From Gemmatimonadota bacterium (lineage in GTDB: Bacteria; Gemmatimonadota; Gemmatimonadetes; Gemmatimonadales; GWC2-71-9): a stretch of DNA of 64,000 nt. Below the pieces are notes generated by a model. The model was not told where the DNA came from, made no database searches, and was given only the letters and a program-made list of their open reading frames with translations. Every line of letters begins with the position of its first letter. Position 1 is the stretch's first letter. Positions 1 to 64,000 of this stretch are shown here, one piece after another. The stretch is taken from the NCBI GenBank assembly GCA_025357945.1, contig JANYLJ010000019.1:8668-72667 (forward strand), in the 5' to 3' direction. Made by a program: the position numbers and the translations under genes.

Positions 1-1
1 G

Positions 2-367
2 CAGACGCCAGCGCTGCCCATCGTCTATGCGCTCGAGACCCAACTCGGCCGTATCGCTCGTGAGGGACTCGCCACCCGTTTTGCGCGGCACCGCACCATG
101 CGCGAATGCGTGGAGGCCTGGGTCGCCCGCCACGGTCGCTGCGGCATCCTCGCCCCACCCGGCCGCCGCTCCGATACTGTCACTGCGCTCACGCTCCGCC
201 CCGACATGGCAGCCACCACCGTGGCACGGGACCTGGCGTCGCGGGGGTGGCAGGTCGCCGTCGGCATCGACGCCGACAAGGACCAGCTCATCCGGATCGG
301 CCACATGGGCGACGTCAGGCCAGAACAACTGGAGGAACTGCTCGCCACCATCGAGCCGCTGCTGTAG
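2..367 (+). CDS. Class V PLP aminotransferase (alanine-glyoxylate/serine-pyruvate type), C-terminal part, truncated by window edge
   Basis: Open frame from base 2: QTPALPIVYALETQL..EGL..RFARH, SDTVTAL, IRIGHMG. Confidence 0.8.
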   Translation, partial: QTPALPIVYALETQLGRIAREGLATRFARHRTMRECVEAWVARHGRCGILAPPGRRSDTVTALTLRPDMAATTVARDLASRGWQVAVGIDADKDQLIRIGHMGDVRPEQLEELLATIEPLL

Positions 368-381
368 CGGCGAAGGTGTGC

Positions 382-496
382 TAAAGTGTTTCTGCCAAAG
401 CGCTTACGTAACGGTAACAGAGTCGCACTGGTGCCTGTGCGCCAAGGTGCCTGCAGCGGCGTCCCTTAACGCTGGCAAGCTGAACGCGTCCTTGCA
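382..496 (+). promoter_or_regulatory. Possible sigma54-type promoter region with an upstream imperfect palindrome (IHF-like)
   Basis: TGGCAAGCTGAACGC (473-487) has GG-N10-GC spacing but lacks TT; imperfect palindrome TAAAGTGTTT-N5-AAAGCGCTTA upstream. Weak match. Confidence 0.25.
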
Positions 497-554
497 CTGT
501 GCAGGGGCTGATCCGCGGCCCCGTGCCAGTCACCCAACTTGAGAGGTTCACCCA

Positions 555-1361
555 ATGCTTCGCACTCGACTCATGGTCGCCGGGCTGTTCGTCGTTGCCG
601 CGGCCTGCAACAGCAAAGACACGACGACCACCTCGGCAGGCGACCAGGCCGTGATCACCGCCGATGTCGCGGTCGCGGCCGCCGACGGCATGGCGGAGGA
701 TGTGGACGTGATGACCGGCATGGACGGCGGCATCGGGAACTCGGCGTTCCTGGTCGGACCAGGTGATTTCCGCCCCGGACTCAGCGGCTGCACGTTCGCC
801 GGCGGCATGTTCACCTGCCCGTCCACGACCCGCAACGGTCTCGTCGTCACTCGCACGATCACGTTGCTTGACGCGGGCGGCGTCGCCGAGTCGGCGTACG
901 ACGCTCTCCTGACCGCCTCCATTCATGTCGTAGCGAACATCTCCGGGGATGTAACGCACGGCCCGTGGAGCGCCACGGTCTTGCGCCATCGCGACTTCAC
1001 CATCAGCGGCCTGGCCGGCACCGAGACCACCCGAACCGTCAACGGTAGCGGCACCGAAACGGTCACCCGCTCGCGGGTGACGCACAACGACGGCACGCGC
1101 ACCTATGATATCACCGGTGCGAGCACGGTCACCAACGTCGTCCTCCCGGTACGCACCGCCGACGGCGGCAACGGTTGGCCGCTTTCCGGCACCATCACCC
1201 GGACGTTCACCGTCACGCTGACTTCTGGCCCGAACGCTGGCAGGACTGAGACCCGGACCGTTGTCATCACGTTCAACGGCACCTCGAGCGTGACAGGCAC
1301 GGTGAATGGCACGCCGTTCACAATCGACCTCGCGGGCCACACGGCGCTGCCGCGCGGCTGA
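555..1361 (+). CDS. Hypothetical Thr-rich beta-structured lipoprotein
   Basis: GAGAGG RBS; lipobox VAAAC; alternating Thr/hydrophobic strands. Confidence 0.8.
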   Translation: MLRTRLMVAGLFVVAAACNSKDTTTTSAGDQAVITADVAVAAADGMAEDVDVMTGMDGGIGNSAFLVGPGDFRPGLSGCTFAGGMFTCPSTTRNGLVVTRTITLLDAGGVAESAYDALLTASIHVVANISGDVTHGPWSATVLRHRDFTISGLAGTETTRTVNGSGTETVTRSRVTHNDGTRTYDITGASTVTNVVLPVRTADGGNGWPLSGTITRTFTVTLTSGPNAGRTETRTVVITFNGTSSVTGTVNGTPFTIDLAGHTALPRG

Positions 1362-1415
1362 CGCCGTCGGTGGCGGGTGAGCCCAAGCGAAGCGAAGGAT
1401 CGGCTTGCGACAGGC

Positions 1416-1470
1416 GAGAGGTAAGGGGGGCTCCGAAAGGGGCCCCCTTCTCTCTTCCCCCCTCTCTCCC
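1416..1470 (+). terminator. GNRA-capped hairpin, probable terminator
   Basis: AAGGGGGGCTCC-GAAA-GGGGCCCCCTT followed by a pyrimidine tract. Confidence 0.6.
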
Positions 1471-1490
1471 ATCCGGCGATATTGGCCAGC

Positions 1491-3944
1491 ATGCCCGAAG
1501 AACGCACTCCCTACGACCCACATGACGTAGAAGCCAAATGGCGCGCCCGCTGGGCCGAACGCCGCACCAACGAGCCCGACCTCGATCACGCCGCCCGGCC
1601 ATTCTACAACCTGATGATGTTCCCCTATCCCTCAGCCGAGGGATTGCACGTCGGCAACCTGTTCGCATTTACTGGCGCGGACGTGTTCGGGCGGTTCCAG
1701 CGGATGCAGGGGTGGCACGTTTTCCAGCCGATGGGCTTTGACGCGTTCGGCATCCACTCCGAGAACTTCGCGCTCAGGGTCGGCATCCATCCCGCGGACC
1801 TGATCCCACGCAACATTGCCAACTTCACCCGCCAGCTCACCGGGATGGGTGGCATGTTCGCCTGGGACCACGTGCTCGCGACCACCGACCCGGCGTACTA
1901 CAAGTGGACGCAGTGGATCTTTCTGCAGCTGCTCAAGCGCGGTTTGGCATACAAAAAGCAGGGCGCGGTCAACTGGTGTCCCACCGACAAGACCGTGCTC
2001 TCCAACGAGCAGGTCATCGGCGGCGCCTGTGAGCGATGCGGCACCATGGTCGAGCAGCGAGTGCTCGAGCAGTGGTACTTCCGCATCGCCGATTACGCCA
2101 AACGGCTGCTCGACAATCTCGACGATCCGACCAAGATGGACTGGTCGCCAACAACGGTGATGGCGCAGAAGAACTGGATCGGCCGCTCGGACGGCGCCGA
2201 GATCCAATTCCGTGTCGCCGGCCACGAGGGCGTGACCGTTCCAGTCTACACCACGCGGCCCGACACCCTCTTCGGCGCCACGTTCCTGGTGCTCGCCCCC
2301 GAACATCCACTCGTGGGCCAGTTGACCACGCCGGCAGCGCGCGCATCGGTCGCAGGCTATCGCGCGCAAGCCGCCGCCAAGGATCTGGTGTCCCGCAAGG
2401 TGGGCGACAAGGAAAAGAGCGGTGTGTATCTCGGGGCCAGCGCGATCAATCCTGCGACTGGCCACGAGATCCCGATCTGGATCGCCGACTACGTCATGAT
2501 GGAATACGGCACTGGTGCCATCATGGCAGTGCCGGGACACGACGAGCGCGATTTTGCGTTCGCGACCCGATTCAAGTTGGCCGTCGTACGTGTCGTCGCT
2601 CGCGACGGCGAGAGCGCCGACGACCCACTCGACGCCGCGCTCGTGGACGTCGACGCGGGGCGCATGGTGAATTCGGGAGAATTCGACGGTATGGCGCCGC
2701 TCGATGCCAAGCGGGCGACCACCACCTGGATCGAGCGTGAAGGACACGGTAAGGGCTCGGTGCGGTACCGCCTCTACGACTGGTGCATCTCGCGCCAGCG
2801 GTACTGGGGCCCGCCGATCCCGATCATCTACTGCGACGCGTGCGGCGCGGTACCGGTGCCGGAGGATCAGCTCCCGGTGCTGCTGCCGTCGCTTGAGGAC
2901 TTCCGCCCCGATGATTCCGGCGTCTCCCCGCTCGCCCGTCACACCGACTGGTATCATGTGCCGTGTCCGAGTTGCGGCAAGCCGGCGCGGCGCGAGACCG
3001 ACGTGTCCGACACCTTCCTCGACTCGGCGTGGTATTTCCTGCGCTATCCGAGCACCGAGTTCGCCGACCGCGCCTTCGATGCCGATCTCACCCGTCGCTG
3101 GTTGCCGGTGGCGAACTACATTGGCGGCAACGAGCACGCCGTGCTGCACCTGCTCTATTCCCGCTTCATCACCATGGTGCTGCACGACGCCGGCATGCTT
3201 TCCTTCGAAGAACCGTTCCGACGCTTTCGTGCCCACGGCCTGATCATCAAGGACGGCGCCAAGATGTCCAAGTCGAAGGGGAACGTGGTCAATCCCGACG
3301 ACTACATCGCGCGCTGGGGTGCGGACACGCTGCGTACCTACCTGATGTTCCTGGGGCCCTACCAGGAAGGCGGCGACTTCCGTGACGCCGGGATCAGCGG
3401 CCCGCGTCGCTTCCTCGACCGGGTGTGGGACCTCGCCTCGGACGCGGCCAACCCGGATTGCCGCGGAGGCGAAATTCGCCGCGACGTGCTGATCAAGTGG
3501 CACCAGACCAAGAAGCGCGTCACCGCCGATCTGGCCGGGTTGCACTACAACACGGCCATTGCCGCACTCATGGAACTGGTCAACGCCCTCCGCGACCAGC
3601 ATTGCAGCGAACATGCCGTCGTGAGCGAACTGGTACAGATGACGGCACCCTTCGCACCGCATTTTGCCGAGGAATGCTGGGAACGGCTCGGCCATACCAC
3701 ATCGGTGTTCGACTCCGCCTGGCCCAGCTTCGACGACACGCTGACACTGAGCGACGACATCACAGTGGTCGTGCAGGTCAACGGCAAGGTGCGCAGCACG
3801 CTGACCGTGGTACGGGACGTCGCCGAAGCGAGCGTCCGCGCGTTGGCGGAACGCGACGAGAACGTCCAGCGACATCTGGCGGGAAAGACGATCAGAAAAG
3901 TCGTGTATGTGCCCGGGCGTTTGGTAAATTTCGTGGTGGGGTGA
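1491..3944 (+). CDS. leuS: Leucine--tRNA ligase
   Basis: MFPYPS, HVGN (HIGH equivalent), TTRPDT editing domain, DWCISRQRYWG, KMSKS, C-terminal VQVNGKVR. Confidence 0.98.
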   Translation: MPEERTPYDPHDVEAKWRARWAERRTNEPDLDHAARPFYNLMMFPYPSAEGLHVGNLFAFTGADVFGRFQRMQGWHVFQPMGFDAFGIHSENFALRVGIHPADLIPRNIANFTRQLTGMGGMFAWDHVLATTDPAYYKWTQWIFLQLLKRGLAYKKQGAVNWCPTDKTVLSNEQVIGGACERCGTMVEQRVLEQWYFRIADYAKRLLDNLDDPTKMDWSPTTVMAQKNWIGRSDGAEIQFRVAGHEGVTVPVYTTRPDTLFGATFLVLAPEHPLVGQLTTPAARASVAGYRAQAAAKDLVSRKVGDKEKSGVYLGASAINPATGHEIPIWIADYVMMEYGTGAIMAVPGHDERDFAFATRFKLAVVRVVARDGESADDPLDAALVDVDAGRMVNSGEFDGMAPLDAKRATTTWIEREGHGKGSVRYRLYDWCISRQRYWGPPIPIIYCDACGAVPVPEDQLPVLLPSLEDFRPDDSGVSPLARHTDWYHVPCPSCGKPARRETDVSDTFLDSAWYFLRYPSTEFADRAFDADLTRRWLPVANYIGGNEHAVLHLLYSRFITMVLHDAGMLSFEEPFRRFRAHGLIIKDGAKMSKSKGNVVNPDDYIARWGADTLRTYLMFLGPYQEGGDFRDAGISGPRRFLDRVWDLASDAANPDCRGGEIRRDVLIKWHQTKKRVTADLAGLHYNTAIAALMELVNALRDQHCSEHAVVSELVQMTAPFAPHFAEECWERLGHTTSVFDSAWPSFDDTLTLSDDITVVVQVNGKVRSTLTVVRDVAEASVRALAERDENVQRHLAGKTIRKVVYVPGRLVNFVVG

Positions 3945-4288
3945 TGACCGACGCTCCGCTGACCTTCGACCAATTTCTTGCCGTCGACATCCGGGTCGGC
4001 CGCGTCATTGCCGCACGCTTCAACCCCACCGCGATCAAGCCGGCATTGCACCTCGAAGTGGATTTCGGCCCGGAGATCGGCGTCAAGCACTCGAGTGTGC
4101 AGCTCACGGTGCACTACACCGCGGAGTCACTCGTCGGACGTCTTGTCGTTGCGGTGGTCAACTTTCCGCCCAAGCGGATTGCCGGCGTGACGAGCCAGGT
4201 GCTGGTCCTCGCTGTGCCCGATCCGGCTGGAGCTGTCGTGCTGCTCCAGCCGGATCAGGATGTCCCGGTCGGTGGACGGATGTTCTAG
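3944..4288 (+). CDS. csaA: tRNA-binding protein/chaperone (CsaA/Trbp111)
   Basis: VDIRVG, VDFGPEIG.K.SS, VVNFPPKRIAG; TGATG overlap with leuS. Confidence 0.92.
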   Translation: MTDAPLTFDQFLAVDIRVGRVIAARFNPTAIKPALHLEVDFGPEIGVKHSSVQLTVHYTAESLVGRLVVAVVNFPPKRIAGVTSQVLVLAVPDPAGAVVLLQPDQDVPVGGRMF

Positions 4289-4290
4289 CG

Positions 4291-4881
4291 CTATTCCTGC
4301 ATCGGCTTCCCTTCAAGCCGTGCCTTCAACCGCCGCAAGTCTTGCTCGGACATCAGGCGAAACACCGACACCAGCATCTTCGAACCGAAGTCGAGCACCG
4401 CGCCGCCTAACTTCCCGCCGGAATCGCCGCGCTCGTTCCGCATCGAATCGATAACCGGCGATCCGATCGTGCTCACCACGAGCGTTGAATCGCCCGCCCC
4501 GACCAGCGAGTCACGGCGGGTCGCGAAGATCTGGCGACTCGAATCGTTTCGCATCTGCAGCACGAGCAACCGCCCCGGCGTCACATCGCTGACCGTCCAG
4601 GTGTAATTCTGCTGCTTCGAACCGCGCGACATCATCTCGATGTGGAGGGTGTCACCCACCGCCACGATCCCGTGGCGCGACGCGGTGACCTTGCTTCCAA
4701 CGGCCATCCAGATCGACATCGAATCGGAATTGGCGAGCGATGCCCAGACGCGATCAGGTGAGGCGGCAACGGCCACCGTTACCGAGTCACCGCCTTCCAT
4801 CAACTTGCGATAGCCGATGTAGCAGGTGGCGGCCAACGCCACGACCAGAAGCAGCAGGGCTCCGACGATCCACTTCCACAT
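4291..4881 (-). CDS. Membrane-anchored SRPBCC (START-like) family protein
   Basis: N-terminal TM helix; VAASPDRVWASL..W, C-terminal DLRRLKARLE. Confidence 0.75.
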   Translation of the reverse strand: MWKWIVGALLLLVVALAATCYIGYRKLMEGGDSVTVAVAASPDRVWASLANSDSMSIWMAVGSKVTASRHGIVAVGDTLHIEMMSRGSKQQNYTWTVSDVTPGRLLVLQMRNDSSRQIFATRRDSLVGAGDSTLVVSTIGSPVIDSMRNERGDSGGKLGGAVLDFGSKMLVSVFRLMSEQDLRRLKARLEGKPMQE

Positions 4882-4988
4882 GCAGGGTTTCTCCGTGAGA
4901 AGGGGCAGCCGGCTACCCGCGGAACCTAACAGACAGGTCTGGAGCCGGCCGCGACCCATTCGGCCCCTTCGGCATCTATACTGTTGCC

Positions 4989-5543
4989 ATGACCAGAGCC
5001 CTGACAATGCACGCCATGTCCCTCCCCGATGCCGATGCCGTGATTGCCAGGGCAAGGCTCGGCGATCCGGTCGCTCTGGAAGCCATCTACCGGGCCTACG
5101 CGACGCCGGTCTACAATCTCTCCCGGCGGATCTGCCGGACCACCGAAGATGCCGAAGACATCCTCCAGGAGACCTTCTTCGAGGTGTGTCGTAGCATTCG
5201 CAACTACCGTGGCGACGGCTCGATCTGGGGCTGGATCCGCAGCGTGGCCTCAAGCAAGGCGCTGATGCGGCTCCGCCGGAACAAGTACCGCGACACCGAC
5301 GAGCTCAACGACGATCTTGCCCCCGCCCGCTCGGCCTCGTATGCCCTGCGGATGGACCTCGAGTCGGCGATGGCGCGCCTCTCCGATACCGCCCGGGCCG
5401 TGGTGTGGCTCCACGACGTCGAGGGCTACACCCACGACGAGATCGCCGGCCAGATGGGGAAGACCGTTTCGTTCTCCAAGTCGCAGCTGGCGCGGGCCCA
5501 TTCGCGGCTCCGCACCTGGCTCGGCGAGGAGGCGCCGGCATGA
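4989..5543 (+). CDS. ECF RNA polymerase sigma factor
   Basis: DAEDILQETF, region 4 WLHDVEGYTHDEIA..SKSQLARA. Confidence 0.93.
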   Translation: MTRALTMHAMSLPDADAVIARARLGDPVALEAIYRAYATPVYNLSRRICRTTEDAEDILQETFFEVCRSIRNYRGDGSIWGWIRSVASSKALMRLRRNKYRDTDELNDDLAPARSASYALRMDLESAMARLSDTARAVVWLHDVEGYTHDEIAGQMGKTVSFSKSQLARAHSRLRTWLGEEAPA

Positions 5544-6145
5544 CCGCCCATCTCACGATGGAGCAGCTGCTGGCCCTCCGTGATGACGACCGGAGCGAAC
5601 CGGGGCTGGCCGCCGGACGTGATCACTTTACAACTTGTCGCCGCTGCCAGTCGGAGCTGGAACGACTGCACCAGCGCACGGCGCGGTTGCGGGCGCTTCC
5701 CCCGTTGGCACCGGCAACGGACGAGTTTCCGGCCGTCCACCAGCGGATCACCGTGGCACGCCAGCGCCGCGACCGTGCCGCCGCGTCGATCGGGTTGGCG
5801 GCGGCAGCAACGCTCGTGCTCACGCTGATCGGCCGCGACCTCGTGCATCCGCGTCGGCTCGACGCCGAACAGATGCTGCAGAACGAAGTGAGTCAGTCGC
5901 AGCGGCTCGAACAGGAGCTGCGCCGGTGGAATCCGGCCGAGCGCGTGATCGATGGATACACCGCCATCGTGGTGATTCAGCTCGAGAACAAGATCGCGGA
6001 ACTCGATGGCCAGCTCGCGGCAGCCGCCAACAGCAAGCATGCCGCCCCGATCGAGAATGAGATCAAGCTGTGGCAGCAGCGCGTCGGCCTGATGAACGCA
6101 CTGGTCGAGGTGCACCTGACCAAAGCAAACAACGTGGGTCTCTGA
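5540..6145 (+). CDS. Putative anti-sigma factor (Zn-binding HxxxCxxC, TM helix, coiled coil)
   Basis: HFTTCRRC motif, one TM segment, ATGA overlap with the sigma gene. Confidence 0.8.
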   Translation: MTAHLTMEQLLALRDDDRSEPGLAAGRDHFTTCRRCQSELERLHQRTARLRALPPLAPATDEFPAVHQRITVARQRRDRAAASIGLAAAATLVLTLIGRDLVHPRRLDAEQMLQNEVSQSQRLEQELRRWNPAERVIDGYTAIVVIQLENKIAELDGQLAAAANSKHAAPIENEIKLWQQRVGLMNALVEVHLTKANNVGL

Positions 6146-6173
6146 ACAGACTCACCCGGAAGGAGTACGAGTC

Positions 6174-7337
6174 ATGCGTCATCTCTTTGCTCTGGGTCTT
6201 ACCCTCTGCGTCGCCGGTTCGGCCGCGGCACAGACCGAAGTCATCATCCGTCGGCCCGGCCAGCAGGACCAGGTCATCCGCCTCGACAGCGCCCGCACGA
6301 GAGAAGCGCTCGCGAAGGTGCAAGCCGAACTGCAGAAAGCGACCACCGCGATGTCGGGTCGGCTTGAGCTACTGCAGCACGACCCGAGCCACCAGGCGGC
6401 GTTCGAAGCGCCGATGCGCGTGAGCATGCTGGCGCTCAAGGACGCCGAGATCGCGGCCACCTCCTGGGCTCGTCGGCAGCCGCATCTCGGCATCCTGGTG
6501 GCGACGACGCCGCGGGAAACCGACAAGTACGGCGCCTACATCAGCGCCGTCACGCCAGGCAGCCCGGCCGACAAGGCCGGCATCATCTCCGGCGACATCA
6601 TCGTGAAAATCGCCGGCAAGTCGTTGACTGAAAAGAACGCCAAGGACGATTCGGGTCCGGGAGTCCGGTTGATCAGCATCGTCGCGACGCTCACGGTGGG
6701 CAAGCCGGTTGACGTGGAACTCCGTCGCGGCACGCAGAACAAAACCGTCAAGATCACGCCAACCGAGGACGAGGCGGGCGCGATCGCCCGGATGGCACCG
6801 AGTGTCACCGACCTCTCCCGACTGTCGCTCGATCTCGCGCTGCGCGCGCCTGAGTTGCCGAGCCGCATGGCGTTTCTGGCGTCGCCATCGTTCAGTGTCT
6901 TCGGCAACGGTAACGGCGCCTTCAGTTACTCGTTCGGTAGCAACGGCCTGTTCGCCAATGTGGAGCTCGCGCCGCTCAACGAGAAGCTCGGCAGCTACTT
7001 CGGGACGAGCGAAGGCGTATTGGTCGTAAACACCGGCGTGGATCGGCCAGCGCTCGTACGCGGGTTTCGGATCGACACCGCGCGCGCCGCGGCGCGGAGC
7101 GCACGGGTCCGGAGGATCGAGGCCGACTCGATCGATGCACCGGCTAACGGCCCGGTTCGCGCCGTCAACACCATCGGCCTCGAGCCCGGCGACGTGATCC
7201 TCTCAGTGGATGGCCGCAAGGTGACCAATCCATCGCAGTTGATGCGAATCGTGGGCAGCTACGACCACAACGACCAGTTCAAGCTGCAGATCATGCGGCA
7301 GAAGCGCGCCGAGACGTTGACAGTCAAGATGCCCTGA
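6174..7337 (+). CDS. Secreted protein with two PDZ domains
   Basis: Signal peptide; HLGI..VTPGSPADKAGIISGDII; GLEPGDVILSVDG; no protease motif seen. Confidence 0.88.
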   Translation: MRHLFALGLTLCVAGSAAAQTEVIIRRPGQQDQVIRLDSARTREALAKVQAELQKATTAMSGRLELLQHDPSHQAAFEAPMRVSMLALKDAEIAATSWARRQPHLGILVATTPRETDKYGAYISAVTPGSPADKAGIISGDIIVKIAGKSLTEKNAKDDSGPGVRLISIVATLTVGKPVDVELRRGTQNKTVKITPTEDEAGAIARMAPSVTDLSRLSLDLALRAPELPSRMAFLASPSFSVFGNGNGAFSYSFGSNGLFANVELAPLNEKLGSYFGTSEGVLVVNTGVDRPALVRGFRIDTARAAARSARVRRIEADSIDAPANGPVRAVNTIGLEPGDVILSVDGRKVTNPSQLMRIVGSYDHNDQFKLQIMRQKRAETLTVKMP

Positions 7338-7360
7338 GTTTCGCCTCTCCTGGGCAAACG

Positions 7361-7396
7361 CGAACGGGGCACCGACCGATGTCGGTGCCCCGTTCG
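7361..7396. terminator. Perfect 16-bp hairpin after the PDZ gene
   Basis: CGAACGGGGCACCGAC-CGAT-GTCGGTGCCCCGTTCG. Confidence 0.75.
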
Positions 7397-7410
7397 GTTA
7401 ACTTGCCGAC

Positions 7411-7803
7411 ATGACTCGCCGAAACCTGCTCTTCGCCCGGGCGCTGGTGCTCCGCTGTCCGCATTGCGGCGGGCGTCACGTCCTGCGCCATTGGCTGGCG
7501 ATGAAGGATGCGTGCCCGACGTGCGGCCTGTCGCTCGCTACTGGCAATCGCGCCGGCGCCTACATCCTCAACCTCTTCACGTCGGAAATGTTGCTGATGG
7601 TAGTGCTGGCGACCGTCGTCGTACGCAGCTGGCCCAGTCCGCCATACGACTTGCTGCAATGGCTCGCACCGCTGCTGATGCTCATCGCACCGCTGCTTTT
7701 TTATCCGTTTTCCAAGCTGGTCTTCGTCGCGATCGATCTCGCAATGCACCCTGACGCGGCGCCGGATGCGTTGGTGCATGGGGAGGTCAAGAAGCCGCTC
7801 TAA
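7411..7803 (+). CDS. DUF983 family membrane protein
   Basis: RCPHCG..CPTCG plus two TM helices. Confidence 0.85.
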   Translation: MTRRNLLFARALVLRCPHCGGRHVLRHWLAMKDACPTCGLSLATGNRAGAYILNLFTSEMLLMVVLATVVVRSWPSPPYDLLQWLAPLLMLIAPLLFYPFSKLVFVAIDLAMHPDAAPDALVHGEVKKPL

Positions 7804-7807
7804 GCGT

Positions 7808-7945
7808 TGTCATCCTGAGCGGAGCGCACCGCAGGTGTGCGCAGTCGAAGGACCTCGGTGCCATGCACGAAGCGACTCCTCTGCGCTCGGGGCCGAGGTC
7901 CTTCGACTGCGCAACGGCCATGCCGTTGCTTCGCTCAGGATGACA
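7808..7945. repeat. 138-bp REP/MITE-like palindromic element
   Basis: TIR TGTCATCCTGAGCG(G/A)AGC (17/18 match); inner perfect 21-bp inverted repeat 7838-7858/7893-7913; each arm has its own small hairpin. Confidence 0.85.
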
Positions 7946-8513
7946 GTTCCCTGGATCCCCATCTCCTCCAGACGACCGCAACCAGAAACCACCCCGCCAC
8001 CGCCGCGACCGTCACGTCACTCAGGAAGTGCGCCTGCGCCTGCACCCGCGTCACCGCGCACCCCACCGCCATCGCGAGCCACACCGGCCATGCCCGCGGG
8101 TACATCCGGCACAACAACCACGCCGCGCTGAACGCCACCATCGCGTGGCTGCTCGGCAACCCGAACTCGGCGCCGTGGAAGGGCCGGTCGCTGAACGCGC
8201 GAAATACGTACTGTCCGCCGTGCAGTGCCGGCCGTTCGCGACGGATCAGCACCTGGAGGAGCGCCGCGAGGGCGCCACCCGCCGTGGGGACCAGCGCGAG
8301 TAGCAAGGCGGTGCGGCGATCACGTGTCTGTGCCCACATCGCCATCGCGGCCAGCAGCCAGAGCGGCAGGAACCCGAACGTCCGCCACATCCGGCCAACG
8401 TCGTGTTCGTATATATCTGGCTGGACGAGGTGGCTGAACGCCCAGCCATCCGCGAGGTGTGCTGCGACGATGGCCAGTGTGGCGTACAGGGCGATTCTGA
8501 CCGGTGGGCGCAT
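7935..8513 (-). CDS. PAP2 family membrane phosphatase
   Basis: RERP, PSSH, TRVQAQAHFLSDV motifs (the Lys of motif 1 is Gln). Confidence 0.88.
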   Translation of the reverse strand: MRPPVRIALYATLAIVAAHLADGWAFSHLVQPDIYEHDVGRMWRTFGFLPLWLLAAMAMWAQTRDRRTALLLALVPTAGGALAALLQVLIRRERPALHGGQYVFRAFSDRPFHGAEFGLPSSHAMVAFSAAWLLCRMYPRAWPVWLAMAVGCAVTRVQAQAHFLSDVTVAAVAGWFLVAVVWRRWGSRELSS

Positions 8514-8519
8514 CGGTCC

Positions 8520-8527
8520 AATATATT
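8520..8527. promoter_or_regulatory. Palindromic bidirectional -10 element
   Basis: AATATATT gives TATATT on both strands, 7 nt and 6 nt before the two divergent ATGs. Confidence 0.6.
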
Positions 8528-8534
8528 CGTAACC

Positions 8535-9500
8535 ATGCATCATATCTGTCGGTTGTCACTCGTTGCTGGCTTGCTGACGCCCTTCCGCGCGTCGGCGCAG
8601 GATATCCCGCCGTACGTTCCGGCCAATCCGCTGCTGGCATCGCGGAGCGCGCTGTACGCGCAACCGTTTATTTCCGCCGGCGTGGGCACGCAGCTGCGAT
8701 TTGTTGCGGATTACTATAACGCCGTGGAAGTGGCGCAGAGTCCTGGCCCGTTCCCGCGCCAGACCATCTTCGATGCCGAAGTGCTGCAAGCCGATCTCTG
8801 GGTCACGCGAGACGTGTCGCGGCGAGTGTTCCTCGTCGCCGACCTCCCGATTCGCGGCGGGTACGACGGATTTCTCGATGGCTTCCTGAATTGGTATCAC
8901 AAAGCGCTCGGGCTGTCGGTCCCGGCCCGCGATCAACTGCCGGAGAACGTCTTTCAGTGGAGTTTCGTGCTGCCGGACTCGAACGTCGATCGCGTCAAGC
9001 CGGGGACCTTCATCGGCGATCTGCGAACCGGTGTGGGAATCCGCTTCGGTCGCGCTCAACTGGTCGCGAGCGTTACCCTGCCCACGGCGACCCTTGGCAC
9101 GGACGGTTGGACCCGCCACGTCGTGGGCACGTCGATCGCCCTGACCGACGAGTTGCTGCGGAACTCACGCGTCGTGATCGACGCCAGTGCCAGCGCGGGT
9201 TTCACGCCGACACACGGGGCGCTGAGTCGATATCAGCGGAGCACGTTCGCCAGCGCGCTGGTGAGCGGCAAGTGGCGTTTCGCCGGTCAACAGGCGGTGT
9301 TCAGCTCGGTGTGGATACAGTCAAGCAACTGGAAGAACACCAGGTTCACCGCCGTCGACGATCCCGAAGTCATCCTGGACTTCGGGTTCCTGCTGCACCT
9401 CAAGCGCCACTGGCCCGAACTGCAGCTTGGCATGACCCAGGACCTGCTACCCAGGGGCCCCGCAATGGATGTCGGCTTTACCGCTGGACTGCGCTGGTAA
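8535..9500 (+). CDS. DUF3187-like outer-membrane beta-barrel protein
   Basis: Signal peptide; GFLDGFLNWYHKALGL..R motif; C-terminal aromatic residue (LRW). Confidence 0.72.
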   Translation: MHHICRLSLVAGLLTPFRASAQDIPPYVPANPLLASRSALYAQPFISAGVGTQLRFVADYYNAVEVAQSPGPFPRQTIFDAEVLQADLWVTRDVSRRVFLVADLPIRGGYDGFLDGFLNWYHKALGLSVPARDQLPENVFQWSFVLPDSNVDRVKPGTFIGDLRTGVGIRFGRAQLVASVTLPTATLGTDGWTRHVVGTSIALTDELLRNSRVVIDASASAGFTPTHGALSRYQRSTFASALVSGKWRFAGQQAVFSSVWIQSSNWKNTRFTAVDDPEVILDFGFLLHLKRHWPELQLGMTQDLLPRGPAMDVGFTAGLRW

Positions 9501-10028
9501 TCAGGTACCCTGGTCGCTCGCACCGAGCGGTGTTTGCGAAATGAGGATGCGCAGCCGCGGGTGGCGCCGCCAGAGCCAGCCCGTCATCGCGGCGCCAGCC
9601 AGCGCGTTGGCCACAAGCACGCTCACGAACGGCAGCATCCCACGCACGATCTCGGAGCCGATCGACACCACCCCGTAGAAGAAGACCACGAACGCAACCA
9701 GCAGCTGAACCACCGCGTAGCGGGCCAGGCTGCTCGCCTCGGACGCCCGGGTCAGCACGGCGAGCAGGAAGCCGAAGGCGACGAACGCGATGACGTGGAA
9801 GATCGTGTACGCGAGCACCGCGACCGTGTCCGGTGCCGTCAGCGTAACCGGCCGGTGCAGGATGAACGCCTGTCCCAGCACGCTCGGCGTCATCAACGGG
9901 TGCCCGCGTGTCGCGTCGACGGCGAGGTAGAACAGCGCGACGATGCCGGCCCCGAGCAGGCCGGTGATGATCCCGTCGCGAGGGATCGACTCCTCGCCCG
10001 TGGGACGAGACCCGAATGACTCGATCAT
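9501..10028 (-). CDS. Hypothetical integral membrane protein
   Basis: AGGAG RBS; four TM segments. Confidence 0.75.
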   Translation of the reverse strand: MIESFGSRPTGEESIPRDGIITGLLGAGIVALFYLAVDATRGHPLMTPSVLGQAFILHRPVTLTAPDTVAVLAYTIFHVIAFVAFGFLLAVLTRASEASSLARYAVVQLLVAFVVFFYGVVSIGSEIVRGMLPFVSVLVANALAGAAMTGWLWRRHPRLRILISQTPLGASDQGT

Positions 10029-10077
10029 CGCTAACTCCTCGACAAAGGCGCTGGGAGGGGGACGAACGAACCGGGAG

Positions 10078-10329
10078 TCACAGCACCTGGTCGGGGGCGC
10101 CGGTGCCAAACAGGAACTGCTCCATGTTCCGGAGCAGGAACTCCCGGGACTTGGGCTGGTGAGGAATCAGCGCGTAGTGGTTGATCAGCTGCTGTTGCGC
10201 CTTGAGCCATTCAGCCCAGCACGTCTTGCAGATCGTGTCGTAGACCCGAGTCCCAAGGTCGTTTGGAAACGGCTTGAACGCCTGCCGTTCCCCTGCCAGC
10301 CCGCACCGGACACAATGAAGCGTTGCCAT
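10078..10329 (-). CDS. yggX: Oxidative damage protection/Fe(II) trafficking protein
   Basis: PFPNDLG.R.Y..IC..CW.EW...Q..LIN; FL...MEQFLF. Confidence 0.9.
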   Translation of the reverse strand: MATLHCVRCGLAGERQAFKPFPNDLGTRVYDTICKTCWAEWLKAQQQLINHYALIPHQPKSREFLLRNMEQFLFGTGAPDQVL

Positions 10330-10349
10330 CCGGTCAAATTAGCGTCGAG

Positions 10350-10661
10350 CTATTCGCCTCGCTTGAGCGCCTTCACGCCGCTGGCGGTGCCCAGGCCGGT
10401 CGCCCCACCGACAATCAACGCGGTCCCGAAACCGAACAGGCTGCCGATGATCGGCACAATGTGAATGAGCGCGACTGCCGGTGCCAGAATGACCGTTGCG
10501 AGGATTGCCACAACCCACGGCGCGATGGGATGCCGGACGCCGTCCACGAAGCGGAGCCGGTTCCGGACGTATTCCCGGGCGAGCCCGAACGAGAGCATTG
10601 CTGCGCCGACAGTAACCACGAACCCGACCAGCGTGAACAACGAAGCAAAAAAGTGGAACAT
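10350..10661 (-). CDS. Hypothetical small membrane protein
   Basis: Three hydrophobic segments; fills the gap in a co-directional run. Confidence 0.7.
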   Translation of the reverse strand: MFHFFASLFTLVGFVVTVGAAMLSFGLAREYVRNRLRFVDGVRHPIAPWVVAILATVILAPAVALIHIVPIIGSLFGFGTALIVGGATGLGTASGVKALKRGE

Positions 10662-10721
10662 GGCCAACCTGCCGGATGGAGGTGTGTTTCAGTACGGAAC
10701 ACACCCTGGGAAAGATTCACA

Positions 10722-12977
10722 CTATCGCCGGAACCGATAGGCCACCTTCACGAAGAACCCGTCCTGTTCCCGCCTCAGGCCGCTGAAGGCCAGTGGCCGG
10801 TCGCTTCCCGATGTCGAGCCGTAGCCGAAAAAGACGACGGTGCCCGGCTGCGGCTGATAAGAGGCCAGCCAATCGACTCGCAGTGAATCGCCACGCGTTG
10901 CCGCAACTGGTACCCCGTTTACGCCGAGCGGCAAGCCGGTTGCCGCATCCTTGAGGGCCGCCTGCCGTTGGGAACGATATTGCGCCACGACGCGAAAGAA
11001 GAGCGCGCGGGTTGGTTGGACTTCAACCTTCAGGCGCGGGATGACGGTGCGCCCGAACTCGCTGCCATCACTGGCGCGACGTAGCCGTGAGTAAGCCAGC
11101 GTGCCGAATACACGCACGGCGTGCGCCGGGCGAAGCGTGACACTCGCGTTGACGTTGAGGGCCGAACCGCGTGTCGCTTCCGGGAAAATCGTGGTGGCGC
11201 CACCGGACACGCCGAGTGACGCCTCGTAGTACTGAAACAACGGCGTGCCGACGGTGAAACTGCCACTCCACGCATCGAACACGCCACTCGGCGGTGTGAA
11301 CGGAGTCGCCGGACCGACAACGGTGTACCGGGAATAGTTGGCCGGGTCAAATCGCGCGAACGCATCAGTGGCAGCGCCACTGATGTTCCAGCCACCGCGC
11401 AAACGCAGCGACCAGTTGACGTCACCGTCCCCTTCGATCGGGCGGTGCGACAGGAACTCGTTGTACCGCCAGACCTGCGGCAGCCCACCGTAGACGGTGA
11501 CCTGCTCGACCAGCGCATTACGGGCGCCGTACCACGAGAACCGGTTGAACGCGTGCGCCGTGACCACGCCAGTGCGCGGGATGAAGCCGTCCTGGGCGGT
11601 AAAGTCGCCGTCGATTCCGGTCACCTTGTAGTTGAAGCCCCAGCCGCGACCGGTCCGGTCGTACTCCACGTCCCAGAGCGGCGCCGTTCGCGTTGCCCCG
11701 CCCGAGGAGTCGCGGGTGGCTGCTCCGGCGAGCTGCGCCTGCAGGTAGTACACGCCGCCAAAGAGCAGTCGCGTATCGGCCGAGGCGACGCGGTTGAACC
11801 CGCCGTTCTGCTCGCGGTCGGTGACGGTGAGGCCAGCGACGGAGTTGGCGCCGATGTCACGACGAACCCTGGTGATGCTGGCGAGCGCGTCGGGGGCCCC
11901 GCTCTCCTGGTCGACCGCGGTCAGGTGTGCCACCGTCCACGACCCGAACTTGCCGGTGAGTTTCGCTCCGCCTGCCGGATTTGCGATGGTACGGGTGTAG
12001 ACGAGGTTGTTGGGTGACGCAAACAATTCAATCCCTTCCAGAAAGAAGGGGCGGCGCTCCGGATAGAACAGCGCGAACCGCTGGTTGATGGTGACGAGGC
12101 CAGCGTCCGATTCCACCTGCGAGAAATCGGGATTGATCGTTCCGTCGACGGTCGCGCTGGTGAAGCCGAAGCGGAAGTTGCCGCCGAGCTCCGGATGCAA
12201 GGCACCACGACTGAACGATCCATCCGCCAGTCGGTTTCCTGGTAATTGCGCGGTGACCTCGGGTTGCAGTTCAGTGACGACGCCGCGGTGGATGCCGTGG
12301 ATCCCGGTGATCGTTCCCGACTGCCCCAGGAACGACTCACTCGCCCGGCGGACATCGGTCCAGGTGTCTTCGTACCCGGTGCGCTGGGTCACGCGATCGA
12401 TGTTAATCCCCCACGTCAGCTCGTCGCCACCGCCATAGCGGAGCGACTTGAAGGGAATCCGCATTTCGATCACATAGCCAAAGGCGGTGCGCCGACCCTT
12501 GGTCTGGTAGAGGAAGTCGGGATTCCGGTCCACCGTGCCGGAAGAGAAGCTGCTGGCCGAGAAACCGCCTTCGCTCCGCACGCCGTCGTCCTGCACACCG
12601 AGTGGATTGCTGCCGAAGAAATATGCCCGGCGGCGATCATTGAACGTGTCGAGATACACGACAACCTCGTCCTCGCTGGCGAGGTTGTCGCGGTCAGCCG
12701 ACGTCGCGTGGACCAGCTCCGGCTCCCGGTCATAGGCGAGGATGCCAAAGTAGATCGCGGTCGGTGAATACCACACCAGCACGACCGTCGAATCCTCGGC
12801 CGGCCGCGAATCCACCGGGCGATACTGCTTGAACCCGTCGAGTCGAGCGGCCTGGCGCCACACCGGTGCGTCGACCGAGCCGTCGAGCACGAGGTCGGTC
12901 TCGATCCGCGGAATGCGAACCGACTGAGCACCTAGCCCCGTGGTGAGGACAAATCCCAACAGAAGGGGGAGTTTCAT
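10722..12977 (-). CDS. CBM9/DOMON-like + DUF5916 outer-membrane protein
   Basis: LDG.V..PVW, YLDTFNDRRRAYFF, EMRIPFKSLRY, INPDFSQVESD, PERRPFFLEG; ends FVKVAYRF. Confidence 0.88.
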   Translation of the reverse strand: MKLPLLLGFVLTTGLGAQSVRIPRIETDLVLDGSVDAPVWRQAARLDGFKQYRPVDSRPAEDSTVVLVWYSPTAIYFGILAYDREPELVHATSADRDNLASEDEVVVYLDTFNDRRRAYFFGSNPLGVQDDGVRSEGGFSASSFSSGTVDRNPDFLYQTKGRRTAFGYVIEMRIPFKSLRYGGGDELTWGINIDRVTQRTGYEDTWTDVRRASESFLGQSGTITGIHGIHRGVVTELQPEVTAQLPGNRLADGSFSRGALHPELGGNFRFGFTSATVDGTINPDFSQVESDAGLVTINQRFALFYPERRPFFLEGIELFASPNNLVYTRTIANPAGGAKLTGKFGSWTVAHLTAVDQESGAPDALASITRVRRDIGANSVAGLTVTDREQNGGFNRVASADTRLLFGGVYYLQAQLAGAATRDSSGGATRTAPLWDVEYDRTGRGWGFNYKVTGIDGDFTAQDGFIPRTGVVTAHAFNRFSWYGARNALVEQVTVYGGLPQVWRYNEFLSHRPIEGDGDVNWSLRLRGGWNISGAATDAFARFDPANYSRYTVVGPATPFTPPSGVFDAWSGSFTVGTPLFQYYEASLGVSGGATTIFPEATRGSALNVNASVTLRPAHAVRVFGTLAYSRLRRASDGSEFGRTVIPRLKVEVQPTRALFFRVVAQYRSQRQAALKDAATGLPLGVNGVPVAATRGDSLRVDWLASYQPQPGTVVFFGYGSTSGSDRPLAFSGLRREQDGFFVKVAYRFRR

Positions 12978-12994
12978 GGGTGGGGAAGATAAAG

Positions 12995-13074
12995 GGAGAG
13001 CGGAGAGACGAGAAACGAGGGGCTCCACATCGCGCGCGGCCTCTCGCTATGTTCGACCCGTCTCTCGTCTCTCC
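12995..13074. repeat. Heptamer-built inverted repeat (GAGACGA)n...(TCGTCTC)n, copy A
   Basis: GGAGAGACGAGAAACG 13002-13017 pairs with CGTCTCTCGTCTCTCC 13059-13074. Confidence 0.8.
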
Positions 13075-14285
13075 TACTCGTATCTCAACGCCTGGATCGG
13101 ATCCAGTCCCGCCGCCCTCTTTGCCGGCCACAATCCGAAAAACAGTCCGACCAAGCCGGAGAAAGCGAACGAGGCGACAATGGCAACCGGGGACAGCACG
13201 GTGGTCGTGCCGTACTGCTTGCTCACGAAGATCGACGCGGCGACGCCGATCGCGATCCCGAGGGTGCCGCCGGAAATGCACAGCACCAGCGCTTCGACCA
13301 GGAACTGCAGCATGATGGTGAGCTTGGTGGCGCCGAGTGCCTTGCGGATGCCGATCTCCTTGGTCCGCTCGGTCACCGACACCAGCATGATGTTCATGAT
13401 GCCGATGCCGCCGACGAGCAGCGACACCGCCGCGATCCCGAGCAAGAGCGTCGAGAATGTCTGTGCCGTCTGCGCCTGAGTCGCGAGAATGTCCCGCGGT
13501 GAACGAATCTGGAAGTTGTTATCCTGGCCCGGCCGCAGCTTGTGCTGCTTGCGGAGCACTCGCTCGATATCGACCATCCCCTGTTCCAGTGGCGTCTTGT
13601 CGCGAACGATCACGGAGATGGAGCGCAGCCGGTCGGTGCCGACGACGCGGTATCGGGCGGTGCTCAGCGGAATCAGGATCTGCTCGTCCGGGTTCTGGAA
13701 TCCCAGGGCGCCCTTCGCACTCAGGATGCCGATGATTTCGAACGGGATCTGCCGGATCGTGATCGTCTGGCCGATCAGCGCCGCCGGGTTGGCGTTCAGC
13801 AGCTTCGGCACATCCGCGCCGATCACGGCGTAGCGTTGGCGGGCGGCATCGTCGCCGTCGGTGAAATTGCGGCCGTTGGTGATGGTGTAATTGTGTGACG
13901 CGGCGTAGTTGGCCGTGGTCCCGACGATACTGGTGTTGATGTTGCTGTTGAGGTAGATGACCTGCTGGTTTCGCGACAATTCGGGCACCACGTCCGTGAG
14001 TGTGGTCGCCTGAGCCTTGAGCGCGTCCGCGTCCGCCACATACATCGCGGCACGATCCTGGGTGGCGGCGCCCATGCTGAAACCCTGGCCCGGATTGATC
14101 GTCACCAGATTGGCGCCGAGGGAGTTGATCCTGTCCTGCACCGACTTCTGCGCGCCGCTGCCCATCGCGACGACGGTGATGACGGCCGCGACGCCGATGA
14201 TGACGCCGAGCATGGTCAATGCGGCGCGCAATTTGTTGGCGCGGATACTCCCGAACGCGACGCGGATCGTTTCGCCGAGCAGCAT
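13074..14285 (-). CDS. MacB/FtsX-like ABC permease
   Basis: LTMLGVIIGVAAVI, GGIGIMNIMLVSVTERTKEIGIRKALGA, LDPIQALRYE. Confidence 0.95.
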   Translation of the reverse strand: MLLGETIRVAFGSIRANKLRAALTMLGVIIGVAAVITVVAMGSGAQKSVQDRINSLGANLVTINPGQGFSMGAATQDRAAMYVADADALKAQATTLTDVVPELSRNQQVIYLNSNINTSIVGTTANYAASHNYTITNGRNFTDGDDAARQRYAVIGADVPKLLNANPAALIGQTITIRQIPFEIIGILSAKGALGFQNPDEQILIPLSTARYRVVGTDRLRSISVIVRDKTPLEQGMVDIERVLRKQHKLRPGQDNNFQIRSPRDILATQAQTAQTFSTLLLGIAAVSLLVGGIGIMNIMLVSVTERTKEIGIRKALGATKLTIMLQFLVEALVLCISGGTLGIAIGVAASIFVSKQYGTTTVLSPVAIVASFAFSGLVGLFFGLWPAKRAAGLDPIQALRYE

Positions 14286-15652
14286 TACGGGCCGCCTCTC
14301 CCACCGCGGGTACCACCACCGCCGGCGGCGCCCGCAGCGGCGGCTCCGGCCGCCGGCCTCGCTTGCCCGGGCAAGCCGGAGTTCTGGCTCATGCGCGCCT
14401 GCATCTGCGCCTGCTGCTGCACCAGCGACGCGCTCGGCAGCAACAACACCGAGTCGCTCTCGAGCAGACCCAGCTTGACCTCGGAGTAATCGAGATCGGT
14501 AAGGCCCGTCTGAATGTAGACCGGCATCGGTTTGCCATTCCGTATCGCGAACACGATGAAGCGCCCGCCGAAGCTGAAGTCGCTCTTGCCGCCACGCCCG
14601 CCGCCCTTGCCACCCCGGCCGCCGTTCGGGAGCGGCACGCCAGTGCCGGTGTCAGCCTTCTGCGCGGTTGCGTCGGCCATGACCTTCTTGGCGTCGGCGA
14701 GCATCTGGGTCAGGTCCGCCGGCGCGATGCCGAGGACCGACGCCGCGCTGGCGACGTCGCGTTCGGTGCGGAGTGCCGCGTTGGGGATCGCGAGCACTCC
14801 ACTGCGCGAACCGACGGCCATCTTCACGTCAGCGTTCATGCCCGGCTTGAGCAGATTGTCGCGGTTGTCGATGTTCACCAGCACCGGGAACATTGTCACG
14901 TTCTGGATCGTGTCCGCCTGCGGCTCGATCTTGGCCACGGTGCCGCGAAAGGGGCGATTCGGGAATGCCGCCACCGTGACGTCGGCGTCCATCCCCTGAT
15001 GGATCTTGCCGATGTCCGTCTCGTCGACCCAGGTCTTCACCTGGACCTGCGACAGGTCCGCCATCGTCAGCAGCGCAGTGCCGCCGCTGGCGCTGTTGGT
15101 CGGCGACGAGATCACGCTGCCGCGCTGCACCGTCTGTTCGATCACCGTCCCGGTGATCGGCGCACGCACTTCGGTATCACCCATCGAGATTGTCGCGTCA
15201 TCCAGGGCGATGCCGTCGCGCACGACCGATGCGTTCGCCTGGGCCACGGCCAGCTGTGCCTGCTCCAGCTCCTGCTGCGTCACCGCCCGGGCGGCAAAGA
15301 GCTCCTGCTGCCGCTTGAGCTGTGAGCGCGCGTTGGCGAGCTGGGCGCTGTCGACCTGCAACGTCGCCCGAGCGGTCGCCACCTGGTTGGCCGGAATGCG
15401 CTGGTCCACCTGCAGCATCAGCGTGCCGCGCTTGACCAGGTCGCCGGTCTGGACCTTGATGTCGAGGATTTCGCCGGACGCTTTTGATTTCACCTGCACC
15501 ACCGTGTCAGCGTTGATCGCGCCGGAGGCCTGCGCCGTGACGATGATGTCCCGCTTCTGCACCGCGACGGCCTGGTAGACGGGCAGTGGCGCCGGCTTGT
15601 GGCACGCGCCGAGGAGTACGAGAAGGAACAGGAAACGTGGACCCGACCTCAC
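14285..15652 (-). CDS. Efflux periplasmic adaptor subunit (MacA-like), lipoprotein
   Basis: Lipobox LLGAC; [35 protein letters not shown]. Confidence 0.93.
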
Positions 15653-16410
15653 GAGACAACCTCCGCCGAACTGGTATCGCGCGCCACCTTGCCGTCCCGC
15701 AGGATGATCTGGCGGTGGGCGTGCGCGGCAATATCGGTTTCGTGGGTGACGAGAATGATGGTTTGGCCTTCGGCATGCAACGTCTTGAAGAGGTTCATGA
15801 TCTCCTCGGACGTGGCAGAGTCCAGGTTCCCCGTCGGCTCGTCGGCGAGCAGGATCGACGGATTGTTGACGAGGGCCCGCGCAATGGCTACGCGCTGGCG
15901 CTGACCGCCGGACAACTCGTTCGGCTTGTGGTCCATCCGGTCCGCCAGGCCGACCGCGGTGAGCGACGCGATAGCGCGCTCGCGGCGCAACTTGCTCGAC
16001 GCCCCGGCATAGACCAGCGGCAGCTCCACGTTGGCCAGCGCCGAGGCGCGCGGCAACAGGTTAAACGTCTGGAACACGAAGCCGATTTCCTTGTTGCGGA
16101 TCCGGGCCAGCGCATCGTCGTTCAGCTCGCTGACGCGATACCCGTTGAGCCAGTACTCGCCCTCGCTCGGCGTGTCGAGGCAGCCGATGAGGTTCATCAG
16201 CGTCGACTTACCCGAGCCCGACGGGCCCATGATGGCGACGAATTCGTTCTTCCGGATCACGATGTCGACGCCCTGCAACGCCCGCACCCGTTCGGTGCCC
16301 ATCTGGTATTCCCGCTGCAGGTTGCTGGTAACGATCACCGCGTCTCGCGGGATGTCCGCCGGGAGTGCCGCCATCCGCTCGGCGGTGGTCTTGATATCGT
16401 CGCGTGCCAC
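15649..16410 (-). CDS. ABC transporter ATP-binding protein (MacB/LolD type)
   Basis: [29 protein letters not shown]. Confidence 0.96.
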
Positions 16411-17744
16411 TAGAGCTTCCTCCCCAGGATCTGTTCGAGTTGTGCCTTCGCCAGCAGGTAGTTGTACCGGGCGCTGACCTGCGCGGCCGACGCACTCACC
16501 GCCTGCGTCTGGGCGGTGAGCACCTCGGTGATCGTGGCGACACCGATACGGTAGCGTTCGGTCACCACGCGCAGGTTTTCCTCGCCCGCGTTGCGGGCAG
16601 CTGCCGAGACGGTGATCGTCTCCTGCGCGGTCGCCAGCGAGGCGTACGCCTGATTGATCTGTGCCGCGAGCGCGTTCCGCTGATCGACGAGGACGGCCGC
16701 GATGTTGTCGACCGCCAGCGAGGCGTTCTCGATCTGCCGCTCACGGGCGAAGCTGGTCCACGGCGTGATGCTCAGGGCGAGATTCAGGCTCCGACGGACC
16801 GTCACCGCCGTTGGTGTCGTCGGTTGAGTGCCACCGGCCCAGTACCCGGTCCAGCTCTGACCTGCCTGCGCGGTGAGCGTCGGGAAGTACTGTGCCTTGG
16901 AGGCCCGATATGCGTCTTGGCTTGCGATCAGGCTCGCTTCGAGGCTCTTGATGCTCGGCGCGCTCGTCAGCACTTCGTTCCGGATCGCGGTCGTGTCGAG
17001 CGATGGCGGTACCTGATAGAACGCGGAATCGTCGATCGCAGCGACCCGTCCGGCGATGCCGACGAGTCGGCCAAGGTTCGCCTCATTGACCACGAGCGCG
17101 TTCTGCGCCGACAGCAGGTTGAGCCGGACCTGGAGGTAATTGCCGAGGGCAGTGAGCGAATCCGACAACTGGCCGGAACCAGCATGCAGTTTTGCGGACG
17201 CGAGACGGAGTTGGCTTTCCGCCGCGTCCAGGTTGCTCTGCGCCACCGCAACCAACTGGTTCTGCGCCAACGCCAAAAAAAATGCGGTGGTCGTATTGAA
17301 GTCACTGGCGAACTTCGCCGTCGTGAGCGTTGCGTCTGCCCCGGCCTGCTGCGCACGATTCTGCTTCAGCGTGTAGTTGCGGGCGAATCCATCGAAGATC
17401 GTGTACGACGCCTGCAGCCCCACCGTGTAGCTCGGCACATGCGAGTTGCCGCTGATGATTTCGCCGGTGACCGGATCGAGGCGCGACTGGCCTGAGGACA
17501 ACGCCACGTTCATCGACGGCGTGAGGTTCAGCGCCGGAATGAACGACCAGAGGGCGGAACGCGTGTTCAATTCGGCGGAGCGAATTCCGTTCGTTGCACT
17601 CACCACCGATGGCGCAAATCGCTGCGAGAGCCGCAGCGCATCCGCGAGCGTCACGGTGGTAACGGCCCGCTGCTGACCCGCCAGCGGGTTGGTGAAAACG
17701 AACGCGGCAAACGCGGCGCTCAGGAGATGCTTATCGCGACCCAC
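16410..17744 (-). CDS. TolC family outer-membrane efflux protein
   Basis: GTG start after GAGGAGGA; two OEP repeats; [14 protein letters not shown]. Confidence 0.9.
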
Positions 17745-18264
17745 GATCGAATCCTCCTCGCGGACCCGACCCGCCGGGGCTGCCGGAGCAGGGTCCGCCG
17801 CCACCACCGTTCAGTGACGAGCCCCCCTGATCACGCATCTTCTTCCGCTGTTCATCGTCGGCGCGATTCATGGAATCGTACCGCTCCCGTTGCGGCGGTG
17901 TGAGCAGCGAGCGGATCTCGGTACGGGCCTGCGCCCGGCGAAGTTCCACCACCGGGCGGATGGTCTGGAATAGCGAATCAATCGGCTGGCGCAGCGGGGT
18001 GCGCAGAGAATCCATCGCCGCAAGCCCGCGACACGCGATCGCCGTAATCGAATCCTGCTTGGCGGGCTCGAGGTTGAGATGAAGCTTGCGATCGAGCGAC
18101 GCACCGTAGCTGCCGGAGCCCGGACGCCCGCCGGAGTGGCCCCGCCAGGCCCAGCCTGCGTTACCGCTACGGACCGTCTGGACGATGACCCCGCCGCCCA
18201 CGATCAGCCCGAGGACAAACGCCAGCCCGAGCAGCGTCATCGCTCGCGACCGTGAGGCGATCAC
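17731..18264 (-). CDS. Spy/CpxP-like membrane-anchored periplasmic helical protein
   Basis: N-terminal TM; L.L...KQ..I and IRSLLTPPQRERY (LTxxQ-like). Confidence 0.65.
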   Translation of the reverse strand: MIASRSRAMTLLGLAFVLGLIVGGGVIVQTVRSGNAGWAWRGHSGGRPGSGSYGASLDRKLHLNLEPAKQDSITAIACRGLAAMDSLRTPLRQPIDSLFQTIRPVVELRRAQARTEIRSLLTPPQRERYDSMNRADDEQRKKMRDQGGSSLNGGGGGPCSGSPGGSGPRGGFDRGSR

Positions 18265-18608
18265 GGGGTCTCCGTCGACGTCATCGATGCGAGCAGCACG
18301 TTGGTCCCTGGGGTTGACCCTTCGAGGAGCTGGGAGGCAACCGACGTGATACCGGTGTCGGACTCGTCAGCGACGGCAGCGGACCTGCTCAGGCCCCATC
18401 CCGCCAACACCGTCACCAGCACCGCGGCAACCAGCCCCTGCCAGAACCATCCGGCCAGCTCTTCGTCCCAGCTGCGCGGGCGATTCCGGCTGAGTCGCGC
18501 CCGGAGACGGTTGACGAAGGCCCCGCCAAACGGCATGGCCAGCGCCTCGCGCAGCGCGGCACCCAGCTCGACATCCCGGGCCGAATCCAACGGCAAATGT
18601 TCAGGCAT
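18261..18608 (-). CDS. Putative anti-sigma factor (single TM)
   Basis: Overlaps the end of the ECF sigma gene; one TM helix. Confidence 0.6.
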   Translation of the reverse strand: MPEHLPLDSARDVELGAALREALAMPFGGAFVNRLRARLSRNRPRSWDEELAGWFWQGLVAAVLVTVLAGWGLSRSAAVADESDTGITSVASQLLEGSTPGTNVLLASMTSTETP

Positions 18609-19155
18609 CCCACTCCTCCTTCACGGTACTCAGGACGCGACGCAGCGCGCGGCGGCCATGGAACACGTCCGATTTCACAGTGCCTTCAGGAATCCCCAGC
18701 AGTGCCGCGATTTCCGCCTGGGCGTATCCTTCCGCGTCGAACAGGACGACGGCCAACCGTTGCCGCTCCGGTAGCGTCGCGAGCGCCGCCCGCAACCGCT
18801 CGCCGAGATCCAGATCGCCAGCCTCGCGGGCCGGGTCGTCCCGGGCAGCCGGCGAGATCTTGTCCAACGGCTCCGCCGCGCGCACCCGGCGCCGGCGACG
18901 CAGGTCCCGGGCTGCGTTCACCACGATCTGCATCAGCCACGGCCGAAACGCCTTGTTCGGATCGTAGCGCGCGATCGCCTTCCACGCGGACAAGAACCCC
19001 TCCTGAGCGGCGTCGTCGGCGTCCTCGCGATCCTCGAGGATCGCGTAGGCGACGCGGCGGGCCATCGCCTGGTGCAACTCGATCAACGCCCCAAACGCCT
19101 CAGCGTCGCCCTTGCCGGCCCGGCCAGCGAGGTTCGCCTCGTCCACGCCCGTCAT
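18601..19155 (-). CDS. ECF RNA polymerase sigma factor
   Basis: GDAEAFGALI, DADDAAQEGF, FRPWL..I..N, EIA.LLGIPEGTVKS. Confidence 0.93.
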   Translation of the reverse strand: MTGVDEANLAGRAGKGDAEAFGALIELHQAMARRVAYAILEDREDADDAAQEGFLSAWKAIARYDPNKAFRPWLMQIVVNAARDLRRRRRVRAAEPLDKISPAARDDPAREAGDLDLGERLRAALATLPERQRLAVVLFDAEGYAQAEIAALLGIPEGTVKSDVFHGRRALRRVLSTVKEEWDA

Positions 19156-19183
19156 ACGCGGCCGGCCGGAGGCACGTTGAGGG

Positions 19184-20602
19184 TCATCCGCGGGCCCGGT
19201 GGCCCACCGCACGGACCAGCATCGCCGCCCCGAACGCGGCAGCCAGGGCGGATGCGGTCCAAGCCATCGGCCTGGGGAAGACGGCAAATAGCACGGCGAC
19301 AACCAGCAGTATGAGGGCCAACGGGCCAAAAATTGCCGCCCGGGCTCCCTGAATCACGCTCCCGAGCACCACGCTCGCCCGGATCCGCCGCTCCCGGAAC
19401 GACCGGGAGTGGCGCTCGGTGGCGGCATCGACCGGCGCCTGCCGGGAGAGGGCGGGATAGACCTCCCGCCCCATCACGGTCGGGATTCGCCGGGCCCGAA
19501 GTAGCACTTCGCTGGACGCTGCCAGATCCTTGAGAAACTGCTGTTCCATCTGGTGTGCCAGGATCTCGCCATAGGCGAAGAGATCGATTTCCCAATTGGC
19601 GAGCAGCGACGACGGATTGAGGTTGCTCGACCCCACCCGTACCCATCGCCCGTCTGCCACGATGGTTTTGGCGTGCAGCATCGGGCCACCCCACTCCCAG
19701 ATCCGTACGCCGGCCCGCAACAATCCACGGTAGCCCACCCGCGACAGGTTCCGGACTGCCCGGATGTCGCTGCTGCCAGGCAGGAGCAAACGAACGTCTG
19801 CCCCGTCCCGGGCGGCGTCCTTGAACGCCTGGTACATCCGCTGCGGCGCCGAGAGGTACGCCTCGGTCACCCAGATCCGCGACGCGCTCACTCCAAGGAG
19901 GAGGTCGATCGTCCGGAAGCCGCGCTCGCGGCCCGGCTCGGTCGCGACCACCCGCACGTCCATCTCGCCTGACCGTGGCGGCGCCCGCCCGCTGAGTTCG
20001 ACCGCGTCGTCCGGTGCCTTCCCGCCGTTGAAGGTCCACGCTCGGGTGAACGCGGCATCCAGGTCGGCGGCAGCCGGGCCGTGAAGCACGACGGCGGTAT
20101 CGCGCCACGGTTGGCGATGCTTGCGCGGATCGCCGAGCCATTCATTTCCGATGCACAAACCACCGGTAACGGCGTGCTCGCCATCCACCACCAGCACCTT
20201 GCGGTGGTCCCGGGCGAAGATGAGCAGCGGATCAGCGGCGCGGAATCTCCCGAACGCCCGCACGTCGATCCCCGCTTCTCGCAGGCTGCGCCAGAATCGT
20301 CGCGCCGTGGCGATCGAACCAATCCAGTCGTACATGACGCGCACGGTGACGCCGGCCCGGGCGCGCTCGACCAGGCGATCGGCGAACTCCTGGCCGCAGG
20401 CGTCGCTGTGGATGATGTAGTTCTCGAGGTGGATCCGATGCTGCGCGCCCTCGATCAAGGCGAACATCGCGGCGTACGTGGCCGGTCCGTCGATCAGCAG
20501 TCCGACGCGGTTGCCCGGGATCACCCCCGAGCCGGCCGCCCGGCTGAAGGCTCGCTGCAGCGCCGCCAGGGCGGGCTGTGCCGCACCTTCGGGTGCTGTC
20601 AC
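19184..20602 (-). CDS. cls: Cardiolipin synthase / phospholipase D family
   Basis: Two HKD motifs (HRKVLVVD, HAKTIVAD..GSSN); GTGA overlap with the upstream gene. Confidence 0.9.
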   Translation of the reverse strand: MTAPEGAAQPALAALQRAFSRAAGSGVIPGNRVGLLIDGPATYAAMFALIEGAQHRIHLENYIIHSDACGQEFADRLVERARAGVTVRVMYDWIGSIATARRFWRSLREAGIDVRAFGRFRAADPLLIFARDHRKVLVVDGEHAVTGGLCIGNEWLGDPRKHRQPWRDTAVVLHGPAAADLDAAFTRAWTFNGGKAPDDAVELSGRAPPRSGEMDVRVVATEPGRERGFRTIDLLLGVSASRIWVTEAYLSAPQRMYQAFKDAARDGADVRLLLPGSSDIRAVRNLSRVGYRGLLRAGVRIWEWGGPMLHAKTIVADGRWVRVGSSNLNPSSLLANWEIDLFAYGEILAHQMEQQFLKDLAASSEVLLRARRIPTVMGREVYPALSRQAPVDAATERHSRSFRERRIRASVVLGSVIQGARAAIFGPLALILLVVAVLFAVFPRPMAWTASALAAAFGAAMLVRAVGHRARG

Positions 20603-21189
20603 CCGGCGCCGAGGCCGAGCTCGGCCTGGTGCGGCCGCAGCGCGGTGATCACCTCGGCGATCAACTCGTCGAGCGGGACGCCGAGCTCTGCCGCACCGAG
20701 CCGGACATCGTCGCGGCTCACGCCGCGCGCAAACGCCTTGTCCTTGAGCTTCTTGGTCACCGAGCGCGGCTCGAGGTCGTTCAGCGACTTGCCGGGCCGC
20801 ACGAGCGCACAGGCGACGACGAACCCGCACAATTCGTCCACCGCAAAAAGGGCCCGTGCCATGTCGGTCGTCCGCGCCACGCCGGTGAACGCCGCATGAC
20901 CAAGAATCGCGACGCACGCGTCATCTGGAAATCCTGCCGCACGCAGGTGACGGACACCTTCGCTGGGGTGTTCCTGGTCGGCGGCACGGGCGTCGTTTGG
21001 GAAGCGTTCGTAGTCGAAGTCGTGCAACAGGCCAACCGTGCCCCAAACGTCGGGGTCACCGCCGTACTTGGGCGCGAAGTGGCGCATTGCCAACTCCACC
21101 GAGCGCATGTGCGCACGCAGCGCCGGCGAGGTGGTCCAGGAGAACATCAGTTCCTCAGCGCGACGACGATCCCAAACGGATTCCGGCAT
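20599..21189 (-). CDS. HD/HDIG domain metal-dependent phosphohydrolase
   Basis: H..V, GLLHDFD, AILGHA, DELCG, KK.KDKAFARGV.R. Confidence 0.9.
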   Translation of the reverse strand: MPESVWDRRRAEELMFSWTTSPALRAHMRSVELAMRHFAPKYGGDPDVWGTVGLLHDFDYERFPNDARAADQEHPSEGVRHLRAAGFPDDACVAILGHAAFTGVARTTDMARALFAVDELCGFVVACALVRPGKSLNDLEPRSVTKKLKDKAFARGVSRDDVRLGAAELGVPLDELIAEVITALRPHQAELGLGAG

Positions 21190-21214
21190 TGTTGAAAGGT
21201 AAGAGCGGAGGCTG

Positions 21215-21298
21215 GGAGAGACGAGAGACGAGCGACGAGAGAGACCTGCCGGAACGGCTGGGCGTCGGCCGTGCGGGAGGTTTCTCTCGTCTCTCGCC
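21215..21298. repeat. Heptamer-built inverted repeat, copy B
   Basis: GGAGAGACGAGAGACGAGCGACGAGAGAGAC ... TTTCTCTCGTCTCTCG. Confidence 0.78.
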
Positions 21299-21301
21299 CT
21301 T

Positions 21302-21715
21302 CTAGTGCAATTGTCCCGCCGGTCCGCCGACCATCGTCGCCAGAAACGTGACCCTGGCCGCCTCGATCTGGTCGACCGTGATCACGAACGCGTATTCGCC
21401 GGCGGTCGCGAGCGGCAGGTCGAACACCAGGATGGCCGGCGCCTCCAGGTCAACGACGCCGGCCGGTGGCTCATTGATCTGCATCATCCCGGTCTGTTCG
21501 AGGGCCGGGGTGCCCGACGGGTCGAGCATCTGGACGCGGAGTTCGTGATTGCCAAGCTCGGTGCGTCGTCCCCGGAGATGCAGCACCAGGTGCGCCCGCG
21601 GGTGCATCGCCGGGAACTGCTGTACGGCGACGTGCCGCCAGATCCCGAGCACCGAGAGCTTGCCGCTCTGGTCGAGCAGGGCATAGTCGCACAGGAGCGC
21701 GAGGTCGACGCGCGT
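21302..21715 (-). CDS. DUF6941-like beta-sandwich protein (start codon uncertain)
   Basis: LALLCDYA..D.SGKLSVLGI, G.Y.F.I.VD; the expected start position is ACG. Confidence 0.7.
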   Translation of the reverse strand, partial: TRVDLALLCDYALLDQSGKLSVLGIWRHVAVQQFPAMHPRAHLVLHLRGRRTELGNHELRVQMLDPSGTPALEQTGMMQINEPPAGVVDLEAPAILVFDLPLATAGEYAFVITVDQIEAARVTFLATMVGGPAGQLH

Positions 21716-21717
21716 AC

Positions 21718-22167
21718 TCAGCTCACCCGGATCGTGCGCACGACGTCGCCCTGCTTGATCGCGTTGACGATGTCCATCCCGGTGGTCACCTGACCGAACA
21801 CCGTGTGCACCCGGTCGAGATGCGGCTGCGGGGTGTGGCAGATGAAGAACTGGCTGCCACCGGTGTCCTTCCCCGCGTGCGCCATCGACAACGTGCCAGC
21901 CACGTGCTTGTGCGTGTTGCGGGACGTTTCGCACTTGATGTGGTAGCCCGGTCCGCCGGAGCCGGCGCGCGGGTTGTTCGGCGTCTTTGACAGGGGATCA
22001 CCGCCCTGGACCATGAAGTTGTTGATCACGCGGTGGAAGCGGGTACCATCGTAAAACTTCTCCTGGGCGAGCTTCTCGAAGTTGGCGACCGTGCTGGGCG
22101 CTTCGTCGTCGAACAGCTCGAGGACGATGGTGCCTTTGTCGGTGTCGAACGTGGCGATTTTTGTCAT
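21718..22167 (-). CDS. Cyclophilin-type peptidyl-prolyl isomerase
   Basis: [43 protein letters not shown]. Confidence 0.96.
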
Positions 22168-22188
22168 GGCTGGAAAATAACCCCTCGC

Positions 22189-22214
22189 GTAAGGGCGCTG
22201 CGCGCAGCGCCCCT
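22189..22214. repeat. REP-like 20-bp perfect palindrome between nth and the cyclophilin gene
   Basis: GTAA-GGGCGCTGCGCGCAGCGCCC-CT, resembling GTAG-type REP hairpins. Confidence 0.5.
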
Positions 22215-22217
22215 CCC

Positions 22218-22886
22218 CTATGTGCGACGCCCCATGATGCCCGCCGACGGACAAATGTCGTTCAGCACACACGCTTCGCACTTCGGTCGATTGGCAATGC
22301 AGATCCGGCGCCCGTGCCAGATCAGCAGGTGGCTGACCACGGCCCAATCGTCACGCGGTACGAGGTGCATCAACTCCTGTTCCAGTTTCTCCGGGTCAGT
22401 TGCGCGCGAAATGCGGAGCAGCGCCGACAGGCGCAGCACGTGGGTGTCGACCGTCACTCCTTCGCTGGTATCGAACGCGTTGCCGAGGATCACGTTCGCG
22501 GTCTTCCGTCCGACACCGGGGAGGGGACGCAGTTCGGCCATCGTGCGCGGGATGCGGCCATCGTGGTTGGCCACGACCGCCTGGGCCATCCCGATCAGGC
22601 TCTTCGCCTTGTTGCGAAAGAAGCCAGTCGAGCGGATCACGTCCTCGACCTCGCTCGAGTTCGCCTGCGCCAAGGTGTCGGCATCGGGCCAGCGCCGGAA
22701 CAGTTCCGGTGTGACCATGTTGACGCGCACGTCGGTGCATTGCGCCGACAGGATCGTGGCCGCCAACAGTTCAAATGCGTTGCCGTAGTTCAACTCGCAG
22801 TGTGCGTCGGGATACAACCGCTTCAGGCGAGCGATGATGTCGAGCAGGCGGGCCTGGAGCGCCGCACGGGACTCCCTTCGACTCAT
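22218..22886 (-). CDS. nth: Endonuclease III
   Basis: LSAQCTD, Hh[18 protein letters not shown]-x6-C-x2-C-x5-C. Confidence 0.97.
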
Positions 22887-22909
22887 GGGGCCGCCGTCCT
22901 TCGCTGCGG

Positions 22910-24634
22910 TCAGGACGACCCCCTGCGGGCTCGGGCAAATGCGAGGAACCCGTCGACGTCGCGACAATTCAGGACCGCGTCCGGGCCGAGGCCACCTTTG
23001 CGGGCGATACCGACACCGAACTCGACGTTGGCCAGCCCGGCGATATTGTGGGCATCGGCGCCGATCGAGATTGTCACCCCGCGCGCTCGGGCGTCGGTGA
23101 GGACGCGCCAGTCGAGGTCGAGCCGATGCGGGTCGGCGTTGATTTCGATCGCAACACCGGTCTCCGCCGCCTTCGCGAACACCCGGTCGAGATCGATCGG
23201 GTACGCCTCGCGCGATAGCAGCAGCCTCCCGGTCGGGTGGCCGAGGATCGTGAGATACCGTGAGTCCATGGCACGGCACACGCGCTCGGTCATTTCGTCG
23301 CGACTGAGGTTGAAGCGGGAGTGGATCGACCCGATGATGAAGTCGAATCCGGCGAGCACCTCGTCGGGGTAGTCCAGGGCACCGTCGACCAGGATGTCGC
23401 TTTCGATCCCCTTGAGTACGCGAAATCCCGACCGCGTGGTGTTGACCGCGTCGATCTCCTGCCACTGCTTCCCCACGGCCTCGGCCGACAGGCCACCGGC
23501 ATATGCGGCCGCACGCGAGTGGTCGGTGATTCCGACGTACTGATACCCGGCCGCCTGACAGGCCTGGGCGATCTGCTCGACCGAGTTGCTGCCGTCGGAT
23601 GCACCGGTGTGACAGTGGAGAAATCCTCGCAGCTGGGCGCGCTCGACCAGATGCGGCACCGGACGGCCGACCTCCTCGCCGGTTTCGCGCAATTCGGGCG
23701 GGATCCACGGCAGGTCGAGTGCTGCGTACAACGACTGTTCGGTCGGCGTCGGCACGAAACGACTCCCGTGCCAGAGCGCCGTACCGGCGAGGTTGAAGCC
23801 GTGGTCCGTCGCGTGCTTCGCCAGCGCCGCGAGATGTGCCTCACTGCCGGTCGCCTGGAGCAGCACCGCGCCAAGATTTTGCGGCGGCGTGATCACCACT
23901 TGCACGCTGCCGCCGCCGGCGAAACGGAGCGTGACCCGTCGCTCGTCGTCGCCGGCGATTTCGTTGACGCCCGGCATGGCGCCGAGCTGGCGAAAGACAT
24001 CCTCGGGCGGGACATCCGCCACAAGCACCGTGACCAGCTCGCGCACCACCTCGCAGCGACGGCGTACCTCGCCCGCGGTGTGCGCGGCGACGATGTGTGG
24101 CAGCCGGGCGAACGCCGCGCGGAAGGCCTCAGCTTCCTGTGCCGCGTGATGCGAGAGCCGCCACTGGCTTGCCTGGCGCAGGAATGCGATCCCCTGGAGG
24201 ATCTTCTCGGCGGTGCGCTGGCCGAAGCGGGGCAACGCCGCAAGGCGGCCATCGCGCGCCGCGTCCTCGAGGTCGGGGAGCGTTTCGACGCCAAGGGTTT
24301 CCTGAATCTGCCGGATCTTGGCGACGCCGAGTCCGGGAATCGCGAGCATGTCGACGAGGCCGGGCGGAACATCGGCCCGCAACTCCTCAAGGACCCCGGC
24401 ACGGCCGGTGGTCACCAGCTCGGTGACGATCTGGTGGATCGCCGGTCCGATTCCCTTGGTCTCTGCGAGTGATCCGTCGGCGATCCCGGCGGCGAGTTCG
24501 CCGGAAAAGCCGAGCACGCTGCGGGCGGCGGCGGTGAACGCCCGGACACGAAATGGGTTCTCGCCCTTGAATTCGAGATAGGAGGCGATCTGCTCGAGCG
24601 AGCGCGCCACGCCAGTGCGATCCATCATGGTCAT
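22910..24634 (-). CDS. polX: PolX/PHP-domain protein with non-canonical polymerase site
   Basis: GENPFRVRA, HhH repeats, PPELRE, PHP ligands HCH..SDG, TDHS, E, H, GHP, DAH. Confidence 0.93.
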   Translation of the reverse strand: MTMMDRTGVARSLEQIASYLEFKGENPFRVRAFTAAARSVLGFSGELAAGIADGSLAETKGIGPAIHQIVTELVTTGRAGVLEELRADVPPGLVDMLAIPGLGVAKIRQIQETLGVETLPDLEDAARDGRLAALPRFGQRTAEKILQGIAFLRQASQWRLSHHAAQEAEAFRAAFARLPHIVAAHTAGEVRRRCEVVRELVTVLVADVPPEDVFRQLGAMPGVNEIAGDDERRVTLRFAGGGSVQVVITPPQNLGAVLLQATGSEAHLAALAKHATDHGFNLAGTALWHGSRFVPTPTEQSLYAALDLPWIPPELRETGEEVGRPVPHLVERAQLRGFLHCHTGASDGSNSVEQIAQACQAAGYQYVGITDHSRAAAYAGGLSAEAVGKQWQEIDAVNTTRSGFRVLKGIESDILVDGALDYPDEVLAGFDFIIGSIHSRFNLSRDEMTERVCRAMDSRYLTILGHPTGRLLLSREAYPIDLDRVFAKAAETGVAIEINADPHRLDLDWRVLTDARARGVTISIGADAHNIAGLANVEFGVGIARKGGLGPDAVLNCRDVDGFLAFARARRGSS

Positions 24635-25293
24635 CGCGCGACCTCCTCGCCGGCGGCTACGCGCCAGCCGAGCAACAGCAGTTCGTCAGGTCCGCTCACC
24701 GCGTGCAAGTGCGCGGCGTCGCCACCAGGCATCGTCGGCGCGAAGAGCGGTGTACCATCGTCGCGTTCGACCTTCGCCGGGTGCGGACCCGCGACGGCCA
24801 CCACCGACACGCCCGGCCGTTGTTCGTGCACGCCAAAGCAGGCAACTACCCGCAATTCCGTATCGCCGGGAATCGTGAACCATCCATCGAGTGGTTCGAA
24901 CGGTTCCTCGTCGGCCAGCTGGCCCCAGACCAGGCGCGGTGCGATCTGAATGTACCGCGTCGGCGTCGCTCCGAGCGGAGTTCGACCGGAGGGACGCCAC
25001 CCAGGATGACAGAGCTGGCGTGTCCCGGATTCGTCGAGCGCGACCGTGTGCTCGCCATCCCGCCAGAACAGGTAGGCGGCATGTACGAGCGCAACGAAGT
25101 CGTCCACCGCGTCGCCGAACCCGTCGTCGGGCCGCAACTCGCGCATCAACTCGAGCGCGGCGGCGGCAAGCAGGAACGCGTGGCTGTCGGAGTCGTCACG
25201 AAGCTCCGTGCGGATGGCGGGGAAACGGGCCTCGCGAAATCCTCCGAACATCAACTCGAACGGATGCGGTCGCGGCGGCACGGCACGGCTCAT
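24631..25293 (-). CDS. Hypothetical protein
   Basis: ATGA overlap with polX; coding-like composition. Confidence 0.7.
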   Translation of the reverse strand: MSRAVPPRPHPFELMFGGFREARFPAIRTELRDDSDSHAFLLAAAALELMRELRPDDGFGDAVDDFVALVHAAYLFWRDGEHTVALDESGTRQLCHPGWRPSGRTPLGATPTRYIQIAPRLVWGQLADEEPFEPLDGWFTIPGDTELRVVACFGVHEQRPGVSVVAVAGPHPAKVERDDGTPLFAPTMPGGDAAHLHAVSGPDELLLLGWRVAAGEEVAR

Positions 25294-25296
25294 CGC

Positions 25297-26112
25297 TCAC
25301 GCCTTGCGGGGCAGGAACGGATCGAGCGCCGCAACGAAGGCCCCAGCCGCCTCGACGTACGGCACGTGACCACATTCGGGTAGCACCACCAGTGGTGCCC
25401 GGAGTGCCTCGGCCGTCGCCCGCGCAGTCGGCAGTGGAATTGGATCGTCGTCACCGTGCACGACGATCGCCGGCACGTCGAGACGCGAGAGCGCTGGTCG
25501 CAGGTCGAAATCGTCGCCCAGTGAGTTCCATACCTCCTGCTGGGTGCGCCCGGTGATCCGGAACGGTGTCAGCTCACGCGCCCGACGCGGGTCGTGGAAA
25601 TAGCCGGAAACGGCAAGCTCGAACAATCGCTGGTTGTAGGCAGCGACGTCCTTCGAGCGGAGACCGCTCCCCTGCAGGGCTGCCCGCTCCGCGATCAATT
25701 CTGGCGTGGCGTTGCGGCGCGCCAGGTTCTGCTCGAACTCCAGCCGTTCACGCTGGGCGGCCGGCGCCGGCGATACCAATGCCAGCGACGCCACTCGCTC
25801 GGGGTACGTCACGGCAAAGAGCATCGCGAGCAGGCCGCCCCACGAATAGCCGCAGAGATGCAGCCGATCGAGCCGCCAGAGGTCGCGCAACGCCGCCAGG
25901 TCGTCGACATGTTCACGCCAGCCGACTGACACGTCGCGACCCACCGGCGACCGGCCACCGCCGCGTTGGTCGTAGTACACCAGGGTGCGGCCGGGCGCGA
26001 GTCGATCGAATCCGGGGAGCAGGTAATCGTGCTGTGCCCCGGGTCCGCCATGCAGCACGACCACCTCCGGGCCGTTGCCGCTGCGATACTCGTAGAGATC
26101 CACGCCACGCAC
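25297..26112 (-). CDS. Alpha/beta hydrolase (proline iminopeptidase-like)
   Basis: LHGGPG, YYDQRGGGRS, GYSWGG, HGDDD, CGHVP. Confidence 0.9.
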   Translation of the reverse strand: MRGVDLYEYRSGNGPEVVVLHGGPGAQHDYLLPGFDRLAPGRTLVYYDQRGGGRSPVGRDVSVGWREHVDDLAALRDLWRLDRLHLCGYSWGGLLAMLFAVTYPERVASLALVSPAPAAQRERLEFEQNLARRNATPELIAERAALQGSGLRSKDVAAYNQRLFELAVSGYFHDPRRARELTPFRITGRTQQEVWNSLGDDFDLRPALSRLDVPAIVVHGDDDPIPLPTARATAEALRAPLVVLPECGHVPYVEAAGAFVAALDPFLPRKA

Positions 26113-26120
26113 GCTGCGGA

Positions 26121-26576
26121 TCAGAGCAGCACCGCCAGTGCATCCGCGACCTGGCGCACGGCGAGCTCTTCCTCGGCCGTGAACGGATCGGGAACGTCAG
26201 AGTCGATATCGATCTGGCCAAGAATCCTGGCGCCGCGGCGGATCAACACCACCAGTTCCGAGCGGGTGAACAGGTTGCACGCGATGTAGTTCTCCCGGGC
26301 GCGCACGTCGCCGACATTCTGGTCCTCGCCGGTCGCGACGGCGGTGCCGCAGACGCCGTGTCCAACGGCAATCCGCGTGTGCTCGGTTTCCCGGCCGCTG
26401 AACGCTGCCAGCACCAACTCCTCACCGTGCAGCAGGTACAGGTAGACCGACGTGTACGGCGGACCCGCGCGCTGGATCAGCTCCGCGGCAAGTACCAGCA
26501 GCTGCGGCCCGATTGACCCGTGATTGAACGCGGCGCGCAACCGGGTGACGATTTTGTCGCTCTCGAGGACCGGCAT
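26121..26576 (-). CDS. GAF domain protein (free Met-R-sulfoxide reductase-like)
   Basis: GVCGTA, V.DV...NYIAC...SELVV, IDIDS. Confidence 0.85.
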   Translation of the reverse strand: MPVLESDKIVTRLRAAFNHGSIGPQLLVLAAELIQRAGPPYTSVYLYLLHGEELVLAAFSGRETEHTRIAVGHGVCGTAVATGEDQNVGDVRARENYIACNLFTRSELVVLIRRGARILGQIDIDSDVPDPFTAEEELAVRQVADALAVLL

Positions 26577-26637
26577 CGGGGAATCCTTTCGCCTGTGCAG
26601 GTACATTCTACCGACCCCGACACCGGCGAACCACACC

Positions 26638-27213
26638 TTGCGCATCTCACCGCGTCTTTTCGCGCTCGTCCCGGCCGCCGTGGCGATCAACCTGGTGTTG
26701 GGTGGCGTGGTCAAGGAACTGTCGCTGCCCGTGTTCCTCGACACCGTCGGGACGGTGTTGGTCGCGGTGCTGGTCGGCTTTCCCGCCGGTGCCCTGGTCG
26801 GCACCGTCAGTCAACTCCTGTTGGGGCTATTGACCGGGTATCAGTACCTGCCCTTCGTGGTGATCCAGTGGCTGCTCTCCCTGTTGGCCGCTGCGGCCAC
26901 CAATCGACGCGGTTTCTCCTCGCTCCGGCGGACGATCGCCTGGGGGGTAGCGGCCGGCCTCAGCTGCGGCGCCGCATCGGCGTTAATCTCCTATTTCCTC
27001 TTTCGCGGCGTCACCGGCGGCGGCGTGACCTGGGTGACGGCGGCGCTGCGATCGGTCGGGCTGCCGTTGCCCGTGGCCGTCGCGATCGGGTCGAGCGGCA
27101 CCGACGTGCTCGACAAGACCATCGTAATCATCATGGTGGGCGTCCTCCTGCGAGCACTCCCCAAGCGGATCCTCGGCCGCTTCCCGTTGGCCGCCCGCGC
27201 GGTGGCGCGATGA
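26638..27213 (+). CDS. ECF transporter S component
   Basis: TTG start; LPVFLDTVGT, ~6 TM, D..DK; adjacent to T and A components. Confidence 0.85.
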   Translation: MRISPRLFALVPAAVAINLVLGGVVKELSLPVFLDTVGTVLVAVLVGFPAGALVGTVSQLLLGLLTGYQYLPFVVIQWLLSLLAAAATNRRGFSSLRRTIAWGVAAGLSCGAASALISYFLFRGVTGGGVTWVTAALRSVGLPLPVAVAIGSSGTDVLDKTIVIIMVGVLLRALPKRILGRFPLAARAVAR

Positions 27214-27944
27214 GCTCGCTCGCCCAGCGCGCCCACCCGTTCACCAACGGTGCCGTGGCGATGGCACTCATCGCGTTGGCGCTGGTGTTGCCGTCCGCAT
27301 CGCAGACCGCGGTGCTCTATCTCTGCACCATGCTCATCGCGTGGTCGACCGGCGCCGGCAGCGGCGTGCGCCGCGGCCTGGTCGCCGTGGTACCGATCTG
27401 GGTGCTGCTCTTCCTGCTGCAGGGTGTCCTCGGCGACGCGCCGCGAATCGCCGCTCCGTGGGGCGGCACCCTGTCCGAACCCGGACTGCAATGGGCACTC
27501 TCCCAGGGGAGCCGCCTGGCCGTCATCGCGACCGCGTCGCTCGCATTCGCCCGCGTGTTTGATCCGCACCGCTTCCTGCAAGCGGCGATCGCTCGGCGTT
27601 GGCCGTTCGGTTTCGCCTTCCTGTTGGTGGCCACACTCGATGCCGCCCACCGACTCGGCGAACAGGCGCGACGCCTGCGCGAGGCACAGCGCACCCGCGG
27701 CGTGCGGGTCACGGGATCAGTGGCCGCTCGGATGCGTGCGGTTCCGGCTCTGGTCTTCCCGTTACTCCTCGCATCACTCACCGAAGCGGACGACCGTGCC
27801 CTCGCGCTCGAAACGCGCGGCCTGATGATCACCGGTCCGCGTACCGTCATCGATCCGCCGCGAGACACGGCGATGGATCGCACCGTGCGTTGGCTGGTGT
27901 TGCTCGTCGTCGCTGCAGCCATTGCATGGCGCATTCGCGGCTGA
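27210..27944 (+). CDS. ECF transporter T component
   Basis: EAQRTRG and ALETRG xRx motifs. Confidence 0.9.
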   Translation: MSSLAQRAHPFTNGAVAMALIALALVLPSASQTAVLYLCTMLIAWSTGAGSGVRRGLVAVVPIWVLLFLLQGVLGDAPRIAAPWGGTLSEPGLQWALSQGSRLAVIATASLAFARVFDPHRFLQAAIARRWPFGFAFLLVATLDAAHRLGEQARRLREAQRTRGVRVTGSVAARMRAVPALVFPLLLASLTEADDRALALETRGLMITGPRTVIDPPRDTAMDRTVRWLVLLVVAAAIAWRIRG

Positions 27945-29659
27945 TGCGATTCGCTACCCGCGGCCTTCGCGTCCGCTATCCAGCCCAGGAACAGTGGGCC
28001 ATCGACGGCGTGGACATCGACATCGCCCCGGGCGAGGTCACCTGGCTCACCGGTGCGCTCGGCAGCGGAACAAGCACGCTCTTGCTCGCATTCGCCGGAC
28101 TCTCGCCGCGCCTCACCGGCGGCGACCGCGAGGGAACGGTCCTCTGCGACGACGCGGATGTGTCGCTGACCACGCCGCTGAGTCAGGGTATCGCCTATCT
28201 CGGTCCATCACCGTCACTCCAGATCAGCGGCATCGCGAAGACGGTGCGCGACGAGATCGCCGTGGGCCCGATGAACCTCGGTCGACCGCGCGAACAGATC
28301 GTTCTCGCGGTGGCCAGTGCGATGCAACAGCTACGCCTGGACCATCTCGCCGCACGAGCCCCCGACTCGCTGTCGGGCGGCGAAACGCAACGGCTGCTGC
28401 TGGCATCACTGCTCGCCGCGTCGCCTCGGGCATGGTTGCTGGACGAACCGTTCTCCGCGCTCGATCACGCCAGCGCCCGCCACGTGCAACAGCTGCTTCG
28501 TGCCCGGGCTGCTGCCGGCGCGACCGTCGTGGTCGCGTGCGACGATGCCGACGCGATGCTCGAAGTTGCCGACCGGATGATCGTGATGCAACATGGACGC
28601 ATCGTCCTCGATGGCGACCCGACGGATCTGCTCGCTGGCGACGCAATCCTCGCCACCGGGTCCGGCACCACGGACGCGGCAACACTTGCACACGATGCAG
28701 GAATCCCTGCCCTCCGACCGCTCACCCGCAGGCAACTGCTCCAAACGATTTCCGGCGCGCCAGCGCGCACGGCGGGAGCACCGAGGCTGGCGTCGGTGGG
28801 CGATACTGCGGTCGCCGCGGATGCGACCGGCATCGCCACCGACGCCAGCCTCGGAGCGCGCCGCGTCCCCAGGCAGCCGTCCCTGCAGATGAGCAATGTC
28901 AGGTTCGCCTACGGCGACGGCCCGCGCGTCCTCGACGACGTCAGCTTCGAAATCCACCCGGGCGAGGCGGTCGGCCTCTTCGGCGCCAATGGCGCCGGCA
29001 AGTCCACCCTCCTGCGCCTCGGCATGGCGCTCGAGCAGCCGACCAGCGGTACGGTGACCACCCTTGGCGCACGGACCGCGGGTCGGCACCCCGAGGACTT
29101 CTCCCCACGGGCTGGCTTCCTCTTCCAGCAGCCCGAGCGCCAGCTCTTCGCGGCGTCGGTCCGGACGGAATGCGCCCTCGCCCCCCGGCTGGCTGGCTGG
29201 AGCGCTTCCCGGATCGAGGCCGCGGTCGCAGCGGTACTCGCCGAGCTCGGTCTGACCGAAACTGCAGAAGAGCACCCGTACGATCTCCCGCTGCCGCGGC
29301 GCCGGCTGGTCGCCCTGGCGGCGATTCTCGCGGCGGACCCGGAGCTGGTGTTGCTCGACGAGCCGACCGCGGCGCTCGATTTCACTTCGCGCGAGCTGGT
29401 CATTCGCGTCGTCAGGGAACGGGTCCGCCGCGGCAGGACGGTCCTGGCAATCACGCACGACGCGACCTTCGCGCACGAAGCGTTACAACGTGGTATGGTG
29501 CTCGAACATGGGCAGGTCGTGCATGACGGTCCGATCCGGAGCGTCATAGATGATGAGCGAATGGTTCGGCCAGCGGCTCTGGCAGTCGCACTGGCACTGG
29601 GACTTTCCCCGGGCAGCGACCGTCGGGACGAGGTCGCCCGCACGCTGCGGTCACGTTGA
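27944..29659 (+). CDS. ECF transporter fused double ATPase
   Basis: Two NBDs: GALGSGTST/LSGGE/LLDEP and GANGAGKST/LPLPR/LLDEP. Confidence 0.9.
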   Translation: MRFATRGLRVRYPAQEQWAIDGVDIDIAPGEVTWLTGALGSGTSTLLLAFAGLSPRLTGGDREGTVLCDDADVSLTTPLSQGIAYLGPSPSLQISGIAKTVRDEIAVGPMNLGRPREQIVLAVASAMQQLRLDHLAARAPDSLSGGETQRLLLASLLAASPRAWLLDEPFSALDHASARHVQQLLRARAAAGATVVVACDDADAMLEVADRMIVMQHGRIVLDGDPTDLLAGDAILATGSGTTDAATLAHDAGIPALRPLTRRQLLQTISGAPARTAGAPRLASVGDTAVAADATGIATDASLGARRVPRQPSLQMSNVRFAYGDGPRVLDDVSFEIHPGEAVGLFGANGAGKSTLLRLGMALEQPTSGTVTTLGARTAGRHPEDFSPRAGFLFQQPERQLFAASVRTECALAPRLAGWSASRIEAAVAAVLAELGLTETAEEHPYDLPLPRRRLVALAAILAADPELVLLDEPTAALDFTSRELVIRVVRERVRRGRTVLAITHDATFAHEALQRGMVLEHGQVVHDGPIRSVIDDERMVRPAALAVALALGLSPGSDRRDEVARTLRSR

Positions 29660-30732
29660 AGACGGAGGACCCGATGTCGGTACCAGTAGCGGCACTGTTC
29701 GCAGCCGCGATCTATCAGGTCCGCTCCTCACTCTCTGACGCCGAGGAAGTCGACCGCACGGTGGGCCTGTTGATCCGGGCCACTGAGGGCGCCGCCGTGA
29801 ACTTTGAAGTGTTCGGCGACGACCTGCGGATCAACGGCACCCCGCTCTCGCTCGAAGCCCCCGGCACCGCCGTGATCCGACATGCGCTGGTGGACCATCA
29901 CACGGCCCGCCTCACGCTGCCACCGGCACTCACGACGAGCCAGTGGCGCGACGTCGTCGAGCTGTACGCCTCGGCGCCCGGCCTCTACGGCTCGGTGGAT
30001 GATCTCCGCGATGTACTGCGGTTCACCGTTCACGAAGCCGTTGTTGCCGGCAGCAGTGGAGCGGCGGCCGAAGGGGATCTGCGCCAATCCCTGTTCGAGC
30101 TTCCTGGCCTGCGCGGGGGCTCGTCGAGTCTCGACCCGGCACGCGTCACCGATCCGCACAAGGTGGCGCTCGCCGAACTCACCGCCCAGCTGGACCCGTT
30201 GCTGCAGGCGGCGGAACGCGCGCGCGGCCGCGCGGACTATCACGGACTGGCAGAGACGTTGTTGCAGATTCACGACTTGGCGCAAGACAAGGACAGCGAA
30301 CTGCGCGCTATCGTCGTACGGGAGCGTCGTCGCGTCGTGCCCGCTGACGTCCTCGACACCATGGCGCGCCTGATCCCGAAGCCTGGCTCCCCCGCGATCA
30401 TCTCCCGGGCCCTGGGCATCCTCAGCCACGACGGCGCCGCGGCACTCCTCGGCGCGCTCAACGGAGCACCGGGGCCGCACGAACGCCGCGCATACATCGA
30501 TGCGCTCGTTGCCTGTCGCGATTGCGACGCGACGATCGTCGAAGCCTTGGGCAACGAGCGCACCGAGCTGGTCCGAGACGCCGCTGAAGTAGTCGGGCGC
30601 AAGCGGATGGTACTGGCGGTGCCGCTCCTCGCCCATCTGCTTCGCCATGCCAAGGTCGACGTCCGAACCACCGCGTGGCACGCCCTGGAAATGATCGGCA
30701 CCCCGGAAGCGATGCGGGCGCTTCGTGCCTAG
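29656..30732 (+). CDS. HEAT-repeat protein
   Basis: C-terminal HEAT/PBS repeats (VRDAAEVVG, VRTTAWHALEMIG). Confidence 0.8.
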   Translation: MKTEDPMSVPVAALFAAAIYQVRSSLSDAEEVDRTVGLLIRATEGAAVNFEVFGDDLRINGTPLSLEAPGTAVIRHALVDHHTARLTLPPALTTSQWRDVVELYASAPGLYGSVDDLRDVLRFTVHEAVVAGSSGAAAEGDLRQSLFELPGLRGGSSSLDPARVTDPHKVALAELTAQLDPLLQAAERARGRADYHGLAETLLQIHDLAQDKDSELRAIVVRERRRVVPADVLDTMARLIPKPGSPAIISRALGILSHDGAAALLGALNGAPGPHERRAYIDALVACRDCDATIVEALGNERTELVRDAAEVVGRKRMVLAVPLLAHLLRHAKVDVRTTAWHALEMIGTPEAMRALRA

Positions 30733-30760
30733 CGCGTGGCGTGGCGGTTAGCTTTTCGCC

Positions 30761-31528
30761 ATGCCCGCCGCGTTGACAGCGCTTCGCAATGTGATCGCCG
30801 CCCTCTGGACCTGGTTCGTGCTCGCAGCCTGCCTCCTCCTGTTCATGCCGGTCATCTTGCTGTGGCGCATCGTCGGTTGGCCGTTTGACCGGATGAACTA
30901 CGTCGGTGGGCGGCTCTTCCGGCAGGCCGGTGCGATGACTGTGCGCCTGACGCCGCGCTGGCATTTTGCCGTGCGTGGCACGTTGCCGTCAAACCCGCGA
31001 TTGCCCTACATCGTCGTTGCCAACCATGAATCCTTTGCCGACATGCTCCTGCTCTGCCTCCTCCCGTGGGAGATGAAGTGGCTCAGCAAGATCGAGATCA
31101 TGTGGATCCCGGTGCTTGGTTGGTCGATGTGGGGAGCACGAGATGTCGGCGTGAAGCGTGGTCGGGCGACGAGCGCCAAGCTGGCAATGGCGGCGTGCCG
31201 TGAACGGCTCGCCCACCATGTGTCGGTGATCTTCTTCCCCGAAGGAACCCGGTCGCCAACCCGCGAGCTGCTGCCGTTCAAGGATGGCGCGTTTCGACTC
31301 GCAATAGAAACCGGCGTCCCGATCCTGCCACTCGCGATTCACGGCACGCGCAACGCGATTGCGCGGCACGATTGGCGGATCAATGCTGCGACCGCGGTGG
31401 TCGAGGTGCTGGAGCCGATTCCGACGGCCGGCGTTAATCAGCAGGAGCTGAAGCAGCAAGTGAGGGCGACTATCGAGACGGCGCGGGCGAGGTTGCGGGC
31501 CAGCCAGCCGTCAGCGCCTAGCGTCTAG
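30761..31528 (+). CDS. Lysophospholipid acyltransferase (PlsC family)
   Basis: NHES..D, FFPEGTRS, PFKDGAF. Confidence 0.93.
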   Translation: MPAALTALRNVIAALWTWFVLAACLLLFMPVILLWRIVGWPFDRMNYVGGRLFRQAGAMTVRLTPRWHFAVRGTLPSNPRLPYIVVANHESFADMLLLCLLPWEMKWLSKIEIMWIPVLGWSMWGARDVGVKRGRATSAKLAMAACRERLAHHVSVIFFPEGTRSPTRELLPFKDGAFRLAIETGVPILPLAIHGTRNAIARHDWRINAATAVVEVLEPIPTAGVNQQELKQQVRATIETARARLRASQPSAPSV

Positions 31529-31560
31529 CGTCTAGCACCCAGCTCCTAGCGCCTAACTCA
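31512..31560. repeat. Tandem heptamer array (YAGCGYC)x~7 between convergent genes
   Basis: CAGCGCC TAGCGTC TAGCGTC TAGCACC CAGCTCC TAGCGCC TAACTCA. Confidence 0.75.
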
Positions 31561-32010
31561 CCGCTGCGCGTAGACCTTCGAGTGTCCCTGCGCATCAAAC
31601 GAATAGATGGTGTAGTGCTGGCCCGGCATGTCCATCCCCGGCGCACTCGCCGGCATGCCGGGTGCGGCGAGTCCCTTCACCCCTGCCGGTTTCTCCACCA
31701 ACAGCTTCTTGACCAGGTCTGCCGGCACATGTCCCTCGATCACGTACCCGCCGACGAACGCCGTGTGGCATGATTCCAGTTCCTTCGTGACGCCGTTGGC
31801 GCGCTTGAGCGCGGTGAACTCGTCCTGGTTATCCACGGTGACCGTGAATCCGGCCTTTTGGATGTATTCGGTCCACTTGGCACAGCAACCGCACGAGCGT
31901 GACTTCACGACACGCATCGCCGGCAGTGGAGTGGACCCGCTCCGCCACGCCGTGAGCGTCACACCGGCGATGAGAACGATGACGGCGACACTGGAACGCA
32001 GCTTCAACAT
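31558..32010 (-). CDS. DUF411 (CopG-like) periplasmic metal-binding protein
   Basis: CGCC..W, SCHTA, YVIEGHVP, GLAAPGMP. Confidence 0.92.
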   Translation of the reverse strand: MLKLRSSVAVIVLIAGVTLTAWRSGSTPLPAMRVVKSRSCGCCAKWTEYIQKAGFTVTVDNQDEFTALKRANGVTKELESCHTAFVGGYVIEGHVPADLVKKLLVEKPAGVKGLAAPGMPASAPGMDMPGQHYTIYSFDAQGHSKVYAQR

Positions 32011-32039
32011 GTGAACCTCTGAGACGTGAGAGGGGAAAA

Positions 32040-32094
32040 GTAAGAGGGAGCGCCCGGTCACCGGGGCCCCCTCTTACCGCTTACCTGTTACCGG
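32040..32094 (-). terminator. Hairpin with heptamer tail downstream of the coiled-coil lipoprotein gene
   Basis: GTAAGAGGG..CCCGG/CCGGG..CCCTCTTAC then TTACCGC TTACCTG TTACCGG. Confidence 0.55.
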
Positions 32095-32103
32095 AGGCGC
32101 TTC

Positions 32104-33009
32104 TCAGTCACGCACCAGGATCAGGTACTTCCCTGCATCCCAGAACGACGGCGACGTCACATGCAGGTCACCCTTCAGCCGGCCGTCGCGGAGTACATTC
32201 GTGGTCAGGTACGTCGGGCTCTGCCGGGTGACAATCTTGTATTCCTTGGTCGGCTCCGGCACGGTCAGCACCGTATCGCGGCGACGATCGAGTCGCTGGA
32301 ACAACTCGGGCTTGAGTTCGCGTGCCGGCTCGATGGTCTTGGCACCGAACACCAGGAACTTGGTCCCTTCGCTCACGACGATGCCGCGCTTGAGCAACTC
32401 GTCCTTGGTACCAACCGCGTAGTACACCGTGTTGTCCTGATCGATCACGTGAGCCAGCGTGTCCTTCACGGCGGCCTTCTCGGTGCTGAGCACTGCCGAT
32501 TCCTGCGTCAGCGTGTCGACCCGGCCCGCCAGCGTGGTGATCTGCTGCTTCTGCTGGGTGATCATCGCTTCCTGCTGCAGCGCGGCAGCCTTGAGGCCAT
32601 CGATCGTTGCCTGGAACGAGTTGAGTTGATCAGTCAGCATCTTCTTCTCGGTCGCGTGCGCCGTCGACATCGACGCGATCCGCTTCTTGCCGGCGGTGAC
32701 GGCCTGCTCGGCGGCGTTGAGGCGCGCGAGTACTTCGCGAACCTTGCCAAGCATCACCGCGCGATCTTCGGCCTTGCCGCTCAGGGGGCGATCGCCGGTC
32801 GAGACCGGGCTCACGCCGAGACCCTTCACGGCAACGAGATCCGAGTTGATGTCGGCCATCATCTGGGTGGTCGCCAGCACGTCGGTGACAAGCGAGTCCT
32901 TCTCCTGCGTGACCCGCTGCTGCTCGAGCACCAGGTCGTCATACTTCTTCTTGCTAACGCAGCCCGCGAGTGCGCCAGCGCCGAGCAGGGCCAAAATTGT
33001 CTTCCGCAT
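32104..33009 (-). CDS. Coiled-coil lipoprotein, hypothetical
   Basis: GGAGG RBS; lipobox LAGC; long heptads; C-terminal YYAVGTKDEL domain. Confidence 0.8.
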   Translation of the reverse strand: MRKTILALLGAGALAGCVSKKKYDDLVLEQQRVTQEKDSLVTDVLATTQMMADINSDLVAVKGLGVSPVSTGDRPLSGKAEDRAVMLGKVREVLARLNAAEQAVTAGKKRIASMSTAHATEKKMLTDQLNSFQATIDGLKAAALQQEAMITQQKQQITTLAGRVDTLTQESAVLSTEKAAVKDTLAHVIDQDNTVYYAVGTKDELLKRGIVVSEGTKFLVFGAKTIEPARELKPELFQRLDRRRDTVLTVPEPTKEYKIVTRQSPTYLTTNVLRDGRLKGDLHVTSPSFWDAGKYLILVRD

Positions 33010-33179
33010 ATGGATCCTCCGTTGGTCGGGTCGACGCACTATTAGACGATTGGCGCCCCGAACGATGCACAGGCGGCCGCCGATCGGCCAGCCCCAGGCC
33101 GTCCGGGTCCTTCCGGTCCCCGACCCGGATCTCGTGCCGGCGGCGGCGACTTCCGGCTTTGGAACGGCCGGATCTGGCC

Positions 33180-33656
33180 GTGCGCAACCCCGGCGTGCCC
33201 GGCCACGTACATCGGAGGACGGCGCCTCGCGCGCCCCAGCAGATCATCGCCCCCGACGTACCGGTGTTGGAGGGGCTCCCCCATGCGGTCCGGATCGGCT
33301 CCACCGTTTACGTCTCGGCGATCGTCCCGCTCGACTCCACTGGCACGCTGATCGGCGCGGGCGACCTCGCCGTCCAAACCCGGCAAGTCCTCGCCAATCC
33401 TGGCGCGGTCATGCGTGCCGCCAGGGGAGTGCCGGGAGACGTCGTCCGGGCCACTGTGTATGTGCGTGACCTGACGCCGGCGAAGGTCGCCGTAATCCGG
33501 CGGGAGGTCCTCGAGGGCCGCGATCATGCCGCACCCCCCGCCCTCACCGTCGTGGGCGTGAGTGCCTTTGCGGAACCCGGCATTGAGGTGATGATCGAGG
33601 CGACCGGACAGCTGCGAAGCGACTATCCGGACAAGAGCCGGCTGGGGAAGCCCTGG
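33180..33656 (+). pseudogene. RidA/YjgF-family gene lacking a normal stop codon and a clear start
   Basis: HAVRIGSTVYVS, QTRQVL.N, DVV..TVYV, VMIEA; frame runs on to 33965 through the antisense of the VOC gene. Confidence 0.55.
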
Positions 33657-33659
33657 CGG

Positions 33660-34025
33660 CTACTCGTCCTTCTCCTGCCAGAGCTCGATCCGGTTCCCTT
33701 CCGGATCGTCGAACCAGGCGTAGTCACCGTCGGCCGTTTCCTGGCGTTCGTCAACGGTGACACCGAGGTCGACGAGCTGCTCGACGAAGTCGTCCAGGTT
33801 GGCGACGCGCCAGGTGATCTCGACCAATCGGCGGTCGTGGCCCAGCGGATGCTTGGTCTGATGGATGGCGAACGCCGCGTTGCCCAGCTCGCACCACCAC
33901 TCATGGCTTCCCGGCTCCCGAGTGAAGAAGATGCCGAGATGTTTTTCGTACCACTGGGCGAGTGAGTCGGCGTGATCGGCGAAGAGCACCACACCACCGA
34001 TCCCGTCTACGGTCTGCCGTTCCAT
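33660..34025 (-). CDS. VOC/glyoxalase family protein
   Basis: GIGGV, L.QWYEKHLG, WFDDPEGNRIELWQ. Confidence 0.9.
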   Translation of the reverse strand: MERQTVDGIGGVVLFADHADSLAQWYEKHLGIFFTREPGSHEWWCELGNAAFAIHQTKHPLGHDRRLVEITWRVANLDDFVEQLVDLGVTVDERQETADGDYAWFDDPEGNRIELWQEKDE

Positions 34026-34049
34026 TCAGTTGCTCCAGGCTCGAGGTCG

Positions 34050-34571
34050 TCAGTTACAGCGCACGGTGTCGGGGCGCGCACGGGTGGTAATTCGAAAGCC
34101 GGTCGGTGAACTGGGCACGGCGATCGCGACCGCAGGCGCGGTGAGCTCCTGTGTGACGCCACACCCCGCAGGGGGAGTGAACGCCGTGATGCCGATGAGT
34201 GCCGTGTCTCCGACAACGTGACCTTCGTCGAGCGCCAATCGGTAGCCACCCGTTGGGCGGCTCCCCGACGCCACGATGACTACGCGGTACTTGGCAAAAT
34301 CGATCGCGGGAAGCGCCGGTCGCAGCGACGGCGCGGGAAACAGCTGCATCCACGCGCCGCGAAACGCTGCCGAATCTCGATAGACAAGGGTTTGCGGCGC
34401 GCTCCAATTGCTCCGCGGGCTGTGTCCGAGTTCCGAGGCGTGCCATGGGAAAGTGGCGACGGCGACCGTCACTACCAACAGTGCGGAGCGCCGGCAGGTT
34501 TGGCCCGCCCGGCGCAACTGCGGCGCCGTATGCGCGGCCAAACCGACCCATTCTCGCACTATGCGCGTCAT
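34050..34571 (-). CDS. PrcB C-terminal domain protein
   Basis: P.IDF....V.V..G.RPTGGY, VTQ.LT.P; start uncertain (ATGA overlap used). Confidence 0.72.
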   Translation of the reverse strand: MTRIVREWVGLAAHTAPQLRRAGQTCRRSALLVVTVAVATFPWHASELGHSPRSNWSAPQTLVYRDSAAFRGAWMQLFPAPSLRPALPAIDFAKYRVVIVASGSRPTGGYRLALDEGHVVGDTALIGITAFTPPAGCGVTQELTAPAVAIAVPSSPTGFRITTRARPDTVRCN

Positions 34572-35104
34572 GCGGCCCATTTGTTCCGCGTCCGGAGATT
34601 GGCGATGTGCGCCACGTGATGCGTGCTGTGCCAGGAGTACAGTGCCGCCGCCTGCCACAGGGTCATCGTGCGGCCATGTTCGGGGTGCACGAAGCCACGC
34701 TGCCATTCCGCCGATGTCATCGTATCGATCAGCGCAATCAAGCGGTTGTGCAGGCCGTCGAGAAGGCCAAGGGACGGAGCGACCGGCAACGTGCGGGCAT
34801 CAGGGAGTTCGGCCCAGAGCGCTTGGAGGTACGGCTTGATCGTCGGCGCATCTTCGGTCAGCGCGAGCCGGAAACGACAGTATGCATTCAGGTGTGAATC
34901 GGCGACGTGATGCACCGTCTGCCGAACGGTCCAGCCGCCGTCGCGATATGGGGTGTCGAGTTGCTCGTCGGTGAGCCCGCTGACCGCCGCGCGCATTCGC
35001 GCCGGCAGCTCGGCCAGGTCGGTGCGCCAGCGTGGCACGTCGGCAGGATTCCACGCCACCGGGGCCGCGAATTTTCCAACGGGGTAGCGCAGGTCTTCGG
35101 TCAC
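34568..35104 (-). CDS. YfiT/BstA-family DinB metal-dependent thiol transferase
   Basis: LRYPVGKF, LDTPYRDGGWTVRQ.VHHVADSH, YSWH..HH. Confidence 0.92.
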   Translation of the reverse strand: MTEDLRYPVGKFAAPVAWNPADVPRWRTDLAELPARMRAAVSGLTDEQLDTPYRDGGWTVRQTVHHVADSHLNAYCRFRLALTEDAPTIKPYLQALWAELPDARTLPVAPSLGLLDGLHNRLIALIDTMTSAEWQRGFVHPEHGRTMTLWQAAALYSWHSTHHVAHIANLRTRNKWAA

Positions 35105-35209
35105 GGCGTTCTCCTTCCGTGGGTGTCAGGTCACGGGTCGGTTTGGCTGCATCCCGCGCCGCAGTCGTATCGGGAGGCCATACCGAGCGCCGGCCTGACG
35201 CGCGACACA

Positions 35210-36340
35210 CTACGGTGAAACCGGTCGCCCGACGATCCGCTGCCAACCGGCCGGATCGGTGGCACCCTCGGTGGACCAGACCAGTACTCGTGAATCCAAT
35301 CCCAATCCAATATGCCTGCGGACGGCTTCATACGCCGGATCCTGCATTAAGGCCATCAGCCCGGCGACGCTGGCAGCACCCGACTCGCCCGAAACGATCA
35401 CCGGCTCATCAGGCCCCGGCGTTGCCAAGCGACGCATTGCCCGCTCCGCCCACAGATCGGGAATGGCGACGAACGCATCGACACTCCGCCGAAGCACTTC
35501 GAACGCTGTCGTGGACGGATAGCCGCAGTTGAGCCCCGCCATGATGGTACGGAGCGAACCGGTCGCTCGGGTCGGGGCGCCCGCGCGCACGGACTCGAGC
35601 ACGCACGCCGCGTCGGTCGGTTCGACGACAACGAGCCGCGGCCGTCGTGCCCCGTACCGGTGCCAATAGTACTGTACCATCGCCGCGGGCCAGGTACCCA
35701 CGCCGGCGTGCAACAACACGATATCGATCTCGGCGCGCTCAGCGCCATGCACCGCCGGCTCGAGTTCGCGGGCCATCGTCCAGTACCCCGCGCCGATCCA
35801 GGCCGGCACGTCGCGGTAACTGTCGGTGGCAATGTCCTGAATCACAATCCAGCCATGGCTTGCCGCGGCATTCAGCGCGAGTTGGACAGCGGCATCATAC
35901 CCTTCGTCCACCAGCACCACCTTGGCGCCTTCGTTCTGGATCGCTGCGACCCGCGCAGGAACCGAGTACGTCGGCATGAAGATCACGGCACGAAACCCAA
36001 GCTGCCGCGCCATCCAGGCGACGGCGCGGCCGTGGTTGCCGTCAGTTGCGGTCGTGAACACCGCTGCGTCGGCCACCTCGTGCGTTGCCAGCCAGTGGTG
36101 CATCGCGAACGATGGGCCGAGCCCCTTGAAGGCGTTGAGCCCGAATCGCGACGATTCATCCTTGAGTAGCAGTGAGGCGAGCCCAAGTTCATGCGCGAAT
36201 TGATCGAGTCGGCGGAGTGGGGTCGGGGCGTAGTGTCGGAAGGAGCGGTGAAACGCCCAAGCGAGGTCGGCGAGTGCCGCGATTTCGGTGATGCCGGGGG
36301 GAGGCACCGGGTCGCCGATCAGCACGAACGGACCGTTCAC
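35210..36340 (-). CDS. dpaL: Diaminopropionate ammonia-lyase family PLP enzyme
   Basis: KDESSRFGLNAFK, ATDGNHG, TIMAGLNCG, SGESGAA, STEGATD. Confidence 0.88.
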   Translation of the reverse strand: MNGPFVLIGDPVPPPGITEIAALADLAWAFHRSFRHYAPTPLRRLDQFAHELGLASLLLKDESSRFGLNAFKGLGPSFAMHHWLATHEVADAAVFTTATDGNHGRAVAWMARQLGFRAVIFMPTYSVPARVAAIQNEGAKVVLVDEGYDAAVQLALNAAASHGWIVIQDIATDSYRDVPAWIGAGYWTMARELEPAVHGAERAEIDIVLLHAGVGTWPAAMVQYYWHRYGARRPRLVVVEPTDAACVLESVRAGAPTRATGSLRTIMAGLNCGYPSTTAFEVLRRSVDAFVAIPDLWAERAMRRLATPGPDEPVIVSGESGAASVAGLMALMQDPAYEAVRRHIGLGLDSRVLVWSTEGATDPAGWQRIVGRPVSP

Positions 36341-36636
36341 GCCAGAGTCCAGCTCTGCAGCTGCTCCCAGGTCTCCCGTGACAGCGCGACACCGTCGGGA
36401 AAGTGCTGGTGAAAGTGGCCACGCATCCGGTCGGCGTGTTCGGTGAGATAGCGATCAAGCTGCGGCTGGGACGCCGCTTGATATACGGTTCGAAAGCGGC
36501 CATCGGAGCGGTCGAAATGGATGGCGACAAAACAGCCGGTATCGAGCATGTGCGGAATGTGGGTATTCCGCATCCACTGCTCGAGTGCCGGCGCGTTGCT
36601 CTCGGAGCACTCGAGGGTGACTTCGTAGCGTATCAC
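36337..36636 (-). CDS. DUF4286 family protein
   Basis: YEVT, WMR.THIP.ML.TGCF, L.RY...HA..MR. Confidence 0.8.
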   Translation of the reverse strand: MIRYEVTLECSESNAPALEQWMRNTHIPHMLDTGCFVAIHFDRSDGRFRTVYQAASQPQLDRYLTEHADRMRGHFHQHFPDGVALSRETWEQLQSWTLA

Positions 36637-36670
36637 GGCGTGAAGCTGTGGGTCGGGGTCATGCCGCAAC

Positions 36671-37147
36671 TTAATGCCGAACCGGTGCCTCCGCCTCACG
36701 CAGAAATGCGATAAAGTCTGTTGCCAAGGGGGTGCCTCCCGCTTGCCGGACCCCGAGCGCCACCTGCCCGCGGTGATACATCCCGTGCATCACGACGTGG
36801 TGCAGGATCGCTTCCACCGTGTTGGTGAATGACGCGCCCGTGGTGTTGGTATAGCTGATCGTCCGGGCCAGTTCGCCTGGCGTGAGCGACGTCGCGAGCG
36901 CGCGAAGTCCAGCGTGATTGCGTTCAGCCAATGCCTGGCAGCCGGCGACATCGAGCTCTGGCCAAGGCGAAACGTCGGCGGGCGCGCCGTTGATCCGCGC
37001 CAACCACACCGCCTCCGCACCGACGATGTGGGCGTACCGCCTGGCCAGGTCACCGTCAGGCGTCGCGAGTGACGCGAGCGCGCGTGCGGTCCGCTCGTCC
37101 GCCCAGAGGAGGTGGTTGAGCAAGCGAGCGAGCATCGGATCAGGCAT
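36671..37147 (-). CDS. DinB family protein
   Basis: WAD.R, HIVGAE.VWL.RI, HVVMHG.YHRGQ. Confidence 0.9.
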   Translation of the reverse strand: MPDPMLARLLNHLLWADERTARALASLATPDGDLARRYAHIVGAEAVWLARINGAPADVSPWPELDVAGCQALAERNHAGLRALATSLTPGELARTISYTNTTGASFTNTVEAILHHVVMHGMYHRGQVALGVRQAGGTPLATDFIAFLREAEAPVRH

Positions 37148-38312
37148 CGAGCACCTGCGCCGCAACCTGATCGAGTGCCTCGCCCGACGCCGCCGTCCCC
37201 TGCGCCACCCGCGGTGACCCACCACCCCGGCCGCCCACCGTCGCGAGCGCCGGCTTGAGCCTCGCCCCGGCATCGATGCCGCTGTCGTTGCTGGTCGCGA
37301 CGTAGATCGCCGGTGGCGACCGGCCAATCACCACCAGAAGCGCCCGCTCGAGCGGCACGGTCGCCTGCACCATCGCGCGCAACAGGGCCGCCGATTCCTC
37401 CTGGCCACGATGCGCGATCCGCCGCACACCATCAGTGCCGGGAGCAGTCGCCTGGTACAGCGCGCGAACGCGCGATACCGCGACCTCCTGCTCCAGCTTG
37501 ACCACCTGCTCGCGCGTCACCTTCGACTCCAGCTGTCGCGCCGGCACCAGCGTCTCGAGGTCGCCGACCGCACAGCCGAGTTCGCGCGCAAGCGCCGTGA
37601 GTGTGCTGTCGCTCGCGCGGGCGCGCGTCAGCACGCGTTCGCCGGCCAGAAAACCGACGCGGCTGTTGCCGCGCACGCTCTCGACGCCGAGCAACAGCAC
37701 CGAACCGATTTCGCTGGTGCGCGACACGTGGGTACCGCCACAGGCACTGCGATCGATGTCGGTGATCGTGACCACGCGAATCTCGCCAGTGCGCCCCGAC
37801 GTCTTGCGCAACCCGGCCTGATCCGCAGCTGCCGCGTCTTCAAAGCTGACTGTCACCGCCCGTGCTTCCGCCACCACGTCATTCGCCCATCGTTCCAGTT
37901 CGGTGAGTTGTCGATCGGAGATTGATGCAGTCGCGAACTCGATTGTCGAGTGTTCCGCGCCGAAGTGCACGCTGACGGTTTCCCACTTCAGGTGGTCCGC
38001 CGCCAGTGCCGAGAGAAGATGCTGCGCGCTGTGCTGTTGCATGTGGTCGCGGCGCCGCACCGCGTCCACCGCCCCGCGAACCGGCCCGAGTGGCACCGGT
38101 GCACTGGTGACATGGATGATTCGATCCGCTGCATCGATGACGTCAACGACGCGTGCCGCGCCGAGCCCGCCGATGTCGTGCAGTTGTCCGCCGGACGTGG
38201 GATAGAACGCGGTGCGATCGAGGACGACATGCTGCGCGTCGCCCACGTGTTCCATCACGTTGGCCTGGAAATCGAGCAACGTGGCGTCGCGGTAGTAGAG
38301 CCGTTCCGTCAC
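37140..38312 (-). CDS. AlaX-L alanyl-tRNA editing protein with DHHA1 domain
   Basis: LDRTAFYPTSGGQ..D.G, HSAQH, CGGTH, GRGGG. Confidence 0.92.
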   Translation of the reverse strand: MTERLYYRDATLLDFQANVMEHVGDAQHVVLDRTAFYPTSGGQLHDIGGLGAARVVDVIDAADRIIHVTSAPVPLGPVRGAVDAVRRRDHMQQHSAQHLLSALAADHLKWETVSVHFGAEHSTIEFATASISDRQLTELERWANDVVAEARAVTVSFEDAAAADQAGLRKTSGRTGEIRVVTITDIDRSACGGTHVSRTSEIGSVLLLGVESVRGNSRVGFLAGERVLTRARASDSTLTALARELGCAVGDLETLVPARQLESKVTREQVVKLEQEVAVSRVRALYQATAPGTDGVRRIAHRGQEESAALLRAMVQATVPLERALLVVIGRSPPAIYVATSNDSGIDAGARLKPALATVGGRGGGSPRVAQGTAASGEALDQVAAQVLDA

Positions 38313-39109
38313 ATCAGCTCGACGGCATCGCCGACGTGGAGCACACCCGTGCCGCGCGGCACGATGTTCTGCCCGAAGATGGCACCGAGACCGGGGATGG
38401 TGCGGAAGGTGGCGAGTGTGCGCAGTGGTTCCTGTCGCGCGTGGCGCGCGCCCGTGATCTGGTCGGTGGTGGTGACCACGCAGCGGGCACACGGCTTGAC
38501 GGCGTCGCAGTCGAGCGGCCCAAGCGTCATCGCCATCCAGTCGTCTTCACTCCATGCCGGCGCGCCGCTGATCACCACGCTGGGCCGGAACCGCTCCATC
38601 GGCGCCGGTTCGGCGAGGCGCGCGTTCAGGTCATCGAGCGATTCCTGCAATGCCGCCATGATCGGGTAGCCATCGGTAAACGCTGTTTCGGCCGCAGCGA
38701 GTAACGAATATTCCGGATCGATCGGGTTTCGTGCCTGGCTGCCGAACGCGACGAGCCGGCAGGGTGCACCGATCGCGGCGGAGAACCAGCGCGCCGCTGC
38801 GTCGCCCTGATCGGCAGCCATGATGCCGTGATCCCGCCAGACCCGCACTTCGCGCGGCGATCCATCAGGATCGATCGGGAGCTGGATCGATTCGCGGCCC
38901 GGTGCGGCCACCATGAGGGCACCGCCCTCAAGCGCCGGCACCAGTGTCGCCAGCGCGGCAACTTCTCGCTGGCTGATGAACCGATTCTCTGCATCGACCA
39001 GCATCAGGCGCCGATCGCCGACAAGACCGAGCCGATCGACCGCGGTGGCCGCGAGCGGCACACCGCGACATCCCTTGATCGGATAGATATTGAGAGCGGT
39101 GATGCGCAT
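38309..39109 (-). CDS. MOSC domain protein (YcbX/mARC-like)
   Basis: IYPIKGCRG, DRR.MLVD, FTDGYP, RFRP, ED.W, KPCARC. Confidence 0.93.
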   Translation of the reverse strand: MRITALNIYPIKGCRGVPLAATAVDRLGLVGDRRLMLVDAENRFISQREVAALATLVPALEGGALMVAAPGRESIQLPIDPDGSPREVRVWRDHGIMAADQGDAAARWFSAAIGAPCRLVAFGSQARNPIDPEYSLLAAAETAFTDGYPIMAALQESLDDLNARLAEPAPMERFRPSVVISGAPAWSEDDWMAMTLGPLDCDAVKPCARCVVTTTDQITGARHARQEPLRTLATFRTIPGLGAIFGQNIVPRGTGVLHVGDAVELM

Positions 39110-39111
39110 GG

Positions 39112-39495
39112 CTACCTGGCCGTCGGATCGTCCTGCATCACACCGAAGCGGTTTCCCTCGGTGTCCTTGGCAAACGCCAACCAGCCCATCGCCGGAATGG
39201 CGTGCTTCGGCAGGGCGATCGTACCACCATTCGCGGTGATCGCGGCGACGGTCGCGTCACACGATGCGACCTTCATTGTGGTCGGGTAGGAGTTCACCGG
39301 CTGATCGTCGGCAGGAGCCGGCCCGCGACGGGGCACCATGCCGCCGTTAATCCCGGGTCCCTCACCCGTGTTGACCAGCCAGTACGGCATCGGGCCGTCC
39401 CACTTCTGGAACTGCCAACCAAACACCGTGGTGTAGAACTTGATCGCGCGCTCCGGGTCGCCGGCGTGGATCTCAAAGTGCGTTGGGCGATTCAT
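39112..39495 (-). CDS. VOC/glyoxalase family protein
   Basis: HFEI...DPERA..FY..VFGW, GINGG, DTEGN.FG. Confidence 0.92.
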   Translation of the reverse strand: MNRPTHFEIHAGDPERAIKFYTTVFGWQFQKWDGPMPYWLVNTGEGPGINGGMVPRRGPAPADDQPVNSYPTTMKVASCDATVAAITANGGTIALPKHAIPAMGWLAFAKDTEGNRFGVMQDDPTAR

Positions 39496-39685
39496 CGTTG
39501 CGACTCCAGAAGAAGCGTTGATCAACGGTCCCGCGTGGTGGGCCAGTTCGACTACAGCCGGCGCCGACGTTGCGCCGGGCAGTCAAGCTGGCCTGCCGCC
39601 CGAGGTCGAAAGATATTCCGGTGGACCTTTCTCCTGGGACGCGCGACCGGCCATCTTTCGACCGTCCTTTTCAGTTGACCTGCCC

Positions 39686-41722
39686 ATGCGTGTTCTGATC
39701 CAGCTCGCCGCGGTTCTTGCCATCGCCCCGGCATTGACTGCCCAGGCTCCCCTCGGCCACACCATGATGCCGGTGCCGGCGTCCGTCGCGCTCACGCCCG
39801 GGCGACTGCGACTGGACAGCAGCATCACCGTCGCCTTGGTGAATTACCGCGATCCGCGACTCGAGCGCGCCATCACCCGCGCGGTCACCCGCCTCGAGCT
39901 GCGGCTCGGCGTCCCGCTCCCGCGCCAGTACGGCAGCGATCGCAACGCCTCTCTCGTCATCGACGTCGCCGGCCAGGGGTTTGCCACGCCCGACCTGGCA
40001 GAAGACGAGTCGTACGAATTGAACGTTACGGCCAATCAGGCGACACTGGTAGCGGCGACGGTGGTCGGAGCAGTTCGCGGGCTCGAGACGTTGCTGCAGC
40101 TGCAGGACGCTGACTCGCACGGGTGGTACCTCCAGGGCGCCGAGATCCGCGACACGCCACGCTTTCGCTGGCGCGGTTTGCTGCTCGACGTATCGCGTCA
40201 CTTCGAGGACACCGACGTCATCAAGCACCTCCTCGACGGTATGGCGATGGTCAAGCTCAACGTGTTTCACTGGCACCTGTCCGACGACCAGGGGTTCCGC
40301 GTTGAGAGTCGCATTTACCCGCGGCTGCAGCAGTTTGGTTCCGATTCGATGTACTACACGCAGGATCAGCTTCGTGAGATCGTGACGTACGCCGCGGATC
40401 GCGGCATTCGCGTCGTGCCGGAGTTCGACGTTCCCGGGCACTCGAGCGCCTGGTTCGTGGGCTATCCGCACCTCGCCGCGGGCGCCGGGCCGTTCGCCAT
40501 CGCGCGCACATGGGGAACCTTCGAACCGACCATGGATCCCACGCGCGAGTCGACGTACCAGTTTCTCGACGCGTTCATCGGCGAGATCTCCACGCTCTTT
40601 CCCGACCAGTACTGGCACGTCGGCGGCGACGAGGTGGACCCGAAGCAGTGGCGGGAAAGTGCCACGATTCAAGCGTACATGAGGGACCACGGCATCGCCA
40701 ACGAAGTGGCGCTGCACACCGCGTTCAACAGGAGGCTCGTCGCGATCGTGCAGCAGCACGGCAGGATTCCGGTGGGCTGGGACGAAATCTTCCAGCCGGA
40801 CCTGCCGACGTCGGCGGTGATCCAATCCTGGCGCAGTTCCACCGCGCTGGCCGCCTCGGCCAAGGCCGGCTTCCGCGGCATCCTGTCGGCGCCGTATTAC
40901 ATCGACCACATGAAGCCGGCGTCTGACTTCTACCTGCCGGACCCGATTCCCGCGAACACCGACCTGACCCCGGAGCAGCAAGCGCTGGTCCTCGGCGGCG
41001 AAGCCTGCATGTGGGGCGAGTATGTCGTCACCGAAACGCTCGCCTCGCGCATTTGGCCACGTCTGGCCACAATCGCCGAGCGTTTCTGGTCACCTGGCAG
41101 CGTGGTCGACATCGCCGACATGTATCGCCGCCTCGACGTCACATCGCGGCGCCTCAGTGAGGTCGGTCTGCGCCACGAAGAACACGTCGTGCGCGCCGTG
41201 CGGCATCTGGGCGGCGATTCGACCGCCCTCTTCGAATCGCTGCTCGACTACATCCGCCCGCAGGACTTCGGCGGCAGTGGGCGCACTCAACCGGTACCGC
41301 ACACGCGCCTGATCGACGCTGCGGTCGCCGATCCTCGCGCGACCTGGAACATGTCCGATCGGGCGCGTCGTGCGGCCGCAGGAGATGCCGCAGCCGCCGC
41401 CTCACTCCGGAACGATTTCACCCGGATGGCTGGCCTTCAGGCTCGGCTCGCCGCGATTCAGAATGAACTCCCGGCGGCAGGTGACGCCGCCGCCGTGGCT
41501 GGCGCATTGCGCCAACTCGGACAGATCGGCGGTCAGGCCCTCGACTTCATTGCCCGGAAGCAACCGCCGAGCGCGGCGTGGCAGGCGAGCACCGACTCGA
41601 CGCTCGCCGAAGTGCGTCGACGCAGCGGTCGCGACGGCTACGGTGGCCTGCGTCCGGTGCCGTTCGACGCGGTAGGGGTATTGGTAGACGCTGCGAAGGG
41701 CCTTCCGTCACCGCGCCACTGA
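39686..41722 (+). CDS. GH20 beta-N-acetylhexosaminidase, secreted
   Basis: PRF.WRGLLLDVSRHF, HWHLSDDQG, PEFDVPGH, HVGGDE, GGEACMWGE. Confidence 0.95.
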   Translation: MRVLIQLAAVLAIAPALTAQAPLGHTMMPVPASVALTPGRLRLDSSITVALVNYRDPRLERAITRAVTRLELRLGVPLPRQYGSDRNASLVIDVAGQGFATPDLAEDESYELNVTANQATLVAATVVGAVRGLETLLQLQDADSHGWYLQGAEIRDTPRFRWRGLLLDVSRHFEDTDVIKHLLDGMAMVKLNVFHWHLSDDQGFRVESRIYPRLQQFGSDSMYYTQDQLREIVTYAADRGIRVVPEFDVPGHSSAWFVGYPHLAAGAGPFAIARTWGTFEPTMDPTRESTYQFLDAFIGEISTLFPDQYWHVGGDEVDPKQWRESATIQAYMRDHGIANEVALHTAFNRRLVAIVQQHGRIPVGWDEIFQPDLPTSAVIQSWRSSTALAASAKAGFRGILSAPYYIDHMKPASDFYLPDPIPANTDLTPEQQALVLGGEACMWGEYVVTETLASRIWPRLATIAERFWSPGSVVDIADMYRRLDVTSRRLSEVGLRHEEHVVRAVRHLGGDSTALFESLLDYIRPQDFGGSGRTQPVPHTRLIDAAVADPRATWNMSDRARRAAAGDAAAAASLRNDFTRMAGLQARLAAIQNELPAAGDAAAVAGALRQLGQIGGQALDFIARKQPPSAAWQASTDSTLAEVRRRSGRDGYGGLRPVPFDAVGVLVDAAKGLPSPRH

Positions 41723-41777
41723 CCCTAACCTTCGGCATCCCATCACGTTGGTTTCTTTGTCGATCCGAGGTCCTGCC

Positions 41778-42497
41778 ATGATTCGACGCGCGTTCGCGCC
41801 ACTCGCCGCGGCCACCTTCGCGGTGTTGATTGGCGCGTGCGGTGGCAATACGCAGCGCACCCGCGACACCGGGGCGATCGGCCGTGACAGCACTCGCGGT
41901 GGCTGGATGCCCCTGTTCGACGGTCGCACGCTCGCCGGATGGCACACCTACAAGCAGGCCAACGGCGTGACGTCGGGTTGGACCGTTGACGCCGGGGCGG
42001 TGCGTACCGACGGCAGCGCGCACGACCTGGTGAGCGACCAGCAATACAGCTCGTTCGAGCTGGAGTTGGAATGGAAGGTCGCGCCGGGCGCGAACAGCGG
42101 CATCTTCTACTGGGCCAATGAGGGCACCGCCGAGATCTACGAGAACGCACCGGAGATGCAGTTGCTCGACAACACTGGCCATCCCGACGGCAAGTCGCCG
42201 CTCACCGCTGCCGGCTCGCTGTACGCCCTCTATCCATCGCCGATCGAGCTGGTCAAGCCGGTCGGCGAGTGGAACCAGGTACGCATCGTTGCACACGGCG
42301 GCAAGGTGCAGCAGTGGCTGAACGGGGTGAAGGTGGTGGACGTCAACTTTGATTCCAGGGCGTTCAAGGCCAACGTGGCCGCCAGCAAGTTCAAGCAGTG
42401 GCTCACCTTCGGGAAGTCGCGCCGCGGCCACCTCGGCCTGCAATCTCATGGCGGCAGGGTCTGGTTCCGCGCTATCCGTATCAAGGATTTCTCATGA
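41778..42497 (+). CDS. DUF1080 (3-keto-glycoside hydratase-type) lipoprotein
   Basis: Lipobox LIGAC; LFDG.TL.GW, NSGIFY, EMQLLD, GEWN, LQ.HG..VWFR.I.I. Confidence 0.92.
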
Positions 42498-43693
42498 GCC
42501 CGCGCCTTCGACTGCAGTTGATGATGTTCCTCCAGTACTTCATCTGGGGGAGCTGGTTCGTTACCATGGCGACATACCTCCTGCGCACACGGCAGTTCAC
42601 GGGCCAGCAGGTCGGCTATGCCTACATGGCAACGGCAATCGCGGCCCTGGTGAGCCCGTTCTTCGTCGGCATGGTTGCCGACAGGTTCTTCGCTTCGGAA
42701 CGCATGTTGGCGCTGCTGCACCTGATCGGCGCAGGCCTCATGCTACTGCTGTCGATGCAAACCACGTTCAGTTCGTTCTATCCGCTGTTGATCCTCTACG
42801 CGCTCTGCTACATGCCAACGTTGTCGCTCACCAACTCGATCGCCTTTCATCACGTCGCCGACCCGACCCGCGATTTTCCGATGATCCGCGTGCTGGGAAC
42901 CTTTGGCTGGATCGTCGCCGGCGTCGTTGTGGGATTGGTACTCCGTGCGGAGGCGCTTGCGACGCCGATGCAGTTGGCCGCCGGGGCGTCCCTGTTGATG
43001 GCGGGCTTCTCGCTCACGCTGCCACATACTCCGCCCAGGGCTGCCGGCACGCCGTTCACCGTGCGCGACGCCCTCGGCCTCGACGCGCTGGGACTGCTCA
43101 AGGACCGCTCGTTCCTGATGTTCTGCGTCGGCTCCTTCCTGCTCTGCATCCCGCTGCAGTTCTACTACAGCTTCGCCAATCCGTTCCTCACCGAGATCGG
43201 CGTGCAGCACCCAGCGTTCATCCAGAGCTTCGGGCAGATGTCGGAATTGCTGTTCATGCTGGCGCTGCCGCTTTTGCTGCGACGACTCGGTATCAAAGGG
43301 ATCATGCTGGTGGGCATGGGCGCGTGGTCGCTGCGGTACTTTGCGTTCGCGCATGGCAATGCCGGTTCGTACTACTGGATGATCCTCCTCGGCATCGTAC
43401 TGCACGGCATCTGCTATGACTTCTTCTTCGTCGCCGGGCAGATCTACACCGACGAACGGGCAGGTGTTCGCATTCGCGGCGCCGCCCAGGGATTCCTGAA
43501 CTTCCTCACCAACGGCGTCGGGTACTTCATTGGGGCGTTCGTTTCGGGACGCGTGGTGGACGCCTACCTCGTCGGCCAGAACCAGCACAACTGGCACGCG
43601 ATCTGGATGGTGCCGGCCATCGGGGCGGCTGCGATCCTGGTGGTCTTTGCGGTGGCGTTCCGGCCCAAAACGGTCTCGGCCGCTAGCACATGA
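42494..43693 (+). CDS. MFS nucleoside:H+ symporter family permease
   Basis: [40 protein letters not shown]. Confidence 0.92.
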
Positions 43694-43696
43694 TCG

Positions 43697-43820
43697 GGAA
43701 AGACGAGAAACGAGAGACGAGAAACGCGGCACAAGAGGGTTGCCTTGCCCGTGGCCTGGGCTGTCTCGTCTCTCGTCTCTCGTTTCTCGTCTCTCCTTCT
43801 TGCTCGTCTCTCGTCTCTCG
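43697..43820. repeat. Heptamer-built inverted repeat, copy C (longest)
   Basis: About 4x GAGA(G/A)AC on the left and about 6x TCGT(C/T)TC on the right, abutting the cutC TTG. Confidence 0.85.
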
Positions 43821-44549
43821 TTGTTGATCGAAGCCTGCGTCGACACCCTCACCTCTGCGCTCAACGCCCAGGGCGGCGGGGCCGATCGTGTCGAACTCTG
43901 CGACAACCTCGCCGATGCCGGCACAACACCGAGTCACGGCACCCTGCTGCTCGCCTTGGAACAACTCACCATCCCGGTCTTCCCGATTATCCGGCCGCGC
44001 GGTGGCGGATTCGTCTACGACGCCGCCGACGCCGCAGTCACCGTCGCGGACCTGAGGCACGCCCGTGACCTGGGCGCCCCTGGTGCGGTGATCGGCGCGC
44101 TGACCGCCGATGGTGACGTGGACGACCGCCTGGTCGGAGCGCTCCGCGATACGGCACCGGACCTGCAGCTCACCTTCCATCGCGCGTTCGACGCCTGCCG
44201 TGATCCTGTCGCGGCACTGGAAGCACTGATCAAGCTCGGAATCAATCGCGTGTTGACGTCCGGGCAGGCTGCAACCGCGTGGGAGGGGCGCGAGCCGATC
44301 GCCGCGCTAGTGCGTCAGGCGGCCGGCCGCATCACGATTCTTGCCGGCGGCGGGGTCAATGAAGAGAACGCGGCCGAACTCGTGCGCTTGACCGGCGTCA
44401 CCGAGTTGCACGTCCGCGGCGCCATGCTCCGGCGCGACGCGGGTCCCACCCATGACATTCCGTTTCGGAAGAGGCTACCGAAGGACGAGTTGACGCGTGG
44501 GGTGACGGATGTGCGGCGGATTGCAGCGATACGGGCGGCGGTGTCATAG
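43821..44549 (+). CDS. cutC: CutC family TIM-barrel protein
   Basis: IEACVD, GGADRVELC, GTTPS, IRPRGG.F.Y, TFHRAFD, RVLTSG. Confidence 0.93.
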   Translation: MLIEACVDTLTSALNAQGGGADRVELCDNLADAGTTPSHGTLLLALEQLTIPVFPIIRPRGGGFVYDAADAAVTVADLRHARDLGAPGAVIGALTADGDVDDRLVGALRDTAPDLQLTFHRAFDACRDPVAALEALIKLGINRVLTSGQAATAWEGREPIAALVRQAAGRITILAGGGVNEENAAELVRLTGVTELHVRGAMLRRDAGPTHDIPFRKRLPKDELTRGVTDVRRIAAIRAAVS

Positions 44550-45509
44550 GGCTCTCGCGAACGCACGAACAATCTCACCGGCTGGCTCGATACTGGTGAT
44601 CCCCGCCACGCTCTTCCCCGCCTGCCAGTATTCGTCACCCCCCTTGGGGTCGAGCGAGGCCAGTTTGAGGCTCCGGATCGAGCGCAGGGCGTACCACATC
44701 CGCAGCCAGCGCTTCCGGCGCCGGCCCCGGAACATCCAGCGGGCAAACGGCCCGGCGTGGAGACCCATCCGCACGACCTTCGGCGTCCGGATCACGGCCA
44801 CCGGAACGCCGGTGATCCGCTCGGAGAGCACGATATCCTCCTCGTCCGCAGCGAGGATCGCGCGCTTGTAGTGCTCGCTGACGAGGCACTCACTCGTCGC
44901 GATGAACCGGGTGCCGCACTGAACCCCCACATAGCCGAGGTCGAGCATCGCCCGGAACTCCTCGGCAGTCCCAACCCCGCCCGCCGCCACGACCGGCAGG
45001 CCGAACGGGGACAGTTCGGCAAGGAGGGCGGCGGCATCCCGAGGCCCGGCGTGCCCTCCAGCCCGGCGATTCACTGCGATGAACCCCTTCGCCCCGGCGG
45101 CGGCCCCTTTCTCGGCCCACTTCCGTTCAGTGACGTCGTGGTAGACGATGCCGCCAACCGGCTCCACCATTCGCACCACCCACCCGGGGTTGCCGAGCGA
45201 CGTGACGAAGAATCGCACCCCCTCCTCGAGCGCAACGGCGATCCACTGCTCCATTCGCCGGCGGTAGATGCTCGAGGAATCCTCGATCAGCGCGTTCATC
45301 CCGAACGGCTTGGCGGTGACTGACTTGATCAGTCGCAGGCCGGCGCGAAACTCATGCCCGTGCACGTACGTGAGGGCGATCGGCTGGACGATGCCGATCG
45401 CGCCCGCCTCGCTCACGGCGGCGACCAGTTCAGGATTGGAGCAGGGATACATCGCACCGCAGATCAGCGGCACACGAATCCCGGCATCGCGGGTGAGTGG
45501 TGTTTCCAT
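44544..45509 (-). CDS. Nitronate monooxygenase / FabK-like flavoprotein
   Basis: P.LVAAVSEAG, AGGH, PVVAAGGVG, GTRFIAT.E. Confidence 0.9.
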   Translation of the reverse strand: METPLTRDAGIRVPLICGAMYPCSNPELVAAVSEAGAIGIVQPIALTYVHGHEFRAGLRLIKSVTAKPFGMNALIEDSSSIYRRRMEQWIAVALEEGVRFFVTSLGNPGWVVRMVEPVGGIVYHDVTERKWAEKGAAAGAKGFIAVNRRAGGHAGPRDAAALLAELSPFGLPVVAAGGVGTAEEFRAMLDLGYVGVQCGTRFIATSECLVSEHYKRAILAADEEDIVLSERITGVPVAVIRTPKVVRMGLHAGPFARWMFRGRRRKRWLRMWYALRSIRSLKLASLDPKGGDEYWQAGKSVAGITSIEPAGEIVRAFARAL

Positions 45510-45979
45510 CAGGTGGGCGGCGCCAGGCGCCAGGTGGCCGTGGCGACCGCGACGATGTCGCCGACGGCATCAGTAATGTTCGCAGCGACCTTTACCTCAA
45601 CCGGCTCGGTGACCACCGGTGGCGCGCAGCGGCACTCGGCCAGCAGCAGGCCACGCGCTTTCTTGCGGTATTCCAGCTGCAGACTGACCAGGATGCTGCG
45701 GGCACCGGCGGCGGCAGTGAGCACCGCCAGGCCGGTGGCGACCTCGCCCAGGTTGGCGAGCGCAATGGCGTGGATGGAATCGAGGTGGTTGCGCACGGCG
45801 CGACGGTCACGCAGCGACACGCGCGCGTGTCCCGGTTCGAGTGTCTCGATTCGCGCGCCGATGGAGCCGGTATACGGCACGCTGCGACCGAGCATCCTGG
45901 CGAAGAGCCACTTGCCGCCCGGCACCGGCTCCAGCCGGCGCCAGAGCCGCAGCAGCCGTGCCGCTGCCGGCTCAGGCAC
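45509..45979 (-). CDS. Hotdog-fold thioesterase-like protein (DUF4442/PaaI)
   Basis: PY..SI, NHL.SIHAIAL.NL.E, EY.KKA.G. Confidence 0.85.
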
Positions 45980-46352
45980 GGTCAGGAGGAGCCGCCGCCT
46001 CTTCCGCAATCACTGCCGTGCCATAACAGAGCACTTCCGCCACGCCGGACATGATTTCGGTCGCATCGTAGCGAACGCCGATTACCGCGTTGGCACCGAC
46101 CGCCTGCGCGTGGCCAAGCATGATGTCAAAGGCGTTCTCGCGCGCCGTTTCGCACATCGACGTGTACAGCGTGATGTTGCCGCCGAACATCATCTGGATG
46201 CCGGCGCCGATGTTTCCGAACACCGAACGTGATCGCACGACGATGCCGCGCACGAGCCCGAGCGACTGCACGATGGTGCACCCGGGAAGCTCGAACGCCG
46301 TCGTGGTGAGTTCGTGCGGGATCGTCTGACCCCGGTGCATCACGGTTGCCAT
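45972..46352 (-). CDS. YbjQ/UPF0145 family protein
   Basis: [24 protein letters not shown]. Confidence 0.92.
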
Positions 46353-47584
46353 GTGCCCCTCGCAACCGCCGGGAGAAACACATCAAGCCCGCGCGGCGGA
46401 AACGCGAGCGTCTTGCCCTGTTCAGCGCTCATGTAGGCCGCCATCAGCAACTGCATCACCTCGACGCCGTCCTGCCACGTCAACAACGGCGCCTCCCGGC
46501 CGAGAAACGCCCGGACAAAATGTCGATCCTCGGCCACGTAGCCGTAGGTCGCCGCCTCATCAGGCACCACCGGCATCAGCCCAATCTCGGCGTTCTGTTT
46601 CTCCACCAGGTCCTCGCCGGCCGCCCCTTGCACTACGCGCGAGAAGAAGCAGCTCAGTTCGGAATTGAGCGTGTTCCAGTTCATCGAGTACTCGGGGCCG
46701 AGCAACTCGCCGGACAGTCGCAGGCCCGGGCCCACGAAGCTCCACGACGTGGTCGCTTCGCCGATTGCCGTGAGCCCTTCGGGTGTTTCGTACCTGACGG
46801 TGACCGAGGCGAAATCCTCTGACGGCCGCTTGGCGTAGTCCACGTTCTTGCCGAATCGCGCCTTGAGCTGCTTGACGTACGCTGGCCGACTCCACTTGAG
46901 TGACGCGATCCGCCCATCGACCGATACCGGCCGCAACGTCGATCGCGCCGCTCCCGGCTCGGTGAGCAGGAAGCGCACGACTTCAATCGAGTGACACATC
47001 ATGTCGCTCAGCACACCACCCCCCTGCTTCTCGCCCTGCCAGAACCAGGCGTTGTGCGGGCCGGAGTGCTCTTCGGCTGCGCGAGCGAGATACGGGCGTC
47101 CCGTGGTGCGGGCACCGCGCGCCCAGATCAGCTCGCGGCCACGGACCACGCCTGGCGAAAAGAGCTGGTTCTCGAGATAGCCGTGGGCGATCCTGGCCCG
47201 CTGCACCAGCTTGAGCACCTGCTTCGCCTCGGCGACGCCGCGTGCCAGCGGCTTCTCGCAGGCAATGCCGCGCAGTTCACCCTTGCCGCGTGTGACGGCG
47301 TCGCAGATCTCCTCGACGTTCTCGATCCGCGCCTGATTCGGTCCGCAGAGCCAGATGGCGTGAATGTCCGGATCGGCCACCATCTCGGTAATCGACCGGT
47401 ACGGCTTGGCGTCACCGACGCCGAGATCGCGGGCGAGCCTGGCCGCGCTCGCGGCGTTCCTGGCGTTCGGGCTCCACACGCCGCGCACGTCGCCGTCGCG
47501 GACGCCCTGCCAGCCCTGGATGTGAAAGCGGGTATTGAAGCCGGAGCCAATGAAGCCGACGCCCAATCGCGCGGGTACCGTCAT
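46340..47584 (-). CDS. Gfo/Idh/MocA NAD(P)-dependent oxidoreductase
   Basis: GFIGSG, ACEKPL, GGGVL.DM.CH. Confidence 0.92.
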
Positions 47585-48186
47585 CCCGTCACCCCCAACC
47601 TCCGGTAATTCTCCGCCGGACACCCGGTCCATTCCGGCAGCACGGTGTTCCCCTGGTATCCCAGATCGTGCACACCCAACTCCGACGTGAAGAACCCGGT
47701 CGCGGTGAAATCGCGAAACGAGTTGAACCACGACGCGCCGGCCGCCATTTCCGGCCGGGCCCGACGCGGAAACGCGATGTCGTCGAGCAGCTGGCGACGC
47801 TGGGCGTCGGCGCAATCGATGAAATCCCGGCCAAACCGCAGGTGGCACTGATGGTCGATCCACGCCAGGCCGCCGCGGTTCGCGGTACGCATGCTGGCTT
47901 CGAGATCGAGCATCGTGTCCATGAATTCCGGCACCGCAGCGTCCGTCGCCGAGCCGCTCCTGGCGTCCTTCGGAATCACATAATCCACCAGCGACTGCAC
48001 CGTCGCCCACTCGTGCGCCGAGTACACCTTGGGCGTGTACGCGGCACCGGCGGCGGCCGCGAGACGACGGGCGTGCGTGGCAATCCGGCCGGCCTCTGTC
48101 GCCTGCGCGGGACGGGGGATCAGGAAGGCGCCGGCCGTCGCCGCCAGGGCGCCGACCACCTCGCGCCGGGTGAAGTCGCTGCTCAT
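47581..48186 (-). CDS. Gluconate 2-dehydrogenase subunit 3-like Tat hitchhiker protein
   Basis: TRREVV Tat signal; IPKD.RSGSA.DA.VP.F.D, GFFTS..G..DLGY.GN. Confidence 0.9.
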   Translation of the reverse strand: MSSDFTRREVVGALAATAGAFLIPRPAQATEAGRIATHARRLAAAAGAAYTPKVYSAHEWATVQSLVDYVIPKDARSGSATDAAVPEFMDTMLDLEASMRTANRGGLAWIDHQCHLRFGRDFIDCADAQRRQLLDDIAFPRRARPEMAAGASWFNSFRDFTATGFFTSELGVHDLGYQGNTVLPEWTGCPAENYRRLGVTG

Positions 48187-49877
48187 AGCTTTCCCTCCTT
48201 CCGCTGCGCCGCGATGTAACGCGACGTCCGCATCGACAGCGCCAGAATGGTCCAGGTGGGATTCTTGTCCGCCTGCGTGGTGAATGGTCCGCCGTCGGCA
48301 ACGAAGAGATTCTTGCAATCCCACGCCTGGCAGTTGGCATTCAAGGCGCTGGTGGTGCTCGAGCTCCCCATCCGCACGCCGCCGACCTCGTGAATGATCG
48401 AGCCACCGGTAGCGATGCCGTAGTTCTGTTCGCGTGTCGGCATGCTCGACGAGACCACGGCACCCATCTCCTGCAGCAAGGTCCGGAAGGTCTCCTGCAT
48501 ATGCTTGACTTGCAGCAGTTCGTGATCGCTCCACTTCCAGTGGAAGCGCAACACGGGGATGCCCCACTGGTCCACCGTTCGCGGATCGAGTTCGCAGTAG
48601 GAGTCTTCGTTCGGAATCATCTCGCCGCGGCCGGAGAATCCAACTGATGCGCCCCAGTACCGGCGGTAGTCGTTCTTCAGTGATGCGCCGTAACCGCCGC
48701 CGGGGGGATAGCCCTGGATCCCACCCATGAAACCGTAGCCGGGCATCCCCATGCCACCCCAGATTTCGATGTGGTAGCCGCGCGGAAAGTCGAGCTTCTT
48801 GTTGTCGAGCCACCACGGCATGTACAGGTGTGCGCCGCCCACCCCGTCGCAATTGTGCCGCGGTTGGTCCACCAACGACGGGATGAACCCGCCCACGTCC
48901 GTGCCGGTGGTGTCGGTGATGTATTTGCCGACCACGCCGCTCGAATTGGCGAGCCCATTGGGAAACTTCGCCGACTTGGAGTTGAGCAGGATCCGCGCGG
49001 ATTCGCAGGCGCTCGCCGCCAGCACCACGATCCTGGCGTCGACCCGTTTCTCGGTGCGCGACACCTTGTCAATGTAGACCACACCGTTCGCCAGGCCATC
49101 GGCGCCGACCGTCACCTCGCGCACCATGGCGTCGGTGCGAAGCGCCAGCTTGCCGGTTCGCATCGCCGGCTGCAGCAATACGTTGGTCGAGGAAAAATTT
49201 GCGTTCACCTTGCATCCGCGATTGCACTGGCCGCAGTAATGACAGGCAGGCCGGTCGTTGAGCGGTTTGGTCAGGATCGAAAGTCGCGACGGAATGCAGG
49301 TAACGGCGTGCTTGTCCGCGGCCTTCTTCACCAGCATCTCCCAGCAACGCGGCCGCGGAGGTGGCTGGAAGACGCCGTCGGGGTGATTGCGAAGCCCTTC
49401 ATGGCTCCCGAAGATCCCCACCAGGCGATCCAGATCGTCGTAGTACGGCGCCATCTCGTCGTACGAGATCGGCCAGTCGTCGCCGAGTCCGTCCGCCGTC
49501 TTGTGCTTGAAGTCGTCGGGGCCGAATCGCAGCGAGATGCGCCCCCAATGATTCGTGCGCCCGCCCACCATCCGTGCGCGCCACCACTGAAACTGGGTGC
49601 CGGGTGCCGTCGTAAACGGCTCGCCCGGGACGGTCCAGCCACCGAGGCAGGCGTCGTGTTCGCCGAACGGCCGCTCCGCCGTGCTGCGCCCGCGGCGCGG
49701 CGTGTCCCAGGGCTGGACAAACATGTCCGAATCCGTGGTGTTATCCCACATCCCGCCGGCTTCGAGCAGGATTACCTTGGCACCGGCCCTGGTGAGCTCG
49801 TGGGCGGCCATGCCGCCACCCGCTCCTGAGCCGACGATGCAGACGTCGTAGACATCCTGTCGCGTTCGGATTGGCAT
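48183..49877 (-). CDS. GMC family FAD oxidoreductase (glycoside 3-dehydrogenase-like)
   Basis: GSGAGGG, GGRTNHWGR, C.YCG.C..GC, HEVGG.RMG, NPT.TI.AL. Confidence 0.93.
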   Translation of the reverse strand: MPIRTRQDVYDVCIVGSGAGGGMAAHELTRAGAKVILLEAGGMWDNTTDSDMFVQPWDTPRRGRSTAERPFGEHDACLGGWTVPGEPFTTAPGTQFQWWRARMVGGRTNHWGRISLRFGPDDFKHKTADGLGDDWPISYDEMAPYYDDLDRLVGIFGSHEGLRNHPDGVFQPPPRPRCWEMLVKKAADKHAVTCIPSRLSILTKPLNDRPACHYCGQCNRGCKVNANFSSTNVLLQPAMRTGKLALRTDAMVREVTVGADGLANGVVYIDKVSRTEKRVDARIVVLAASACESARILLNSKSAKFPNGLANSSGVVGKYITDTTGTDVGGFIPSLVDQPRHNCDGVGGAHLYMPWWLDNKKLDFPRGYHIEIWGGMGMPGYGFMGGIQGYPPGGGYGASLKNDYRRYWGASVGFSGRGEMIPNEDSYCELDPRTVDQWGIPVLRFHWKWSDHELLQVKHMQETFRTLLQEMGAVVSSSMPTREQNYGIATGGSIIHEVGGVRMGSSSTTSALNANCQAWDCKNLFVADGGPFTTQADKNPTWTILALSMRTSRYIAAQRKEGKL

Positions 49878-49958
49878 TGCAATTCCGGATCTGTTGGTGG
49901 GAAGGACTGCCGAACGAAAGCTATGCGGCTCGCGGGACGCGGTGAAGTAGCGGCGTCT

Positions 49959-50579
49959 TCAACCGACCTCAAACCGGCATGTTGGCGTGCCATCGTGGTC
50001 GCATCGGGTCGCCACCGGAACGCCAGTCGCGTGCGCGAGTAGCGAGCGAACCAGTTCACAGCTCTCCGGGCAAATGCGCACCGTCGCCGCCAGCGGACAC
50101 GCGACGCCTTGCACGACGGCGCGGCCATGACCGGAGTGGACGGTCGCCGCCCCGCCGAGCGACTCGAGTAGCGATTTCGCGACGGCGGCCGCGTCGCCGC
50201 GCGCCGATCGGTCAACCTGCGCCGCCAGCCGCGCCCCCGCCGCACCAAAGAACAAGCGCAGCTCGTCAGGCGATAACCGGTCCGCGAGCGTCTCGGCGAC
50301 GGCGGTCAGCGCCGGCATGTACGCCCGTGAAAACTGCGTCTGGGCGTATTCGGTGACCGCATAAAGCGCTGGCGGTTTCCCGGCCGCTTCGCGGTGACGA
50401 ACGCCCTGGCGGCGAACCAGACCGTCACGGCCCAACGCGGCAAGCTGGGACCGGATGGCATTGGGCGTCAGACCTGCTACCACGGCCAGTTCGGCCACCG
50501 TCCGCGGCGCTAACCGGAGCAACGCTACCAGGAGGGCGTGGGTCGGCTGGTCAGCCTGAGGCCGGTCAGCGGAATTCAT
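49959..50579 (-). CDS. Winged-HTH transcriptional regulator (SufR/ArsR-like) with C-terminal Cys ligands
   Basis: TVAELA...GLT.NAIR.QL..L..DGLV, GKP..LY; CPL..CPESC..C. Confidence 0.85.
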   Translation of the reverse strand: MNSADRPQADQPTHALLVALLRLAPRTVAELAVVAGLTPNAIRSQLAALGRDGLVRRQGVRHREAAGKPPALYAVTEYAQTQFSRAYMPALTAVAETLADRLSPDELRLFFGAAGARLAAQVDRSARGDAAAVAKSLLESLGGAATVHSGHGRAVVQGVACPLAATVRICPESCELVRSLLAHATGVPVATRCDHDGTPTCRFEVG

Positions 50580-50612
50580 GGCAGTCAATCAACACGGGTA
50601 GCGGCATTCTGA

Positions 50613-50665
50613 CAATATAACAAATAACCACTTGACATATTGCGGTTTATCGCGATGTTACTGGC
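50613..50665. promoter_or_regulatory. AT-rich divergent promoter/operator
   Basis: TTGACA at 50632-50637; inverted repeat CAATAT-N18-ATATTG (50613-50642). Confidence 0.55.
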
Positions 50666-50737
50666 GCCGGGTCAGTTCACGCCCGCTCAAACGGCGGATC
50701 CCGGCGTCAGCCACGGAATTCTCACCTCGGAGAAAAA

Positions 50738-51292
50738 ATGCAGTTCACCATCCTCGCAACGCTCGCCGTCCTGATCGCCCCACTGCCGGGCACGTCGGCC
50801 CCGCCAATCGCCGCTCCGCGCGACGCCGTCGTGGTTCGTATCGCGCTCGACGATCCGACCATTGTGGCGATCTACGATGCGGCGAATACCTATGACATCG
50901 CGACCGGCGCGCTCGGTGCCAAAAGGGCAACCACGGCGGCGATCCGCGACTACGCCACCATGCTGGTGACAGTCCACACCAGTGCCCGCCAGCAGGGACG
51001 GGATCTCGCCAAGAAGCTCGGCGTAACGCCGACGCCCCCGAAGGTGAACCCGCTCGCCGCAGACCACTTCGCCGCCATGAAGACGCTGAATGGCCTCTCC
51101 GGGAAGGCATTTGATAAGGCGTTCCTGGAAAACGAAGTTGCGTATCACAAGGCGGTCATCGCTGCGATTCAGACGACACTCGCGCCGGCAATCCAGAACG
51201 CCGAACTCAAGGCACTGGTGGCGACGGTTTCCCCCGTTTTCGTCCAGCACCAGCTGGCGGCCGAGCAGTTACTGGCCAAGATGACGATGTAA
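50738..51292 (+). CDS. DUF4142 secreted ferritin-like protein
   Basis: Signal peptide; AN..DI..G.L, VR.YA.ML...H, L..LSGKAFDKAF..NEV.YH. Confidence 0.88.
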   Translation: MQFTILATLAVLIAPLPGTSAPPIAAPRDAVVVRIALDDPTIVAIYDAANTYDIATGALGAKRATTAAIRDYATMLVTVHTSARQQGRDLAKKLGVTPTPPKVNPLAADHFAAMKTLNGLSGKAFDKAFLENEVAYHKAVIAAIQTTLAPAIQNAELKALVATVSPVFVQHQLAAEQLLAKMTM

Positions 51293-51414
51293 TATCGGGC
51301 CGGCTTCCGAGGGTGTAGCCACGCTATTGCGAAGTGACCCGCGTGTAAGTTAGGGCGGCAGGGCCGTCTCCCTCCCTGGCACAACGGTCACTTCTACTCG
51401 GGCGGGGCGGATTC

Positions 51415-52509
51415 ATGGGACCTTTCAAGCGTTTGATCGACATCCTCACCCTCGGATCCGATCGACCGATCCGGCGGCTGTTCGCCTACTACGTGATCGT
51501 CGCCGCCGTGGTCGTTGTCATCTTCCAAGTTGTCCCCACGGCCGGCACCCTGATCAAGGGCGACCATGTCAGGACGCTGACCACGAACTCACAGCTGCTG
51601 CAAGACGGACTGTCGGCGACCAAGGACAAGGACAAGGCGACCGAAGCTCCCCGTGAAACGGGCATCGACCTCGCGCTGACGACCGTCATCGTGATGCTCA
51701 GTACGCTGGCGTTGATGCTTCCTGTGAGCTGGGTGTTCATGTCGGCACGACGCGCCCACGACTTCAATCAGGGCGTGGTACAAACGCTGATCATCCTTCC
51801 CATCGTCGTCGCCGGCATCGTCCTGGTGGTGCGCACCAGCCTGGCGCTGGCGTTCAGCCTGGGCGGCATCGTCGCCGGCCTCCGCTTCCGGACGACCCTG
51901 CGGGACGTCCGCGACACCGTGTACATCTTTCTTGGCATCGGCGTTGGTCTTGCGGCAGGAGTACAGTCGCTCATTGTGGCCGCTGTGCTCTCGGTGACAT
52001 TCAACTTCGTCGTGCTCCTGATCTGGCGGTACGACTTCGGCCGCAACGTGCTCGAGCCGACGGCGGCGTCGCAATGGGCTGAACCCCTGGGCGACCTGGC
52101 GGAGCGGAACACCGATGACAGCGTACCGGATCGCGATCTGGTACTCGCCCTCTCTCCCAAGAAGGCCGCGGTGCTCGCGAAGCGATTCAACCGCGTTCGC
52201 AAGATGCTCGGCCCAACCAAGAAGAAGCCCCGCTTCAATGCGATCCTTACGGTCAGCACCGAATCGCTCAGTGAGGCCCAGACTCGCGTCGAAACGGTGT
52301 TGAACGCGCTCGCGCGTCGTTGGCGCCTGGATCAGGTGACCACGACCGAGGGCAAGCCGGCGGAACTCTATTATCTGGTGGGCATCCGCAAGAACGTCAC
52401 CCGGGATCGCTTCCTGACGGCGATACGTGAGAGCGCTGGCGACAAGATCCTCACCGCGACCATGGAAATCGGCGATGCCGTGGCCCAGGAGAAGCAGGAA
52501 GCAAAGTGA
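51415..52509 (+). CDS. DUF4956 family inner-membrane protein
   Basis: SLALAFSLGGIVAGLRFRTTLRD..D.VYIF..IGVGLAAG; C-terminal ACT-like domain. Confidence 0.85.
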   Translation: MGPFKRLIDILTLGSDRPIRRLFAYYVIVAAVVVVIFQVVPTAGTLIKGDHVRTLTTNSQLLQDGLSATKDKDKATEAPRETGIDLALTTVIVMLSTLALMLPVSWVFMSARRAHDFNQGVVQTLIILPIVVAGIVLVVRTSLALAFSLGGIVAGLRFRTTLRDVRDTVYIFLGIGVGLAAGVQSLIVAAVLSVTFNFVVLLIWRYDFGRNVLEPTAASQWAEPLGDLAERNTDDSVPDRDLVLALSPKKAAVLAKRFNRVRKMLGPTKKKPRFNAILTVSTESLSEAQTRVETVLNALARRWRLDQVTTTEGKPAELYYLVGIRKNVTRDRFLTAIRESAGDKILTATMEIGDAVAQEKQEAK

Positions 52510-53420
52510 CGCGCCGTCCGATCCTGGTCGCACTGCTGGCCGCACTCGGAGCCGGCACGGGATGCGCGAAACCCGCGACACGCGACACCCTCGCCAGCGA
52601 CAGCCTGTTACTCAACCAACGCCAGGCCAGACTCGACCGCGCCCTCGCCAACCCGGACAGCGTCGCGGCAGGCACGCCGATCGCACTCTGGCAGCTTCCC
52701 GACCAGCTCAAGGAGATCTCCGGCCTCGCGCTCACCGCGAATGGCCGGCTACTGACACACGGAGACGAGCGGGGCAAGGTGTTTGAGGTCGACTACCGAC
52801 AGGGCATCGTGGTCAAGGAGTTCACTGTTGGATCTCCCGCGGTGCGCGGTGATTTCGAGTCGATCGCGATCGTCGGAGACACGGTGATGCTGCTCACCAG
52901 CGACGGCGTGCTCTACCGCTTCGCGGAAGGATCCAATGGCGCCGTCGTGGAATACACCGTTCGCGACACCGGGCTTGGCGTCGAATGCGAGTTCGAGGGC
53001 ATGGCATTTGACGCGTCATCCCGGTCGCTCCTGCTCGCATGCAAGAGGACGCACGACAAGGCGCTGAAGGATTCCCTGGTCATCTTCCGCCTGCCCGTCG
53101 AGCCCGGCAAGGACGGCAAGGTCCAGAAGCCGTCGCACTTGTCGGTTCCGCTGACCAGGGTCATCGGCGCGAACGGATGGGGCGGCTTTCATCCGTCCGA
53201 CATCACGGTCAACCCATTCAACGGCGACTACGTGCTGGTGGCCTCGCGCGAGAAGGCGCTACTCGAGATCACCCCGACCGGAGAGGTGGTCTTCGCCCGT
53301 CCACTTCCCGCAGGCCACGACCAAGCGGAGGGCGTCGCGATCACCAAGGACCATATCCTCATTGTCAGCGATGAGGCCAAGGGCGGCCCGGCCCTGCTCA
53401 CGCTGTATCGGTGGCCCTGA
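52506..53420 (+). CDS. SdiA-regulated/YjiK-like beta-propeller lipoprotein
   Basis: Lipobox-like GTGC; EISGL, HGDE.G, DFESI, FEGMAFD, PSDI, QAEGVA, SDE. Confidence 0.85.
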   Translation: MTRRPILVALLAALGAGTGCAKPATRDTLASDSLLLNQRQARLDRALANPDSVAAGTPIALWQLPDQLKEISGLALTANGRLLTHGDERGKVFEVDYRQGIVVKEFTVGSPAVRGDFESIAIVGDTVMLLTSDGVLYRFAEGSNGAVVEYTVRDTGLGVECEFEGMAFDASSRSLLLACKRTHDKALKDSLVIFRLPVEPGKDGKVQKPSHLSVPLTRVIGANGWGGFHPSDITVNPFNGDYVLVASREKALLEITPTGEVVFARPLPAGHDQAEGVAITKDHILIVSDEAKGGPALLTLYRWP

Positions 53421-56044
53421 TGACAATCGTATCCGGCAGTGCCAGGGCGGCGTCCACAACGCGACGCGTTGCTGCCGCGTTGCTGACGTTGGCGCCGGCC
53501 GCCGCACCGGCCCAGAAGCCGGCGCGCGATCTGCTCAGTACCGACAGCGTCACCGTCTCGGCCGGTGCGGAGTACAAGGCAGGTGGGATGCATCGATTCC
53601 TCCTGGGCGGTACTTACCGCGACCTCTGGCTCATGCCGATCCGGGCACCGGTGTTGAACCTGCGCACATTCGACGGCGGGTTGAAGCCCGAGAAGGCCGG
53701 CGGCGGCTTCGAGACAAAATCCCTGCGATTGATCGCGCCGGACGGAGTGGAGTACACCTTTCGCTCGGTGGACAAGACCCACGGCCCGATCCCGGCGGGA
53801 CTGGCCGACGTGGCAATGGCGAACAGCATCGCGAGCGATCAGACCAGCAGCAGCCACCCGGCGGCGAACGTGATCGTCGCGGCATTACTCGAGGCCGCCG
53901 GCGTGCTGCACGAATCGCCCGTGCTGGTCGTGATGCCGGACGACACCTTGCTGGGAAAGTATCGCAAGGGGTTCGCGCACCGGCTTGGTTTACTCCAGCT
54001 TTATCCCAGGAAAACCAAAGGTGACACGCCCGGCTTCGCCGACGCGATCGATATCATCGATAGCGACACGTTGCTGCATTTGCTCGATCGCGATCCGGCG
54101 GAACGGGTCGATGCGCCTGCGTTCCTCGCGGCGCGCCTCATCGACATGCTCGTCAACAACTGGGATCGCCATCCGGGACAATGGAAGTGGGCACGGCTGC
54201 AGCCCGCGCCGATGGGGGCTTGGGAGCCGATCTCGCGGGACTACGACAAGGCGTTCATTTCGGTGTCAGGGTTCCTCCCGGGTGTGGCCCGGCACGCGTT
54301 CGCGAACCTCATCACGTTCGACAGCACGTACCCGAGCGTGCATGCACTGACGTGGAACAGCGTTTCGCTGGATCGGCGCCTCCTCGGCGGTCTTGCGAAA
54401 CCGGTGTGGGACTCGGTCGCGCGCGCCGTGGCGCAACGGATCACCGACTCGGTGATCGACGCGGCGCTCCGGGCAATGCCGGTGGAATATCGACCGTCGG
54501 CACCGGCGCTGACCGCGAAGCTCCGGGTGCGGCGTGATTCGTTGCCGGCGATCGCCGACCGAGTCTACCGCTACCTGACAGGCGTTGTTGACATTCACGC
54601 AACCGACGCTGCCGATCACGCCACGATCACCCGGGTGGATGACCGATATGTCGAGGTTCGCCTCGAAGCCCGCGACAGCATGCCGTATTTCCTCCGCCGG
54701 TTTGACGCCAACGAAACCAGCGAAATTCGCGTCTACCTCCACGGCGGCGACGACCAGGCACGCGTGATCGGTGACGTGCCCAGCAGTATTCCGCTGTGGA
54801 TCGTTGGCGGCAACGGTACCAATCGCCTGGCCGATTCTTCCAGCGTCGGCGGCCGGCACAACACGACCCGTTTCTACGATGTCGGCACCGTGAGCGGCGT
54901 TACTTACCCGCCTGACACGCTGTTCAACCGACGACCAATGGTCAACAGATTCGGTCACCTGGTCCCGCCCGGCAAGGACTACGGCGTCGGCACGTCACCG
55001 ATCATCGGCCTCAGCATCACTCACGACATGGGCATCCAGCCACGTCTCGGCATGACGTGGTACCGCTACGGCTTTCGTCATGACCCCTACGCCAGCATGG
55101 TAGCGCTGGAGGGACGCTATTCGTTCAAGATCGGTGGATACCGGCTCGCGCTTACCGCCGACCAACGGCGGGAGAGCTCACCACTTCACTTCACCGAGCT
55201 CGCGCGAATGTCGCAACTTGAGTTGGTCAACTTCCACGGCTTTGGCAATTCGTCGCCGCAGAGCCCCGGGCTGGTTCCTAACGTATCGGCGCCGCGGACC
55301 GACTATTACGCGCTCAATCAGCGGGAGTGGCTATTCCAGCCCGCTCTTGCGCTCGCGTTGGGGCCGACGACCGTCCTGTCGTTCGGGCCAGTGCTTCAGT
55401 ATTCCGTCATCGACAGCACACCGAATCGGTTTGTGTCGGCAACACGTCCGTATGGGTTCGGCCATTTCGGCGAGGCCGGGTTGCGCTTCAACCTGTATCG
55501 CGATGACCGCGCCCCGCCGCGGCATGCCCACCGCCGCACGGTACTGGACCTGAGCGCGAGCTATTTCCCAGCCCTGTGGGATGTCCGGAGCGCATTCGGC
55601 GTGGTCAACGCCACCGGCGCCGTCTACTTCACGATTCCGGTGCCGTTGCATCCGTATCTGGGATTGCGGGGTGGCGCCAAGAAGGTGTTCGGAGACTTTC
55701 CGTTTCAGGAATCGGCGTTCATCGGCGGCCGGACCGACGTTCGGACGCTCGACCTGCAGCGGTACGCTGGCGATGCGTCCCTCTACGCCACGGCCGAGCT
55801 CCGGATTCCCGTGGCGAAGTTCACGGTGCTGCTGCCGTTGAATGTGGGCCTCCTCGCCACTGAGGACTTCGGCCGCGTCTACGTAAAGGGTGACTCACCC
55901 GGCGGATGGCACAACGCATTCGGCACCGGATTCTGGGTCGCGTTTCACGAGCTCTCGCTTGATATCAGGGTAATGCGCGCCAACGAAGTCGGCCGCCCGG
56001 CTGTCATCGCGCTCCGATTCGCAATACCAGGAGTGATTCAATGA
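53420..56044 (+). CDS. Secreted atypical-kinase-like domain fused to an Omp85 (BamA/TamA-like) barrel
   Basis: Signal peptide; GGGFETKS, YTFRSVDK, DML..NWDRH..QW, PI.RDYD; C-terminal IGG..DVR....RYAGD.SLY..AELR and D.GRV strands. Confidence 0.75.
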   Translation: MTIVSGSARAASTTRRVAAALLTLAPAAAPAQKPARDLLSTDSVTVSAGAEYKAGGMHRFLLGGTYRDLWLMPIRAPVLNLRTFDGGLKPEKAGGGFETKSLRLIAPDGVEYTFRSVDKTHGPIPAGLADVAMANSIASDQTSSSHPAANVIVAALLEAAGVLHESPVLVVMPDDTLLGKYRKGFAHRLGLLQLYPRKTKGDTPGFADAIDIIDSDTLLHLLDRDPAERVDAPAFLAARLIDMLVNNWDRHPGQWKWARLQPAPMGAWEPISRDYDKAFISVSGFLPGVARHAFANLITFDSTYPSVHALTWNSVSLDRRLLGGLAKPVWDSVARAVAQRITDSVIDAALRAMPVEYRPSAPALTAKLRVRRDSLPAIADRVYRYLTGVVDIHATDAADHATITRVDDRYVEVRLEARDSMPYFLRRFDANETSEIRVYLHGGDDQARVIGDVPSSIPLWIVGGNGTNRLADSSSVGGRHNTTRFYDVGTVSGVTYPPDTLFNRRPMVNRFGHLVPPGKDYGVGTSPIIGLSITHDMGIQPRLGMTWYRYGFRHDPYASMVALEGRYSFKIGGYRLALTADQRRESSPLHFTELARMSQLELVNFHGFGNSSPQSPGLVPNVSAPRTDYYALNQREWLFQPALALALGPTTVLSFGPVLQYSVIDSTPNRFVSATRPYGFGHFGEAGLRFNLYRDDRAPPRHAHRRTVLDLSASYFPALWDVRSAFGVVNATGAVYFTIPVPLHPYLGLRGGAKKVFGDFPFQESAFIGGRTDVRTLDLQRYAGDASLYATAELRIPVAKFTVLLPLNVGLLATEDFGRVYVKGDSPGGWHNAFGTGFWVAFHELSLDIRVMRANEVGRPAVIALRFAIPGVIQ

Positions 56045-57030
56045 GATTCCGTCCGCTCGCCCTGGCGATGTTCGTGCCCTTGGTGGCATTCTCATGCAAG
56101 ATCCCGGTGCAGATCACACCGGCGCCAGCCGCGGCCTCCGCAGCGGAGGTCGCGGTGACCGGCGCCTCCGTGATGATCGGCGTTGGCGATATCGCCGTGT
56201 GCGGCACTGACGGAGACGAACGGACGGCCAAACTTGTCGACAGCGTGCTTCGCGCCGACAGCGCGGCAAAGGTGAATGACGAGGTCTTTACCCTGGGTGA
56301 CAACGCGTACCCCGACGGTTCGGCGAGCAACTTCGCGCTCTGCTTCGCGCCATCGTGGGGTGACTCCAACAAGCGCATCATGAAGAAGATCCATCCTGCG
56401 CCAGGAAACCACGAACACCAGAGCGTCGGCGCAGCACCGTACTACCAGTACTTCGGAAGCCACGCCGGTTCTTCGAAAAAGGGCTACTACAGCTACGACG
56501 TGGGCGAGTGGCATGTCATCGTGATCAACAGCGAGATCGTCATCAACGGCGCCTTCTCCGACGCCGAGCGGAAGGCGCAGGAGGACTGGCTACGCACCGA
56601 GCTCAAGGGAAGCCAAAAACTCTGTACCCTGGCGTACTGGCACCATCCACGCTTCAGCTCGGGCTGGCACGGTGACGACGTGTCGCTGCACCCCATCTGG
56701 CAGCTCCTCTACGACGGCGGTGTGGACCTGATTCTCAACGGGCACGATCACGAGTATGAACGGTTCCTCCCGCAGAACCCGCTGGGAGTCGCTGATTCGG
56801 CGAAAGGGATGGCTGAATACGTCGTTGGCACCGGTGGCGGCGACCTGCGCGGCTTCAGGACCAATCTCAGCGCGAACAGTGCCGCTCGTGTCCAGGGGTA
56901 TTTCGGTGTCCTCAAGCTGACACTTGGAAAGGCCGAATGGCGCGCGGCATTCCTGGATGTCAGCGGCCGCGTCTGGGATCCAAGCGGTGGCACGTGCCAT
57001 CAGCAGCCCGCAGCGGCCCCGGGCAAGTAG
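56041..57030 (+). CDS. Calcineurin-like metallophosphoesterase lipoprotein (purple acid phosphatase-like)
   Basis: Lipobox VAFSC; GDIA, LGDNAY, GNHE, HHP, GHDHEYER. Confidence 0.93.
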   Translation: MRFRPLALAMFVPLVAFSCKIPVQITPAPAAASAAEVAVTGASVMIGVGDIAVCGTDGDERTAKLVDSVLRADSAAKVNDEVFTLGDNAYPDGSASNFALCFAPSWGDSNKRIMKKIHPAPGNHEHQSVGAAPYYQYFGSHAGSSKKGYYSYDVGEWHVIVINSEIVINGAFSDAERKAQEDWLRTELKGSQKLCTLAYWHHPRFSSGWHGDDVSLHPIWQLLYDGGVDLILNGHDHEYERFLPQNPLGVADSAKGMAEYVVGTGGGDLRGFRTNLSANSAARVQGYFGVLKLTLGKAEWRAAFLDVSGRVWDPSGGTCHQQPAAAPGK

Positions 57031-57101
57031 GCAACATCGGCCGGACGGCCGTTGTCGGCCCCGGGAGCTCTTCAACCGTTTCCCTTGGTGTGAGGTGTCC
57101 C

Positions 57102-57641
57102 ATGCTGGTTGGAATTTTCGCAGCGATCATGGTGATGCAGGCCGGGACCGCCGGGCCGCCGCTGAGCCCCGCTCCCCACGACCCGGTCGTCCAGCGCACC
57201 GACGACGGCATGGTACTCGGCACCATCGGCGCCGTCGACGCAAACGAGCTCGAAGAAGCCAAGCTGGCGGCGACCAAGGCCAGCACGAGCGAGGTCCGCA
57301 ACCTCGCCACCGCGCTGGTGAAGGACCATGGGCGTTCATTGCAAACTGGCGCCCGGCTCGCCAAGCAGTTTCATATCGCGCGGCTTCTGCCCGCCGACTC
57401 GGCAATGGCGAGGGCGCATGTCGTGGAAATGGTGCAACTCAATACGCTGACCGGAGCGGCGTTCGACAAAGCCTTCGTCGAATACACCCTCGCCGATCAC
57501 ACGGCCGTGATCGTCAAGATCAAGGCAACGCTGCTGGCGGCGGCCAAGCGTCCGCAAGTGAAGGCGTTCGTCCGCGCACTGTTACCAGAACTGGCTGCGC
57601 ATCAGCAAAGCGAAGCAAAATGGCTGGCGGCTCACCCGTAG
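57102..57641 (+). CDS. DUF4142 secreted protein (second copy)
   Basis: GAGG RBS; E...AKLA..KA...EVR.LA..LVKDH, L..LTGAAFDKAF....DH. Confidence 0.88.
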   Translation: MLVGIFAAIMVMQAGTAGPPLSPAPHDPVVQRTDDGMVLGTIGAVDANELEEAKLAATKASTSEVRNLATALVKDHGRSLQTGARLAKQFHIARLLPADSAMARAHVVEMVQLNTLTGAAFDKAFVEYTLADHTAVIVKIKATLLAAAKRPQVKAFVRALLPELAAHQQSEAKWLAAHP

Positions 57642-57648
57642 CCGCGGA

Positions 57649-58488
57649 CTAGAACTGGAGCGCTTTCAGGTATTCGTAACTCGCCTTGGCGCTGGCCATC
57701 GGATCGGCTGGCTGGTCATGCTCCACGAAGTAGTGTTTGATCCCGGCCTCCTTCCGGTGCGCGAAGAGCTCGGCCCACTTGATGGTTCCCTTGCCAACAT
57801 CCTCCATCACGTACGTCGGCGCTGGGCCCGCGTCCTTGACATGCACGATCGGAAACCGACCCGGCCAACGCTTCCAGTACGCCAGCGGATCGCCGCCGCC
57901 CTTGGTGATCCAGTAGAGATCCATTTCAAAGTCGAGCTCGCTCGGCTTCGTCAGCTCAAGCAGGTGGTCATAGATCCGCTTGCCGCCAACCTCGCGGAAT
58001 TCGGCGTCATGATTGTGGTAGCCGATTCTGATCTTGTAAAACTTCGCGTCCTCGGCCGCCTTGTGGATCAGGCCGGTGGTCCGCTTGATCGCATCGAAGG
58101 AGTTGATGTCCGAGTCAGCGGCCGAGGCGATCACGAGCCACTTGTGCTCGATCTCCGCGGCGTCGCTGAGGGTACGGTTCCACGGGCCGCGTAACGCGTC
58201 GAGCGAGATGTGCGCGGCTGGCGCACTGAGACCGTTGTCGTCAAGCAGCTGCTTGATCGCCCGGGGCGGACGCCCGAAGTAGTTGTTGGCAAACTCGACT
58301 TCCTTGTATCCGACCTGGGCCACCTGCGACAACGTGCGCTCGACGCTCCCCTTCATCTGGTCGCGCACGGTGTAGAGCTGCAACCCGATCTTGTCGAGGT
58401 GGTCCCAGGCAAACGACGAATTCGGCAGCGGCAGCGTCGCGGCCGCCGCGGCACCACCGGCAGTCTTGACGAATGTGCGACGGTCCAT
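57649..58488 (-). CDS. Tat-exported sugar phosphate isomerase/epimerase (xylose-isomerase-like TIM barrel)
   Basis: DRRTFVK; GLQLYTVR, YHNH..EF, EMDLYW, HVKD, VEHD. Confidence 0.92.
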   Translation of the reverse strand: MDRRTFVKTAGGAAAAATLPLPNSSFAWDHLDKIGLQLYTVRDQMKGSVERTLSQVAQVGYKEVEFANNYFGRPPRAIKQLLDDNGLSAPAAHISLDALRGPWNRTLSDAAEIEHKWLVIASAADSDINSFDAIKRTTGLIHKAAEDAKFYKIRIGYHNHDAEFREVGGKRIYDHLLELTKPSELDFEMDLYWITKGGGDPLAYWKRWPGRFPIVHVKDAGPAPTYVMEDVGKGTIKWAELFAHRKEAGIKHYFVEHDQPADPMASAKASYEYLKALQF

Positions 58489-58558
58489 CGGGGACCTCCA
58501 GAATGGTCTGGGCGAAAGATAGCGTCCGGGCGGATGCGGCGTCCCAACCGCGCGAACG

Positions 58559-58924
58559 CTACCCCTCGCCGGTGCCGCCATCCTCCAGATGCACCCGGTG
58601 CAGCAGCCGGTGCAAGACCGGGGTGAGCAACACTGCGGACGCGGCGATCAACACCAGGCCAGCGTACAGGGCATAGATCCCGGCAAACAGCTTGCCCGAC
58701 GCCGTTGGAATGTCGCCAACCGGACCCATCCCGCCCAGCAGCATTGCCGCGTTGAGGAAGGAGTCGATCCAGCTGAAACGCGCCAACACGTGGTAGCCGA
58801 CCATCCCCAGCAGTAGCGAGGCCAGGACGATCGCGAGGGCGATCAGGAAGTGCCACCACACGCGTTGGAGGAATTTCCGTCGGGATAGCAGTGGCTGACT
58901 GCGATGTTCGTAGCGGTGTGCCAC
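58559..58924 (-). CDS. Small 2-TM protein with potassium-channel-like pore architecture
   Basis: GM.GYH....SWIDSFLNAAMLLGGMGP......GKLFA..Y. Confidence 0.75.
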   Translation of the reverse strand: MAHRYEHRSQPLLSRRKFLQRVWWHFLIALAIVLASLLLGMVGYHVLARFSWIDSFLNAAMLLGGMGPVGDIPTASGKLFAGIYALYAGLVLIAASAVLLTPVLHRLLHRVHLEDGGTGEG

Positions 58925-58937
58925 GCAGTGGTCCTTT

Positions 58938-60017
58938 CTATTTCGGCTTGTCGAGGGCGTCTTTGTCGAGAACGATTCGAAGCAACTCGGCGCGCAGCCA
59001 GCCGGCGTGGGTGTCCACTTCGTGTACCAGCACGCCCGGCTCGGCGATCGATCCGCAGGCGATATCGAAGCGCGCCATAGCAATCAGGCGCCCCGTCACC
59101 GGGTCGCGCACCTCGACGATCGTGTCGCGGTACCGGTCGAGCTCAATGTGCTGCGCGCGGTTCGAGCCGGCTTCGATGATTCCCTCTCGCCAGTGCCGAT
59201 CCGCCACGTCGCCCAATATCCAGAGTCGCCCGGCAGCGTCAAACCAGATGGCCTTGATCGCCGGCGGCGGCGGCTGATCCGGCCTCGTACCCGCCGTTCG
59301 GTGGTCGGCGATGGAATCCACCAACCAGGTCGAGGCCGGCTCGATGACCTTCAGAAGCTTGCCGGTGGTGTCCCATTGCTCAAGGCGCCAGCGTCCGTAA
59401 ATGGTCGTCGTCCACAAGGTTCCGTCGGGAGCGAGCGCGATATGCCAGACGGACGTGGGCGGTGACCCGCTGAACTCTTGCGCACCAATGTCGCGCTCGA
59501 CGGCACCGTTCGCGTCGAAAACGTGCACGACCGCGGAGCCGTCCGTTGTTGCGGCGAATCGACCACCGGGCAACAGCACCGCATCGTCGAGTCGTACTGA
59601 TGCCTCCGGGCGTGGGGACGAGAACGCAATCGTGCGGACGTACCGGCGCGAAGGATCAAAGATGAGCACGCGCCACGAGTTGTCGAACACCCAGAGGGAG
59701 TCACCCTGGCCGATACGCGTAAACAACGGCCGGTCGAGCCTGCCGATCGGCGCACCGTCGCCGCGGAGTGTGCCGAGGAATCGGCCGTCGTCGCCGAACA
59801 CCGCCGGCGGTGAGGCAAGGGCGCTCCATCGCGCGATCACGACACGAAACCCGCCGGGATGCCGTGCGCTGACCATCGGGGTCGTCGCGATCGCACCGTC
59901 GCCGCTGTCCGCTCCGAGCTTCATCATCGACACCAGGCGGATCGGCGACAACTCCCGGCCCCTGCCACCACACCCCGCCACGAGGACCGCCACCGCCAGA
60001 AGCCAACAGGAGCGCAT
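58938..60017 (-). CDS. Beta-propeller lipoprotein, hypothetical
   Basis: GAGGAG RBS; lipobox VAGC; repeated FD..G...R.I blades. Confidence 0.75.
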   Translation of the reverse strand: MRSCWLLAVAVLVAGCGGRGRELSPIRLVSMMKLGADSGDGAIATTPMVSARHPGGFRVVIARWSALASPPAVFGDDGRFLGTLRGDGAPIGRLDRPLFTRIGQGDSLWVFDNSWRVLIFDPSRRYVRTIAFSSPRPEASVRLDDAVLLPGGRFAATTDGSAVVHVFDANGAVERDIGAQEFSGSPPTSVWHIALAPDGTLWTTTIYGRWRLEQWDTTGKLLKVIEPASTWLVDSIADHRTAGTRPDQPPPPAIKAIWFDAAGRLWILGDVADRHWREGIIEAGSNRAQHIELDRYRDTIVEVRDPVTGRLIAMARFDIACGSIAEPGVLVHEVDTHAGWLRAELLRIVLDKDALDKPK

Positions 60018-60026
60018 CGATTCTCC

Positions 60027-60941
60027 TCAGTGCGGTTGGCCGAGTGCCGCCGGTCCGCGACGCCGACCGACGGCAACGGCGAGCACCGCGAGTGCCAGAA
60101 GATACGGCAAGGCGACGAAGAGTTGATACGGCACCCGACTCCCGACCGCCTGAAACATGTACTGCAACGCGGTGGCACCGCCGAAGAGCAATGCGGCGGC
60201 AGCCACACCGCGTGGATGCCAACCGCCGAGCGCCACGATCGCGATCGCGATGAAGCCACGCCCGCCCGTCATCCGCTCGGTGAATGTGCCCACTTGCGCC
60301 AGCACCAGCGACACGCCCGCGAGTCCGGCGCACGCGCCGCCCAGGAGCGTGGCGATCGTGCGGGTGCGAGCAACCCGCACGCCCGCTGAGGCGGCGGCGG
60401 TCGGTGCTTCGCCGCACGCGCGCAGTTCCAACCCGAACCTGGTGTGGAACAGCAGCCAGGTGGCGATCGGAATGATCAGGTATCCCGCGTACGTGAGGAC
60501 CGACTGCCGGAACAACATCGGACCGACAAACGGAATGCTCCCGAGCAACGGAAGCCGCACCGTCTGCAGGGTCGGCAACGACAGACCAGCGCCGGTCGTG
60601 CCCCAGACGCGTTGCGCGAACAGCCCGGTGAGCCCGGTTGCCCCAAGCGTCATCGCGGTGCCCGCGATGATCTGATCCACGCGGGCGCCAACCGCGATCG
60701 CAGCGAACAACGCCGCCACGATCAGTCCGGCGACAACTCCGGCCGCAACACCAACAACTACCCCGCCCTCTGCGGCCCCGGCGGCCGCGCCGAACGCGCC
60801 CGCAAGCATCGCACCCTCGATCCCAAGATTGATCACGCCGCTCCTCTCGACCACCGTCTCACCGATCGCCGCGATCCCCAGCGGCGTGCCGACGCGAACC
60901 GCGGCGGCGGCGAATGCCACCGCGATGGTACCGTCGATCAC
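60027..60941 (-). CDS. Nucleoside/sugar ABC transporter permease
   Basis: ERSGVINLGIEG, GLELRACGE.P, GRGFIAIA. Confidence 0.92.
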   Translation of the reverse strand: MIDGTIAVAFAAAAVRVGTPLGIAAIGETVVERSGVINLGIEGAMLAGAFGAAAGAAEGGVVVGVAAGVVAGLIVAALFAAIAVGARVDQIIAGTAMTLGATGLTGLFAQRVWGTTGAGLSLPTLQTVRLPLLGSIPFVGPMLFRQSVLTYAGYLIIPIATWLLFHTRFGLELRACGEAPTAAASAGVRVARTRTIATLLGGACAGLAGVSLVLAQVGTFTERMTGGRGFIAIAIVALGGWHPRGVAAAALLFGGATALQYMFQAVGSRVPYQLFVALPYLLALAVLAVAVGRRRGPAALGQPH

Positions 60942-61969
60942 GCTCGCCGCCGCGCGGTGAGCAACACGGTGATGATCACCACCGCCTCGACGACCTGCAC
61001 GGCGACCGCCGGAATCCCGGCGTCGCGCTGCATCGCCGCCGCCCCCGCCTCCAACGCGCCGAACAACACGCCGGCGACCAGAACGAACGTCGGCTGCAGA
61101 CGGCCGAGCAGGGCGACGGCAATTGCCGTGAAGCCGTACCCGGGCGAAAGGTTCTGATAGAGGGCGTAGGACACCCCGGTCACTTCGACGGCACCACCAA
61201 AGCCAGCGAGCGCGCCGGACCAGAGCAGCGCGGTGGCGGCAATAGTCGCGACCGGCATCCTGCCGATGATCAGGGCTGCTCGGGGACCGGCGCCGACGGA
61301 GCGAATCCGGAAACCCCACGCCGTCTGTTTTAGGAGTAGTGACAACAACCCCGCAATGATGATCGCGAAGATAAAGCCAAGATGGAGTCGGCTGCCAGCG
61401 GCGAGGTGTGGCAAGCGAGCGGCCGGTGCGATCAGGGCGCTTTGCGGATAGATCCGCGACGGCTCCTGCAGTGGACCGGTGACGGCATAGCTCACCGCTG
61501 CGACGCCGACGAAGTTGAGCAGCAGCGTGGTGATGACTTCACTGACGCCGAGCTTCATGCGAAGGATCACCGGCAGCGCCACCCAGGCTGCCCCGGCGAT
61601 GAGCCCGCCGGCGAGCGCCACCGCCACCGCCAGCACCGGTGGCACGCCGCCGAGATGCAAGCCAGCCCACGTGGTACCGATAGCGCCGGCGGCGAACTGC
61701 CCTTCCATCCCGATGTTGAGGGTGCCGGCCTTGCTGCCAAGGGTGAAGGCGAGGCCGAGGATCACCAGCGGTGTAGCGCGGACGAGCGCGGCCGACGTGA
61801 AGTTGTCCCATGATCCGAACGCGCCGTTCCAGAGCGCGCTCAGTGCCGGCGCGACATGAAACCCGGCAATCGCGAGGAACGCAGAAAGTAGTACCACGCC
61901 GAGTCCGAACGCGCCGGCCACATGCGCGAGATCACGAGCACCGGCGCGCATCGGTGCGGCGATACTCAC
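60938..61969 (-). CDS. Nucleoside/sugar ABC transporter permease
   Basis: NIG.EGQ, EVITTLLLN, GYGFTAIAVALLG. Confidence 0.92.
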   Translation of the reverse strand: MSIAAPMRAGARDLAHVAGAFGLGVVLLSAFLAIAGFHVAPALSALWNGAFGSWDNFTSAALVRATPLVILGLAFTLGSKAGTLNIGMEGQFAAGAIGTTWAGLHLGGVPPVLAVAVALAGGLIAGAAWVALPVILRMKLGVSEVITTLLLNFVGVAAVSYAVTGPLQEPSRIYPQSALIAPAARLPHLAAGSRLHLGFIFAIIIAGLLSLLLKQTAWGFRIRSVGAGPRAALIIGRMPVATIAATALLWSGALAGFGGAVEVTGVSYALYQNLSPGYGFTAIAVALLGRLQPTFVLVAGVLFGALEAGAAAMQRDAGIPAVAVQVVEAVVIITVLLTARRRA

Positions 61970-63423
61970 GCCACTGATTCCAGTGCGAGCATCGTGTCGC
62001 CCACGACGTCGCGTGGCGTGTCCCGTGGCAGCTCACGCACCTGGCCGCGTGCCACGACCAGCACGCGATCGGCGAGGGCGAGCACCTCGTCGAGGTCACT
62101 CGAGTGGACGATGACCGCCGCTCCCTGTCGCGCTGCGTCACGCAGCCGCTCATGAATCACCTGCGTCGCCCTCAGGTCGAGTCCGCGGGTCGGATCTTCG
62201 GCGACGACCACGCGCGGTTTGCCCGCCAGCGCGCGAGCGAAGACGAACTTCTGCTGGTTGCCGCCCGAGAGTGTTGCGGCGGCGGCATCCGGCCCGGATG
62301 CGCGCACATCGTGTGCCCGCAGCAGCTCGCCGGTCCGAGCACGAAGCGCCGGCCAAGCGAGCCAGCGTGTCGACCGCGCGATGGTTCCGAGCAGGAGGTT
62401 CTCGGCGAGCGTGAACTGCGGAATCAACCCCTCGGTGGTACGATCCTCCGGGATGAAGCCGACGGGTCCCGCCACGTCCAGTGAGCCGGTCGTGATCGCG
62501 ATGTCGTCGACGCTCGCGATTGCCCGCAGCAGTTCTCGCTGACCGTTCCCTTCGATCGCCGCGACCCCGACGACTTCACCGGCGCGGACCGAGAAGTCGG
62601 CGCCCTCGATGCCGGCCCGGTTGGCCGCGACGCCACGACGTTGCAGCCTGAGGCCGCTCGCTCGTACCAGCACGTCACCAGTTCGCGCTTCCAGTCGAAT
62701 CGGCGGCGGCAAGTCCGCGCCGATCATCGCGCGTGAGAGCGACTGCGGCGTCTGCTTGGCGATCACGTCGCGCAGCGTCACTTCACCTCGACGCATTACC
62801 GTCACGCGATCGGCGACACGAAACACCTCGTCGAGCTTGTGCGTGATCAACACCACCGCCCCGCCACCGAGCGCGAACTCGCGGACGAAGGTCAGCAGCT
62901 CGTCGACCTCGCGCGGCGCGAGCACGGCGGTCGGTTCATCGAGAAGCAGGATCCTTGCGTTGGCGGCGAGCGCCTTGACGATCTCAAGCCGCTGCCGCAG
63001 TTGCACCGAGAGCGACTCCACGTAATCCGACACCCGCAGCGGCAGGCCAAGGCGCCCCACCACGCTCTCGGCACGTCGCTCTGCCGCTCGGCCCGTTTCC
63101 GTCCACCCGGCAGTCAATGCGATGTTCTCGCAAACCGTCAGCGCGGGGATTGAAGTGAAGTGCTGGTGCACCATGCCGATTCCTGCCGCCCGCGCTGCGC
63201 GAGGCGAGGGAAACCCGTGCGTCGTGGTGGCGATGCCACCGGCAGCGCTTACCGTAACGGTTCCGGCGTCGGGCCGCAGCATTCCGTACGCGACGTGCAT
63301 CAGCGTGGACTTGCCGGCGCCGTTCTCGCCCAGAAGCGCGTGGACCTGTCCGGCAACAACAGAGAGGCTCACGCGGCTGAGCGCAACGGTCGCGCCGAAA
63401 GACTTCGAGATTTCGTGCAGCAC
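61966..63423 (-). CDS. Nucleoside/sugar (CUT2) ABC transporter ATP-binding protein
   Basis: GENGAGKST, GMVHQHF, LSGGNQQK, PTRGLD; start uncertain. Confidence 0.93.
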   Translation of the reverse strand: MLHEISKSFGATVALSRVSLSVVAGQVHALLGENGAGKSTLMHVAYGMLRPDAGTVTVSAAGGIATTTHGFPSPRAARAAGIGMVHQHFTSIPALTVCENIALTAGWTETGRAAERRAESVVGRLGLPLRVSDYVESLSVQLRQRLEIVKALAANARILLLDEPTAVLAPREVDELLTFVREFALGGGAVVLITHKLDEVFRVADRVTVMRRGEVTLRDVIAKQTPQSLSRAMIGADLPPPIRLEARTGDVLVRASGLRLQRRGVAANRAGIEGADFSVRAGEVVGVAAIEGNGQRELLRAIASVDDIAITTGSLDVAGPVGFIPEDRTTEGLIPQFTLAENLLLGTIARSTRWLAWPALRARTGELLRAHDVRASGPDAAAATLSGGNQQKFVFARALAGKPRVVVAEDPTRGLDLRATQVIHERLRDAARQGAAVIVHSSDLDEVLALADRVLVVARGQVRELPRDTPRDVVGDTMLALESVA

Positions 63424-63521
63424 GAAATTGGCCGTGAGCCGCGGGTGTGCGGTCAGCGTGTGCCGTCCGTAGTTGACACGCTTCCGCCGATGTCGGGCTC
63501 ACGGCTCATGGCTGGTACTTG

Positions 63522-64000
63522 TCACATCCCCGTCGGATGATCGTGGAACTCCCAGGGGAGTCCGAAGCGCTGCGCGAGATGCTCCGCCAGCGCCTTGACG
63601 CCAACGGTCTCGGTTGCGTAGTGCCCGGCGTAGAGGACGTTCACGCCGAGCTCGAGCGCATCGAAGGCTGTGTGGTGCGCCCCCTCGCCGGTGATGAAGG
63701 TGTCGAGGCCGGCATCGGCGGCGGCCTGGATCCTGCCGCCCGCGGCACCCGTGATCACGCCGACGCGCGTCGTCGTTTCCGGGCCGCCAGGGATCAGGTG
63801 CACCCGTCCGCCGAGCAGTTCACCCAGCTTGGTCGCCAGCACGTCGCGCGACATGATCAGGTGACCGGACGCGCCGAACGGGATGCCGCGGTAGGAGTCG
63901 AACGGCACCGGATCGAGGATACCGAGCATCCGCGCGAGCACCGCATTATTGCCGACGTCCGGGTGCGCGTCGAGCGGAATGTGTGCCCCGTAGACGGCGA
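63522..64000 (-). CDS. Nif3-like dinuclear metal-centre protein, C-terminal part, truncated by window edge
   Basis: HIPLDAHP.VGNN, FITGE, AGHYATE. Confidence 0.93.
   Translation of the reverse strand, partial: AVYGAHIPLDAHPDVGNNAVLARMLGILDPVPFDSYRGIPFGASGHLIMSRDVLATKLGELLGGRVHLIPGGPETTTRVGVITGAAGGRIQAAADAGLDTFITGEGAHHTAFDALELGVNVLYAGHYATETVGVKALAEHLAQRFGLPWEFHDHPTGM

Follow-up and report, generated by a model that had tools for sequence, protein, structure and literature searches.

What would a kinase-like domain do at the front of an outer-membrane barrel, given that there is no ATP in the bacterial cell envelope? This question is raised by an open reading frame of 874 amino acids at 53420-56044 of a 64,000-nucleotide stretch of a Gemmatimonadota genome (hereafter the window; all features described below lie on its plus strand), in which an earlier note, made from the DNA letters, had seen an atypical kinase fused to an Omp85-type barrel. 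That kinase-on-Omp85 interpretation is supported overall by the analysis given here, with amendments to one of its motifs and to its view of the protein as a secreted passenger. Translation could alternatively begin at an in-frame GTG at 53411. The gene is present in one copy in its own genome, and its family is large: of 8000 candidates scored, 1028 were homologues at E ≤ 0.001, and clustering at 50% identity gave 3795 clusters at the same threshold, 1495 of them reaching E ≤ 1e-30.

The fold of the front half is predicted with little ambiguity. In the AF2 model, residues ~36-388 (53525-54583; pLDDT 93.5, pTM 0.93) adopt what appears to be a bilobal protein-kinase-like fold, as the earlier note had expected. 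The top Foldseek matches of this N-terminal model were CtkA (E 9.4e-7), HipA (2e-6), Fam20C (3.4e-5), PI4KII-alpha (1.2e-4) and CotH (1.6e-4), and the best VIA-align matches were CotH (Z 15.4; 247 aligned residues, rmsd 4.1), PI4KII-alpha (Z 15.1; 252 aligned) and CtkA (Z 13.1); all 50 VIA matches listed are kinase-fold proteins. No Pfam kinase family matches the domain, either in the window protein at E ≤ 0.1 or in 57 relatives at E ≤ 0.01. Judged from the model and these matches, the front half of the barrel protein would be a previously unrecognized kinase-like enzyme, its activity being a prediction.

The residues that such an enzyme would use were followed through 57 diverse full-length relatives (set A3) and through 40 kinase domains drawn from several phyla (set A4). 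Translation of 53420-56041 places the motifs GGGFET, YTFRSVDK, DRH and RDYD exactly where the earlier note had read them. The Gly-rich loop GGGFET (residues 94-99; 53699-53716) joins the first two N-lobe strands, modeled at residues 89-94 and 101-105, and its glycines G94, G95 and G96 recur in 46, 51 and 55 of the 57 relatives, respectively. Within the strand YTFRSVDK (residues 112-119; 53753-53776), R115 and K119 are invariant in both sets (57/57 and 40/40), and from the order of secondary-structure elements K119 is a candidate counterpart of the beta-3 lysine. The putative catalytic loop DMLVNNWDRHPGQ (residues 242-254; 54143-54181) holds the DRH at 54164-54172, with D249 and Q254 in the D+5 spacing of the kinase HRD...N; D249 and R250 are found in all 57 relatives and H251 in 54, and position 254 is occupied by Q in 48 relatives, by N in 8 and by H in 1 (Q or N in 56/57). 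The RDYD motif (residues 273-276; 54236-54247) is preceded by two short strands, like the DFG of kinases, and supplies the candidate metal-binding (DFG-like) aspartates D274 (56/57) and D276 (57/57). Across the 40 domains of several phyla, the catalytic-type residues K119, D249, R250, D274, D276 and Q/N254 are invariant. This mapping of residues onto kinase elements rests on the order of secondary-structure elements and on a profile alignment that sets the catalytic loop on the DRH loop of CtkA with an E value of 1.3, not significant alone.

The conservation of DRH and RDxD across phyla, in the 57 relatives as in the 40 domains, bears out what had been proposed from the window by itself, and of the DRHxxN motif that had been named, the DRH stands and the asparagine does not, since the window's protein has DRHxxQ (with N in 8 of the 57 relatives). 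Conservation on this scale in diverse relatives indicates that the motifs are not a product of chance, and the domain appears to hold a complete set of catalytic-type residues, namely a strand-3 Lys, an Asp followed at +5 by Asn/Gln, and a further Asp downstream. The same data bear on an alternative that we consider improbable, that the domain is a non-catalytic, kinase-shaped module which binds polyphosphate, nucleotide or a client protein, carried by an Omp85 protein whose real role is outer-membrane protein assembly or transport. Pseudokinases are common, and the glutamine in place of the usual asparagine at position 254 would suit one; however, the candidate catalytic Asp, both candidate metal-binding Asp and the strand Lys/Arg do not vary among the several phyla sampled, which is unusual for pseudokinases, and in some members (8/57) position 254 is in fact N. 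The barrel offers this alternative a further argument, as all Omp85 proteins studied before are reported to act in assembly or translocation (PMC11116518).

Comparison with known kinases places the domain near several families and within none of them. CtkA of H. pylori (PDB 3akj-3akl) and HipA are the top Foldseek matches, and CtkA shares the catalytic-loop pattern [GN]-x-DRH-x-x-[NQ]-W followed by a P-I-x-D region; it is also the sole sequence match among kinases, over the catalytic loop only and at a non-significant E of 0.93-1.3. The HipA/CtkA-type Pfam families PF07804 and PF20613 match neither the window protein nor the 57 relatives, and the protein atlas score of 0.78 is under the trust level. 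CtkA and HipA are cytoplasmic or injected, whereas the kinase-barrel protein is predicted to be exported and anchored by its barrel. PI4-kinase type II alpha (PDB 4hnd/4pla) resembles the domain in fold (VIA Z 15.1), in its DRH-type catalytic loop and in its association with membranes, but it is a eukaryotic lipid kinase, and the loop of the window's protein is DRHxxQ. Assignment to the PI3/PI4-kinase family was rejected: the loop reads DRHxxQ (N in 8/57), Pfam PI3_PI4_kinase gives no match and the likeness to PI4KII-alpha is at the level of fold only. The best VIA fold match, CotH (PDB 5jda/5jd9; PF08757; Z 15.4), has an atypical kinase fold in which D228 and D251 are catalytic (PMC7821199); the two are spaced much as D249 and D274/D276 are here. 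The domain was not accepted as a CotH family member by sequence: PF08757 matches neither the window protein (E ≤ 0.1) nor the 57 relatives (E ≤ 0.01), and hhalign against 7 Gemmatimonadota CotH proteins returned a probability of 3% (E 0.015). It also differs from CotH in being fused to an Omp85 barrel.

Around the kinase-like domain, the protein has the layout of an exported and membrane-anchored enzyme. A signal peptide was read from the sequence at residues 1-32 (53420-53515) and ends in a putative cleavage site of AxA-Q type; Q32 is almost invariant in an alignment of homologues (A1), and the model has pLDDT < 50 at residues 1-9 and 23-30. Residues 389-491 (54584-54892) form a linker domain that consists only of strands in the AF2 model and has no Pfam match. 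POTRA domains usually occupy this position in Omp85 proteins, and none was detected here by Pfam search or in the all-strand model. The C-terminal part is modeled as a 16-strand Omp85-type barrel (54986-56023; strands spanning residues ~523-868), in agreement with the earlier note, and its Foldseek matches are BamA, TamA, FhaC and Sam50, with E values down to 6.3e-10 and TM scores up to 0.77 when normalized to barrel-only TamA. By profile search the barrel is less conspicuous: Pfam, PF01103 included, matches the kinase-barrel protein nowhere, and NCBIfam Omp85_fam (NF047779) reaches E 1.2e-8 at 34.9 bits, below its cut-off of 200; PF01103 was detected in 37 of the 57 relatives. The motif GGRTDVRTL (residues 769-777; 55724-55750), in which VRTL had been read as the counterpart of the barrel's VRGF/Y, is confirmed in that place; it falls between model strands 11 and 12 as the loop-6 motif, and profile alignments to BamA and to a POTRA-domain Omp85 (9ccg) span it. 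The wider family has [LV]RG[LFYW] in loop 6, with R775 in 55/57, G776 in 32/57 and L, F, Y or W as the next residue, so that VRTL seems to be a variant form of the Omp85 loop-6 motif (V/I)RG(F/Y). By its predicted 16-strand barrel and this variant motif, the protein would fit the Omp85 superfamily.

The gene does not stand by itself. It is the third of a four-gene unit made up, in order, of genes for a DUF4956 membrane protein, a beta-propeller lipoprotein, the kinase-barrel protein and a metallophosphoesterase lipoprotein, and the four are translationally coupled, with successive stop and start codons overlapping as GTGA, TGATG and ATGA. The first gene (51415-52509; 364 aa; Pfam PF16316, E 3.2e-8, above the curated cut-off) encodes a putative inner-membrane protein in which reading by eye gave about six hydrophobic segments and, at the C-terminus, a basic domain of ~160 aa, and its stop codon overlaps the propeller start as GTGA. 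The propeller lipoprotein (52506-53420; 304 aa; lipobox Cys at residue 20) is SdiA-regulated/phytase-like (Pfam PF06977, E 3.7e-6), and its stop codon shares one base with the kinase-barrel ATG at 53420 (TGATG). The metallophosphoesterase lipoprotein (56041-57030; 329 aa; lipobox Cys at residue 19; Pfam PF00149, E 6.8e-13) begins within the ATGA that ends the kinase-barrel gene, and its motifs presumably resemble those of purple acid phosphatases. These neighbors suggest, without proving it, that the kinase-barrel protein takes part in phosphate chemistry in the cell envelope. That chemistry could in principle be phosphate scavenging, in which the cell takes up organic phosphate or polyphosphate from outside and hydrolyzes it with the phytase-like propeller and the metallophosphoesterase, the kinase-like domain serving as a binding or transfer step. 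We think this very unlikely. It would account for two putative phosphoesterases in one operon, for the phytase-like Pfam match of the propeller (PF13449, E 5.4e-4, under that family's cut-off) and for the metallophosphoesterase fusions described below, but hydrolysis needs no kinase-type active site, and the repeatedly linked gene in relatives is PPK1, which synthesizes polyphosphate.

On which side of the outer membrane would the enzyme domain lie? The nearest architectural precedent is PlpD, the patatin-Omp85 protein of 'type Vd', which likewise has an enzyme domain ahead of an Omp85 barrel. PlpD combines a patatin lipase with POTRA, whereas the protein here combines a kinase-like domain with an all-beta linker in which no POTRA was detected; with a kinase rather than a patatin fold at its N-terminus, it was not placed in the type Vd/PlpD family (patatin-like, POTRA and barrel). 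The description of a type Vd-like passenger was the weak part of the earlier note. Read as such an autotransporter, the protein would place its kinase-like domain on the cell surface, or release it, by export through the barrel, and the domain would act outside the cell; the order of enzyme and barrel, as in PlpD, the signal peptide and the presence of FhaC among the fold matches, Omp85 relatives such as FhaC being translocators of proteins, all fit. We nevertheless judge this to be an outside chance and find a secreted passenger unsupported. No POTRA was detected by Pfam or in the model, barrel-less relatives of ~470 aa have an N-terminal anchor of inner-membrane type, and the genes coupled to it encode lipoproteins or proteins with a membrane anchor, although this last point is not decisive, as surface lipoproteins exist in related phyla. 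PlpD itself is reported to keep its enzyme domain in the periplasm, and export of that domain through the barrel is contested (PMC11116518). A periplasmic orientation, the same as that reported for PlpD, is favored for the kinase-barrel protein because of this report (PMC11116518), the membrane-anchored barrel-less relatives and the distant propeller homologues, which have an N-terminal membrane anchor in place of the lipobox.

The possible phosphoryl donor was approached through gene neighborhoods. Among 80 related loci, tblastn found DUF4956 homologues in 41, propeller homologues in 38 and metallophosphoesterase homologues downstream in 19; PPK1 lies in 22 of the 80. Flanks of 3 kb or more on each side were available at 42 of these loci, where the counts were 25 for DUF4956, 25 for the propeller, 11 for the metallophosphoesterase, 10 for PPK1 and 2 for PPX; DUF4956, PPK1 or PPX was present in 29 of the 42, and none of the five families in 10. 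A long PPK1 form lies on the strand of the kinase gene in eight loci, directly adjacent in seven, and CYTH was confirmed in both long forms scanned (n=2). At the level of genomes, which are related so that the comparison is not a statistical test, DUF4956 occurs in 21/28 kinase-positive and 25/73 kinase-negative genomes. With no DUF4956 match in 7/28 kinase-positive genomes and none of the five families at 10/42 loci, the link to these neighbors is frequent but not obligatory. The earlier suggestion of polyphosphate, possibly supplied by way of DUF4956, thus gains support from a single source, gene context, in the form of DUF4956, PPK1 and PPX neighbors in relatives. The DUF4956 profile matched no solved structure, so that a channel role for this protein lacks a structural basis. 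The same context would also suit a machine for export or display of polyphosphate, in which PPK1 makes the polymer, DUF4956 passes it across the inner membrane, the barrel passes or anchors it at the outer membrane and the kinase-like domain serves to load or attach the chain instead of phosphorylating some other target. The linked DUF4956, PPK1, CYTH-PPK1 fusions and PPX fit it, and its parts would span the whole envelope; yet the model barrel is closed and of Omp85 type, like BamA and TamA, and PPK1 is unlinked in this genome, where it lies on another contig, and we give this alternative little credence.

A parallel is offered by Gram-positive bacteria, in which a gene set of CotH, a polyphosphate polymerase (VTC) and DUF4956 has been described (bioRxiv 10.1101/768473); CotH and the kinase-barrel family alike occur together with DUF4956 and an enzyme that makes polyphosphate. 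The enzyme in relatives of the kinase-barrel gene is PPK1 or CYTH-PPK1 rather than VTC, and a search of this genome for a VTC domain found none. Of the features of that set, the window has a DUF4956 gene coupled, via the propeller gene, to an exported kinase-fold gene; the adjacent polyphosphate-synthesizing enzyme is absent here and present in relatives. Among sampled Gemmatimonadota, 3/5 CotH genes lie within ~2 kb of a DUF4956 gene. We consider it probable that the kinase-barrel protein is an outer-membrane-anchored, periplasm-facing phosphotransferase in a polyphosphate-linked four-gene envelope module that parallels the Gram-positive CotH/VTC/DUF4956 set. Such a module could work in a few steps. 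First, the Sec signal peptide would export the protein, the 16-strand barrel would anchor it in the membrane, and the all-beta linker would connect the barrel to an enzyme domain that most likely faces the periplasm and acts there as a phosphotransferase, with the DUF4956 inner-membrane protein, the periplasmic propeller lipoprotein and the periplasmic metallophosphoesterase as partners. Second, PPK1 would make polyphosphate in the cytoplasm and DUF4956 would help it to reach the periplasm, where the kinase-like domain would spend it, or another non-ATP donor, on phosphorylating an envelope target, which may be a protein, a lipid or a glycan. Finally, one or more phosphoesterases would reverse or trim the product. 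Counted against this reading were the replacement of the usual N by Q at position 254, PPK1 on another contig, the failure to find VTC, the absence of a Pfam kinase match, the CotH profile probability of 3% and the weak similarity to fused metallophosphoesterases. A bolder generalization, which we offer tentatively, is that the whole family is a periplasmic phosphotransferase run on polyphosphate and not on ATP: PPK1 (VTC in other lineages) would make the polymer, DUF4956 would move it across the inner membrane, an exported kinase-fold enzyme, Omp85-anchored in Gram-negatives, would spend it on envelope targets, and the metallophosphoesterase would be the eraser. If true, this would give bacteria a general means of regulated phosphorylation in a compartment that lacks ATP. 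We know of no polyphosphate-using enzyme of kinase fold.

The association with metallophosphoesterases also takes the form of fusion. The 'Metallo' subfamily of Omp85 proteins (PF00149 plus Omp85; Heinz and Lithgow 2014), in a paper whose main text does not use the word 'kinase', has long Bacteroidota-type members that share the kinase-like domain and the barrel. The window's barrel protein differs from them in having no PF00149; its metallophosphoesterase is a separate gene just downstream and no close relative of the fused domain, the similarity being weak (BLASTP E 0.003 and 0.057). In all four long proteins examined (P0249, P0345, P0388 and copy 3 of L045; Bacteroidota-type, about 1220-1335 aa), a metallophosphoesterase is fused ahead of the kinase-barrel unit, and comparisons of long proteins of this type with the window's protein, over the kinase-like domain and barrel that they share, gave an hhalign probability of 100% (E 3.8e-80) and a BLASTP E of 4e-80 over 858 columns.

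The forward-strand ORF at 53420-56044 translates into a protein of 874 residues (P0001) in which a kinase-like domain is predicted to be joined, through an all-beta linker, to an Omp85 barrel, an architecture that we regard as secure. The translation contains all of the motifs from which the earlier note had read an atypical kinase on such a barrel, namely GGGFET (residues 94-99), YTFRSVDK (residues 112-119), DMLVNNWDRHPGQ (residues 242-254), RDYD (residues 273-276) and VRTL (residues 774-777). The start codon, ATG 53420, overlaps the stop codon of the preceding gene (TGA) by its A, and GTG 53411 is an alternative start. Judged by its sequence and by low model confidence over residues 1-30, the N-terminus is probably a Sec signal peptide that ends near AxA-Q; a twin-arginine signal, prompted by an RR pair in this leader, was dropped because the pair is unconserved among the relatives in alignment A1. 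The GC content of the gene region is 0.63-0.66, and ORFs on the opposite strand within it (e.g., 54266-54958, minus) were taken as shadow ORFs of a high-GC gene. Searches with the single sequence were of little help in naming the protein, with no Pfam match at E ≤ 0.1, no match in the PDB and, in NCBIfam, a sole sub-threshold match to Omp85 at residues 707-843.

Residues 36-500 were modeled with AlphaFold2 from an alignment of 57 rows, at a pLDDT of 93.5 and a pTM of 0.93, and a Foldseek search of the PDB with this model supported the kinase-like N-terminal fold predicted in the earlier note, with CtkA (E 9.4e-7), Shewanella HipA (2e-6), the Golgi casein kinase Fam20C (3.4e-5), PI4KII-alpha (1.2e-4) and CotH (1.6e-4) in the lead. 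In an independent fold search of 48,161 chains (VIA-align), CotH was the top match (Z 15.4, 247 residues aligned, rmsd 4.1), followed by PI4KII-alpha (Z 15.1 and 14.7), CtkA (Z 13.1) and, at approximately 11, ATM and actin-fragmin kinase; all of the best 50 entries were kinase-fold proteins. Since the matches from both searches, which cover model residues 1-395, agree in this way, residues ~36-388 are assigned on the basis of the model to a protein-kinase-like fold, closest to its "atypical" branch.

The spacing of the catalytic residues D228 and D251 reported for CotH (in the accessible part of PMC7821199) is much as in P0001. Membership of the domain in CotH was rejected, as hhalign against seven canonical CotH proteins of the same phylum gave a probability of 3%. 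Named relatives were equally scarce elsewhere: the 57 relatives matched nothing in Pfam at E ≤ 0.01 except Omp85/ShlB on the barrel, and the nearest named clusters in the protein atlas were CotH (0.79) and HipA_2 (0.78), at scores below the trust level and often reached by chance. A profile of the kinase domain gave non-significant matches in the PDB, among them CtkA, whose DRH loop it aligned to that of P0001; at E 1.3, this alignment is a pointer and no proof. Given the lack of Pfam matches, the hhalign result and the low atlas scores, we file the domain as a separate putative kinase-fold family that resembles CotH, CtkA or PI4KII and is a member of none of them.

The earlier note had also staked its reading on conservation of the DRH and RDxD motifs, and the relatives bear this out. 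Across 57 diverse full-length relatives (alignment A3), R115, K119, D249, R250 and D276 are invariant, and D274 and H251 are retained in 56 and 54 sequences, respectively; at position 254, 48 sequences have Q, eight have N and one has H. Among 40 kinase domains from several phyla (alignment A4), the invariant residues are G63, R67, W70, G86, G87, R115, K119, D242, D249, R250, H251, W257, D274, D276, D318 and R371. D249 and Q254 are spaced D+5, as are the catalytic Asp and metal-binding Asn of kinases, and RDxD comes after two short strands in the model, which is the position of DFG in kinases. The order of the secondary-structure elements suggests that the conserved catalytic-type residues line one cleft. 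This pattern of conservation argues for an active enzyme and against a pseudokinase, and the domain is thus probably a working phosphotransferase.

The C-terminal part of the protein was examined in a full-length prediction, which has a pLDDT of 88.9. Residues 389-491 are all-beta in this model, and residues 523-868 form 16 long strands, the barrel anticipated from sequence; Foldseek matched it to BamA, TamA, FhaC and Sam50 (E down to 6.3e-10), with a TM score of 0.77 to barrel-only TamA, normalised to TamA. The segment GGRTDVRTL sits on the long loop joining strands 11 and 12, and the family at large carries the canonical [LV]RG[LFYW] as its loop motif. Neither Pfam nor the strands of the model revealed a POTRA domain in P0001, and for the linker (residues 389-507) Pfam returned nothing credible. 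Relatives lacking the barrel also occur: P0317, P0320 and P0321 (about 466-476 aa) start with a single hydrophobic anchor and hold the kinase-like domain with part of the beta linker. One of them comes from a contig of 84 kb, and another represents 18 sequences from 4 contigs.

In the window, the gene is the third of four on the forward strand whose neighbors overlap at stop and start codons: a DUF4956 membrane protein (51415-52509) joined by GTGA to a beta-propeller protein with a lipobox (52506-53420), this by TGATG to the kinase-barrel gene, and the latter by ATGA to a PF00149 metallophosphoesterase with a lipobox (56041-57030), the last gene in the unit. Judged by their leaders, all four products are predicted envelope proteins. 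A complex prediction for the kinase domain and linker with the beta-propeller scored 0.01 against a mark of 0.32, which is uninformative either way. A promoter and terminator scan of 50600-58700 yielded nothing exceeding shuffled expectation and thus gave no help in setting the operon boundaries. The DUF4956 profile found nothing meaningful in the PDB, and no VTC subunit among its matches, while Pfam gave nothing credible for the C-terminal domain of the DUF4956 protein. Two DUF4142 paralogues flank the unit on the same strand, at 50738-51292 and 56937-57641 (PF13628, E 6.5e-31 and 4.4e-19, respectively), the second beginning before the listed phosphoesterase ORF ends; such a neighbor recurs in just 1 of the 80 related loci.

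Parts of the unit are found repeatedly in those 80 loci, of which 41 gave a tblastn match to the DUF4956 protein of the window, 38 to its propeller and 19 to its phosphoesterase. An unexpected neighbor was polyphosphate kinase PPK1, which 22 of the 80 carry. When profile HMMs were applied to the 42 loci with at least 3 kb on each side, DUF4956 and the propeller were each found in 25, the phosphoesterase in 11, PPK1 in 10 and PPX in 2; DUF4956, PPK1 or PPX was present in 29, and none of the five families in 10. Eight loci (L024, L027, L028, L030, L032, L039, L041, and L042) carry a long PPK1 on the strand of the kinase gene, immediately beside it in seven and ~1.2 kb downstream in L042. These proteins have 1042-1173 residues with an N-terminal extension of ~330 (e.g., L039:7121-10345), and CYTH (PF01928) was above cut-off in both extensions scanned, those of L039 and L041; the stretch past CYTH looks Nudix-like by eye. 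In a Gemmatimonadaceae subgroup, PPX comes after the phosphoesterase. Two or three large kinase-barrel-cluster ORFs, mostly in tandem on the same strand, occur in 16 of the 80 loci, including L013, L026, L028, L032, L041, L045, L050, L061, L068, L073, L074, and L080. At two Ignavibacteria-type loci (L057:10684-11934, minus, and L069), an HD-domain gene with PycTM, a Pycsar effector-type membrane domain, comes shortly after the kinase-barrel gene.

The link to polyphosphate genes is not obligatory. In the source genome, PPK1 sits on a different contig from the kinase-barrel gene and no VTC domain was found. Among 101 sampled Gemmatimonadota genomes, a DUF4956 match was present in 21 of 28 kinase-positive and 25 of 73 kinase-negative genomes, counts that are descriptive only because the genomes are related; the seven positives lacking a match are G019, G023, G029, G053 (unpublished), G066, G077, and G079. 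Three of the five canonical CotH genes in these genomes adjoin DUF4956, and a gene set of CotH, a polyphosphate polymerase and DUF4956 has been published for Gram-positives (bioRxiv 10.1101/768473, in the part available). Together with the recurring polyphosphate genes, these observations point to a polyphosphate-linked role for the kinase-barrel protein, a reading toward which we lean with some reserve. At one CotH locus (L084, G099:C1:4637745-4641773), a canonical CotH lipoprotein gene lies beside an ORF that is VTC-like by eye and also adjoins a strong DUF4956 match (E 8.8e-46), a classical CotH/VTC/DUF4956 triad within Gemmatimonadota if that call is right; in G092 and G011, CotH is within ~2 kb of DUF4956.

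How might such a protein act? The Omp85 barrel would anchor the enzyme in the outer membrane, with the kinase-like domain facing the periplasm. We consider this orientation likely since the domain precedes strand 1 of the barrel, the barrel-less variants are anchored in the inner membrane, the products of the coupled genes are either lipoproteins or anchored in a membrane, and the enzyme domain of PlpD has been reported to be periplasmic (PMC11116518, in the part available). A transport role for DUF4956, or a particular substrate for the kinase-like domain, is something we would propose by inference. The periplasm is without ATP, and LpxT phosphorylates lipid A there with a non-ATP donor; Gemmatimonas was originally isolated as an organism that accumulates polyphosphate. 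Polyphosphate could be named as a candidate phosphoryl donor, though a rather doubtful one. The family bears on how phosphate could be added in a regulated manner in an ATP-free periplasm. No account of a kinase-Omp85 fusion turned up in our literature searches, and the CotH/polyphosphate polymerase/DUF4956 set was mentioned, within the text accessible to them, in the Pel paper only.

The family spans several phyla and has neither a Pfam model nor a functional name, its members being called "hypothetical protein", "BamA/TamA family outer membrane protein" or "metallophosphoesterase". Scoring of 8000 candidates with P0001 gave 1028 homologues at E ≤ 0.001, the best 120 of which are full length and either unnamed or labelled "hypothetical protein"; 3795 clusters at 50% identity matched at E ≤ 0.001 (1495 of them at E ≤ 1e-30), and species-representative genomes gave at least 600 matches. 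Record titles place 62 of the 80 loci in Gemmatimonadota, including 6 in Longimicrobium/Longimicrobiales, and the remaining 18 are Ignavibacteria-type, Bacteroidetes/Chitinophagaceae, KSB1, Acidobacteria, Poribacteria, Latescibacterota, Calditrichaceae and one unclassified. The source genome (3.01 Mb, 99.8% complete) has a single copy, and since 28 of the 101 sampled Gemmatimonadota genomes carry the gene, counting the unpublished G053, we regard it as accessory.

In some relatives the phosphoesterase is part of the same polypeptide. In P0249 (1335 aa), PF00149 precedes the kinase-barrel unit, and its residues 40-470, ahead of the kinase part, matched 2262 of 8000 scored candidates at E ≤ 1e-5, with lengths of 734-2337 aa. 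Many of these come from Spirosoma, Larkinella, Chitinophaga and Roseivirga, and their source names are "BamA/TamA family outer membrane protein" or "metallophosphoesterase". The kinase domain was present in all four long proteins checked, namely P0249, P0345 (residues 385-738, hhalign probability 100%, E 3.8e-80), P0388 (BLASTP 4e-80 across 858 columns) and the third copy at L045, where one of three kinase-barrel-cluster copies is phosphoesterase-fused. P0345 and P0388, both of ~1220 aa and from cultured Bacteroidota, carry the kinase-like domain unannotated between PF00149 and the barrel. The window's phosphoesterase resembles the fused domain only weakly (E 0.003 and 0.057); orthology is unsupported at these values, and the link is therefore one at the superfamily level. 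The fusions match the "Metallo" Omp85 subfamily of Heinz and Lithgow (PMC4104836), a paper whose main text lacks the word "kinase" and whose supplementary tables may bear on the question. Recognition of a kinase fold with apparently intact catalytic residues alters the reading of this whole class of Omp85 proteins and ties it to polyphosphate genes, and cultured bacteria with the fused form, which by source name include Spirosoma, Larkinella and Chitinophaga, are places to test the idea. P0360 (859 aa), also among the matches to the fused family, combines an ATP-grasp domain (CPSase_L_D2) with a phosphoesterase-type N-terminal region.
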